Virus record (IMG/VR): IMGVR_UViG_3300035698_021428 | From: a virus | Reading direction: 5' to 3' (one strand) | DNA length: 49,956 nucleotides | Position numbers and translations under genes: made by a program | In this document: positions 1 to 49,956 of the stretch, one piece after another | Numbering within the stretch: position 1 is the first letter of the stretch | Layout: each line of letters starts with the position of its first letter | The notes under the pieces: model-generated | Seen by the model: only the letters and a program-made list of their open reading frames with translations | Told to the model about the DNA's origin: nothing | Database searches by the model: none

Positions 1-90
1 AAGCATCAAAATAAATCAGATGAATGGTGGAGAGATACATTTGGAATCTTTCCAGAAGAACTTGAATCAATTCGTAGTATTTTAGGATAA
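1..90 (+). CDS. 3' end of a CDS entering from upstream of the window (...DEWWRDTFGIFPEELESIRSILG*), function unknown
   Basis: Frame 1 is open from the window edge to TAA at 88-90. The next gene starts 7 nt later. The overlapping minus ORF 6..293 looks spurious. Confidence 0.35.
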   Translation, partial: KHQNKSDEWWRDTFGIFPEELESIRSILG

Positions 91-96
91 ATCCAA

Positions 97-618
97 ATGC
101 CAAAGTTTGAAATAAAATCCAAAGAAATAATGTGTCGTCCTTTTGGTAAATGCGTTCGTTTGCTTGAGGATATACAAGGATGTCCTGGTAGTTTCGCCAA
201 CAGAAATACCAAGGATCTTATTTTATGCGATGGAAAAATTGAAACATCTGGAAAAGCAGATATAATCAATCTGGGGAATGTTCCTTCTGGCATATCATCA
301 GATGGTAAACAAGTTTTTATTGGTTTCTTCTACAAAATAGCACTACCAAATAACGTAATAATGTTTGTTCCTCAATATATGGTAAATATTATTGGCGGCG
401 AGCAAGATTACAAAGAAGAATATAATCGACAAAGAAACCAAATAAAACATGCGACTCCGTATGCCGAAGCTTGCAGCGATATTATTGCAGAAATCTTTAG
501 CAGAGAAATGAAAAAAGATCCAATAGGAAAGTGGGATTGCTTAAAACTACGAGCAGAAATAGAAAATGAATGTAATAAAGCCTGTGCAAAATCATGGTAT
601 CCCATAGAAAATTTGTAG
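97..618 (+). CDS. hypothetical protein (173 aa)
   Basis: ATG ORF from the track, tightly packed after the previous stop. No motif recognised. Ends in TAG. Confidence 0.6.
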   Translation: MPKFEIKSKEIMCRPFGKCVRLLEDIQGCPGSFANRNTKDLILCDGKIETSGKADIINLGNVPSGISSDGKQVFIGFFYKIALPNNVIMFVPQYMVNIIGGEQDYKEEYNRQRNQIKHATPYAEACSDIIAEIFSREMKKDPIGKWDCLKLRAEIENECNKACAKSWYPIENL

Positions 619-642
619 AAGTGAATAAGAATCTACTATAAT
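613..642 (+). promoter_or_regulatory. sigma70-like promoter candidate (TTGTAG - 18 nt - TATAAT) for the LysRS gene, possibly giving a leaderless mRNA
   Basis: TATAAT at 637-642 ends 6 nt before ATG 649 and there is no Shine-Dalgarno sequence. The 13-mer CTATAATAGCAAT (636-648) recurs at 49653-49665. Confidence 0.3.
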
Positions 643-648
643 AGCAAT

Positions 649-1803
649 ATGACAACACCTAATTGGACAGAAGACGTTAGAGCAAAAGGTAACACAAAAA
701 TTACCTGGGCCAATCATCTTTGCGATGACGAGCAAGCGAACGTTGTCGGTCGCGTCGTTTTTGTTCGATCATTCGGTTCGTTGACCTTCATCGTTATCCG
801 CGATGCGGCAGATAGTATACAGATTGGACTGAAGGGCAAGATTGCTCCGCCGCCGATGTGGAGCATTATCTCCGTTCATGGCGTAACTGGTAAGACCAAG
901 AAGGGCGAGCATACTGTTTGGACAGAGAAGTTTGAGTTGCTTGCTGAATGCAACGGAAATATGCCTGACAAGTTTCATGGCATCGAAAATGCTGAATACA
1001 TTTACAACAATAGGCCAGCGCATCTTATCGCTAATCCTGATCATTCTCATAATCTAATGATGCGTAGCCGAATTATTCGGGAGCTTCGTAGACGGCTTGA
1101 AGATGTTCATGCCTTTATGGAAGTCGAAACTCCCTTATTGAACGATGAACCTACAGGTGCCAATGCTAAGCCGTTCATAACTCATCATAATGCAGAGAGC
1201 GAAGACAAGTACCTGAGAATTGCTCTTGAGGTTCCGCTGAAGAAAGCTATCATTGCAGGTTTTCCTAATGTTTTTGAAATCGGTCGTGTATTCAGGAATG
1301 AAGGCGTTGACCGAACTCACCGCCCTGAGTTTACGATGGTTGAGATGTATTCATCTCCTGGTACGCTACAGAACATGAAGGATCTGTTCATTGACCTTGT
1401 ATCTCATTTGCGTGGAGAGTATATCAAGATTCCGACCTATGAGTATGACGACCTTGTAGCTGAACATGGCGAAGATTTTGATGAGCATATGCAGGAACTT
1501 TGCTTCGTCGCTGGTCAGCCTCTTGAACAGACACCGCTTTGCAAGGCTCGTGCTGATGGAAAGGCTGATAGGTTCGAGATCTTCGGTAGAGGCTTCGAGA
1601 TCGCCAACGCTTTTCAGGAGGTTCATACCGCCGAGGAACAGAGAGAGCGTCTTAGCGGCCAAACAGAAGGCTCTGATGACGGCTTGATTGGCGCTCTTGA
1701 GTACGGAATGGCTCCAACAGGCGGAATGGGTATCGGTATTGACCGATTGGTTATGTACCTGCTTGAAATAAACAATGTAAGAGACGTAATTCTTTTTCCA
1801 TAA
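649..1803 (+). CDS. lysS: lysyl-tRNA synthetase-like class II aminoacyl-tRNA synthetase, compact (384 aa)
   Basis: N-terminal OB-fold-like segment (VVGRVVFVRSFGSLTFIVIRD). Motif 2 'FEIGRVFRNEGVDRTHRPEFTMVEMY' is LysRS-type (FRNEG / H.PEFT). Motif 3 is 'GGMGIGIDRLVMYL'. About 120 aa shorter than bacterial LysS. Confidence 0.8.
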   Translation: MTTPNWTEDVRAKGNTKITWANHLCDDEQANVVGRVVFVRSFGSLTFIVIRDAADSIQIGLKGKIAPPPMWSIISVHGVTGKTKKGEHTVWTEKFELLAECNGNMPDKFHGIENAEYIYNNRPAHLIANPDHSHNLMMRSRIIRELRRRLEDVHAFMEVETPLLNDEPTGANAKPFITHHNAESEDKYLRIALEVPLKKAIIAGFPNVFEIGRVFRNEGVDRTHRPEFTMVEMYSSPGTLQNMKDLFIDLVSHLRGEYIKIPTYEYDDLVAEHGEDFDEHMQELCFVAGQPLEQTPLCKARADGKADRFEIFGRGFEIANAFQEVHTAEEQRERLSGQTEGSDDGLIGALEYGMAPTGGMGIGIDRLVMYLLEINNVRDVILFP

Positions 1804-1844
1804 AGAATTCAGTTTAATTTATACAATAAGTCGATAAAAAAGTT

Positions 1845-2036
1845 ATGGCAATCAATGATATTAAGAAACTAGGAGATCAGCTAGCAGGGCTCAAGACTCC
1901 TCAGGAAGCTCGTCAAGTTGGGCAGTCGCTTGATGCTGCTCTCAATGGACAAGAACCGCCAACAGCAGGAGAAGCCATTACAAAGGATCCTGCGCCAACT
2001 CAGCCGCCTTTATCAGCGGCAGCACGCCATCAGTGA
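1845..2036 (+). CDS. hypothetical protein (63 aa), weak call
   Basis: ORF track only. No clear RBS. The 3' end overlaps the tRNA at 2025. Confidence 0.3.
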   Translation: MAINDIKKLGDQLAGLKTPQEARQVGQSLDAALNGQEPPTAGEAITKDPAPTQPPLSAAARHQ

Positions 2037-2113
2037 GCGGCAGGACGCTCACCAGCCTCCTAAGCTGGCTCCTTCGAGAGAAGGTTTCTAGGTTCGAATC
2101 CTAGTGATGGCGC
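2025..2113 (+). tRNA. non-canonical long-variable-arm tRNA; hand-read anticodon CCU (2059-2061); an 8-bp acceptor / 5-bp T stem (tRNA-Sec-like fold) is possible
   Basis: Acceptor cgccatca/tgatggcg. D stem gagcg/cgctc. Anticodon arm ccagc-ctCCTaa-gctgg. The 19-nt variable arm has stem ccttc/gaagg and a GAGA loop. T arm is ctagg-ttcgaat-cctag. Confidence 0.6.
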
Positions 2114-2130
2114 TTTGACTAACAGATATT

Positions 2131-5115
2131 TTATGCTTCTCTTGCGGCTAAATATATTTTGTTATCTGCAAGTTGAACAAAAGTTAGCGGCATTCCGCCT
2201 AAAGCGGCTTCATAATACGCAACTGGAGTGCCTGTAACTTGCGTAAAAATAAGTTGGTTGTTTGCATTTACTGATAATGGAACTCCATTCCATGTAGTAG
2301 AATATGCAACTTGCGTTAAATAATTTCCAAGATCTTGTTCTTCAGTTATTGGCATATATCTTCTATTTTGGCTATCTATATATGTAGCAAATCGAGTGCC
2401 TTTATAAACAAAAGTTTGCGAATGTAGGTTTGCTGATTGGTTTTCAACCCAAACTCCAAGAGAGTTTTGACCAAGAGAATTTGTAAAATAAGTTGATGAT
2501 ATTCCTCCTAGAGAGACTACTCCTCCTGTTTCTGTAAAATCAGTTGAATAAACTACATTGAGACTATGGTCTTCGCTACTATTGGCAACTATAGCAATAG
2601 GATTTCCTCCTATTCTAACTGCATGATTTGCCATAATAGTAAAATTACTTACTGTAGAAGCAGCGGGCGGTAATGGCGTTGTTATCTCTTCAGGAACAAT
2701 TAGTATGGCAGCAGCCTTTGTTCCTGCTGGTTGACCGAATATAGTAGAAAATGGATCTTGTCCGCCGCTGCCGCCTTCGCCTGCTCCGACAGCGCTCGTT
2801 GCTCCTACATGAATATATCCAGCAGGCCAAGATCCATTAATAATACCTTCTATGTTTTGGCTTCCGCTAATTAAGCCAGTTAATATCAATGCTCGGCCTC
2901 TCGGCGGCGTAGAAACAGAAACTAATCGTCTTCCTGCTGCGGCAGTTACGCTAATAGTGCTTGCAACAGAAACAGTATCATCGACATCTATTTTCCAAAC
3001 ACCGACACCTGCAAAGAGAGTTGTTGCGCTCATTGTTACTATAAGATCCCCAGTAGAAGATGCTTGGACTTTATACCATTGAGTATGAAATCGATTAGAT
3101 GCTGAACTCGCATTGTCATCAGCAAGCTCTATAGTATCAAGATCGATTTCTCCGCCTGTTGGGGTTGTGTCATATACGGTACCTGCAACATCTAAAGTAA
3201 TAACATCTTTAAGCGTTCCGTCATTCATGACAGATATAACGCCAACAATATATTCACCTGTTGCAGCAAAAGCATTTGAAATTGTTTTTGTTGTAAAGTT
3301 GACAGTAGAAGCTTCAAATGCTTTGAATGCTGTTTCTGAACCATGATCAGAATAAACGTTTCTATCTACAGAAGAAGTGTTGGTAAGAGTTGCGCTCTCA
3401 GCAGTTGAATCTATTGTGAAATCATATTCTTGACTTGGATCAATCCCGCTAAAAGATGTTCCAAAACGAGCATTATTTGCCCTGGAAAGAGCTTGAGACT
3501 GAGTTAGCTCTGTTCCGTCCCATATAGCAATTCTGTTTACCTGGCAAGGCGCAGAATCATCATAATTTGTGCCATCGAAACGAACGCCTGAGGTTGTTAT
3601 TTTTGAATTTCCTGTACCGCCATAACTGTCTGCTGTCTTTGTTCCTAATCCTCCGAGCACAACTTCGTACTGAAAATCTTTAACAAGTTTACCATTTATA
3701 TAGATAAGCCAATGGCCATTGCCATCATGTGTTAATAAAATATGATATTCTTTTCCTGGCATAAGAGGTATGCCAGAGTTGAGATTATAGCTATTGATAC
3801 TTCCGCCTGTTCTCTCGATGGAAAGATAATTAAATTGCATACATCTCAGAACTAGGCCTTTCCAACCGTTAGCATCTGGATCTACTGTTGCAATATATAA
3901 ACCTCCATTGAATTCATTTGCTACAGCAAGACCAGTTGGAGGAACTTGGGGGTCGCCTTCTCCTAGAAGAAGCAAAGGATGAAGGATGCCCTCGCTATTG
4001 CCATCTACAATTCCATCTGTATCGAGAGGATATCTAGGGATGCCATACCATTCCATTGTTGATGGGCCAGCGTCTATAGAGTTATTTGCAAGAACAATTC
4101 GACCATCAGAGTTATTTAGCTTAACAGCTTTTGTATTTCCTTGAGCTAAATTTTCTTCTTCTTGTCCTGATAATTCAGAAAAAACTAAGGCATAATAGTT
4201 TCTTCCTGAAATATTGTAATCGCTATTAACAGTTATACCAGAAGCAGAAATGCCTACTATTTGACTATCTGTTTTTATAACGAGAGTCCCCCCTCCATCG
4301 TCATCAAGTATCTTGTAGTTATTTGAAAGCATGTCTTTTGTAATAAAAGCATGCGGCTCAATATTTAGGTTTCCTGCTGTATTGGGACCATCTATAATAA
4401 AAGCGGCAGAGCCATTTGTTGCTATAGAAATAACTCTTCCGTTTGAACCATCGCCTGTCCATGAAACAACTTCAAAATCACTTACAGGAGACTGCGTTGT
4501 AAAGAAAGCTAAAGCTTCTATACCTTCACCTAGAGATATGCCGTTATTTTGATTAACCTCAACATCACCTGTTAAAGTAATAGTTCCGTTTCCCAAAGCA
4601 GAAATACGGGCAGCAATGCCTCCTCCATAATCCATATGGATGTTATTTGGCATTGCCTGCGCATAAACAATGGCAGGCTGACTGCTATCCCTCTTTACAA
4701 AAACAGCTTGAGGAGTTGCGTTCTCATTACTGAAAGAGATAGTTCTGTCTGCTGTAGCGTTGCCTATCCAGGAGGTCTCTCTGAACATTCCGGAGCCATT
4801 ATCTTTTATGGCAAGATAATAATAAGCTATTCCGTCTACATTCGCATTTTCTGAAGCTCTGAATCCTTTTCCGTTGAATGGGTCAAAAACATGTCCGCCT
4901 AAAGGACCAATAGCCTCTTCGGAAGGACTAGCATCGAATCTTTGCGATCGACCATGCCATGAAATATTCGTTTTCCAAATAACTGGCAAATCACTAGCTG
5001 GAGCTATGATAACTAAATCAGGTTCAAAATCAAGATTGATAGCAAGCGATTCAGAGGAAACACCAGTATTACGAGATCCAGTATATGTTCCGACAGCAAT
5101 TAGGGGGGATGGCAT
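2131..5115 (-). CDS. large LamG/concanavalin-A-like lectin domain protein, probable fibre or receptor-binding protein (994 aa)
   Basis: Uninterrupted 994-aa ORF. LamG-type segment 'KEYHILLTHDGNGHWLIYINGKLVKDF'. Gly/Ser/Thr/Asn-rich beta-rich composition typical of phage fibres. Confidence 0.75.
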   Translation of the reverse strand: MPSPLIAVGTYTGSRNTGVSSESLAINLDFEPDLVIIAPASDLPVIWKTNISWHGRSQRFDASPSEEAIGPLGGHVFDPFNGKGFRASENANVDGIAYYYLAIKDNGSGMFRETSWIGNATADRTISFSNENATPQAVFVKRDSSQPAIVYAQAMPNNIHMDYGGGIAARISALGNGTITLTGDVEVNQNNGISLGEGIEALAFFTTQSPVSDFEVVSWTGDGSNGRVISIATNGSAAFIIDGPNTAGNLNIEPHAFITKDMLSNNYKILDDDGGGTLVIKTDSQIVGISASGITVNSDYNISGRNYYALVFSELSGQEEENLAQGNTKAVKLNNSDGRIVLANNSIDAGPSTMEWYGIPRYPLDTDGIVDGNSEGILHPLLLLGEGDPQVPPTGLAVANEFNGGLYIATVDPDANGWKGLVLRCMQFNYLSIERTGGSINSYNLNSGIPLMPGKEYHILLTHDGNGHWLIYINGKLVKDFQYEVVLGGLGTKTADSYGGTGNSKITTSGVRFDGTNYDDSAPCQVNRIAIWDGTELTQSQALSRANNARFGTSFSGIDPSQEYDFTIDSTAESATLTNTSSVDRNVYSDHGSETAFKAFEASTVNFTTKTISNAFAATGEYIVGVISVMNDGTLKDVITLDVAGTVYDTTPTGGEIDLDTIELADDNASSASNRFHTQWYKVQASSTGDLIVTMSATTLFAGVGVWKIDVDDTVSVASTISVTAAAGRRLVSVSTPPRGRALILTGLISGSQNIEGIINGSWPAGYIHVGATSAVGAGEGGSGGQDPFSTIFGQPAGTKAAAILIVPEEITTPLPPAASTVSNFTIMANHAVRIGGNPIAIVANSSEDHSLNVVYSTDFTETGGVVSLGGISSTYFTNSLGQNSLGVWVENQSANLHSQTFVYKGTRFATYIDSQNRRYMPITEEQDLGNYLTQVAYSTTWNGVPLSVNANNQLIFTQVTGTPVAYYEAALGGMPLTFVQLADNKIYLAAREA

Positions 5116-5250
5116 AAAATAAGTTCCTTAATAGTGATCTACTATAGTAATCGACATATTAGCTATTTTGATACACATCAGTCTTTTTCCTTTACTGGTG
5201 AGATTTTTGTGTGATAGAATATTTAAAGTCACCAAAAAAGGAAAGCGATT

Positions 5251-5457
5251 ATGGAAGAATTTATCGAACCTGAAATTGAAACCGGCATTCCCTGCTATAT
5301 CTGCGGAAAGCATTCAGGACTTGATTGCGCTGGAAGAGCGCCAGATGAAGCAACCAAATGCAAATTCTGTTTCAAGAAATGGTTGGACGAAGAACGTAGA
5401 TCACAAGAAGAACACGAAAAAGCCTATTTTAAAAAGCTCAATGACGAAAAATCCTAA
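5251..5457 (+). CDS. small Cys-rich (zinc-ribbon-like) protein, 68 aa
   Basis: CYIC...CKFC cysteine pairs. More protein-like than the overlapping 5168..5509 frame. Confidence 0.5.
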   Translation: MEEFIEPEIETGIPCYICGKHSGLDCAGRAPDEATKCKFCFKKWLDEERRSQEEHEKAYFKKLNDEKS

Positions 5458-5590
5458 CAATATACGAACTGCGTGGAATACGATTATTTACAAAGAAATA
5501 CTCCGATGAGGAAGGAAGTGTAGATCGCAGGGGGTATACTCATCAAGCAGAGTTGAAAGCCACTGACCATCAGCGGCAAGGAATAGAACA

Positions 5591-5707
5591 ATGAAGAATG
5601 CAATGAACTCAACATGCGGGACGACAGGAACGACACAAAGCGGCGGCGGTAGCTGCGGTTTTACATCGTCCCATACCCCAACGAGGTCTTGCCCTTCAGG
5701 TTTGTAA
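5591..5707 (+). CDS. candidate 38-aa Cys/Gly/Thr/Ser-rich peptide (MKNAMNSTCGTTGTTQSGGGSCGFTSSHTPTRSCPSGL)
   Basis: ATG 5591 is preceded by AAGGA about 10 nt upstream. TAA at 5705-5707 is followed by a plus-strand terminator at 5737. It competes with the minus ORF 5488..5721, which has a TTG start and no RBS. Confidence 0.25.
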   Translation: MKNAMNSTCGTTGTTQSGGGSCGFTSSHTPTRSCPSGL

Positions 5708-5736
5708 CATAATACAGACAATCAGAAGAGACGTAA

Positions 5737-5762
5737 GGCCTAGTTGAAAGACTAGGCTTTTT
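5737..5762 (+). terminator. rho-independent terminator
   Basis: Stem gcctagt/actaggc, loop tgaaag, then TTTTT. Confidence 0.8.
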
Positions 5763-5775
5763 CGTTTAACAGTAT

Positions 5776-5850
5776 GGCCGTCTACCAAAAATGGACAAAC
5801 GGCTCTGATTGCAAATCAGATGTGTGCGAGTTCGAGTCTCGCGGCGGCCT
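5776..5850 (+). tRNA. tRNA-Cys (GCA)
   Basis: Acceptor ggccgtc/ggcggcc. Anticodon arm tctga-ttGCAaa-tcaga. T arm gcgag-ttcgagt-ctcgc. Discriminator U. Confidence 0.8.
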
Positions 5851-5863
5851 TTGGAGAAATATC

Positions 5864-6052
5864 ATGAAAAAACCAACACTGGTTATAGGGACAATTGGAC
5901 ATGACGATCATGGAAAAACCAGCCTTACTCATGCCATGATGCTGAGAGCTAAAGCAAAAGGTAGAAACATAAACGTAGGTTGCGACATGGGCATGACTGA
6001 ACAAGGAAAATATCTGCTAGACAAAATATCTAGCATGAATAAAGATCAATAA
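5864..6052 (+). CDS. 62-aa EF-Tu N-terminal (P-loop / G1) fragment-like protein
   Basis: 'MKKPTLVIGTIGHDDHGKTSLTHAMMLRAKAKG' matches EF-Tu '[32 protein letters not shown]'. The ORF stops after about 60 codons, so no G3/G4 motifs or domains II/III are present. Confidence 0.55.
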   Translation: MKKPTLVIGTIGHDDHGKTSLTHAMMLRAKAKGRNINVGCDMGMTEQGKYLLDKISSMNKDQ

Positions 6053-6057
6053 AATTA

Positions 6058-6128
6058 GCAGGTATGGCATATTGGCTGTGCATCACTCTTCCAAGGTGAA
6101 TAAAGGAGTTCGATTCTCCTTACCTGCT
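6058..6128 (+). tRNA. tRNA-Gly (UCC)
   Basis: Perfect acceptor gcaggta/tacctgc. Anticodon arm tcact-ctTCCaa-ggtga. T arm aggag-ttcgatt-ctcct. Confidence 0.8.
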
Positions 6129-6491
6129 TTAGAAAGGAAAATTACAAACGAGTTCCAACCAATAGATAAAAGAGAATTTGATGGATGGCTTGACCCAAAA
6201 GGAAACTTCTATCAAACCCGATGTCATATAACATGGGCATCCGAAGATATAAAATACGAGAATAAAGAACTCTACAAAGCGTACAGGAAATGGTTCAGAC
6301 AAAGAAAATGCTTATCGAGTGAAACAGCGGTTGAATTTTTGATGAAGTATCATGGTTGGTGGAAGAGATCATCGATCGCAAATAGCAAATTGTGGTTGGG
6401 AGAAATGCCAGCTACTACTGCTCAAAGAAGATACATCAACAACGACATGGGCGAAAGACAGGATAACGGATATTTTGAAAAAGGATATTAG
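6072..6491 (+). CDS. hypothetical protein, start unresolved
   Basis: Open frame from the ORF track. Its TTG start lies inside tRNA-Gly, and no ATG/GTG/TTG occurs for about 95 codons after the tRNA end. The product '...FDGWLDPKGNFYQTRCHITWASEDI...' is not recognised. Confidence 0.4.
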   Translation: MAVHHSSKVNKGVRFSLPALERKITNEFQPIDKREFDGWLDPKGNFYQTRCHITWASEDIKYENKELYKAYRKWFRQRKCLSSETAVEFLMKYHGWWKRSSIANSKLWLGEMPATTAQRRYINNDMGERQDNGYFEKGY

Positions 6492-6498
6492 GTAAAAA

Positions 6499-6570
6499 GC
6501 GAGATTGATGTTAATGGTAGCATGACTGACTTCCACTCAGTTCGTATCAGTTCAAATCTGGTATCTCGCA
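6499..6570 (+). tRNA. second tRNA with UCC anticodon (tRNA-Gly-like)
   Basis: Acceptor gcgagat/atctcgc. D stem atgt/gcat. Anticodon arm actga-ctTCCac-tcagt. T arm atcag-ttcaaat-ctggt. Discriminator A. Confidence 0.7.
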
Positions 6571-6588
6571 TTTGGGCACAAGCTCATC

Positions 6589-6613
6589 GGAGACTTCGGT
6601 CTTCAACGTTTTT
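6589..6613 (+). terminator. terminator-like hairpin with UUCG loop
   Basis: ggagac-ttcg-gtcttc followed by aacgTTTTT. Confidence 0.4.
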
Positions 6614-6648
6614 GACAAGTGAATAGTTAGTTTTAAGTAATTTTCATT

Positions 6649-6679
6649 CCGCGGCGAAGGTTCGCCCTGCCGCGGTTTT
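6649..6679 (+). terminator. GC-rich hairpin plus T-run abutting the next tRNA
   Basis: Stem ccgcggc/gccgcgg (7 bp), 13-nt loop, then TTTT. It ends 1 nt before the tRNA at 6680. Confidence 0.4.
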
Positions 6680-6762
6680 GCTGATGTGAGCCGAATTGGT
6701 AAGGCAGCACTCTTGTAAAGTGCCGAGGAAACTCACTGCAGGTTCGAGTCCTGTCATCAGCT
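6680..6762 (+). tRNA. long-variable-arm (class II-like) tRNA; hand-read anticodon UGU (6714-6716)
   Basis: Perfect acceptor gctgatg/catcagc. Leu/Tyr-like D loop gaattggtaa. Anticodon arm gcact-ctTGTaa-agtgc. The 14-nt variable arm has stem gag/ctc and a GAAA loop. T arm gcagg-ttcgagt-cctgt. Confidence 0.6.
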
Positions 6763-6768
6763 TTCAAA

Positions 6769-7005
6769 CGAGAAGGAGAACAGCCAACCCATCGCTCTAC
6801 CCGTCACTGTTTCCATACGGATGAGAGGAAGGTCAGGACTGCACTTCGCAAAAACTCAGGAGGCCGTAAAATAGCCGTTCGAACTGGGGAGGCAGCAACC
6901 TCAAACAAGCCTAGCGTGGGCGAAGCGCTATAATGGTTGGGTTGGGGGCCACAAGATAAATGATGGGATAGAACAGGATCCTGCCTACGGGCACTTTCCT
7001 TCTCG
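6769..7005 (+). ncRNA. rnpB: RNase P RNA, bacterial type-A-like but compact (~237 nt)
   Basis: CR-I-like 'GAGGAAGGUCAGGAC' at 6825-6839 (E. coli: GAGGAAAGUCCGGGC). 'AGAUAAAUGAU' at 6954-6964 (E. coli: AGAUGAAUGAC). 'AUAGAAC..UCCUGCCUAC' at 6968-6988 (E. coli: ACAGAACCCGGCUUAU). The P4 helix 6830-6838/6979-6986 has bulged U6833 and three compensatory changes. The P1 helix is 6769-6779/6995-7005. No credible ORF. Confidence 0.8.
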
Positions 7006-7031
7006 TTTTTCAGTAGCATTGGTGTTAACGA

Positions 7032-7382
7032 TTAGCATTTCTGGTTATGTCTATTTTTTCTACCATTGCCTTTATTTAGATTACCGTAATTCGGCGTAAG
7101 AGAGTGACAATTAGGGCATAGTATTTCCAAATTAGTTTCTACATTATTTTTGTAGTTTCCATCTTTATGATGTATAGTAAGGGGCTTTTTGTTTGTAATT
7201 TTGTTTACTCTATCCCAATTACATTTTTCGCATTTTTCTCCTCGAATCAAATAAAGATATCTTCTAACAAAAGGTGAAATATTCTCGCCAGCTAGACCTG
7301 TTTTTTGTCCATTTTTCCATTTGCTAACATTCGTTTTAAAAACAAATTCCGAACTACATTTACGAGAGCAACATTTATTCAA
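7032..7382 (-). CDS. HNH homing-type endonuclease (116 aa)
   Basis: 'HHKDGNYKNNVETNLEILCPNCHS' HNH motif plus N-terminal Cys pairs. Free-standing inside the tRNA island. Confidence 0.85.
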   Translation of the reverse strand: MNKCCSRKCSSEFVFKTNVSKWKNGQKTGLAGENISPFVRRYLYLIRGEKCEKCNWDRVNKITNKKPLTIHHKDGNYKNNVETNLEILCPNCHSLTPNYGNLNKGNGRKNRHNQKC

Positions 7383-7452
7383 ATGAAAACTGACGAGTGA
7401 AAACTGAATGGACAGAACGAGAAGCTGTCGCCGGACGCATAACCGGCATTTT

Positions 7453-7553
7453 GTCTGCGTAGCTCAACGATAGAGCGCCCAACCTGCGATACAGTGTGCC
7501 CTTGGGAGACTGTCAGCTATGGGATGTTGCTGGTTCGAATCCAGTCGCAGACT
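7453..7553 (+). tRNA. tRNA-like gene (101 nt) with normal acceptor, D and T arms but a ~46-nt irregular anticodon region; anticodon not assignable by eye
   Basis: Acceptor gtctgcg/cgcagac. Arg-like D arm gtagctcaacgatagagc. T arm gctgg-ttcgaat-ccagt. Between them, cccaa...(a/t)tggg encloses the hairpin acagt-gtgcccttgggag-actgt. Confidence 0.5.
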
Positions 7554-7740
7554 TTTTGGATCGTTAGAGGTCTTCCACAGTTTTTATTCGGGCACGAATA
7601 ATGTTATTCTGGATCAAAGGAAGAGCCGGGTCTTTAGCCCTGTAGGAATCGCTGTCAAGGCGAGGAATCTCGAAATCACATTATGCGCATATGTCTTCGA
7701 GCAACGAGATCGGTGAAAGGCCGGCATAACGATCTGATAT

Positions 7741-7813
7741 TCCGTCTTAGCTCAATTGGCAGAGCAGCATACTCGTAATATGCAGGTTATCGGTTCGATG
7801 CCGGTAGACGGAT
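7741..7813 (+). tRNA. tRNA-Thr (CGU)
   Basis: Acceptor tccgtct/agacgga. D arm gctc-aattggc-agagc. Anticodon arm gcata-ctCGTaa-tatgc. T arm atcgg-ttcgatg-ccggt. Confidence 0.8.
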
Positions 7814-7886
7814 TTTAGTGAAAAAGAAGGAAAGCCAATATCGGATTTATTCTCAAAAATTAATGCCAAATTAAATCGATAAACTT

Positions 7887-8705
7887 TTATTCTGCATATG
7901 TTCTACGATACCAACCTTCATCTTGTTTGTGTTTAGATTCATTTAAGAACCAAGTGTAGTTACCTTTTTCTACAGATCCGTCTAACTTCTCGCTTCTAGC
8001 GGAACCATCTAAGAATCCAAAGTTGTTCTTATGATCTCCGTGCCAGTCGCCGTTGACAATATCTTTCTCGTATTTTTCTTCATCTGTATATCTACCTGAA
8101 TCCATCTGCGCCGCATCGCCGAGGACTATAAATCGAGATGGAACTGTCATGATATTGTGTATTTTCATTCGTTCGGTATAATTTCCGCCGCTACGATAAA
8201 GATTTTCAAACCCTTTTTTCGAACCTATATCACAATATAACCAGTCATTTGTAAAGTAACTTGTACCTAAAGCTCTCCCAACTGTGTGTTGATCTTGCTC
8301 ATTATGCCAAACAGTAGGCTCGCCGCTAGCGTAGTAACTTGTCCCGTTGTCTAACGGGCATGCAAAGATTTCTCCTCGTAAGCCAGTTGGGTAATATGCA
8401 TTTACTGGTCGAGCCTCTCTAAGAGTAAAGATATCTAAATCTGGATCATCAATAGCATCAAGAGATCCGCCCCACATCCATCGAACATTTCTTTCATAGT
8501 GCTCATCTGAAACAGGTACATTTTCATCATTTGAATCTGCATACATCGCCCAAGAAAGCAAATGCTGTCTTTGGTTGGATAAGCACTTAAGATTCATGGC
8601 AGTTTTTCTAGCAGAAGCAAGAGACGGAAGAAGAATAGCTATTAGAAGAGCTATGATGGATATAGAAACCAGCAACTCGATGAGGGTAAAACCTTGTTTG
8701 CGCAT
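7887..8705 (-). CDS. prepilin-type N-terminal cleavage/methylation domain protein (DUF1559-like pseudopilin), 272 aa
   Basis: 'MRKQGFTLIELLVSISIIALLIAILLPSL' is the type IV pilin-like leader plus hydrophobic helix. 'ARKTAMNLKCLSNQRQ' and the C-terminal 'HKNNFGFLDGS' resemble the DUF1559 family. Confidence 0.8.
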   Translation of the reverse strand: MRKQGFTLIELLVSISIIALLIAILLPSLASARKTAMNLKCLSNQRQHLLSWAMYADSNDENVPVSDEHYERNVRWMWGGSLDAIDDPDLDIFTLREARPVNAYYPTGLRGEIFACPLDNGTSYYASGEPTVWHNEQDQHTVGRALGTSYFTNDWLYCDIGSKKGFENLYRSGGNYTERMKIHNIMTVPSRFIVLGDAAQMDSGRYTDEEKYEKDIVNGDWHGDHKNNFGFLDGSARSEKLDGSVEKGNYTWFLNESKHKQDEGWYRRTYAE

Positions 8706-8826
8706 ATTTTACTCCGTAAGAATTAACTATGTATATATGCTTGTTTTTCGATAAAAATCCTTCATTGCAAAATCTACTCCCCAAGTGTGGCGGTAAAAAA
8801 TTAGTGTCATACATTTTTGGTATCAT

Positions 8827-9297
8827 ATGAAGAAAGGAGTTATGATGTCTAAGAAAAACGAAGATCATAAGATATATCTAACTTATGAATCTGGCGAAAG
8901 CGGCGGAGGAAATGTGCCAGGAGAATCTGGCCCATATTGCCGACAAGAAGATTCCTATGTAACATTCGAACTTCTTGGAGCATGGACAAAAGAATCAGAC
9001 TGGGTTGAAACAGTAACCGTTAACTTCTTGCCAAAAAGTAACGAAAGAATTTATGTTGTAGTAGTTCGTTATTCATCAGGACATACTTTCGGAAATTCAA
9101 GCGGGCACTGGCACATTGAGGGAGTATACAACAACCGAGACAATGCTGAAGCAATTGCCAAGACAATCGTTAATAAAACCTACAAAGAAGACGGCTACCT
9201 GCCTTGGGAAGGGTACTTCGAACGTCTCGAAGAGGTGAGTGTGGAAAGTATGGCCCCTGATGAAGGCAGGACCGTTTATAAAAATAAGAGTTACTAG
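8827..9297 (+). CDS. hypothetical protein (156 aa)
   Basis: ORF track. Ends in TAG and is followed at once by a strong terminator. Confidence 0.6.
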   Translation: MKKGVMMSKKNEDHKIYLTYESGESGGGNVPGESGPYCRQEDSYVTFELLGAWTKESDWVETVTVNFLPKSNERIYVVVVRYSSGHTFGNSSGHWHIEGVYNNRDNAEAIAKTIVNKTYKEDGYLPWEGYFERLEEVSVESMAPDEGRTVYKNKSY

Positions 9298-9304
9298 GTA
9301 TTCG

Positions 9305-9336
9305 CTGGTGCTGGACTAATCTTCAGCACCAGTTTT
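9305..9336 (+). terminator. rho-independent terminator
   Basis: Stem ctggtgctg/cagcaccag (9 bp), then TTTT. Confidence 0.75.
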
Positions 9337-9369
9337 CAAGTGCAATAAAAATATGATAAACTTGAGTGT

Positions 9370-9912
9370 ATGATTGATTACTCAAAAGATGATTGGTACG
9401 CCCTCGTAAGCAGAACCTACAAAGACCGCACAGAGGCTCGCTCAGGGCTTCCGCTCATGAACCATATCGATGAAGGTTTCAGGATCCTTGAGGCCATAGG
9501 AGCGAATGACGCTGCTATGAGAGCTTATTTCATCCATCCTCTTGTTCAGGATGATGAATCGCTCAAAAAATTCTTCTACGGCGAAGAACGAATAGAAAAT
9601 ATGTACGGCGCTGACTGGAACGGAGAAATCCTTCTTCTAGCCATGGAATACAGATCAGTAGCTAACGCATTTCTCTCTGACATGACTATTCTAGGAGTAG
9701 ACCAGATTCGTTTGAGCCCCCTAAAAGAAGTCAACGATATGTTGATTGCAAGCAAAGTTTTAGATCGCAAGAATTTTGAGAATCTTAAGAACATTTCTCG
9801 TGATTGTTTTGATATCCTTGACAAATATTTTAAGCTATGGCTTGAACGTTTAGGGATTTCAGAAAGGCAATATCAGAAACTTTGTAAAATATCGGTGAGA
9901 ACCTCATCATGA
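9370..9912 (+). CDS. hypothetical protein (180 aa)
   Basis: ORF track. ATGA overlap with the next gene. Confidence 0.6.
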   Translation: MIDYSKDDWYALVSRTYKDRTEARSGLPLMNHIDEGFRILEAIGANDAAMRAYFIHPLVQDDESLKKFFYGEERIENMYGADWNGEILLLAMEYRSVANAFLSDMTILGVDQIRLSPLKEVNDMLIASKVLDRKNFENLKNISRDCFDILDKYFKLWLERLGISERQYQKLCKISVRTSS

Positions 9913-10286
9913 ATAATGAAGAAGAATTGCTCAAAGCAGCTTTAGATCGTTGCGAGATCACTCATGAAGAGTTATCTTCTCACAAGATCTTTTATGAGCA
10001 GATATTCATGGGAGCAGGAGCTAGCCATAACTCTAAAGATAAAAATCGGTTCAATATGGATTTTTCAGGACAGGACTGCGCTTTACTTTACGAAAAAGTG
10101 AGAATAGCTTTATCTATGCTTTCTGGAGTCCAGCAATTAGAAACAAGCATATGTTCTTCACAAATGGAACCCGATGAGCACCTAGAAACGATTGAGTGCG
10201 AAACAGGACAATTAGAAATGATTGTTCAAGAAATAGCTATGGCTCTTACTGGAAAAGAAATAGGATTCAAAAATGAAAACGACTGA
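9909..10286 (+). CDS. hypothetical protein (125 aa)
   Basis: ORF track. Translationally coupled to both neighbours. Confidence 0.55.
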   Translation: MNNEEELLKAALDRCEITHEELSSHKIFYEQIFMGAGASHNSKDKNRFNMDFSGQDCALLYEKVRIALSMLSGVQQLETSICSSQMEPDEHLETIECETGQLEMIVQEIAMALTGKEIGFKNEND

Positions 10287-10701
10287 CAAAGTAGAACTTG
10301 TTGTTGGGGATTCTTATTGGTATGTCCAACTAGGACAAAGAATGACTGATGGGTCTTGGTTCTCTTCGCATCCAGTATATATATTTCCAGCAAAATATCT
10401 CGGACCAGAAGACAAGATGCACAAATTCGAACTAACATGCGCAATTGAAGGTAAAACTGAGCTTCTAGGCGGCTCTGATGAATATACAAGAATCAATGGT
10501 AGGATCTATGCTAATCAAATAAACGCTTGTAAAAGATCTGTGACTGTGAACAAAAAAGGTCGCAGGTTTCAGATGAGCAGAGTAAGAGAATTCAACAACG
10601 TTATTGCTGGACTCAAAACCACAATAGGAAAAATCGAAAAGCCTACCAGAAAAATGTGTTGTTGGCATTGTCACGGAACAGGCAAGCAAAATTACACCTG
10701 A
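10273..10701 (+). CDS. hypothetical protein (142 aa) with C-terminal CxxC pair
   Basis: ORF track. 'CCWHCHGTGKQ' at the C-terminus. Ends TGA TAA. Confidence 0.55.
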   Translation: MKTTDKVELVVGDSYWYVQLGQRMTDGSWFSSHPVYIFPAKYLGPEDKMHKFELTCAIEGKTELLGGSDEYTRINGRIYANQINACKRSVTVNKKGRRFQMSRVREFNNVIAGLKTTIGKIEKPTRKMCCWHCHGTGKQNYT

Positions 10702-11158
10702 TAAAAGAGCGTGGAGCATTGAGCGCGCATCCACTGAACGCCGAATCACTGAGCGACATAGTAGTCTTTTTGACTACATGAGCAAGTGAAGCTCTAAAGC
10801 GAACAAGGCGTTGTAGCAGATCCAAACGGACTGTAAAATCTCAAACCTTGTATGTCCCAACCATCGCAGCCCTGTCAGCCATCGAGCATGACAAGGTTAC
10901 TTGAAGGGTAGAGGCATGGATCTGCGATAAGCAGGTTGATGATTGGGAGAAAGTATACATGTTGGTAGTATGGAACCTTTCTGCGCTTAGTTGATCAGTG
11001 AAACAGATCTATAAAAATCTAACCAGCGCATTTACTTCGGGCCGCAGGACCGAAGTATGTGCCGAGCGAAGCGAGGCTACACAGAGAAAGACGTATATAA
11101 TATCTCAAAAATGACGAAGAAGTAATAGTGAGATCTTTTCAGCAACAGATCTTTAGAT
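10702..11158 (+). other. ~457-nt non-coding region rich in local hairpins, directly upstream of tRNA-His/Gln; candidate large structured RNA
   Basis: TAA/TGA stops are frequent in all frames. Hairpins include gtagtc-ttttt-gactac, acttcgg-gccgcagga-ccgaagt and agatct-tttcagcaac-agatct. Family not recognised. Confidence 0.25.
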
Positions 11159-11241
11159 GGTGGCTATGGCAGATTGGTAATGCACCTGGTTGTGGACCAG
11201 GAACCGTAAGGTTTATGCGGGTTCAAATCCCGTTAGTCACC
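11159..11241 (+). tRNA. tRNA-His (GUG) with encoded G-1 and an unusual 15-nt variable arm
   Basis: 5' g-gtggcta resembles E. coli tRNA-His GGUGGCUA. Anticodon arm cctgg-ttGTGga-ccagg. Variable arm aacc-gtaa-ggtt-tat. T arm gcggg-ttcaaat-cccgt. C73. Confidence 0.7.
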
Positions 11242-11249
11242 CTTTAGTT

Positions 11250-11321
11250 TGGGCTTTAGTGTAATCGGTAGCACAACAGTTTTTGATACTGTCAGTCTGG
11301 GTTCAAGTCCCAGTTGCCCAA
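11250..11321 (+). tRNA. tRNA-Gln (UUG)
   Basis: U1:A72. Anticodon arm acagt-ttTTGat-actgt, the same loop as E. coli tRNA-Gln. T arm ctggg-ttcaagt-cccag. Two U-U mismatches at the base of the acceptor stem. Confidence 0.7.
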
Positions 11322-11336
11322 TTTGAAAGGAAATAT

Positions 11337-11648
11337 ATGTCATCGCAATTTCCATCTAAAGTAAGTCAACTACTTCAAAATTTTGATGGTTGGCTTATCG
11401 GTTCTGCAGCTAATCCTGATAATCAAAACCCTAGAGACTTTGATATTCTCATCCCTTTTCATATGTGGCATAAAGCTTGTCTCTCAATACCTGAAAATGC
11501 CATTCCAAATAGCTTTGGCGGATGGAAGTTTATTGATAATAATGTTGAAATAGATATGTGGCCAGGCGATTTATCTTATCTTGCAGCAAGACCTAGATTT
11601 AAATACGCTTACCACTTAGCTAGCGATACCAGAATAAGTAAAATATAA
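11337..11648 (+). CDS. small nucleotidyltransferase-fold (Pol-beta-like) protein, 103 aa
   Basis: The ATG at 11337 follows the tRNA. 'WLIGSAANPDNQNPRDFDILI' fits the hG[GS]...D.D minimal NTase pattern. Confidence 0.5.
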   Translation: MSSQFPSKVSQLLQNFDGWLIGSAANPDNQNPRDFDILIPFHMWHKACLSIPENAIPNSFGGWKFIDNNVEIDMWPGDLSYLAARPRFKYAYHLASDTRISKI

Positions 11649-11672
11649 TCAAATACTTGAAAGGAAAAACAA

Positions 11673-12300
11673 ATGAGAATCGAGAAACAAGCAAAAGGCG
11701 TTAGACTACTCATGAACGACGAGGCTAAGAACCGGAGGTTGGTTCATCAATGCTTGCGTTGAAGCATCAGAAGCCGCTGGCTTCAATGAAATACTGCTTC
11801 CGCTCATTGAGCCAGAAAGTATCTATGAAGAAAAAGCGGGCACTGAGATTCTTAATCAAATGTACACCTTCAAAGACAAGGCAGGAAGAAACCTCTGTCT
11901 AAGACCCGAAGGTACTGCTACTGTCCAACTTGTTGCGCAGAAAATGCGGAACATGAAAGATGTGAAGCTATGGTATGAAACTCGTTGTTGGCGATACGAG
12001 CAGCCGCAGGCTGGGAGATACCGAGAATTCACTCAGTTCGGCGTAGAGTGGCTGAACCCCCGAAACCCTTCAGAGGCCCGAGAAAGTCTAGAAACGCTCG
12101 CCAGAGCGATTGTAGAGCGGCTGGGAGTTGATTACGAGTGGAACGGAACTGCCAAACGAGGATTGGCGTACTATATTGAAGATGGTTTTGAACTAAGCGT
12201 TCCGTCGCTTGTCGCTCAGAAGCAGGTGATTGGCGGTGGGGCTTATACTGAAGGCATCGGATTCGCCGTTGGCGTAGATCGTATTGCGTTGGCAATGTGA
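11673..12300 (+). CDS. histidyl-tRNA synthetase-like class II core (HisRS/HisZ-like, ~210 aa, no anticodon-binding domain), interrupted by a +1 frameshift near 11735-11745; possible pseudogene
   Basis: RBS plus ATG 11673 gives 29 codons, then TGA at 11760. The +1 frame continues with 'FINACVEASEAAGFNEILLPLIEP', 'LRPEGTA', motif 2 'RYEQPQAGRYREFTQFGVE', 'GGGAY' and motif 3 'GFAVGVDRIALAM'. Confidence 0.7.
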
Positions 12301-12374
12301 AAGGCATCCCGTGAAGGTGCGAATCTTTTCGGGATTTTAGACGATATGCTCTCTGCCTACAATAGGAGATTTTC

Positions 12375-12608
12375 ATGCCAGAGCTAACTGAAAAACGAAA
12401 ACGAATACTTGCCCTTGTTGAAACAATAACAGACGAACAAGCAATAGAATTGGTTTCTGAAGAAGAACTTGTTCCTAAGCTTCCTGTATTTCTACCTGCA
12501 AAAATAAGCAAAGAAAAGCTTCTCGAATTAGCTTTGGATATTAGAAAAACATGGCAGCAAAAAAGATCGTTGAAAAAGACGAGGATCTTAAGTGATCGAA
12601 GAATTTAA
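12375..12608 (+). CDS. hypothetical protein (77 aa)
   Basis: ORF track. AGGAG RBS upstream. Confidence 0.55.
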   Translation: MPELTEKRKRILALVETITDEQAIELVSEEELVPKLPVFLPAKISKEKLLELALDIRKTWQQKRSLKKTRILSDRRI

Positions 12609-12783
12609 GCTGTGCAAAGATTGCGGACGAAAAATAGCATACAAAGACGGAACTCCGATGGAGGGAGATTTTTGTACTGATGTCTGCGAATGGCATTACA
12701 ATGTTCCCCAGGAACAAAAAGATAAAATCAAAGAAATGCTTAAGAAAATAAAAGAAGAAGACAACAGAGAGAGCAGGTTCTAA
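12592..12783 (+). CDS. small zinc-ribbon-like protein (63 aa)
   Basis: GTG start. 'CKDCGRK...CTDVCEWH'. Confidence 0.45.
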   Translation: MIEEFKLCKDCGRKIAYKDGTPMEGDFCTDVCEWHYNVPQEQKDKIKEMLKKIKEEDNRESRF

Positions 12784-12788
12784 CCAGG

Positions 12789-13070
12789 ATGACGACAAAG
12801 AGACCTCTTACGACTCGGGAGAAGAATAGGGCTTTAGCTTCTTTATGTAAGAAAAAAGGATGCAAAGACTGCGGGTCTATGAAAAACCTGACTTTTCATC
12901 ACAAAGATCCAAGTCAAAAAATCATGAACATCAGCGACGGGGTGAGAAAAATGGGGGAATCTCGTTTTAGAAAAGAAATAAAGAAATGCGAAGTAGTATG
13001 TCGGGAGTGTCATGATAGGCTTCATGCTTTTGGGACTAGGTTGAATATATCAGTTAAGAGCATAACATGA
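12789..13070 (+). CDS. HNH endonuclease-like protein (93 aa)
   Basis: 'CKDCGS...LTFHHKDPSQK...CEVVCRECHDRLH'. Confidence 0.75.
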   Translation: MTTKRPLTTREKNRALASLCKKKGCKDCGSMKNLTFHHKDPSQKIMNISDGVRKMGESRFRKEIKKCEVVCRECHDRLHAFGTRLNISVKSIT

Positions 13071-13279
13071 CTGAAAATGAGTTAAAATACGGCAAAAAAT
13101 TAAACAGACTTCTTCATAAAAAAGCAATGGGATATGAGGGCTCTATGATTTTTTCTGAAGGAGTATTATACGGATGGAAGAATGCAGGTTTAATAACTGC
13201 TGCTGAAAGCAGTAGGCTTGTCAAGGCATTTTGTACTGAAAATGATGAAATCGATATGACTTACGAATATGGAAGATAA
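13067..13279 (+). CDS. hypothetical protein (70 aa)
   Basis: ATGA-coupled to the HNH gene. The last 9 nt overlap the tRNA-Ser 5' end. Confidence 0.5.
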   Translation: MTENELKYGKKLNRLLHKKAMGYEGSMIFSEGVLYGWKNAGLITAAESSRLVKAFCTENDEIDMTYEYGR

Positions 13280-13355
13280 TCCCGAACGGTGACGGGCACT
13301 ACTTGGAAAGTAGTTGGAGGTTAATAGCCTTGCGGTTCGATCCCGCTGTCTTCCT
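13271..13355 (+). tRNA. tRNA-Ser (GGA), long variable arm, best folded as 8-bp acceptor / 4-bp T stem
   Basis: Acceptor ggaagata/tgtcttcc. D stem cccg/cggg. Anticodon arm actac-ttGGAaa-gtagt. Variable arm tggaggttaatagcctt. T arm gcgg-ttcgatc-ccgc. Confidence 0.8.
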
Positions 13356-13358
13356 TTT

Positions 13359-13751
13359 ATGAACGAAGAAGAAAAAGAAAAACAAGAGTTGTTAGAAATA
13401 CTCAGAAGTAGCATGAAAGATATAGAGGATAGAAAGGCCTATGTCAAAGCCAATATAGATAAGTTTAGGCTACCTGAACTTGAATATGTAGAGCATGAGG
13501 ATTTACCTGGTATGTATTGGGAAGTATGCGCAATCCCGGTAGATTCCGATCCTCTTAATAAATATGAAGGTCGAGAAGGTAAGCCTTATATTCGTCTTGA
13601 GTGGGGCTGGGATGCGGGTATGTCTGAAGAAGATTTAGCCAAGATGTCTGATGATAGCCCCAGAGGAAAAGAATGGGTGTATTTGGATCTTAGATCGGTT
13701 AAAGGATTGAGAGATAAGCTGACAAAACTTATAGATAAATACGGCGAATAA
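13359..13751 (+). CDS. hypothetical acidic protein (130 aa)
   Basis: The ATG at 13359 lies just after the tRNA. The track ORF 13314 start lies inside the tRNA. Confidence 0.6.
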   Translation: MNEEEKEKQELLEILRSSMKDIEDRKAYVKANIDKFRLPELEYVEHEDLPGMYWEVCAIPVDSDPLNKYEGREGKPYIRLEWGWDAGMSEEDLAKMSDDSPRGKEWVYLDLRSVKGLRDKLTKLIDKYGE

Positions 13752-13780
13752 ATGATGACACCAGATGAAGCAATATTAAC

Positions 13781-13865
13781 GGAAAGTAATCCAGAACGGT
13801 GACTGGCGCTCATTGCTAATGAGTTGGAGGTTAATAGCCTTGGAGTTCAACCCTCCTGCTTTCCT
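13781..13865 (+). tRNA. tRNA-Ser (GCU), same 8/4-type fold and same variable arm
   Basis: Acceptor ggaaagta/tgctttcc. Anticodon arm gctca-ttGCTaa-tgagt. Variable arm tggaggttaatagcctt. T arm ggag-ttcaacc-ctcc. Confidence 0.8.
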
Positions 13866-13882
13866 TTTAGATAGGAATAAAA

Positions 13883-14059
13883 ATGGAATACGGTGCAGTT
13901 GAACGAAATAAAAACGGTAACGATCTTGTTGCAATCTCTGTAATCGTAGATGAAACCCAGGCGTATGAATTAAAGACTATACCTGAGTACAATGAACTCC
14001 TCAAGCAGGGTAATCTTGCCAAAAAGTGCAAAAATAAAAGCAACTGGATAAAAAAGTGA
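13883..14059 (+). CDS. hypothetical protein (58 aa; below the ORF-track size cut-off)
   Basis: ATG 13883 to TGA 14057-14059 (MEYGAVERNKNGNDLVAISVIVDETQAYELK...). Preferred over the minus ORF 13867..14106. Confidence 0.4.
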   Translation: MEYGAVERNKNGNDLVAISVIVDETQAYELKTIPEYNELLKQGNLAKKCKNKSNWIKK

Positions 14060-14065
14060 GTAATT

Positions 14066-14149
14066 GGAAGAGCTTCCGATGGAGCGGTAGTTTGTTTTGA
14101 AAACAAATGTGGTGTAAAAGCCTTGCAGGTTCGAGTCCTGTCTCATCCG
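14066..14149 (+). tRNA. tRNA-Ser (UGA), long variable arm, 7/5 fold with one A-A acceptor mismatch
   Basis: Acceptor ggaagag/ctcatcc. Anticodon arm tttgt-ttTGAaa-acaaa. T arm gcagg-ttcgagt-cctgt. Discriminator G. Confidence 0.7.
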
Positions 14150-14155
14150 TTTATT

Positions 14156-14641
14156 ATGAAAATTAGCTTCGCAACACTTTTAGATTTTTCTGAACTTAGG
14201 TTATTAATTGAATTTGTTCGCAATAAAAAACTTGATTACCCAGGTTATGATGATTGGATTAGCAAAACTAAATCTGAGCTAGACGCAGGTTGGAAAACAG
14301 CAATTATTGCTTGGGAAAATGACCGCATAGTCGGTAACGTTATTTTTCAACCACACAAACAATTAACTGGAATTAGAGAAATTAAAAACCTTAGAACAAT
14401 TAATAAGGTTGCGTCCCGTAAATTTGGTACATTTTTATTAAAACAAGCAGAATGGTACCAGCTAGATACCTATAATGAACTTCTTGCGGATTATCGAACA
14501 GGACAAAAAAGTATTGCGGCTCTTCTTGAAAGAGAAAGATATAAAATTGTCGGAATCAAGCCTTTATACGATGAAATAAATGATGTAATTGTTATGAAGA
14601 AAAATCCTTTCAAATCAATAAGAGATAAACATGAACATTGA
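14156..14641 (+). CDS. possible GNAT-family N-acetyltransferase (161 aa)
   Basis: ATG at 14156 after the tRNA. 'IVGNVIFQP...IKNLRT...ASRKFGTFLLKQAE' loosely fits GNAT motif A. Confidence 0.4.
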   Translation: MKISFATLLDFSELRLLIEFVRNKKLDYPGYDDWISKTKSELDAGWKTAIIAWENDRIVGNVIFQPHKQLTGIREIKNLRTINKVASRKFGTFLLKQAEWYQLDTYNELLADYRTGQKSIAALLERERYKIVGIKPLYDEINDVIVMKKNPFKSIRDKHEH

Positions 14642-14990
14642 TTTAGATATTGTTCCTTCGACTATTGAACAGGCTATTGATATACTTGAACGGTCGCTTT
14701 CAGATGAAGAGCGAAGCATGGTTATTCGGGATAAGGATGCTACTACCACGACTCATCACGGCGATGGCCGATGGATACGAAATAACTGGTCCCTTTGGCA
14801 AAAAGATCTACCGCTTGTTTTAGACTTCAATCGCAGAGGTATCCATCATGCAGACGATATGAGCGGGATACTCCTCACCAGTACCTCTCGACAGGTGAAA
14901 AAAGAACCGTTAGACTTAGATGAGCAGATCCAGTATTATCGAGATTACTGGCAAAGATCAGGTGTTGACCCTGATAACTTGGGAGGCTAA
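14631..14990 (+). CDS. hypothetical protein (119 aa)
   Basis: ORF track. Overlaps the previous gene by 11 nt. Confidence 0.55.
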   Translation: MNIDLDIVPSTIEQAIDILERSLSDEERSMVIRDKDATTTTHHGDGRWIRNNWSLWQKDLPLVLDFNRRGIHHADDMSGILLTSTSRQVKKEPLDLDEQIQYYRDYWQRSGVDPDNLGG

Positions 14991-14991
14991 A

Positions 14992-15540
14992 ATGTGTAGC
15001 AGCGATCGCAAACGCGCAAAAAAAGACCTAAGGCTTGCTACTTTTGTCGCAATATGTTCAATCCTTGCTTTTGTTCCGATTTGGTATTTTGCAATAAATG
15101 GCAGTATTATTGCTTCAACCTCAAACGATAATGATCCATTTCTAGTTGATATAAATATGATGTATATTGGCGATTTTGGGCTTGGTATTAGCACCTACCT
15201 TGATGAGAATCCACAATCAAGCGTCAAAGAAGCCTATAATGCAGCCTTATTGGATTCTGGGGCTAATTTCCGTAAAGCAATGAGCACGTTCACTGTGTAT
15301 CTAAATCCTAATCGTGAAATGTGGAAAGATTACTCACGATCAAAGGCAAGAAATGAAGCAATAAAACTTTTGATTCTTGCTAAATCTGTAGATAAAACTG
15401 GCGAGTATCTTGACCTGGTTATACTTGAGCATAGTAGCTGGATCGTTCGTAATCAAATTCTAACAGAAGAACTTGAAAAGCGACATCCTATGACAATATT
15501 TTCACAGTCAATATTACCAAATGATTTCATAGCAAAGTGA
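14992..15540 (+). CDS. hypothetical membrane-anchored protein (182 aa)
   Basis: GGGAGG RBS plus ATG 14992. One N-terminal TM helix (LATFVAICSILAFVPIWYFAI). Confidence 0.55.
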   Translation: MCSSDRKRAKKDLRLATFVAICSILAFVPIWYFAINGSIIASTSNDNDPFLVDINMMYIGDFGLGISTYLDENPQSSVKEAYNAALLDSGANFRKAMSTFTVYLNPNREMWKDYSRSKARNEAIKLLILAKSVDKTGEYLDLVILEHSSWIVRNQILTEELEKRHPMTIFSQSILPNDFIAK

Positions 15541-15585
15541 GGAAAAAGTTGCTAGACTGTGGGTTTCTTGAATCAGGGAGACAAG

Positions 15586-16215
15586 ATGTCTGAGCAAAAA
15601 AACGTATTGCCTAATAGCGACTGCAAAACCGGCGAAGCCAGTGCAATTAGGGATAAACACCCTTGCGAAGTTCCTCGTGATTATGTCTGTTCCATTTGCG
15701 ATCACAAAGGATCACTACATAGCGTTGGCATGATTCTTGAACGAGGCGATGACAGGGAAGACGGTGAAGACCAATACGCCTGCCCTAAATGCTTCTGGGA
15801 GCGAACCCCAATAGGAAAACACACGCCAGAGCCCTGGCATTGGCACATGGAAGATAGATCCACGATGTTTATTTCGGGCCTTCGTGATTACATCAAATAT
15901 CCTATTCTGAATGCAGCAAGATGCACAGCATGTCAAGATGCATGCGTTAATAATTTTCCTTGCGGATGGCCTTCTAAAGCTAATGCTGATCGTATCTGTA
16001 GTTGTGTCAACGCATGTACAGGTATTAAAGATCCTGAAAAAACAATAATTGAACTAAAGAGCGCCTTGCAAGATACTCTAGTGTTTGTAGGCAAAATAAT
16101 GAAAAATAAAAGGGATGCCGACCCAAACTATGATGAGTTCAATAACAAAGAATCAGAGATTTATGATAAACTTCACAGCGCTAGCCTGGCACTTAATAGT
16201 AAATATGGATGGTAG
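15586..16215 (+). CDS. Cys-rich hypothetical protein (209 aa)
   Basis: AGGGAG RBS plus ATG 15586. Multiple CxxC pairs. Confidence 0.55.
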   Translation: MSEQKNVLPNSDCKTGEASAIRDKHPCEVPRDYVCSICDHKGSLHSVGMILERGDDREDGEDQYACPKCFWERTPIGKHTPEPWHWHMEDRSTMFISGLRDYIKYPILNAARCTACQDACVNNFPCGWPSKANADRICSCVNACTGIKDPEKTIIELKSALQDTLVFVGKIMKNKRDADPNYDEFNNKESEIYDKLHSASLALNSKYGW

Positions 16216-16544
16216 AAGAAATTCAACAAGAAATTGACAAACTCCAACCGTTGTTTCGGGTTCTTGTCGAGTGGGATATAGTTGCTATCGTTGATAAGGA
16301 TTATCAATGCGAAGTTCATATCAACGAGAAAGAACGCAAAGCTTGTATCCTTCCTTGCTGTTGGGAAGGCTCAAAACCGAATGATTATGTATTTCATGAG
16401 CTAATGCATCTTTGTTGTCGAGAAATTAGTTTGGGAGAATATTCCGAACGGCGGGAAAAAGAAGAAATATTTGTTCAAGACTTAAGTAAGTTATTTAGAA
16501 GTTTTTTGGATCAATCCAACTATGAAGATTTATTGCGACATTGA
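16209..16544 (+). CDS. small protein with HExxH motif (HELMH), possible minimal metallopeptidase (111 aa)
   Basis: ORF track. 'YVFHELMHLCC'. Confidence 0.45.
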   Translation: MVEEIQQEIDKLQPLFRVLVEWDIVAIVDKDYQCEVHINEKERKACILPCCWEGSKPNDYVFHELMHLCCREISLGEYSERREKEEIFVQDLSKLFRSFLDQSNYEDLLRH

Positions 16545-16853
16545 CGGAACGCTTACAGACGAGCGATTCAAAACCTGGGGCAATCCTGTTATGCCTCGAA
16601 TAGACAAGCTAAAACAATTAATCAAAGATGGTAATCAGGTTGTTCTTTGGTCAGGGGAGGAACTAATTATGCTCGTAAATTTGCCAAGAAATATGGAATC
16701 AAAACTATTGCGGCTATAGGAAAACCAGATGTTGTTATTGATGACAACCCTAAGCTTCGTCCTGCAAAAAGAACAAAGTATCTATCTCCTGAACAATTTG
16801 AATCGCAAGATATTGATTCAGGACAGAAATGGTTAGATGTTTTGGGGGTTTGA
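16522..16853 (+). CDS. HAD-superfamily hydrolase/phosphatase split by a -1 frameshift at a G4 run (16654-16657); possible pseudogene or sequencing error
   Basis: Frame A carries 'MKIYCDIDGTLTD...NQVVLWSG' (HAD motif I DxDGT). Frame B carries 'GGTNYARKFAKKYGIKTIAAIGKPDVVIDDN'. One extra G would join them. Confidence 0.65.
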
Positions 16854-16855
16854 TT

Positions 16856-17161
16856 CTAGAAGCCGCTCAGATCGGGCCAACTATGAAGGGGTAGTCCTTC
16901 TCCTGCTCGCAGTTCATTGATCCAATCTCGATGGCGGCTAACGATTGTCCAATGCTTTTTTAGTTGATTATCTTGTTTAGCATCTGCGTCTGTATTCGAT
17001 GCAATACCATTAAGAGTTTGTTGCATAAGAGCAATTTGGATTTTAAGTTCTGCGTCTTTGTCATTGAGATCGTTAATACGGACCAATGACCATGTGAAAA
17101 GACCGCTGAGGATTAGGATCAAAAGTCCTAACAATGATTGTATAATTTTGTCTGAATTCAT
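16856..17161 (-). CDS. single-pass membrane protein with coiled-coil (101 aa)
   Basis: ATG at 17161 (MNSDKIIQSLLGLLILILSGLFTWSLV...). The longer track start would overlap tRNA-Ser. Confidence 0.5.
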   Translation of the reverse strand: MNSDKIIQSLLGLLILILSGLFTWSLVRINDLNDKDAELKIQIALMQQTLNGIASNTDADAKQDNQLKKHWTIVSRHRDWINELRAGEGLPLHSWPDLSGF

Positions 17162-17214
17162 AAAAGCTCTCCCTAAGAGTGTATGTTCTGCTGGTAAATA
17201 TTGAAATCCTTCCT

Positions 17215-17299
17215 GGAAGATAACCCCAAACGGCGACGGGCAATGTTTCGAAAACATTTGGAGGTTAATAGCCTTGCGGTTCGATCCCGCTGTCTTCCT
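17215..17299 (+). tRNA. tRNA-Ser (CGA), paralog of the 13271 tRNA (same acceptor, variable and T arms)
   Basis: Acceptor ggaagata/tgtcttcc. Anticodon arm aatgt-ttCGAaa-acatt. Variable arm tggaggttaatagcctt. T arm gcgg-ttcgatc-ccgc. Confidence 0.8.
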
Positions 17300-17401
17300 T
17301 TTTGAGTGAAATACTATAATCAGGTGAATATTGACTGTGGTACAATAGGAAAATCAACTGTTGCTATCGGATAAAGAATTAGATAAGGAGCTTGAAAATA
17401 A

Positions 17402-17872
17402 ATGAGTAGCAATGTATTTACCTATGGTATTCGGGCGCGCATACCTCAACTTAACGGCGCTGACGCAACTGCTGCCCTCGCATTCTTTCGGCCTTTGATC
17501 GGAGAACCAGAAGATATAGACGAGTCAGACGGCGTGGTGCGATACTTCTACTATGACGACTACTCAAATCCATATCCCGACCAATCCAAAAGTCGCAAGA
17601 GAGAGTATCAAGCTGTCAGAAACGAAACATACAAGCAAAAAGATCCAGGTTGGGGAGTACAGAAATCCTTCCATAGCATGTCTGACGAAGCAGGGCCAAC
17701 GGAAATGCTACTTTCGCTTGAGTTCATTCAGGACGAGATTCAGAAAATGGCAAAGAAATTTGGTCTGGATTCTTCACATATTATTGTATATGCGTACTCG
17801 TGGTATAATGGGACGAATGAGCCGATAACGCTGGATGCTAAGAATCCAGAGATCCTCATTGAGGAAAGTTAG
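17402..17872 (+). CDS. hypothetical protein (156 aa)
   Basis: ORF track. AGGAG upstream. Confidence 0.6.
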   Translation: MSSNVFTYGIRARIPQLNGADATAALAFFRPLIGEPEDIDESDGVVRYFYYDDYSNPYPDQSKSRKREYQAVRNETYKQKDPGWGVQKSFHSMSDEAGPTEMLLSLEFIQDEIQKMAKKFGLDSSHIIVYAYSWYNGTNEPITLDAKNPEILIEES

Positions 17873-17879
17873 GAATCAT

Positions 17880-18266
17880 ATGAAATGTTGCGAGCATCAA
17901 GACGTTTATTGGTATCCTTGTATAAATGAAGCAGGATGGAAGTGCCTGTCCTGCCAGAAAAAAGGCTTCGATCCAGAGCTTGATCGAGAATTTCTTGACA
18001 ATAAAGTTGAAGGCATTATACAAGATATGCAGGAAAGTAAATTTGTTTATTTTTCTAATAGTTCAGAAGGTGAGGCTGTTGTTGCAGCGGTCTGCGAAGA
18101 CTGCGAGAAACTAGGCCAATATGATCAGTACACGATTATCATGGAAATCATGAAGGTTTGCCAGCCTAGTCATGCGGCTTATTGGAAAAATAAACAGGCA
18201 GACGAGGAAAAGACAAAGAAATTCCCGAATATAGATTGGAATGGGATAGAGGCTGATCTGAAATAA
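17880..18266 (+). CDS. Cys-rich hypothetical protein (128 aa)
   Basis: AGGAA RBS plus ATG 17880 (MKCCEHQDVYWYPC...). Confidence 0.55.
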   Translation: MKCCEHQDVYWYPCINEAGWKCLSCQKKGFDPELDREFLDNKVEGIIQDMQESKFVYFSNSSEGEAVVAAVCEDCEKLGQYDQYTIIMEIMKVCQPSHAAYWKNKQADEEKTKKFPNIDWNGIEADLK

Positions 18267-18488
18267 GATACACCGTAAGCAATCAATTTTCGAGGACAGT
18301 ATAATGAAAATTTTAGTAACCCTGAACCTTCAAACTGTTGTTGAAGCAACAACAGACGAACAGTATCAAAAAGATATATTTAAGATGATAAGCCATCTCG
18401 AAGAGCATGGTTTTACTGTCAATATTGAGAGCGAAGAAAACGCAGAGTAATATCTCTTTCTTGTTTATGAAATTCGCATAGATCTTGT

Positions 18489-18510
18489 AGCCTTCTTCGG
18501 AAGGCTTTTA
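18489..18510 (+). terminator. rho-independent terminator
   Basis: agccttc-ttcg-gaaggct followed by TTTTATTTT. Confidence 0.8.
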
Positions 18511-18578
18511 TTTTGCGCAGAAGTGGCAGATAATTCCGCTACAATGATCTCGCTAATAGGCTTTTAGCGAGGAATGCA

Positions 18579-19538
18579 ATGACCGATCTGGTGACGTTTT
18601 CAAACTTTTTCATGATTTCTGGTTTTCTTTTGGCGGCTTATTCTGTAGTAGCCAACGATAGCGTTCAAACGCTTGGAACATTTATGGCCTCCAATAGCCA
18701 TAGGCGATGGTGGGTTCTTTGGTTGTCAGCGTCAGCAGTTCTTGTTGCTACGCTATTATTTAGCTGGTTTGTATATGATGGAGACATAAGTCAGGGGAGA
18801 TTAGACAGCATTCCATATGACGGCAATTTTCAATGGTACCATGCAGTAGCGCCTCTGATTCTTGTTTTCATGACTAGATTTGGGATACCTGTTTCTACAA
18901 CTTTTTTGGTTATCAGCGTATTTGCTAGTTCAGTTGTAATCGAAAAGGTTATATTAAAATCTGTGATGGGATATGGAGTTGCGGCGATAACGGCATATAC
19001 TCTATGGACAGTTTTGAGCAGATTCTTAGACGAACATGATAAAGTCGATCCCAAGAACCGCAATAGATGGTTTATAGCTCAATGGCTAACCACTGGCTTT
19101 TTGTGGTCTACCTGGTTGAGTCATGATATGGCAAACATCGCTGTCTACATGCCTCGGCAACTAAGCTTTCCATTGCTTCTAGTCGTCTTTGTTGTTCTTA
19201 TTAGCGGTTTGGCTATGACCTTCAAGCTTCGAGGCGGCAGGATCCAGAAAATCGTTCTCGACAAAACAGGCACTCGATATGCTAGAAGCGCGACCATTAT
19301 CGATTTCGTCTTTGCATGCATTCTCTTAGTTTTCAAAGAATGGTCCACGATACCAATGTCAACGACCTGGGTCTTCGTTGGTCTGCTTTGCGGTCGAGAA
19401 TTAGCGATTCATGCATCAGTAAAATTCGAGAGTACGAAAGCCGTATTCCCCATTATTGCCAAAGATTTTGCCAAGGTTCTTGTTGGGCTTGGCGTATCGC
19501 TAGTTCTTGTATGGATCATTCAAGGGACAAAAATATAG
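18579..19538 (+). CDS. polytopic membrane protein (319 aa), tentatively PiT/PHO4-like transporter
   Basis: About 9 hydrophobic segments. 'VVANDSVQTLGTF' and 'SHDMANIAVY' weakly resemble the duplicated GANDVAN signature of PiT phosphate transporters. Confidence 0.6.
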   Translation: MTDLVTFSNFFMISGFLLAAYSVVANDSVQTLGTFMASNSHRRWWVLWLSASAVLVATLLFSWFVYDGDISQGRLDSIPYDGNFQWYHAVAPLILVFMTRFGIPVSTTFLVISVFASSVVIEKVILKSVMGYGVAAITAYTLWTVLSRFLDEHDKVDPKNRNRWFIAQWLTTGFLWSTWLSHDMANIAVYMPRQLSFPLLLVVFVVLISGLAMTFKLRGGRIQKIVLDKTGTRYARSATIIDFVFACILLVFKEWSTIPMSTTWVFVGLLCGRELAIHASVKFESTKAVFPIIAKDFAKVLVGLGVSLVLVWIIQGTKI

Positions 19539-19636
19539 AAAGAGTAGAACAGTTGTTCATATTGCATATCTTGTAGAAGGAAAGAAAACGTTTCTTCGAG
19601 TAATAGAATGTATTGGTTCTAGTACAGGAGAACGCT

Positions 19637-19945
19637 ATGCCACAGTGTGTCAAATTCCCAAGTCAAGAAGGCAGGGCAACGGTACTTCCAGGAAATTTTG
19701 AAGTATACCTAAGTCTTGACGGCAAAAATGCTTGGATGGAATATATTCGTAATGCCTCTCAATGGGGAGCCTGGCGTCAGGCTGAACAAAAACTCTATTC
19801 GGTTCAGTTAGAGCAAAGCGGCAACGCTGAAGATTTATCAAGTAAGTTCCTTGCTCGCGAAACGCCATTTCGTAGAGCAGAAGAAGACATGTTTGATCTT
19901 GCTGCTCTTTGGGTCTCAGAAGGCCCTATTGAAGTTAAGCCATAA
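19637..19945 (+). CDS. hypothetical protein (102 aa)
   Basis: GGAGAA RBS plus ATG 19637. Confidence 0.5.
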   Translation: MPQCVKFPSQEGRATVLPGNFEVYLSLDGKNAWMEYIRNASQWGAWRQAEQKLYSVQLEQSGNAEDLSSKFLARETPFRRAEEDMFDLAALWVSEGPIEVKP

Positions 19946-19966
19946 TTCAAATCAAATCAAATGACA

Positions 19967-19998
19967 ACGCCGTTCTTTTCGTGAGGACGGCGTTTTCT
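19967..19998 (+). terminator. rho-independent terminator
   Basis: Stem aacgccgt/acggcgtt, then TTTT. Confidence 0.75.
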
Positions 19999-20069
19999 AT
20001 ACCCGAAGGCTTTTACCTTGTTTTGGTCGAAGAACTTGTAGAGTCATTTTATAAAATCTGGTAAAATAT

Positions 20070-21881
20070 ATGATTATTGAACGTCAGTTTGAAAGCGCAT
20101 TTTATCATGCTCCCATTGGATTCGCTATCGTCTCTTTCGAAGGATTGTTTTTACGAGTCAATAAGGCTCTCGAAGATCTTCTTGGCTACTCAGAAGAAGA
20201 ACTACTACGAATAACTTTCTATGACATAACTCATCCTGATGAACAAATACTCGGTAGGGAATGTATCGCAGAACTTATGAGCGGCGAGAAAGATTTTTGC
20301 CAGTTCGAAAAACGGTACATCCACAAAAACGGTCAATCAATATGGTGCCTGCTCAACACTTCCGTTGTTCGCAACGAGCGGAATGAACCTGTACATCTAG
20401 TTTCTCAAATACTAAACATACACGAGAAAAAAGAAGTTGATCTAAAACTACATAGAGAAAAACAACAGACTCAAAAAATACTTGATGCTATGGACTCTTT
20501 TATCTGGCATAAAGATACCAATAACAATATTCTTAGAACCAATAAAAAGGTAGCAGACAGTCTTGGCCTTAGAAGATCTGATATTGAAGGTCATTGTTCA
20601 ACTGAGTTTTACCCTATGGAATCGAAAAAACCGATATTTGGAATAACAGAACCAGTCTCTACCAAGAATGGCAAGAAATGGGTTTCAACTGACAAGATTC
20701 CAATGTTTGATGATGATGGAGAAGTTACAGGCATACTCGTTGTTTCAACTGATATAACCGAGATTAAACAACAAGAGCAAAAGCTTGAAGAGTATAGCAG
20801 TAGGCTTGAGGTTGCTCTCGATGCTGGCAATATAGGTATTTGGATATGGTATCCTAAAGAAAATCGTCTTGAATGGGATGATCGGATGTTCGATCTTTAT
20901 GGTAGAAAGAAAGATGATTTCAACGGAACTGTTGAAGACTGGTCTCGTTCTTTGGTTGAAGAAGACAGAGACAATGCCTGTGATAACATAGATCAATCGT
21001 TAGAGAAGGGCGTCCCGTTTATTAGCGAGTTTAGAATTCTAAAAAACGGAGAAATTCGGCACATTACAGCTTATGCGCTTCTTGAGTTAGATGACGAAGG
21101 CGAAATTGAAAGCATGATTGGCGCAAATTACGACATAACCGATATGAAGCGGACTGAGGCCAATCTAAGGAGATCCAATGAGGATCTTGAAAGGTTCGCC
21201 TATGCTGCGTCGCACGACCTTAGAGAGCCTCTTAGAACGATCAAGGGTTTTGCTGACCTGTTAGATTCTAAGTACAGCGACGGTTTTGATGAGACTGCTG
21301 AAAAGTACATGGCCTTCATAAAGCAAGGTTGTCTAAAAATGGAAACCCTCATTAACAGCCTGCTTGCTTATTCCAGAGTTGACAGAGATATGGAGTCTGA
21401 CGAAGTAGATGTCGATATGAATGCCACTGTCAGGACAGTATGCGAATCTTTGATGGCAAAAATAGCAGAGAATGATGCAGACATAGAATGGGATAAAAAT
21501 TTACCAGTAATACAGTCAAATTCTAATCTGATGTTTCAGCTATTGCTAAATCTTATAGGCAATGCGGTGAAGTTTAAAAGCGAAGACAGACGATGCAAGG
21601 TATGTATTACTTGCGAAAACTATGATACTGATGACGAGTTTTTAAAGTTTTGTGTCAGAGATAATGGTATAGGTATCGAGGAAAAATTCCAAGATCGTAT
21701 ATTTGAAATCTTTCAACGATTACATGACAGGTCTATGGAAGGGACAGGCGTTGGTTTGGCTCTTTGCAAGAAAATAGTAGAGAATTTTAATGGAAAGATA
21801 TGGGTGGAATCTGAGTATGGAAAAGGATCGTTATTCTGTTTTACACTCCCTAGGGGAAAGACTATCAATAAGAATAACTAA
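20070..21881 (+). CDS. cytoplasmic multi-PAS sensor histidine kinase (603 aa)
   Basis: Three PAS-like repeats. H-box 'FAYAASHDLREPLRTIKGF'. N box 'LLLNLIGNAVKF'. G1 'VRDNGIGIE'. G2 'GTGVGLALCKKIV'. No TM segment. Confidence 0.9.
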   Translation: MIIERQFESAFYHAPIGFAIVSFEGLFLRVNKALEDLLGYSEEELLRITFYDITHPDEQILGRECIAELMSGEKDFCQFEKRYIHKNGQSIWCLLNTSVVRNERNEPVHLVSQILNIHEKKEVDLKLHREKQQTQKILDAMDSFIWHKDTNNNILRTNKKVADSLGLRRSDIEGHCSTEFYPMESKKPIFGITEPVSTKNGKKWVSTDKIPMFDDDGEVTGILVVSTDITEIKQQEQKLEEYSSRLEVALDAGNIGIWIWYPKENRLEWDDRMFDLYGRKKDDFNGTVEDWSRSLVEEDRDNACDNIDQSLEKGVPFISEFRILKNGEIRHITAYALLELDDEGEIESMIGANYDITDMKRTEANLRRSNEDLERFAYAASHDLREPLRTIKGFADLLDSKYSDGFDETAEKYMAFIKQGCLKMETLINSLLAYSRVDRDMESDEVDVDMNATVRTVCESLMAKIAENDADIEWDKNLPVIQSNSNLMFQLLLNLIGNAVKFKSEDRRCKVCITCENYDTDDEFLKFCVRDNGIGIEEKFQDRIFEIFQRLHDRSMEGTGVGLALCKKIVENFNGKIWVESEYGKGSLFCFTLPRGKTINKNN

Positions 21882-22302
21882 AATACTTCTAGTTGAAGAT
21901 AACCCTGCGGATATAGAACTAACCAAAGAAGCTCTGAAATGCAAAACATGTCAACCTAGCTTACATGTTGTTACTGATGGAGAAAAAGCTATACAGTTTC
22001 TCCTAAACGAGGGAGATTACAAGGATTCTCCTAGACCTGATATTATTTTTTTGGATCTCAACCTTCCAAAAATGTGCGGAAAAGAGGTTCTTTCTATCAT
22101 AAAATCGAACGATGAATTGAAAAGTATACCTGTTATCGTTTTAACAACTTCTGAAAATGAGATTGACATAAATCAGACGTACCAAATGCATGCTAATTGC
22201 TATATTAGAAAACCTGTTGATTTTGAGTCTTTCAGAGAAGCTATACATTCAACAAAGAGTTTTTGGTTTACAGTTGCTAAACTACCGGAAAGCGAGAAGT
22301 AG
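21817..22302 (+). CDS. stand-alone CheY-like response-regulator receiver
   Basis: 'ILLVEDNPADIELTKEAL...PDIIFLDLNLPKMCG...PVIVLTTS...HANCYIRKPVDF'. The start is ATG 21817 or 21790, overlapping the kinase 3' end. Confidence 0.85.
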   Translation: MEKDRYSVLHSLGERLSIRITKILLVEDNPADIELTKEALKCKTCQPSLHVVTDGEKAIQFLLNEGDYKDSPRPDIIFLDLNLPKMCGKEVLSIIKSNDELKSIPVIVLTTSENEIDINQTYQMHANCYIRKPVDFESFREAIHSTKSFWFTVAKLPESEK

Positions 22303-22304
22303 CA

Positions 22305-22745
22305 ATGGACACGACTAGCGTTCTTCTTCTTGATGATGATCATGCATTTGCAAATTTGTTCAAAGAACACCTAACTGATCACGCCAAGGATCACTCAAAT
22401 ATAGAGCTTACTCACGTTGATTCGCTAAAAGCTATCGAGCTAGAGCAGCCTTTTGATATTTATTTTATTGATCACAGGCTCTACGGAAGACCTGCTTCCA
22501 TTGAAATTGTAGAAAGATTAAAAAACGCCGGTTTCGGTGGAAAGATTTTTGTTGTTTCTAAATATGGTGATTTTGATCTTCTCAAAGAACTCATGAAGCT
22601 GGGAATAGACGGGTTCATTGATAAAGATGAGATAAATTACGAAGAACTTGTCAGATTCATTGATAGTTTAAATGCTACTAAGTCTCTGCTTCGTAACCTG
22701 AACAATAAATTCGAAGAGCTAAAAAAGAAGCCTACAGACAGGTGA
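22305..22745 (+). CDS. second receiver-domain-like protein (146 aa), divergent
   Basis: 'VLLLDDDHAFANLFKEHL...FDIYFIDHRL...FVVSKYGD'. Starts 2 nt after the previous stop. Confidence 0.65.
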   Translation: MDTTSVLLLDDDHAFANLFKEHLTDHAKDHSNIELTHVDSLKAIELEQPFDIYFIDHRLYGRPASIEIVERLKNAGFGGKIFVVSKYGDFDLLKELMKLGIDGFIDKDEINYEELVRFIDSLNATKSLLRNLNNKFEELKKKPTDR

Positions 22746-22770
22746 ACAAAATAGTCGATATACTCGATAT

Positions 22771-22971
22771 ATGGTTACACTCACATTGGCAGGCATCGTT
22801 TCAAGCGGCTTCGGCCTTCTTTGGTTGATTCTCATCATTGTTGCTGTTCTCAGCGTCATTGGTTCTAAATCACACTCAGGATTGGCGAAAATTCTTTGAA
22901 TCGCATTTATTATTCTATTCCCATTGATCGGCATGATTTGCTGGGCAATCTTTGGACTGAATAAGGGTTGA
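22771..22971 (+). CDS. small two-TM PLDc_N-like (cardiolipin synthase N-terminal-like) membrane protein with an in-frame TGA at 22897-22899
   Basis: '...LSVIGSKSHSGLAKIL[TGA]IAFIILFPLIGMICWAIFGLNKG' matches the family pattern '..K.lW.llil.lP.lG...Y..fG'. The TGA falls on the conserved Trp. Confidence 0.5.
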
Positions 22972-23036
22972 ACATGATTTATTTTCGCATAGAAAGGTTG
23001 GTTTTCCTGTAATTATTTAATTACAAGGAGACCAAC

Positions 23037-23366
23037 ATGTGTAGAGCATCGCGCCGCCGAGAGACTCAAAGAGTACAGAAACGCAGGCACAACCTTATCG
23101 CTTCGATTCACGGGCGAGAGGGATATATCAGTTGGAGCGGAGTGTACATAGAAACTCTCTGGTGGCTGAATGAAAGAAACATTGGACAACTAAAGAACGA
23201 TTTACCAACAGAAATGATTTCGCCTTTTGGGAGCGAGCGGGATTATTGGCTGCGCGGAAAAAGAGCGAAAGCTGCTCGGTCCAATCTCTCTTTTGCAGAA
23301 GAACTTGAAAAACTCGGCTTCAGTCACAATATTAGTTTTAACATAGACGGTTCAACCAAACTTTGA
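23037..23366 (+). CDS. hypothetical basic protein (109 aa)
   Basis: AGGAGA RBS plus ATG. Confidence 0.55.
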   Translation: MCRASRRRETQRVQKRRHNLIASIHGREGYISWSGVYIETLWWLNERNIGQLKNDLPTEMISPFGSERDYWLRGKRAKAARSNLSFAEELEKLGFSHNISFNIDGSTKL

Positions 23367-23436
23367 GGCTAGCAGGTGATTGCGTTCTGTTATACAATGT
23401 GGCGAACACCATTTTATTCCTAACGGAGAACAAGTA

Positions 23437-26127
23437 ATGCAAGACAATGATTCCGGCGCAATCCGAGGATCATCAGGCGATCTTTTGATCCCTGAAGGTT
23501 CATATGCTCATTTTTAAGGACTAACAACTGGCGCAATTTCGACCAAGGTTGGGCCTGCAAGCGTTTCGCAATCGGGGCAAGAACGTCCTGTTGCGTTCGA
23601 TCCAGCAAGGCGACAATTCATTGAAGTTAGCCGAGAAAGTTCGGTCAAACTCAATGTTATCGCTGATGAAACCAGTTATGTTATTCTTTCAAATCCGTGC
23701 ATTGCAGTCGCAGACGGCGATGACCAGCTTATTTTTCCAGGATCTTCGGACAAGATTCCCAATCAAGGTCTAGAGAGCGGTCGAAAAGTTGTGGTTCATG
23801 GACCTGTCGAATTTTCGCTTTGGCCTGGACAGACTGCAGAAGTTGTCCCGGGTCATGCTCTTCGCTCAAATGAATATCTTGAACTTGTTGTTTATGATGC
23901 TGATGAAGCAAAAGCCAACTGGGAATCAGCCTCCGTTGTTGAGACCAAGAAAACTGGCGGCGATAAAGAAGATAAAGATGATACGCAGGTTACGTCTACT
24001 GCCCCTGCTGATCTTCTTATGGGACAACGATTGGTTGTCAAGGGAACTGAGGTTTCATTCTATCGTCCTCCAACTGGTATACAGGTTGTTCAGAACGAAG
24101 ACAATATCTTTATTCGACAAGCTGTTTCCCTTGAATTACTTGAATACTGTATTCTTATCGACGAAAATGGCAACAAAAGGTATGAGAAGGGACCAGCAGT
24201 TGTTCTTCCTCGTCCATCTGAACGATTTGAAAAAAGCTCTAGAGGCAATAGAAAATTTAGAGCCATTGAGCTTCAAGACCAGGCAGGCGTTCATATCAAA
24301 GCGCTCAAGACCTACCAGGATGACGACGGAAAAGATCGCAAAGCTGGTGATGAATTCTTCTTGACGGGCAAAGATCGTCCTATCTACTACCCTCGCGAAG
24401 AAGAAGCCGTTATTCCTTATAGCGATGGCGAAAAGATTCACTTCGCTGTTGCGGTTCCCAAGGGGGAAGGCCGCTACGTTATGAATAAGACCACCGGTGA
24501 GATCGCAACGATCATCGGCCCCAAGATGCTTCTTTGCGATCCGACTAATGAAGTCATCGTTCGTCGCATCCTTACTGACAGACAAAGTAATGATTGGTAT
24601 CCTGGTAATGATAACTCTAGGCAATACAATCGCAATCTTCGAGAGATTCAGGAAGCTGCAGGAACGGCTGGTGATTTTGTTGACGATACATCAACACGGC
24701 AGGCAGCAACCAGGGGGCTTCATTCGCTGCGAGAAAAAGGCAATCCAAGAGTAGGCGGAGCTTCGTTCTCAAGTATGTCCGCTTCCGCCGGATCGGAACG
24801 AGGTTTTGAAAGCTTCGAACAAGCTGGTTCAGCAATGATGGGAGAACTAGATCGGCCATCAAGCTATACAGAACCCAAAAGCATTACTCTTGATACACGT
24901 TTTGCAGGAGTTCCTGGTATTGAGCTTTGGACAGGCTACACCGTTATGGTCGTTGACAGAGAAGGAAACCGCCGAATCGTCAGCGGTCCAACCAATATTC
25001 TGCTCAATTATGACGAGTCATTAGAAATCATAGAACTTTCTACCGGCAAACCAAAATCAACAAAAGGATTGATTCGCACAGTATATCTTCGCAGAGATAA
25101 TAATAAGGTTTCCGATTATGTTGAAGTTGAGACAAAAGACCATGTGAAAGTACAAGTAAAACTGTCATTCCTGGTCAATTTTGTTGAAGACAATCCTAAT
25201 GACGATCAGGATGATACCGATTATCAAGAGCGTTGGTTTGCTAGCGAAAACTATGTCAAGCTTCTTTGCGATCATGTTCGCTCGATTCTTAAGGGCGAAG
25301 CTAAAAAGCACGATATCAATAACTTTTATATCAACTCAACATCTATCATCAGAGATATCATTCTTGGTAATCGTCAGGAAGATGGCAGAACAGGTATGTT
25401 CTTTGAACATAATGGTATGCATGTTATCGATGTTGAGGTTCTTGGAACAGAAATTCTTGATCACAGCATTGCTTCGCTACTTACTGGCTCTCAGCGAGAA
25501 GCAGTTGAATCAAGTATTCGTCTTCAGTCTGCCGAAAGAACGCTTAATGTAACTGAGCAAATGGAAGCGATGTCTCGTAAAGAAGCAGTTGCTAAGAATG
25601 AGACCAAGAAGCACGCACACGATCTAACGATAGAAAGCATTGGAAGAACTCTGAAGGAGTCCCTAGCAGACATATCTTCAGAACAAGACAAGTCCGTTCA
25701 TAGGCTTACTGCTCGTACTGCCGAAGCTGAAGCTACTAAAATGGCAAACGTTATTGAGGCCGAAGCTGCGGTCGCAGGAAGCGAGATTGAGCGAGAAGAT
25801 CAGAAACTCGATCATGAACAGAAAATCTTAGAAGCAGAAGAAATAGCTAGGCTTGACAAGGAAGCGATTGAAACCGAAGTCAAGGCCACAGTTGATAAGC
25901 TCAAGGCCCTTGAAGGTTCGGGGTTGACCGACGTTCTTGCTACGCTTGGTCGAGAAGACTTCTTGACCCGTATAGCTGAATCCAGCAATCTTGAACGATT
26001 GATTGGCGGAGCTAGCGTCCAAGATACTTTGACCGGAATTTTCGGCGTTGAGTCGCCTATTGCTAAGGCGTTCGTTGCTATCAAGGCAGGAAAGCCGCTT
26101 GCTCAATCTTTGCTCAATAGCGACTAG
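23437..26127 (+). CDS. major vault protein (MVP) homolog: vault repeats, SPFH-like shoulder and cap-helix (~896 codons) with one in-frame TAA at 23515-23517
   Basis: GGAGA RBS plus ATG 23437. 'LLIPEGSYAHF*GLTTGAISTKVGP..ERPVAF' vs human MVP '[25 protein letters not shown]..ERVLF'. 'GDEFFLTGKDRPIYYPREEEAVI' vs '[21 protein letters not shown]'. 'YVMNKTTGEIATIIGPKMLL' vs '[20 protein letters not shown]'. E/A/K-rich C-terminal helix. The track ORF 23791 starts at an internal GTG. Confidence 0.8.
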
Positions 26128-26158
26128 TAACGGCTGATATCAGCGATGATACGATTCA

Positions 26159-26188
26159 GAGCCTCCGTCTTTTGGCGGGGGCTCTTTT
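26159..26188 (+). terminator. rho-independent terminator after the MVP gene
   Basis: Stem gagcctccgtc/ggcgggggctc, loop tttt, then TTTT. Confidence 0.8.
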
Positions 26189-26302
26189 ATTTGTGTATCA
26201 TGTGAATAAAATATATGATAGAATAAACTTTGTACTAAAAGGCGGACAAGGCGCTGCCACTGACGAGGAAAATGTGCCGATGGGATAGTAGAACAATAAA
26301 CT

Positions 26303-26655
26303 GGGGGCGATATGGAATCGCTTCAGTAGGGTAGGAAGGATTGTTGCGAGCCGGGGAACCATGCTTAGGCCCCGTAAAAAAGTATGGAATAATTAGTTGC
26401 CAACAGCAACCCACTCCGCATCGCTGCTTGACAGCGGTGCCTGCAAGTCCTGAACGCCGATACGGGATACGCAGAAGATTTTCGGCTGGTCGTCTGAACA
26501 ACTGTTTCAACCAACAGACGATGAGATAAAGGATGAGACCGCTCCCTGTCGCAGACTGTCGCTGGTCGGCTAGGGGCTAAGATAAAACATCGACTACGCT
26601 CGTAGAAACGCCCAACAAACTACTGAACACGGCGGTTCGAATCCGCCCGCCTCCA
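26303..26655 (+). ncRNA. ssrA: tmRNA (SsrA), tag ANSNPLRIAA
   Basis: 5' GGGGGCGAUAUGGAAUCGC.. pairs with 3' ..GGCGGUUCGAAUCCGCCCGCCUCCA (G3:U70, T arm). The tag ORF GCC AAC AGC AAC CCA CTC CGC ATC GCT GCT TGA lies at 26399-26431. Confidence 0.85.
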
Positions 26656-26664
26656 TTTAGAAAG

Positions 26665-26690
26665 CCCGTATCCGCAAGGATGCGGGTTTT
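26665..26690 (+). terminator. rho-independent terminator after tmRNA
   Basis: cccgtatcc-gcaa-ggatgcggg followed by TTTT. Confidence 0.85.
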
Positions 26691-26760
26691 CTTTTGCGCA
26701 AATAAAATCTTCAGGTGCCCAGACGGTTATGTATAATGCATTTTATCAAGGAGCCAACAA

Positions 26761-26994
26761 ATGCGATTCATTCAATGGTTTATGCAATTGTTTATCGTTC
26801 CTCCTAAATCAAAACAGAAAAGAGCGTGCCTGGCCTGCGGCTGCATAGGAGACTATAACGATACTTCCTGGCACTGTTCTGTCGCTTCTATTGGGAGAAA
26901 TATTATAGAAGATGATTTTTGTCCTGATTGCAAAATAATGATTATTGAAAAATATGGCGAAGATATTCTTACACCAGTCGTTACTAGCAAGTGA
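26761..26994 (+). CDS. small zinc-ribbon-like protein (77 aa)
   Basis: AGGAG RBS. 'CLACGC...CPDC'. Confidence 0.55.
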   Translation: MRFIQWFMQLFIVPPKSKQKRACLACGCIGDYNDTSWHCSVASIGRNIIEDDFCPDCKIMIIEKYGEDILTPVVTSK

Positions 26995-27019
26995 TAGTAG
27001 CTCTTGTTATAATGTATCC

Positions 27020-27337
27020 ATGAATATCATCACTATCAACGGCAGACGATTTGAGGTCGAAGGAAATAATGTTTCCATTAGCAACGGGTGCGTGTCTGTT
27101 GATGGCAATCATGTTCTTGAGATATCAGGCGATATTAAAATCAAATGGCAAGGAGACCTGGCTAACCTGGAATGCGATAGATCAGTTAACTGCCATGATA
27201 TTAAGGGGAATGCATCTGCCGGCGGTTCTATCAATTGCGGCGATGTCAATGGCTCTGTTAAGGCCGGCGGCTCTGTCAACTGCGATGATGTAGGCAAATC
27301 TGTTAGCGCTGGCGGCTCTGTCAGAACGAATCAGTAA
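27020..27337 (+). CDS. beta-helix repeat protein, bactofilin-like (105 aa)
   Basis: Repeats 'AGGSINCGDVNGSVKAGGSVNCDDVGKSVSAGGSV'. TATAAT at 27008-27013 lies 6 nt before the ATG and there is no SD. Confidence 0.45.
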   Translation: MNIITINGRRFEVEGNNVSISNGCVSVDGNHVLEISGDIKIKWQGDLANLECDRSVNCHDIKGNASAGGSINCGDVNGSVKAGGSVNCDDVGKSVSAGGSVRTNQ

Positions 27338-27400
27338 AAGAGGTTGTTTAGGGCTGGATCAGTATTACTCTTTAGTGGATTATCGCTAAGGAGATATATT

Positions 27401-28564
27401 ATGGGTAGATTCCAAGACCTGATCGCAACTTCTGGTAGTATTGTAAATCTCAAAAATAAATTAGCATCTAAAGATGTTACTCCGAATAGAACTATTTTCT
27501 CTGCGCAGCTTCTTGCAAAACAAAAAGCCATTGTAGGTAAAGCTGTAGTTTCTATGCCTTTTACTGGCGTCAATCAACCGATTGAGCATCCAGATTTTAC
27601 TTACGACTATTTCATTAGCAATTTCTATTCTATGTGGCTCACCGGAACAAGCGATAATTTTGATAATATGAGTATGGGATGGGGAATTCCTACCAGAGGT
27701 TATCCTTACTTCTTTGATAATCTTATTCAACCGCTTATAGATAAAGGTTGTAAACGGTTTCATATCCATCTTCCTCACGGAAGACTGACGCCAGGAGTCA
27801 TGGATTTTTCTTCTTTGCTTCTTGCTATGGAAAACGGAAAGGATTTTGCTTACGAAGGTTTTTACGAAGCATTAGATGAAATTTATCTAAGCAATCCAGA
27901 TATAGTTTTTCTTTTGTACTTCGGGACAGTTCGTCTTGAGCGATATTTTCGAGATGCGCTTGACGAAAATAGGGTTGGAGATTGGATCAATAGAGCAATT
28001 GATAGCATTTTACCTGCTATTCATTCTCCGAATGTAGACATAGGGTTTGATGCTCCAATGGGAGATCCTGCTTCTTGGCCTCAAGATAATCCGGTATATC
28101 ATTTTATATCTTTAGTCAGGGCTCTTAAAGCAGAGCAAGGACGAGAAGTATATGTTGAGCCCCGACAACATGCTACAGGAACAAATTGGTTTGATTTCAA
28201 TGTTCTTAGCATAGAATCATTTTGGAACAGATCTGATCCTGATAGACATCAGGATGCTTCATGGGCAATTCATAACGGAGATATTCAAGCAAATGTTCTT
28301 CGAATGGATCTAACTCCTCTTCCGAAAGAAAACGGAGTAGTAACAGATTGGAGAACCTGGCTTCCCCAAAGAATTTCATCCATCATGATTGAAGACAAAT
28401 CCGGCAAACATCCATACATACATTCTCATGGACTTCATAGAGTTGCTGTCATGAATCCTCCTTCAACGGGTTCATATGGCCCCTTGGCAGAAAATATGAG
28501 AGAAATCTACGAAGCGACTATATCGTATGCTCAAGCCAATGGATCTTTATCTCCAATACAATAA
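27401..28564 (+). CDS. hypothetical protein (387 aa)
   Basis: AAGGAG RBS plus ATG 27401. No motif recognised. Confidence 0.65.
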   Translation: MGRFQDLIATSGSIVNLKNKLASKDVTPNRTIFSAQLLAKQKAIVGKAVVSMPFTGVNQPIEHPDFTYDYFISNFYSMWLTGTSDNFDNMSMGWGIPTRGYPYFFDNLIQPLIDKGCKRFHIHLPHGRLTPGVMDFSSLLLAMENGKDFAYEGFYEALDEIYLSNPDIVFLLYFGTVRLERYFRDALDENRVGDWINRAIDSILPAIHSPNVDIGFDAPMGDPASWPQDNPVYHFISLVRALKAEQGREVYVEPRQHATGTNWFDFNVLSIESFWNRSDPDRHQDASWAIHNGDIQANVLRMDLTPLPKENGVVTDWRTWLPQRISSIMIEDKSGKHPYIHSHGLHRVAVMNPPSTGSYGPLAENMREIYEATISYAQANGSLSPIQ

Positions 28565-28831
28565 TATATTACTTCCTGTAAGTTACAGAAGCCTAGCTGA
28601 ATACCGCCTCGAATAGGGGTTGTAGACAGTTTTTATTGGCGTGGAATAGTAGGTAGATGCCTTTTGGCTCGCCGATACATCTGAATCACTAGTAATAGCT
28701 AGCTTATTTTCAATATGGCTAGCAGGTGAATCAAATTCGACTAAACTTGTCGAACCATGAATCGTCGAACAGGGCTTGCGGCGGAGCCGCTGTTCGTATA
28801 CAAACCGACGCCGCAACAGGAGTGCGAAAGC

Positions 28832-30064
28832 ATGCGACTCAATAAGCTCAGTACGAGCATGACAATCATTGGAATGCTGTCTGCTGCATCTGCCTTTGCG
28901 CAGGATGGTGCCCAGGTCACGAATAGCGAGGACCATCAACGTATGATGTCATCTGAAATAATGAATGACGCAGTATCCCGCAGCGGTACACAATCTGGTC
29001 ATAATGGAAACGGATTCTTTTTCTCAGATCCCGATAGAGACTTCACCCTTAACATCGATGGACAGCTTCAGTTTCGCTACTATGCGAACTTTACTGACAT
29101 GGGAAAAACGGACACAACAACTGGTTTTGAGACGGCTCGAACAAAATTGAGATTTAGCGGCGATGTCAACACCTTCGATTATACAGTTGAAGGTGTTTTT
29201 GCTCCGTCAGGCGGCGGGTTTATGCTGCAAGACGCATTCTTCGGTCACTCTCTAGGTAGCAATGCCAACGTTCAGGTTGGTCAGTTTACGCTACCATTCA
29301 TGCGAGAACAGAACGTTGACAGTAGATATCAGCTTGCTGTTGAACGATCAGTTACCGATGCCGTATTTAATCAGGGCAGAGGCCAGGGTTTGCAGTTGAC
29401 GTTTACTCCTGTGGATATGGATAATGTTCGCTTTACAGCGGCATTCAGCGATGGGTTTAGCACGGCTAACACAGCGTACACATCTTCAATGGAAGCTGAT
29501 TACGCAATTACTGGTCGTTTAGATTGGCTCGCCGCAGGCGAATGGTCTCAGTTCGACGACTTTACTTCTCAACAAGATGAAGATTTTGGTTTCCTTGTAG
29601 GCCTTGCTGGTCACCTGCAGGAAGGCGGCGAAACTGGCGGAACTATGGACACTAAAATGTTCAGTTATACTGCAGATGCTAGCGTTGAGAATGGAGGGTT
29701 CAGTGCCTTTGTTTCAGGCGTTACTCGTTCTACCGAAACTACGGCAACTGAGTTCGATGATTTCGGGCTGGTCGCTCAAAGCGGTTTTAGGGTTACTGAA
29801 AAAGATGAACTATTCGCTCGATGGGATGCTGTCTACGCTGATAGCGATCGTGGTCTTACGAATGATGAGTTCAACTATCTGACCGCTGGCTACAATAGGT
29901 ATCTTGCTGGACACTCAGCTAAGTTCACAGCCGATGTTGTTTATGCTGTTGATGATACTGCTGGTATCGGAAGTCTGACCTCATCCCTTGGCGGACTTGG
30001 AATAATGAGCAGCATGGAAAGCGAAGATGTAGCCTTACGAGTACAGCTACAGCTTCTTTTCTGA
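28832..30064 (+). CDS. outer-membrane beta-barrel porin (porin O/P-like), 410 aa
   Basis: Signal peptide 'MRLNKLSTSMTIIGMLSAASAFA|QDG'. Alternating beta-strand pattern 'FTLNIDGQLQFRYYANF'. C-terminal '...LRVQLQLLF' with terminal Phe. Confidence 0.75.
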   Translation: MRLNKLSTSMTIIGMLSAASAFAQDGAQVTNSEDHQRMMSSEIMNDAVSRSGTQSGHNGNGFFFSDPDRDFTLNIDGQLQFRYYANFTDMGKTDTTTGFETARTKLRFSGDVNTFDYTVEGVFAPSGGGFMLQDAFFGHSLGSNANVQVGQFTLPFMREQNVDSRYQLAVERSVTDAVFNQGRGQGLQLTFTPVDMDNVRFTAAFSDGFSTANTAYTSSMEADYAITGRLDWLAAGEWSQFDDFTSQQDEDFGFLVGLAGHLQEGGETGGTMDTKMFSYTADASVENGGFSAFVSGVTRSTETTATEFDDFGLVAQSGFRVTEKDELFARWDAVYADSDRGLTNDEFNYLTAGYNRYLAGHSAKFTADVVYAVDDTAGIGSLTSSLGGLGIMSSMESEDVALRVQLQLLF

Positions 30065-30094
30065 TCTGATAGCGACATCTAAATCGTATTTGAG

Positions 30095-30131
30095 CGACGG
30101 GCTGCACGGATTGCGGCTCGTCGTTTCTTTT
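30095..30131 (+). terminator. rho-independent terminator after the porin gene
   Basis: Stem cgacgggctgc/gcggctcgtcg, then TTTCTTTT. Confidence 0.7.
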
Positions 30132-30197
30132 AACTGGTGTAGCTTTTTTTTGATATGATACACGCTTGATAGCAAAGCATATAGAAAAGGAAATGAA

Positions 30198-30446
30198 ATG
30201 CCTTACGATCCTCGACATCATTCTGAAGGCGGTAATAGGTCTACGACCAATGACGATCTTCAGGCACTAACTGGAGAATACAGAGTTGTTCTGGTAGACA
30301 CTTTCGATGGTAGCGATTGTGTTATCGGGAATTATAAAGACCTTGACGAAGCTACTAAAATAGCTGATAAAAAAGGCGGGCAAATGACTATTGTATATGT
30401 CTATGATAGCGCAGGAAAGATAGTATATAGCGCAGGTAGTTTTTAA
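30198..30446 (+). CDS. hypothetical protein (82 aa)
   Basis: AAGGAAA RBS plus ATG. Confidence 0.55.
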   Translation: MPYDPRHHSEGGNRSTTNDDLQALTGEYRVVLVDTFDGSDCVIGNYKDLDEATKIADKKGGQMTIVYVYDSAGKIVYSAGSF

Positions 30447-30700
30447 TGTTTTCAAATAGCTTGATTCGTATTCGTCATTTACAATTAAGCGAAATTCGCG
30501 CCCGTCTCATTCGTACTCGAAAGTTACTCACTCTATCTGATTCTCCAAAGACAAACAAAGAAATCATGACACAAATGTTTCTTAACCAACAGATTATGGC
30601 CGAGATGTTCGAAGGGCTTCTTCCTGAGCTTCCTGCCTCGTCAAACAACGAAGATATCACCGAGCAATCGGAATCTTTTAAGGAAGTTATTCAGGCCTAA
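30446..30700 (+). CDS. hypothetical protein (84 aa)
   Basis: TAATG coupling to the previous gene. Confidence 0.5.
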   Translation: MFSNSLIRIRHLQLSEIRARLIRTRKLLTLSDSPKTNKEIMTQMFLNQQIMAEMFEGLLPELPASSNNEDITEQSESFKEVIQA

Positions 30701-30722
30701 AGACAAAAGTACAGGAGTAGTT

Positions 30723-30977
30723 ATGAATAGCGATAAAAAGAATATGCCAACAAATATGGCATATCGAGATGTAGACTGGTCTATTGTTTATGAAGTAGAG
30801 AAAATTTGCACGGTTAGCGAAACTATTGTTATCAATTTTATCAACGGCAAAAGTTTTCGTGTTGCGCTACCAGGGGTTTTAATGAAGGCTATGATTCAAC
30901 ATGGTGTAGATAAAGCCGAAAAACTCTTCATTGAACAAGACCTTGATCGGGATGATAAAGAGCACGGGCTTTACTAG
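30723..30977 (+). CDS. hypothetical protein (84 aa)
   Basis: AGGAG RBS plus ATG. Confidence 0.55.
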   Translation: MNSDKKNMPTNMAYRDVDWSIVYEVEKICTVSETIVINFINGKSFRVALPGVLMKAMIQHGVDKAEKLFIEQDLDRDDKEHGLY

Positions 30978-31079
30978 TTAATATCTGCTCAAATCGTCAA
31001 AAACAAGCCACTGACGATCATCTGGTGAAGTCTTTTTGGATAGAATAACGTTTTCGATTCCTAGATAAGAAAGACCCTA

Positions 31080-32729
31080 ATGGCAACCAAACTTGGAAAA
31101 GGCGAGTATCCCAGCGATCATTCGCCAGAAGACTTTAAATGCTTTGGCCCTCCTGCTCAGGAAGACGGTCAGTTTGACGGCATGATGATGGCTGACATGG
31201 GCTGCTTCAAGCAAGATGGTACAGATTCCAACAAATTCTACCATGGCGCAGTTGTTCAATCCAAAAAAGATGATAGCTGGTATGCCTACTATGAATGGGG
31301 CAGAACTGGGAAAGGTTCTTCTGATAAGCAATTCGTTTGTTGTTCGTCGAAAGAAGAAGCTGAACAAGTATTCTGCAAGCAGATGCACTCCAAAAATGAC
31401 AAGCGAGGCGAATGGGTCAAGATAGGCAGTAAAGACATTCTAAGAGCGAAGACAGGCAAAGACTGCTACCTTATCCGTCCGCTCGCAAAGCGATCTCATG
31501 GCCTTCCAGACGCTCAGACAATCGTCCATGACGATAGCGGCAAAGCTGGCAGCGCCGTCGCTAAGAAAACAACCAAAAAGACCGGAAAGAAAACCAGCAA
31601 AAAGATTGCTAAGAAAAAATCAAACGTTGATCCAAAGACTCTTAGTCTTATGAAGGATATGAACGTTGCAGCGGTTGAATTTACTCGCTCGCAGGTTGAT
31701 AGCGATGCAGTCCCAACTCAAGGCGTTATCGATGAAGGCAGAGATGTTCTTATCGAAGCGGAAAAAAGAGTTAAGAAAATTGGATCAAAGCTTGAAGAAC
31801 AAATTAGCGATAGAGACCTTCGAGATCTAACGTATCATCTCTATTCTCGAATCGGGAAGCCAAAGCCTCTCAATACGCTTGAATCTGCCTGGATTCTTTC
31901 TCAAGACAACATCATGCGTTGGCGAATGGACCTTGATACATTTGAGCAGGCATTATATGCTCTTGACCTAGGCATTGGCAGCGATACTCAGAATACCTTT
32001 GATCCGTTCAATGGCATGAATATTGAGATGATTCATCTCGACCCGACTAAAACGGCTGAAGGTCAATTTATTCACAATTGGATGCCTGGCGCAACGAAAA
32101 ACGTCCACGGGCACGTTGGCGACATGAGTATTGTCAACGCATGGGGCGTTCGTCAAACTGATTTTGCACCAAAATTTGAAGCAACTGCTGCAAAGATTGG
32201 TAATCGCAATTTCACCCCATCTGACAAACCTATCAAGCAGCCCCGAAAACGATCTGATATCTCGCCAGAAATGGCTAAACTATTCGATCAAGCAAATGTC
32301 AATCTCTTATTCCATGGAACAAGATCTGTCAATGTTCCTGGCATTCTTCGCACAGGGCTAAGGCTCCCCAGAGAGCTTGTTGGAGTTGTCCTTACTGGCG
32401 CAATGTTTGGACCCGGTATCTATTGGGCCGATGATTGGAAAAAATCAGACGGTTACACTTCTCGACCAGGAACTTATTGGTCAAGAGGCGGGGGACAGGT
32501 CAAAGGTCGCAAGGCTTTTATGTTTGTTGCCAATGTTGCTCTTGGCAATCCTCATATTGCTCGCGGTCCTCAAGGATATACTGCTCCGCCGAAAGGTTGC
32601 GATTGTGTTGCAGGTCTTGCTAATAAGAGCAGCGTAGCCAACAACGAATGGATTGTTTACGACAGTATGCAAAATTCTCTTACATATCTTATTGAATACG
32701 AAGTTTCAGGCAGCAGCCGTCGCTGGTAA
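31080..32729 (+). CDS. poly(ADP-ribose) polymerase-like protein: WGR, Lys-rich linker, helical regulatory domain and PARP catalytic domain (549 aa)
   Basis: WGR 'FYHGAVVQSKKDDSWYAYYEWGRTGKG'. Linker 'AKKTTKKTGKKTSKKIAKKKS'. Catalytic H-Y-E triad: 'LLFHGTRSVNVPGIL', 'FGPGIYWADDW' and 'NNEWIVYDSMQNSLTYLIEYEV' (PARP1: '[22 protein letters not shown]'). Confidence 0.9.
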   Translation: MATKLGKGEYPSDHSPEDFKCFGPPAQEDGQFDGMMMADMGCFKQDGTDSNKFYHGAVVQSKKDDSWYAYYEWGRTGKGSSDKQFVCCSSKEEAEQVFCKQMHSKNDKRGEWVKIGSKDILRAKTGKDCYLIRPLAKRSHGLPDAQTIVHDDSGKAGSAVAKKTTKKTGKKTSKKIAKKKSNVDPKTLSLMKDMNVAAVEFTRSQVDSDAVPTQGVIDEGRDVLIEAEKRVKKIGSKLEEQISDRDLRDLTYHLYSRIGKPKPLNTLESAWILSQDNIMRWRMDLDTFEQALYALDLGIGSDTQNTFDPFNGMNIEMIHLDPTKTAEGQFIHNWMPGATKNVHGHVGDMSIVNAWGVRQTDFAPKFEATAAKIGNRNFTPSDKPIKQPRKRSDISPEMAKLFDQANVNLLFHGTRSVNVPGILRTGLRLPRELVGVVLTGAMFGPGIYWADDWKKSDGYTSRPGTYWSRGGGQVKGRKAFMFVANVALGNPHIARGPQGYTAPPKGCDCVAGLANKSSVANNEWIVYDSMQNSLTYLIEYEVSGSSRRW

Positions 32730-32743
32730 AAATTAGGAAAATT

Positions 32744-34927
32744 ATGCAAACTATTATTCGTCAAAGTCTTTCTGAATCAGAACTCCTTGATATGGCTAGA
32801 CAAGGTTGCACAGAAGACGCTATTCAAGATGATGGTAAAAAATTAACTCATTATCAAAATTCTGGCACCAATTATGCAGAGTCTCTTGGATTAAATCCTA
32901 AACGATATGAAATCGTTGCAAATGTAATCTATCCATCAAGAAACAGTAGAAATTATTTCTTCGGTCATCATAACACTCAAGAAATACCTGATAATGCAAA
33001 ATTGTTCTTAAAAGCTTCTTACAGCCGAGAACACTATAATGATAAATCAAAAGAAACAGTTCACAGATCTAAACTTTTGTTGAAAAACTTTTGTTTCAAG
33101 CATATCCAGCGACCACGGCATGACGGGTATAACTACGTTAGTCTAGACAAACAAAAATTTATTGCATGCGGAACCATTGAAATCGATGGCAAAGATATAC
33201 TCCTTCAAGGCGATTTTTCATTCTTCGTTGAAGCATTCGGCGTAACTCTAACCAAAGAACTTAAGCTTGACTGGGGCCAAGACAGTTCTCCAATGTTCGA
33301 TGATCTCCCCGCAACTATTTCCTGTATTAGTTATCTAAACGCTTGCTCTGGTCCCTATGGCTACTATGAAGAAAAACGGGATAGAAATAATTCTCAGTTC
33401 AATTTTGATTCCAGTGGCATATATGCCCTTGTTAGTAATTTCGGGTCTGACAAAACTATTATCAGCAATTTTCTTCATGGAATTCTTGCTGCAGGAATCG
33501 TTCCTCAAGCTATAGAGCCCAAAGGAATCTCCAAGATCTATAATAAAATCAGTGAGTATGCCGAATCATTGATGAAGACAGACCCGTATGCGGCATGTTG
33601 TTATCGACAGATTGCTAGGGAAGCAAAACGAACAATCAATAGCGTTAAGGTATCAGTTGTCTATAATGAACTTTTCGCTGGCGTTGACTCGGCAGAAACT
33701 CTCAAGTCTGTTCTTGAACCGTTTGAAGAATCGATGAGCGACCCAAGCAAATACAATGCGTTTGAGAATGCTCTTTCTGGTCTAGGAGCATTCAAGGATC
33801 GTCGTCGTAAAGCTCTAAAAAGTCAAGGGAACAGGGCTCTAACGAAAATCATGGAAGAGAAAGAATCTCTGACCTTTGATTTGAAAAAACACAAACGTCT
33901 TAATAAAGCTATTGAAGCTGGTGACATTCCCATCGGAACATTTTTCCGCAAAAAAGAACAGTTCTTTATTCTCAATGACAACTGGGATCTTTGGGAAAAG
34001 ATGCTCGCGCTCGATTACGATGTTACTGTCAAATTAGCTCAGGAAGTTTCTCGCAGGTCAACCTACGAGAAGGATCTGATGTCCTACTTCTATTTCGTAT
34101 TGGTCGATCTGCCAGCATACCTCAAGAAGCATACAGGATACAAATGGTCATGTATGCCAAGACTGGTTGACAGCGAAAGAGAACTCGAAGCGCCCAAAGT
34201 TGATGAGACAGGAACCGCTCGTTCTCGCTCTGCTCTAACGCCGATCGTTGACAACGATGCTAAAACCGTAACGGTTCCCTATGCGTCTCTCGCGATCGCC
34301 GGACGACAGACAACATATTGCTACAGTCATACCTATATGGCGATTCGCAAAGGTCTCATGTTCAATGGCAACGTCTCCACAGAAGATCTGGGAGAAAAGC
34401 TTAATGGTCGAGACGACTATGGGCTCATGTTCTATACATTGACTGGATCTTTCCAAGGTAGAGGATACCCGACATTTCTTATTATCTTCGAACGTCATTC
34501 TAAAAATGGCAGTAAAGATACAACTGTCCACTTTCATCGGGTTCATCCCAGCCGTTCCAAAGATGGCGACTATAACCCTATTCATAACTGGATTCGGGTC
34601 TGTTATAATTGGATGGCTGGCAATATCAACGCCAAGCGAATTAGGGCGCAGCAAGGCGATTTGTTCTTTGTTTCGACAGACAAGACTCCTGAGTTCGATA
34701 CTCGCGTTATGCAGTATGACAATCACAGGTTTGATAAGCCTGTTGGTTTCTCTCCATACGAAGGCAAGGATAAGAACATCCTTGGCTATATGAAGCTTGA
34801 CGAACCACTGACGCTAAACCATCACGAGCATGATAACGAGAATGTTCCTGCTGGGATCTTCGAGGTACGGCAATGCCGTAGCTGGGAAGCCAACCCCAAG
34901 GGCATTTGGACGATTAATATCGATTGA
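32744..34927 (+). CDS. large uncharacterised protein (727 aa) immediately downstream of the PARP
   Basis: AGGAAA RBS. 14-nt gap after the PARP stop. No PARG (GGG..QEE), macro or other motif recognised by eye. Confidence 0.7.
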   Translation: MQTIIRQSLSESELLDMARQGCTEDAIQDDGKKLTHYQNSGTNYAESLGLNPKRYEIVANVIYPSRNSRNYFFGHHNTQEIPDNAKLFLKASYSREHYNDKSKETVHRSKLLLKNFCFKHIQRPRHDGYNYVSLDKQKFIACGTIEIDGKDILLQGDFSFFVEAFGVTLTKELKLDWGQDSSPMFDDLPATISCISYLNACSGPYGYYEEKRDRNNSQFNFDSSGIYALVSNFGSDKTIISNFLHGILAAGIVPQAIEPKGISKIYNKISEYAESLMKTDPYAACCYRQIAREAKRTINSVKVSVVYNELFAGVDSAETLKSVLEPFEESMSDPSKYNAFENALSGLGAFKDRRRKALKSQGNRALTKIMEEKESLTFDLKKHKRLNKAIEAGDIPIGTFFRKKEQFFILNDNWDLWEKMLALDYDVTVKLAQEVSRRSTYEKDLMSYFYFVLVDLPAYLKKHTGYKWSCMPRLVDSERELEAPKVDETGTARSRSALTPIVDNDAKTVTVPYASLAIAGRQTTYCYSHTYMAIRKGLMFNGNVSTEDLGEKLNGRDDYGLMFYTLTGSFQGRGYPTFLIIFERHSKNGSKDTTVHFHRVHPSRSKDGDYNPIHNWIRVCYNWMAGNINAKRIRAQQGDLFFVSTDKTPEFDTRVMQYDNHRFDKPVGFSPYEGKDKNILGYMKLDEPLTLNHHEHDNENVPAGIFEVRQCRSWEANPKGIWTINID

Positions 34928-34958
34928 CATGGGGTCGCTGAAAAGTAGCAAGCGACCA

Positions 34959-34988
34959 ACGAAAGAGGTACTTATACGAAAGAGGTAC
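34959..34988 (+). repeat. 13-nt direct repeat ACGAAAGAGGTAC x2 (34959-34971, 34976-34988)
   Basis: Exact duplication separated by TTAT, ending 5 nt before ATG 34994. Each copy contains an AGAGG SD-like core. Confidence 0.7.
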
Positions 34989-34993
34989 ACACC

Positions 34994-35386
34994 ATGAATG
35001 GCGCAAAAGAATTTGATCAGACAATTGGAGCAGAAGGACACCGTATTCCTCGCAACGCAACGATGCTTTCCCAGCAGTTGACGAATATGGGATTCAAAAA
35101 AGTCAGGGCGCAGTGGACTGTTAAGTTCACAGCCGAGGCTCCTGACGGATCTGGCCGTTTAACCAAGAGCATCGTCGGAACGGTTGATAAACAGGTGCAT
35201 GGCAACGGTCCTCGTGCAATCGGTGGAAATGGCCAAACAGGTTTGTCTTCTGCTATCGCCAATTCAACAGGCGGAGGGAATGTATCAGCAGTTCCCAAAT
35301 CCGCTGCTAGTTCAGCAACTACTACCGCCCCTGTTCTTCCCAGCGCATTCGGCAGAGGCGGGATCGATAGAGGTTGTGGCGACTGA
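34994..35386 (+). CDS. hypothetical protein with Gly/Ser/Ala-rich C-terminal half (130 aa)
   Basis: ORF track. Confidence 0.5.
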   Translation: MNGAKEFDQTIGAEGHRIPRNATMLSQQLTNMGFKKVRAQWTVKFTAEAPDGSGRLTKSIVGTVDKQVHGNGPRAIGGNGQTGLSSAIANSTGGGNVSAVPKSAASSATTTAPVLPSAFGRGGIDRGCGD

Positions 35387-35417
35387 TTTCAAATAAATAA
35401 TTCCTTTCTGAAATTAG

Positions 35418-35443
35418 CCCCTGGTCTCCGGATCAGGGGTTTT
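35418..35443 (+). terminator. rho-independent terminator
   Basis: cccctggtc-tccg-gatcagggg followed by TTTT. Confidence 0.85.
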
Positions 35444-35513
35444 CTTATAATTTAATAACAAATTCAATCTAATAATCTAAAGGGAGACATGGTATTAAAG
35501 AGTAATACAAGGT

Positions 35514-38157
35514 ATGAGTATTCCACAAAATGCAGATCTTTCCATAGTATCTCAAGCTGAAGCCGATCGCCACAAGATGGTTACAGATAATAATGAAGTT
35601 GGAGGAACAAGGGCATTTGTTTCAAATCCTGATTCAAATTTCTCATTTTCTCATCCGAAGGTTCTTCAGCTTGGAAATACCACATCAAATAAAGACGCTG
35701 TTCTTGCGTATCGAATTCTAGTAGTAGAATCAGGCGGGAAAGCAAAGACCCCAGATTTTAATTGGCATTCTGGTATATTTTCTACAGGAGAAAATCTTCG
35801 GGTAACTCATAACGGATCATATTATTACCAGTTTAGAACAATGTGGGATGTTGGCACAAGCGGAAGCTTACCAGAAGGAACAAGTATTATTGAGCTTCTT
35901 GAAATGTATTCCACTGCTGAATCAGCAATTGCTTCAACGCAAAAAAATTGCTTTTTATATTCAAAAAAGCAGCGGCGTAAATCACTTAGTCTGCAAGCTT
36001 GCTGATCCTAATATAGGATACGAAGATCCCACAGAACTATTGCAAAATGGTGTTTGGTATGATATAAGAATGAAATATAAGCCAGAAACAGGAAGCTCAG
36101 CAGATGGAATTTTGCTTGTAGAACAAAAACTTGCGACAGCTAGCTCATGGACTACTTTGATAAATGTAACAAATCATACTCAGAATGCTGATATAATGTG
36201 GGTAGAATATCAGCACAAGGCCTCAAGCGGATTGTCTCCAGGCATAACATCTTCTAAAACCTGGATTGCTTCTAGTTATCAAAGATTAGATAGTTTTGAG
36301 GCTGACGATTATGAATATAATAGATTTAGAACGTCAACGTGCCTGGACGTATCTTCGTCTATAGCTAAAATTAGAGTTCACTGCGATGATGAAACAATTG
36401 ATACATCTTCTGGAGGGTTTATTGTTCAATACGGAACAAATTCGACTTTATCATCAGGTGTTATTGATTCATCCTATACAGCTTTTAGCGCTAGAACCCA
36501 TGACTGCGCTACCGTATCTCTAACTTCATTATCTGCTGATACAAGATATTATTACAGGTTAAAATTTCAAGATGACGAAAGTTCTCCTACCGATACTTAT
36601 ACTGTGCCAGAAATACGGTCATTCAAAACTCTAGCAACTACTACTGGCGGAACTCGAAAAATACTAATTGGAGGATGTAAGGGGCACGCAGGATGGAGAG
36701 GCGGCAATGCTGCTTTCGATCACTTAATAGCTGCTGAAGGCACTCCTGACATGATAATATTCAATGGAGACATGATATATGATACAGACCTAACGCAATT
36801 GGGTTCAGGAAATAGCGACTATGAACTATGGGACTTAACTGAGGATAATTATTCATCAGCTTATAGACTTTCATTTGGAGAATATGATTTCGCAAAAATA
36901 CTTTCTGAATGCGCTTTCTTTGGGATGTGCGAAGATCATGAATTCTTTAATTCATGTGATGGTAATATGCGAGGGCAAGCAGTCAATATGGGATTAGCAG
37001 TTGATAATGCTGGAACAGCATATCCTACTTCTCATATGAATACAACATATCTAAACGGAGGCGGCGCGCCAGTTACAGCCGATGGTATATTCACCATAGC
37101 CACTGATGTTATGGCGTCATGGTGGGGAAACGGAACAATAAACGCAGCCGACTCTGGTTCAGGACGAGATTATTATCGTTCGTTTGAGCATGGTAATGTA
37201 TTAGTTCTTATGTTAGATACCAGAACACGAAGCACTGCAACTAGCCTAATTACATCAGCACAAGAGACATGGATTCAAACAACTATAGCAGCTTCGGACG
37301 CCAAATATATTGTTATTAGTAGCCCCGCTTCATGGGGAGATTATCTTATCAATATAAGTCCAGCCGAGGCATGGGGAAGCAATGCAAATCTCAGAGCGCA
37401 ACGTGCTAGTATATTTAACTGGATAAAAAACAATGCTTCTGATAAAGTAGTTTATCTTATAGGCGGAGATAGGCATACTCCTTATGTTGCGTATCCTAGC
37501 GATTTAACCGGACCAGATGGTCCTCTCAAAAGAATTGCAATGGCATCGCCATTTAACCAAGATAACAATTTCAACACAAGCGCTATTACCGCAATGGCAT
37601 CTGACCCATCAGTCGTATCAGTTATAAGTACCGATGATTATACTGGCTTATCAATGGTCAGAACTTCTGGTTTATTAGTAGAAATTGACGAAGCAACGGA
37701 TACCGTTCGATTAGTTATGTATGATGATAATGGAAATAAATTGATAGATGAAAGCGACTCCTATGCATTATCAACCGAAACCAGTAATGAAATATCAAGG
37801 GCCATATCTATAACAACGGCTCCTACGCACATACCTTCTCCGACCTTTTCTCTAGCAGGAACAAGCTATGCAACAAGATTTATTGATCCGAACATAGAAG
37901 CTATGATAACAAAGCAAAATCTAAATGCGCCTGTTAGCGTTTCCTTTGAATCAGTAACTAATGATTATGAAATCCGCTATACCACAAATAGCAATAGAAA
38001 TCCAACAAGCAAGAGTATTCTATATTCTGGTCCTTTGAGCATAAGTAGAAACTTGACTGGCGTTGATAATACTGTTGTTAAAGCCAGGATATTCCACAAA
38101 AATAATCCTGGAATTCATAGCCGTATAACTAAGTTAGAATTCAACGTAATTATGTGA
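35514..38157 (+). CDS. LamG-like plus PhoD-like metallophosphatase (alkaline phosphatase D family) fusion, ~880 aa, read across a +1 frameshift at an A7 run (35941-35947)
   Basis: Track ORFs 35514..36005 and 35848..38157 overlap. Removing one A gives '...AIASTQKIAFYIQKSSGVNHLVCKLAD'. PhoD_N-like 'LSADTRYYYRLKF'. Metallophosphatase motifs 'FNGDMIYD' and 'GMCEDHEFFN'. Confidence 0.7.
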
Positions 38158-38916
38158 TCATAGTCCGGTTTTTGGATTTGGAGATTTTCCTTTTAGCCGT
38201 TTGTAGCATGGTAAATATTTATGGACTTCAATGTTTTCCCAGTTATTTCGAGAGTTCCAAAAATGGACTCCGTATGTTCCTGATTTGATATTGAACTGGT
38301 TATCAATAATATTCCCAATGTCATGCGGATGAAATGTTAGCACAGAATCCATAGCTATGTTTCCAAAATATTTTTGAACCGTATCTGACCATCGGTAAGG
38401 GCCGGTGGTCCATAAGCCCAATAATATTTGCGCAGCTTTCTGTCTTTTTTCTGGCATATCATTCTTACTGCAATAGCCATCTTTATACCTGAGTCTATCG
38501 AATGATTCTCTGATGTTATCAAAGTGTTGTTTAATAAGTGGGTGACCGGGAACTATCCCTATAACATCATTATTCAGGCACTTTTTGTTTGAATAACCAA
38601 GTTGTTTTGCGAAATAATATTCTCTGTTAGCAACAAGTTTATCAATGGGTTTTACCATCATGATATCTACATCTATGTAGACTCCTCCGTATTTTTCTAG
38701 GATCTCATATCGTAAAATATCTGCTTTGAATTGAGGATATTCGAAATAATCATAAATATCAGGTATGCGATTTTTAGGTATATTACTTTCATCCCACCAT
38801 TTGTATTCCCAGTCAGGATGCAATTCTTTCAAGTGTTGAATAAAAAACTTGAATGGCTCCGGTATATGACGTTTGCCAATCCATATCTGATGAATAATTT
38901 TAGGTATCTCTGACAT
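38158..38916 (-). CDS. DXD-motif glycosyltransferase (Gly_transf_sug / OCH1-like), 252 aa
   Basis: 'IPKIIHQIWIGKRHIPEPF' and 'YGGVYIDVDI'. Confidence 0.8.
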   Translation of the reverse strand: MSEIPKIIHQIWIGKRHIPEPFKFFIQHLKELHPDWEYKWWDESNIPKNRIPDIYDYFEYPQFKADILRYEILEKYGGVYIDVDIMMVKPIDKLVANREYYFAKQLGYSNKKCLNNDVIGIVPGHPLIKQHFDNIRESFDRLRYKDGYCSKNDMPEKRQKAAQILLGLWTTGPYRWSDTVQKYFGNIAMDSVLTFHPHDIGNIIDNQFNIKSGTYGVHFWNSRNNWENIEVHKYLPCYKRLKGKSPNPKTGL

Positions 38917-39628
38917 AACAGGGTAGTTCCTTATAGAGATCGTAAAGTTCTTCTTCTGGTTTTAAATAATGCATTAGATGGAAAGCATAAGACTCTTTAG
39001 GTATGTCTTGTATTCTCTTTATATTCTTTGTTCTTTTAGAACATAAAATCATCTTGTAACCTGGGGCGGCTATACTATTGTACTCATCTTGATAAAGACG
39101 GTTTAGCATTAGTACGCCTGTTGTTTTAAGACCAAGACGCCATTCTGCATTTAGTCGAGCTTTGCGATCTTTTATTTCTCTCCAATGAAAATCAGGATCG
39201 CCTTCTCGACACTCATCAAATGACCGACGCATCTCTTTCCATATCGAAGAAAAAATACGATGTTTCGATTTAACTGCCATAAAGCAGTTGCTAACACATC
39301 TTTTTGTTTGCGAACTATCTTGCTTGCATAACATGCATTTTGTGTTCCATACCAATGAATCAAATGGTTTCAAAGAAAACAGGTCAAAATCAAAATATAT
39401 ACCTCCGTACTTCTCTAGAATACCATAACGTAACATATCTGTTTTGAATATAGGATTGTCAAAATGGTTATAGATGTCTTGGTGCGGCGTCTTGGGGCAG
39501 TTTTTATCGTCCCACAAGGTATATGACCAATCTTCGTGCATCTCTCTTGTATGCTTCGAAAAATACTGAAAAGGTTCTGGTATATTTTCTCCCAACCAGA
39601 TTTGGTGCAAATTTCGTTCTATCTTCAT
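38900..39628 (-). CDS. paralogous DXD-motif glycosyltransferase, 242 aa
   Basis: 'NLHQIWLGENIPEPF' and 'YGGIYFDFDL'. Overlaps its paralog by 17 nt. Confidence 0.8.
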   Translation of the reverse strand: MKIERNLHQIWLGENIPEPFQYFSKHTREMHEDWSYTLWDDKNCPKTPHQDIYNHFDNPIFKTDMLRYGILEKYGGIYFDFDLFSLKPFDSLVWNTKCMLCKQDSSQTKRCVSNCFMAVKSKHRIFSSIWKEMRRSFDECREGDPDFHWREIKDRKARLNAEWRLGLKTTGVLMLNRLYQDEYNSIAAPGYKMILCSKRTKNIKRIQDIPKESYAFHLMHYLKPEEELYDLYKELPCYVRDT

Positions 39629-39748
39629 ACACTCTTATCGGCAAAGGAATTCGATCTCTTTAATCAGTAAAAGCTTTTATGTACATGGCGGGCAATTCAT
39701 CTAAGAAACAAAAACATAACTGGCTCGTCTCACAGGAAAGAGGTCGTT

Positions 39749-40579
39749 ATGCTCAGCGCATTTGTAGCAGCGACGGTCATACTGAGTTTATTCTTAGGAG
39801 GCTGTGTAAATCACAATAATAGAGTAGGGGTTGAAATACTAAACCCCCAGCAACTTGTTACTAGCGAACAAGAAATCTATTATTTGAGAACAAGAATTGT
39901 TGTAGAGGTCATGGGCGATGCAAACGCAAGATCTTACAGTAAAATTGTTGAAGATATTTGGTATGCGGAAAGTATCTTCGAACCGCTAGGTATCAAACTT
40001 GTTATCGTTGAAATAGCTATCGCCTTACCTAACCAATCATGGGACGGGTACAGAGATAGCGATGCTAATAAATACGAAAACACAATGTCAATTTATTATA
40101 TATTCAGCAAACCAACAATGCGGCGAGGGCCAGATATTGTAGGTATGGCAATGTTTCCGTGGTTTGAAAATCCACATGGTATTTTTATGCATGGGCCTTC
40201 CGTTGATAAAACAACTCTTTCTCACGAAATGGGTCATTACTTTGGCTTGTACCACACTTTTGGCGGCGGAGATCAGAAAGATGATTTCGTGGAAGATACT
40301 CTTACAAAAGAACAATATGCCGAAGAGACAGAAGGCAAAAAGCCGTATAATAGCTATAACAATATAATGAATTATCACTGGTTTAAAGGTAGGTCATTTA
40401 TAACAGAAGGTCAAGTCAACAGAATGAAACACTTTCTATTAACAGATAGAAAAAATATCATTATAGAAGATGTGGGAAGAACATTTCCTCCTGTTAGTAA
40501 AAGAGTAGAATCAACAAAAATAGTAGAAGATTTAAAGGAGATCAAAGATGCAGATGAGAGTATGGAAGTTAGGGAATGA
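39749..40579 (+). CDS. M43 (pappalysin/cytophagalysin-like) zinc metalloprotease, probable lipoprotein (276 aa)
   Basis: Lipobox-like 'LSLFLGGC'. Zinc site 'HEMGHYFGLYHTF' (HExxHxxGxxH). Confidence 0.85.
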   Translation: MLSAFVAATVILSLFLGGCVNHNNRVGVEILNPQQLVTSEQEIYYLRTRIVVEVMGDANARSYSKIVEDIWYAESIFEPLGIKLVIVEIAIALPNQSWDGYRDSDANKYENTMSIYYIFSKPTMRRGPDIVGMAMFPWFENPHGIFMHGPSVDKTTLSHEMGHYFGLYHTFGGGDQKDDFVEDTLTKEQYAEETEGKKPYNSYNNIMNYHWFKGRSFITEGQVNRMKHFLLTDRKNIIIEDVGRTFPPVSKRVESTKIVEDLKEIKDADESMEVRE

Positions 40580-40874
40580 AGGCGTGCCAGCGGAAGAATC
40601 CGATGTACCAAAATTTAAGAAAGTTTTAGAAGAAGCTCTCAAAAATCCGTCAAGCGATGGCAATATTGATATTGTATGGAAAGGAGAAGTCAGTTTACAC
40701 GAAAGCATGATACACAATGCTTCTACTTCTCAAACATTCGGCGGAGGGATCATTTCAAGCCCTGCGAGTATTGCCGTGCAGGGAGTAACATTCTCAGGTT
40801 TAAATACGCCAACACAAGAAAATACTACAAGTGAAAAACCAAAGCCTAAACTACGGATGGCAAACGAAGGCTAA
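40548..40874 (+). CDS. hypothetical protein (108 aa)
   Basis: AAGGAG RBS. Overlaps the protease 3' end. Confidence 0.5.
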   Translation: MQMRVWKLGNEGVPAEESDVPKFKKVLEEALKNPSSDGNIDIVWKGEVSLHESMIHNASTSQTFGGGIISSPASIAVQGVTFSGLNTPTQENTTSEKPKPKLRMANEG

Positions 40875-40894
40875 CAACGATTGGAATTGAAGCA

Positions 40895-41428
40895 ATGGAC
40901 TGGCTTACAGCAGATCTGCATTTGGGTCATGCGAACATTATCAAATTTTGCAAACGACCATTTCGTAATGTCGGAGAAATGGATCAAGCTATAATTAATA
41001 ACATCAACGAGAAGGTTGGCAAAGATGATCGTCTAATTGTTCTCGGAGATTTTTCTATGGGCAAAGAAAGGCCTCAATATATCAGGAGAATCAACTGCGA
41101 TAATATTTGGTTGATTACAGGAAATCACGACAAACGGCCAGGCACAAGCGATGGGTTCACAAGAGTAGAAGTCTATCACGAAGAAAAGTTTCAACTATCA
41201 GACGGAACCCATAAAGATATTGTTCTTTTTCATTATCCGATTTTAGAATGGAACAAATGGCACAGAGGTTCGTGGCACCTGTTCGGACACGTTCATCGAG
41301 GACGAAACAAGCAATACAAAGAAGAACTCGCGCTTGATGTCGGAGTCGATAATCATAACTACGAACCCTTGTGTATCGCTGATATTGAAAAAATTATGTC
41401 CAAGAAAAAAGTGGAAAAGCCCTTATGA
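40895..41428 (+). CDS. calcineurin-like metallophosphoesterase (177 aa)
   Basis: 'DLHLGH', 'VLGDFS', 'GNHD' and 'GHVH' motifs in the canonical order. Confidence 0.85.
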   Translation: MDWLTADLHLGHANIIKFCKRPFRNVGEMDQAIINNINEKVGKDDRLIVLGDFSMGKERPQYIRRINCDNIWLITGNHDKRPGTSDGFTRVEVYHEEKFQLSDGTHKDIVLFHYPILEWNKWHRGSWHLFGHVHRGRNKQYKEELALDVGVDNHNYEPLCIADIEKIMSKKKVEKPL

Positions 41429-41549
41429 AAAATGGGCAAAGCAAAATGATCTTTGGGTCACCGATGAAAAAATTGAAGACCGATCTATAACTGAAGGTTA
41501 CGGAGAATCTTAGCTTGCTGGTGAATACAGATGCTTATACAGTGTAGGC

Positions 41550-42167
41550 ATGACTGTAGTCCCCCTGCTTGATATCGCTTTGACCGATTTTTGTATAGAA
41601 CGCCTCTTCGATCCCAAGAAGGCTGGTACAACTATTCTGTCTTATACTCCATTAGAGTTTACGATGGAGATCCAGGTCCATTGGGGTGAAGCTTTTTGGC
41701 GTGAGCAAGAAGGCTATGCCCCATTTTGCAAGTTGGTTTTCATGAGAAACTGGATCGATTCTGTTCGAGCAGGGGCCGTCCCTATTACTCGCGAAAATCA
41801 ACATCTTGTCAAAAGCGGATATCTAGCAAGAACCGGCAAAGAATTACCTGTACTTACGCAGTGGATTGAGTGTTCCGAGGCTCCAAGAGCAGAGTATCTT
41901 GTCCTCGTATTGTATTCAAAAGAACAAATTGAACAGGAATCCAAAGACCAAGGCCAAGAAATTGAATTTGAAGCTGATTGGGGAGTTGTTGCTGTTTTAG
42001 GGCAGGTTTCAGATTCAGAAGAGCCTATGGCTCCTATAACAATGATGAGGAATGCTCTGGGGACGGCTGAGGGCGGCTCTGGATACCCTTTAGACAGAGA
42101 AGCGTATCAGAGATCGGCTGATTTCTGGGGCTCTCACGCTGTCGTAAAAACGCCACTGACCACTTAG
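41550..42167 (+). CDS. conserved hypothetical protein (205 aa)
   Basis: ORF track. 'PMAPITMMRNALGTAEGGSGYPLD' looks like a conserved family signature that I cannot name with confidence. Ends in TAG. Confidence 0.6.
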   Translation: MTVVPLLDIALTDFCIERLFDPKKAGTTILSYTPLEFTMEIQVHWGEAFWREQEGYAPFCKLVFMRNWIDSVRAGAVPITRENQHLVKSGYLARTGKELPVLTQWIECSEAPRAEYLVLVLYSKEQIEQESKDQGQEIEFEADWGVVAVLGQVSDSEEPMAPITMMRNALGTAEGGSGYPLDREAYQRSADFWGSHAVVKTPLTT

Positions 42168-42233
42168 CGGGTGAAACATGGTTGCAAACAGGGAAACAGT
42201 TGTTTTTAGGCAATAGCCAGTTGAGAAGAACAT

Positions 42234-42629
42234 ATGTCCGAATCAAAATGTAATATGTCGAAACCATGCAATGATTGTCCATTTCGACAAGATTCGACAA
42301 AAGGCTGGTTGGGGGCTTATTCGCCAGAAGAAGTCATTTCTGTAATTTCAAACGACCAGCCTTTCTATTGTCATGTTGATGTTCAGAATCGTCACGGGTA
42401 TGAAAAAGATGATTGGCAAGAATGGGCTGAAAATCATGGGGAACAATGCGCTGGAGCAATGATCTTCGCCAACAATATTTGTAAACTTAGTCGAGACCCG
42501 ATGAAAATGGCAGCGCAACAAAAACTTGGAAGAGATAAGGATACGGTCTTTAGTACGCCGCAACAGTTTATTGAGCATCACTCAGTAACGATCGACGGCA
42601 AAAGAAGAAAGCAAAGAATGGCAGACTAA
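42234..42629 (+). CDS. hypothetical Cys-rich protein (131 aa)
   Basis: ORF track. 'CNDCPFR'. Confidence 0.55.
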   Translation: MSESKCNMSKPCNDCPFRQDSTKGWLGAYSPEEVISVISNDQPFYCHVDVQNRHGYEKDDWQEWAENHGEQCAGAMIFANNICKLSRDPMKMAAQQKLGRDKDTVFSTPQQFIEHHSVTIDGKRRKQRMAD

Positions 42630-42648
42630 TCCGCATTAGTTTTTATTA

Positions 42649-42720
42649 GCTTCGTTAGCTCAATGGTAGAGCAATAGTTTCTAAAACTACAGGTTGTCGG
42701 TTCGAGTCCGACACGAGGCA
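42649..42720 (+). tRNA. suppressor tRNA, anticodon CUA (reads UAG); body resembles tRNA-Lys
   Basis: Acceptor gcttcgt/acgaggc. D arm gctc-aatggta-gagc. Anticodon arm atagt-ttCTAaa-actac (anticodon 42681-42683, A27-C43 mismatch). T arm gtcgg-ttcgagt-ccgac. A73. Confidence 0.75.
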
Positions 42721-42775
42721 TTGAAAGGGTTGAATTAAATGGATGGTCTTAACCGATTATAGCTAGGAGATAATC

Positions 42776-42982
42776 ATGTGTAGTAGAAATTGCAGAAGTT
42801 TGACAGTTGGAGAACAGGTTAGAGCCAAGCTTGGTACTATGTCTAGTAGAGAAGCAATGCGTCTCAATATAGACCATCGAGCGGGCCGTATCTGTGATAA
42901 AGATGTTCGAGATTCATTTGCTCTGCGAGACATTCGAAGCATTAATAACGGGACTCATCCAAGCCGTCGCAAGAATAGGTAA
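42776..42982 (+). CDS. hypothetical basic protein (68 aa)
   Basis: AGGAGA RBS plus ATG. Confidence 0.5.
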   Translation: MCSRNCRSLTVGEQVRAKLGTMSSREAMRLNIDHRAGRICDKDVRDSFALRDIRSINNGTHPSRRKNR

Positions 42983-42987
42983 TAATT

Positions 42988-49956: not shown

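Follow-up and report, generated by a model that had tools for sequence, protein, structure and literature searches.

The best explanation of our results, and one we hold to be likely, is that a tRNA with the anticodon CUA acts as an amber suppressor in a huge phage and enables expression of a conserved PTH2-like gene interrupted by UAG codons. This tRNA, here called type a, lies at positions 42,649–42,720 on the plus strand of the analysed viral DNA, a stretch of 49,956 nucleotides that we call the window. Suppressor tRNAs of phages are already known. New here are suppressors in a lineage that terminates genes at UAG, apparently coupled to one UAG-gated enzyme family that recurs in dozens of unrelated large phage contigs.

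The type-a tRNA is 72 nt long and ARAGORN places the anticodon cta at its position 33. Its score of 68.6 bits with the Rfam model RF00005 (gathering score 29) is the top tRNA score in the window. The cloverleaf is the minimum free energy fold (−23.1 kcal/mol, z = −3.05) and none of 200 shuffled sequences was equally stable. Read directly from the sequence, the acceptor stem is GCUUCGU/ACGAGGC, including a U3–G70 wobble pair, and the D arm is GCUC-AAUGGUA-GAGC with G18G19 present. The anticodon stem-loop AUAGU-UUCUAAA-ACUAC has a 5-bp stem with an A27–C43 mismatch. As in other Sup-CTA tRNAs, CUA is found at positions 34–36 of a 7-nt loop (UUCUAAA) with U33 and a purine at 37. The variable loop is 5 nt long, the T arm is GUCGG-UUCGAGU-CCGAC, and the 3′ end has A73 as the discriminator base, CCA not being encoded. 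The canonical 72-nt cloverleaf with a CUA anticodon described in the first-pass annotation is borne out by ARAGORN, Rfam and the fold. ARAGORN labels the tRNA 'Pyl' because of the anticodon alone. tRNAPyl has a short D loop without G18G19, a 3-nt variable loop, a 6-bp anticodon stem and PylS as its partner. We rejected this identity on the canonical GG-containing D loop, the 5-nt variable loop and the 5-bp anticodon stem; among ten proteins scanned with NCBIfam models the only PylS-related signal was a 19-bit match to the class II core inside LysRS. No theta-like or HDV-like ribozyme or other structured RNA was found beside the type-a tRNA or the second CUA tRNA described below, and scans for promoters and terminators gave background levels. 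Megablast against INPHARED, exact and degenerate tRNA patterns in IMG/VR, exact protein matching and the vault-protein homolog in IMG/VR did not retrieve the source genome, and a metagenome scan matched only unrelated CUA tRNAs that have a common, generic D arm.

The second CUA tRNA (type b) is located at 45,505–45,577 on the plus strand and was absent from the first-pass annotation. It has the anticodon CUA and G73, and is found by ARAGORN and by Rfam with 63.9 bits. Orthologs of the type-a tRNA occur at syntenic positions in the related phage contigs L023, L026/27/30, L029 and L040. Those of the type-b tRNA are likewise syntenic in L026/27/28/30, L029 and L040, and similar tRNAs are present in L035 and L037. 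The relatives with syntenic CUA tRNAs are huge phages with contigs of up to about 500 kb. Two relatives, of 498 kb and 488 kb, are IMGVR_UViG_3300020429_000529 and IMGVR_UViG_3300020429_000539, respectively. No 12-mer repeated specifically within the clade was found. Compensatory double changes have occurred in 12 of the 21 stem pairs of type a and in 14 of 21 of type b, with the CUA anticodon invariant in 5 and 6 sequences, respectively. By this comparison the stem covariation of both tRNAs is far above chance, the CUA pair is a conserved trait of a group of marine phages of roughly 500 kb, and the type-a tRNA is a genuine, conserved tRNA of the amber suppressor type. One could also suppose that such a tRNA serves something other than decoding: it might act against host anticodon nucleases as a decoy or replacement, offer a target for integration, or be a sense tRNA copy in decay. 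Phage tRNAs whose altered anticodon loops evade tRNA-targeting defences have been reported. However, CUA has remained invariant among the orthologs despite the covariation of the stems, each genome keeps two independent CUA tRNAs, the cloverleaf is canonical throughout, and conserved in-frame TAG targets adjoin the CUA tRNAs. We give a non-decoding role almost no credence.

The candidate target of the suppressors is a PTH2-like gene at 48,233–48,622 on the plus strand, 5.5 kb downstream of the type-a tRNA. It occupies a gap in the standard-code gene calls, has 129 codons and ends with TAA at 48,620–48,622; reading it through requires decoding of UAG. A Shine–Dalgarno sequence AAGGAG (48,221–48,226, plus strand) stands 6 nt before the ATG, and the same motif or a near variant (AAGGAGG in L026, GAAGGAG in L029) precedes the ATG in all six orthologs for which upstream sequence is available. 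The first in-frame TAG (48,245–48,247) is codon 5, after M-G-F-T, the start of the gene reading ATG-GGA-TTC-ACA-TAG-G. We use the term 'amber leader' for this arrangement, i.e. Met, 0–7 residues and TAG ahead of the PTH2-like domain. The second TAG (48,371–48,373) is codon 47 and falls in the loop that joins helix 1 to strand 2. Both TAGs are kept in 7 distinct sequences. From the first TAG to the conserved RRD in the core of the domain there is no ATG, GTG or TTG. The second TAG is separated from the EHPHL motif by 1 or 2 residues in the 7 sequences, the loop being variable in length, and aligns with loop residue K31 of the modelled homolog P0123. An assignment of this TAG to the column of a Trp conserved in distant homologs was rejected, as that Trp belongs to the next column downstream and residues vary in the column of the TAG itself. 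On both sides of the second TAG substitutions are most frequent in the third codon position, followed by the first and then the second, and the Pfam PTH2 match runs across it. Comparison of the orthologs shows the in-frame TAGs to be real, conserved and under coding constraint.

As for the product of the gene, the proteins of the window and of L026 reach 20.1 and 21.4 bits with PF01981, below the gathering score of 23. A family profile finds two Pth2 structures in the PDB, 2zv3_A (E = 1.3e-6) and 24bt_A (E = 7.7e-6). The AlphaFold2 model of the homolog P0123 (pLDDT 81, pTM 0.71) gives Pth2/Bit1 proteins for all of its top 12 Foldseek hits, with TM-scores of 0.58–0.67. In the alignment with 2zv3 the conserved FREPD stands opposite the RDAGH segment, E replacing D; the Pth2 motif is DAGxT. 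Because the window protein scores below the PTH2 cut-off and has FREPD instead of DAGxT, its substrate may be other than peptidyl-tRNA.

Amber leaders and CUA tRNAs accompany this family well beyond the window. Among 72 distinct PTH2-like homologs from IMG/VR, 50 have a CUA tRNA within 3 kb (a count not corrected for phylogeny) and 47 have an amber leader, while control leaders with TGA and TAA number 4 and 1, respectively. The PTH2-associated CUA tRNAs number 56. A purine follows the leader TAG in 46 of the 47; purines after UAG favour suppression. An obvious Shine–Dalgarno-like motif is seen in only 17 of the 47 leaders, and a TAG inside the domain in only 7 of the 72 homologs. Twelve of the 51 TAG-containing homologs have no CUA tRNA within 3 kb, and for these the tRNA may lie further off, as it does in the window. 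Conversely, 11 homologs are TAG-less with a CUA tRNA nearby. Loci chosen by the gene of a SpoU-family methyltransferase, which is also present in the window, contain a suppressor tRNA in 9 of 10 cases with a PTH2-like gene as compared to 4 of 68 without one (Fisher p = 3.7e-8, not corrected for phylogeny). When loci, mostly short ones, were selected by the tRNA, 5 of 22 had a PTH2-like gene, no more than about 0.8 kb away from the CUA tRNA. These counts show that the PTH2-like gene and the CUA tRNA are linked. In L023 the PTH2-like gene is doubly gated and only the type-a tRNA is found within 10 kb. Since type b is missing from that interval, the type-a tRNA may be enough on its own. The combination of a suppressor tRNA and an amber-gated PTH2-like enzyme looks like a general module in large phages, and we found no description of it in the searchable literature.

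The same leaders could in principle be left undecoded. The early TAG would then close a mini upstream ORF ('minigene'), translation of the enzyme would depend on termination-reinitiation or begin at an internal start, and the CUA tRNA would be a coincidental neighbour or have another role. Very short ORFs do exist, such as the bar minigenes of phage lambda, whose toxicity is linked to Pth. A start codon follows the TAG in 5 of the 47 leaders, and in L112 a GTG in strand 1 was taken as the start by the gene caller. In the other 42, however, the stretch from the TAG to the domain offers no ATG, GTG or TTG. Moreover, the leader is always in frame and is specific for TAG, the clade of the window has its second TAG within the fold itself, at helix 1/strand 2, and the strong physical linkage is to CUA tRNAs specifically. 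A minigene therefore appears to be a very improbable explanation.

It is important to note that TAG is in frequent use as a stop codon in these phages. Twelve of the 58 gene calls in the window (21%) end in TAG, including a vault-protein homolog and a full-length DUF3228 protein whose Pfam match spans the whole profile up to the TAG stop. In four relatives TAG terminates 2 of 29, 7 of 31, 6 of 33 and 3 of 22 genes (7–23%); in L115 a Clp_N protein and PRPP synthetase are among the proteins that terminate at TAG. Another 10 kb, taken from a 498 kb relative, contains two long ORFs that span TAG, and both of them resolve into separate genes at ordinary TAG stops. The read-through extensions of TAG-terminated window genes score as non-coding, and back-up stops behind these genes are not in excess. 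Code-15 recoding is expected to raise coding density by at least 5–10% (PMC10879173). ORFs cover 0.857 of the window under the standard code; the values are 0.940, 0.955 and 0.956 when TAG, TGA and TAA, respectively, are read as sense codons; sense TAG thus gives the smallest gain of the three stops, and by density the window does not behave as code 15. Judging from these gene ends, UAG still functions as a normal stop, terminating about one in five of the genes examined, and therefore the suppressors are not working on a genome that is visibly recoded here. The part examined, about 60–70 kb of a genome type of roughly 500 kb, yielded one TAG-interrupted gene and neither structural nor lysis genes. 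The ORF at 46,136–46,828 was considered as a second interrupted gene and rejected: it consists of a small zinc-ribbon protein, a conserved TAG stop and then a separate gene.

These data bear on a rather unlikely alternative, namely a stage switch of the code-15 kind in which the suppressors serve many TAG-bearing late genes for structure and lysis elsewhere in the genome, the window is the part compatible with the standard code, and the PTH2-like gene is one recoded gene of many. Recoded phages that have Sup-CTA tRNAs together with recoded late genes are known (PMC10879173, PMC11210395, PMC13037316), and the structural module was seen in none of the sequences examined. In the short contigs L110 and L111 the source pipelines wrote TAG as Q, which fits gene calling under code 15. 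By contrast, the same gated gene was left uncalled or fragmented on the relatives of 83 kb and roughly 500 kb, in agreement with code 11. Furthermore, a lineage that had reassigned TAG would not usually end so many genes with it as the window and its relatives do, the coding density of the window argues in the same direction, and a single interrupted gene in the examined sequence is not what such a switch would lead one to expect. The position of TAG at codons 2–8 in 47 divergent genes is far too stereotyped for generic recoding, and only 7 of 72 homologs have one inside the domain. Gating of the PTH2-like family by suppressible UAG codons is the reading we prefer.

What would be inserted at UAG is a separate question. 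The first-pass annotation saw a tRNALys-like body in the type-a tRNA, noted a LysRS gene in the window and predicted that an amino acid, possibly Lys, is inserted. Insertion of an amino acid has gained a conserved target, the PTH2-like gene with its in-frame TAGs, whereas Lys is not favoured, and the Lys-like body did not hold up: the Lys-like acceptor is not kept in the orthologs and the isotype tests disagree between them. Compared with 17 E. coli tRNAs, the window tRNA is 71% identical to tRNALys, 69% to tRNAMet and 67% to tRNAThr, and its four orthologs are closest to E. coli tRNAs for Thr, Trp/Arg, Arg and Arg. In a naive-Bayes classifier based on Sprinzl positions (leave-one-out accuracy 70%) Lys is outside the top four classes for the window tRNA, and by identity to 263 phage tRNAs it is outside the top six isotypes. 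Because the three methods are inconsistent between orthologs, isotype assignment is uninformative, and we dropped overall identity, the classifier and the E. coli comparison as ways to it. The UCGU/ACGA segment of the acceptor is altered in every type-a ortholog; constant are only G1:C72, (C/U)2:G71, (C/U)3:G70 and A73. The anticodon is CUA and not the UUU or CUU of tRNALys. A73 is found in all five type-a sequences, and it is nonspecific, since about 11 isotypes in the panel of phage tRNAs mostly have it; by eye, the phage's own tRNAGln(UUG) has it as well.

A LysRS-like gene is indeed present in the window (649–1803, plus strand); it is a short class II synthetase gene whose top NCBIfam matches are LysRS models, all below their cut-offs. 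With TIGR00499 it reaches 314.5 bits (cut-off 427.6) in two stretches, the protein has 384 aa as compared to about 490, and its OB anticodon-binding domain gives only a weak signal. The gene falls into a short phage clade of 366–405 aa, to which cellular LysRS is 35–40% identical, and lies 41 kb from the type-a tRNA. Its relatives in L113 and L114 have no other genes in common with the window, no tRNAs nearby and no synteny. From these gene neighbourhoods, the short phage LysRS clade is mobile and has no linkage to the tRNA.

If the suppressor were derived from tRNALys by a change of CUU to CUA and charged with Lys, possibly by the phage LysRS, UAG would mean Lys. The nominal proximity of the window tRNA to E. 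coli tRNALys and the LysRS-like gene agree with this, and the CUA tRNAs in the PTH2-bearing loci L082, L089 and L098 classify best as Lys. In addition, A73 is the discriminator base for LysRS, and in the suppressor studies of Normanly and Abelson E. coli LysRS reportedly relied mainly on U35 and readily mischarged CUA tRNAs. Against it stand the variation of the Lys-like acceptor positions among orthologs, the resemblance of these orthologs to Thr, Trp or Arg tRNAs and the failure of Lys to rank among the leading classes of the window tRNA. The conserved pairs 2:71 and 3:70 are mostly C:G, where the tRNALys of the phage panel usually have G:C, and the synthetase gene is distant, mobile and unlinked to tRNAs in L113 and L114. 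At the columns of the internal TAGs, TAG-less homologs mostly have E, S, T, D, Q, Y or N; K is a minority residue in 2 of the 4 columns and outside the eight commonest in the other 2. We consider Lys improbable. By precedent the inserted residue would be Gln, with Lys, Glu and others also possible. The Gln residues at both TAG positions of the closest, seemingly TAG-less homologs P0121 and P0122 were rejected as proof that UAG means Gln, as the DNA has TAG; they are no evidence for Gln because the source pipelines wrote Q for TAG, apparently under code 15. An attempt to infer the amino acid from the columns of in-domain TAGs in 7 homologs failed, since all four columns are variable and mostly polar.

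Other translation genes surround the suppressors. The gene of a SpoU/TrmL-like tRNA ribose 2′-O-methyltransferase (42,988–43,659, plus strand; Pfam SpoU_methylase 57.8 bits, cut-off 29.7) starts 268 nt downstream of the type-a tRNA. The family is common in huge phages, often adjoining tRNA arrays, and many homologs are named TrmL by JGI. As it is widespread in huge phages with or without a nearby CUA tRNA, the gene is probably a general tRNA-modification gene of these phages. A phage tmRNA with the tag ANSNPLRIAA is encoded at 26,303–26,658 on the plus strand (ARAGORN; Rfam 129.6 bits), and tmRNAs also adjoin CUA tRNAs in L015, L019 and L020. The tmRNA is a possible functional partner in ribosome rescue.

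We propose the following mechanism of amber gating. The type-a and type-b tRNAs would be expressed, charged and used to decode the UAG codons of the PTH2-like gene. Without charged tRNA(CUA), ribosomes would halt after four residues; with it, the full-length enzyme would be made. Because the gene has two UAGs, its output should be tied to suppressor activity roughly as the square of the suppression efficiency. The enzyme may in turn handle peptidyl- or aminoacyl-tRNA derived from suppression, either in rescue and recycling or as feedback on the suppressor. A more ambitious version, which we put forward tentatively and at somewhat less than even chances, is a self-contained 'amber circuit' in huge phages, in which one or two suppressor tRNAs are combined with a PTH2-like protein gated by a UAG shortly after its start codon, with a second UAG in the clade of the window. 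The protein would be made only in proportion to suppressor activity and would serve as a natural sensor and actuator, or as a feedback element, that controls read-through or clears up its products. If this is true, the circuit may be a missing control element of code switching in phages or a stage in evolution between the standard code and code 15. Our results suggest that partial or conditional suppression coexists with whole-genome recoding, and the amber leader with its enzyme offers a testable handle on the regulation of stop codon suppression. There are consequences for annotation as well: gene callers that use the standard code systematically truncate or miss the PTH2-like gene, and code-15 callers put Q at TAG in short contigs without evidence for Gln. 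The natural pairs of tRNA and leader may be of interest for genetic-code-expansion work.

Several known systems can be compared with the one described here. Similarly to code-15 phages (crAss-like, Lak and other gut phages), a phage-borne CUA tRNA is found among a tRNA array, a tmRNA and an aminoacyl-tRNA synthetase, the region around the suppressor can be read with the standard code, and an in-frame TAG occurs in at least one gene of the phage. In contrast to them, TAG is a frequent genuine stop here and the density signal of recoding is missing from the window. The sole TAG-interrupted gene found is PTH2-like and not a structural or lysis gene, each genome has two classes of suppressor with unlike discriminators, and the tRNAs are not flanked by theta-like or HDV-like ribozymes. 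Moreover, the relatives are environmental contigs (IMG/VR, JGI, TARA, ENA, Logan), unlike the gut phages of the cited studies. TrmL of E. coli is a ribose 2′-O-methyltransferase for C34/U34 of tRNALeu and belongs to the SpoU/TrmH superfamily. The suppressor's neighbour is a SpoU-family methylase with homologs called TrmL, and the suppressor itself has C34 and the A36-A37-A38 loop context; the phage protein differs from TrmL by its length of about 220 aa and an N-terminal extension.

Jumbo phages encode PTH2, for which a role in ribosome rescue has been proposed (Iyer et al. 2021, PMC7824862). Here too a small protein of the Pth2 fold comes from a large phage, but the window family is divergent, with FREPD in place of DAGxT, and the window protein scores below the Pfam cut-off. 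Neither the amber leader nor the tight linkage to CUA tRNAs is mentioned in PMC7824862 or in other literature that we found. Finally, the proposed gating resembles the amber-gated genes of the laboratory and natural suppressor strains (such as E. coli supE/supF hosts with amber mutants of phages), where a gene with an in-frame UAG needs a suppressor tRNA and other genes that end in UAG tolerate partial read-through. Different from the laboratory systems, the arrangement here is natural, is kept across very divergent phages and concerns one enzyme family.

The 72-nt tRNA at 42649-42720 (+) carries the anticodon CUA according to ARAGORN and scores 68.6 bits against the Rfam tRNA model (gathering score 29), the highest among the tRNAs of the window. 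Folded alone it forms a cloverleaf, and none of 200 shuffled sequences reached equal stability. Read directly from the sequence, the acceptor stem has 7 bp including a U3-G70 wobble, the D arm is canonical with G18G19, the anticodon loop is UUCUAAA, the variable loop has 5 nt, the T-loop is TTCGAGT and the discriminator is A73. The canonical CUA cloverleaf reported in the first-pass annotation is thus confirmed, and the tRNA finder assigns no other anticodon. The ARAGORN label tRNA-Pyl was rejected because the architecture differs from that of tRNA-Pyl; the label reflects the anticodon only. A second CUA tRNA, absent from that annotation, is located at 45505-45577 (63.9 bits in Rfam) and has G73.

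Relatives were reached via homologs of the SpoU/TrmL-like tRNA methyltransferase gene at 42988-43659 (+), the next gene downstream of the tRNA. Synteny was seen with one contig of 47 kb (80% identity), one of 83 kb (67%) and others of about 500 kb (61-63%), two of which are IMG/VR viral genomes, 498 kb and 488 kb long. At equivalent positions they hold CUA tRNAs: type a, corresponding to 42649-42720, upstream of the methylase gene and type b, corresponding to 45505-45577, beside an HD-domain gene. The anticodon is invariant in five type-a and six type-b sequences, and compensatory double substitutions are found at 12 of 21 and 14 of 21 stem pairs, respectively. Constant in type a are G1:C72, (C/U)2:G71, (C/U)3:G70 and A73; in type b, G73. 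On this comparative evidence the CUA tRNA can be taken as conserved and under selection.

The tRNA-Lys-like body proposed earlier is not supported. More specifically, the acceptor segment UCGU/ACGA differs in every type-a ortholog. Among E. coli tRNAs, tRNA-Lys is nominally the nearest to the window copy (71%; Met 69%, Thr 67%), and the orthologs of that copy are nearest to Thr, Trp/Arg, Arg and Arg. The isotype also varies by ortholog when judged by identity to 263 phage tRNAs or by a naive-Bayes classifier on canonical positions (leave-one-out accuracy 70%); for the window copy, Lys is outside the top six isotypes and the top four classes, respectively. A73 is common to many isotypes, including tRNA-Gln(UUG) of the window, whose ends were read by eye. 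The LysRS gene that had been noted is indeed present as a short LysRS-like gene (649-1803 (+)), and the copies in two other contigs lie in unrelated contexts with no tRNAs there. Its protein belongs to a clade of 366-405 aa enzymes with just 35-40% identity to cellular LysRS. Members of this clade (the window protein and homologs P0157-P0170) share 46-80% mutual identity and miss about 100 residues of cellular LysRS. Nothing here speaks in favour of Lys, with which the tRNA may nevertheless be charged; the suppressor reading stands and a Lys identity is not demonstrable.

UAG reassignment is not visible in the window. TAG terminates 12 of the 58 gene calls, including DUF3228, whose Pfam alignment reaches the profile end, and a 778-aa vault-protein homolog. 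With TAG read as sense, no long ORFs were restored in the window, and ORF coverage gained less than with TGA or TAA as sense. Stretches 3' of the TAG-terminated genes have a non-coding score, and back-up stops after these genes are not enriched. Genes of the relatives end in TAG too. Another 10 kb, taken from the 498 kb relative, has two long TAG-spanning ORFs; each resolves into separate genes divided by an ordinary TAG stop, a membrane protein followed by a Clp_N protein in one and PRPP synthetase followed by a membrane protein in the other. A Cys-rich zinc-ribbon-like small protein outside the standard ORF list, at 46166-46378 (+), keeps its TAG stop in the window and in the related contig L023.

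When the window and its relatives were compared all against all with TAG tolerated, one ORF stood out: 48233-48622 (+), which occupies a gap among the standard-code gene calls, has a Shine-Dalgarno AAGGAG 6 nt upstream and ends in TAA. In-frame TAGs are found at 48245-48247 (codon 5) and 48371-48373 (codon 47). Both are kept in seven distinct sequences (the window and contigs L026-type, L029, L023, L040, L110 and L111), and proteins flanking this doubly gated gene are just 60-80% identical. Nucleotide differences follow the order third > first > second codon position in one frame on either side of the second TAG, and no ATG, GTG or TTG occurs from the first TAG to the conserved core. The Pfam PTH2 match is borderline and spans the second TAG, which falls in a surface loop. 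The family profile matches solved Pth2 structures (E = 1.3e-6), and a TAG-less homolog modelled with AlphaFold2 (pLDDT 81) superposes on Pth2/Bit1 in all of its top twelve PDB matches. By profile and model, the predicted product is a divergent homolog of peptidyl-tRNA hydrolase 2 (PTH2). The insertion of an amino acid at UAG, foreseen in the first-pass annotation, thereby acquires a conserved client. Alignment of the second TAG with a conserved Trp was rejected as one column out. The Gln of two database homologs was also discarded as evidence on the amino acid, being the translation of TAG under code 15. In these public records (P0121 from L110, 180-563; P0122 from L111, 15-362) Gln stands where the DNA has TAG, apparently because the source gene callers used code 15 on short contigs, which is a trap when amino acids are inferred from database homologs.

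Suppressor and PTH2-like gene seem to form a general module, and three differently anchored samples agree on the linkage between them. Among SpoU-anchored loci, a suppressor tRNA is present in 9 of 10 with a PTH2-like gene versus 4 of 68 without (Fisher p = 3.7e-8, kinship ignored). Loci chosen by CUA tRNA pattern alone, many just 1-2 kb in length, contain the gene in 5 of 22 cases, at most about 0.8 kb from the tRNA. In IMG/VR loci anchored on the protein motif, a CUA tRNA lies within 3 kb of 50 of 72 distinct genes. An amber leader, composed of Met, 0-7 residues (one in most cases) and TAG, directly precedes the domain's first strand in 47 of these 72; control leaders with TGA (4) and TAA (1) are rare, and TAG within the domain occurs in only 7. 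There is no alternative start past the TAG in 42 of the 47 amber leaders, and a purine follows it in 46. TAG-less or singly gated homologs in other large phage contigs (L098, L082, L077, L089, L112) lie about 10-300 nt from a same-strand CUA tRNA. CUA tRNAs near PTH2-like genes vary in discriminator base and acceptor stem. Three of them (L146 3666-3758, L168 3778-3871, L194 3305-3396) have 92-94 nt versus 70-77 nt in the majority, so a long variable arm or intron is possible. Leaderless PTH2-like genes are found near an ochre (UUA) suppressor in L061 (gene 18972-20144 (-), tRNA at 15760) and opal (UCA) suppressors in L199 and L201; versions of the module for other stop codons may exist. A phage tmRNA with the tag ANSNPLRIAA is encoded in the window at 26303-26658 (+). 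Of the 22 metagenome loci chosen by CUA tRNA, three (L015, L019, L020) have a tmRNA about 40 nt to 2.3 kb from the suppressor, a hint that suppressors and ribosome rescue are more widely connected.

We consider it rather likely that the tRNA at 42649-42720 is a functional suppressor, with a UAG-gated enzyme of translation-rescue type as its conserved client. Release factors work inefficiently while the nascent chain is very short; an early UAG in the leader would therefore be a sensitive read-out of suppressor availability. If this is true, the PTH2-like enzyme would be made only while suppression operates. It could recycle peptidyl-tRNAs arising from UAG competition and read-through into 3' ends, a role consistent with the phage tmRNA. 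Alternatively, it might hydrolyse suppressor-borne species and act as negative feedback. Type a may be sufficient alone, since L023, with the doubly gated gene, has type a as its sole CUA tRNA within 10 kb. The main rival, ordinary code-15-like recoding of late genes beyond the sequence reached, seems unlikely to us because TAG commonly terminates genes across about 60-70 kb of the lineage and generic recoding would hardly produce so stereotyped a leader position.

The window appears to belong to a huge phage; a DNA-level search among GenBank phages gave no match. It holds 11 sense tRNA genes (10 from ARAGORN, one from Rfam only), the two CUA tRNAs and the tmRNA. Beside the LysRS-like and DUF3228 genes, it encodes a SpoT-like HD domain, a radical SAM protein and numerous small ORFs of unassigned function, almost all on the same strand. 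The homolog of eukaryotic major vault protein (23791-26127 (+); MVP_shoulder 88 bits in Pfam, plus Vault repeat domains) lies in a phage-like region and has the tandem stop TAG TAA. A PARP-WGR gene (31080-32729 (+)) is kept in L023 (2933-4516) and L026 (399-2042), and in relatives it is immediately upstream of the suppressor region. A PAS-PAS-HisKA-HATPase sensor kinase (20070-21881 (+)), a protein weakly matching phosphate-selective porin O/P (28757-30064 (+)) and a PhoD phosphatase (35848-38157) suggest a phosphate-related auxiliary gene set. tRNA-Arg(CCU) (2026-2113, 88 nt), tRNA-Thr(UGU) (6680-6762) and tRNA-His (11160-11242; 83 nt each) have an extra variable-region hairpin unusual for their isotypes. 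The 101-nt Rfam tRNA match at 7453-7553 (46.9 bits, no ARAGORN call) may contain an insert or intron. A HAD-like phosphatase (16486-16853 (+)) is divided between two overlapping frames, the first (to 16716) with the DxDxT motif and a TAG end, the second (16647-16853) with the K...DD motifs; the split reflects either a sequencing error or a frameshift that is programmed or decayed.

Theta ribozymes adjoining suppressor tRNAs have been described (PMC10879173); none was found beside those of the window. PTH2 genes are known from jumbo phages (PMC7824862). Neither the linkage nor the amber leader was described in the literature found, of incomplete coverage, on PTH2 or peptidyl-tRNA hydrolase in connection with suppressor tRNAs, recoding or huge phages, or on in-frame amber codons with phage-encoded suppressors. 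Suppressor tRNAs have been described in recoded gut and jumbo phages (PMC13037316, PMC11210395, PMC10879173), and the tRNA at 42649-42720 is itself another example of these; what appears new is its standard-code context together with an amber-gated PTH2-like partner, which merits experimental follow-up.
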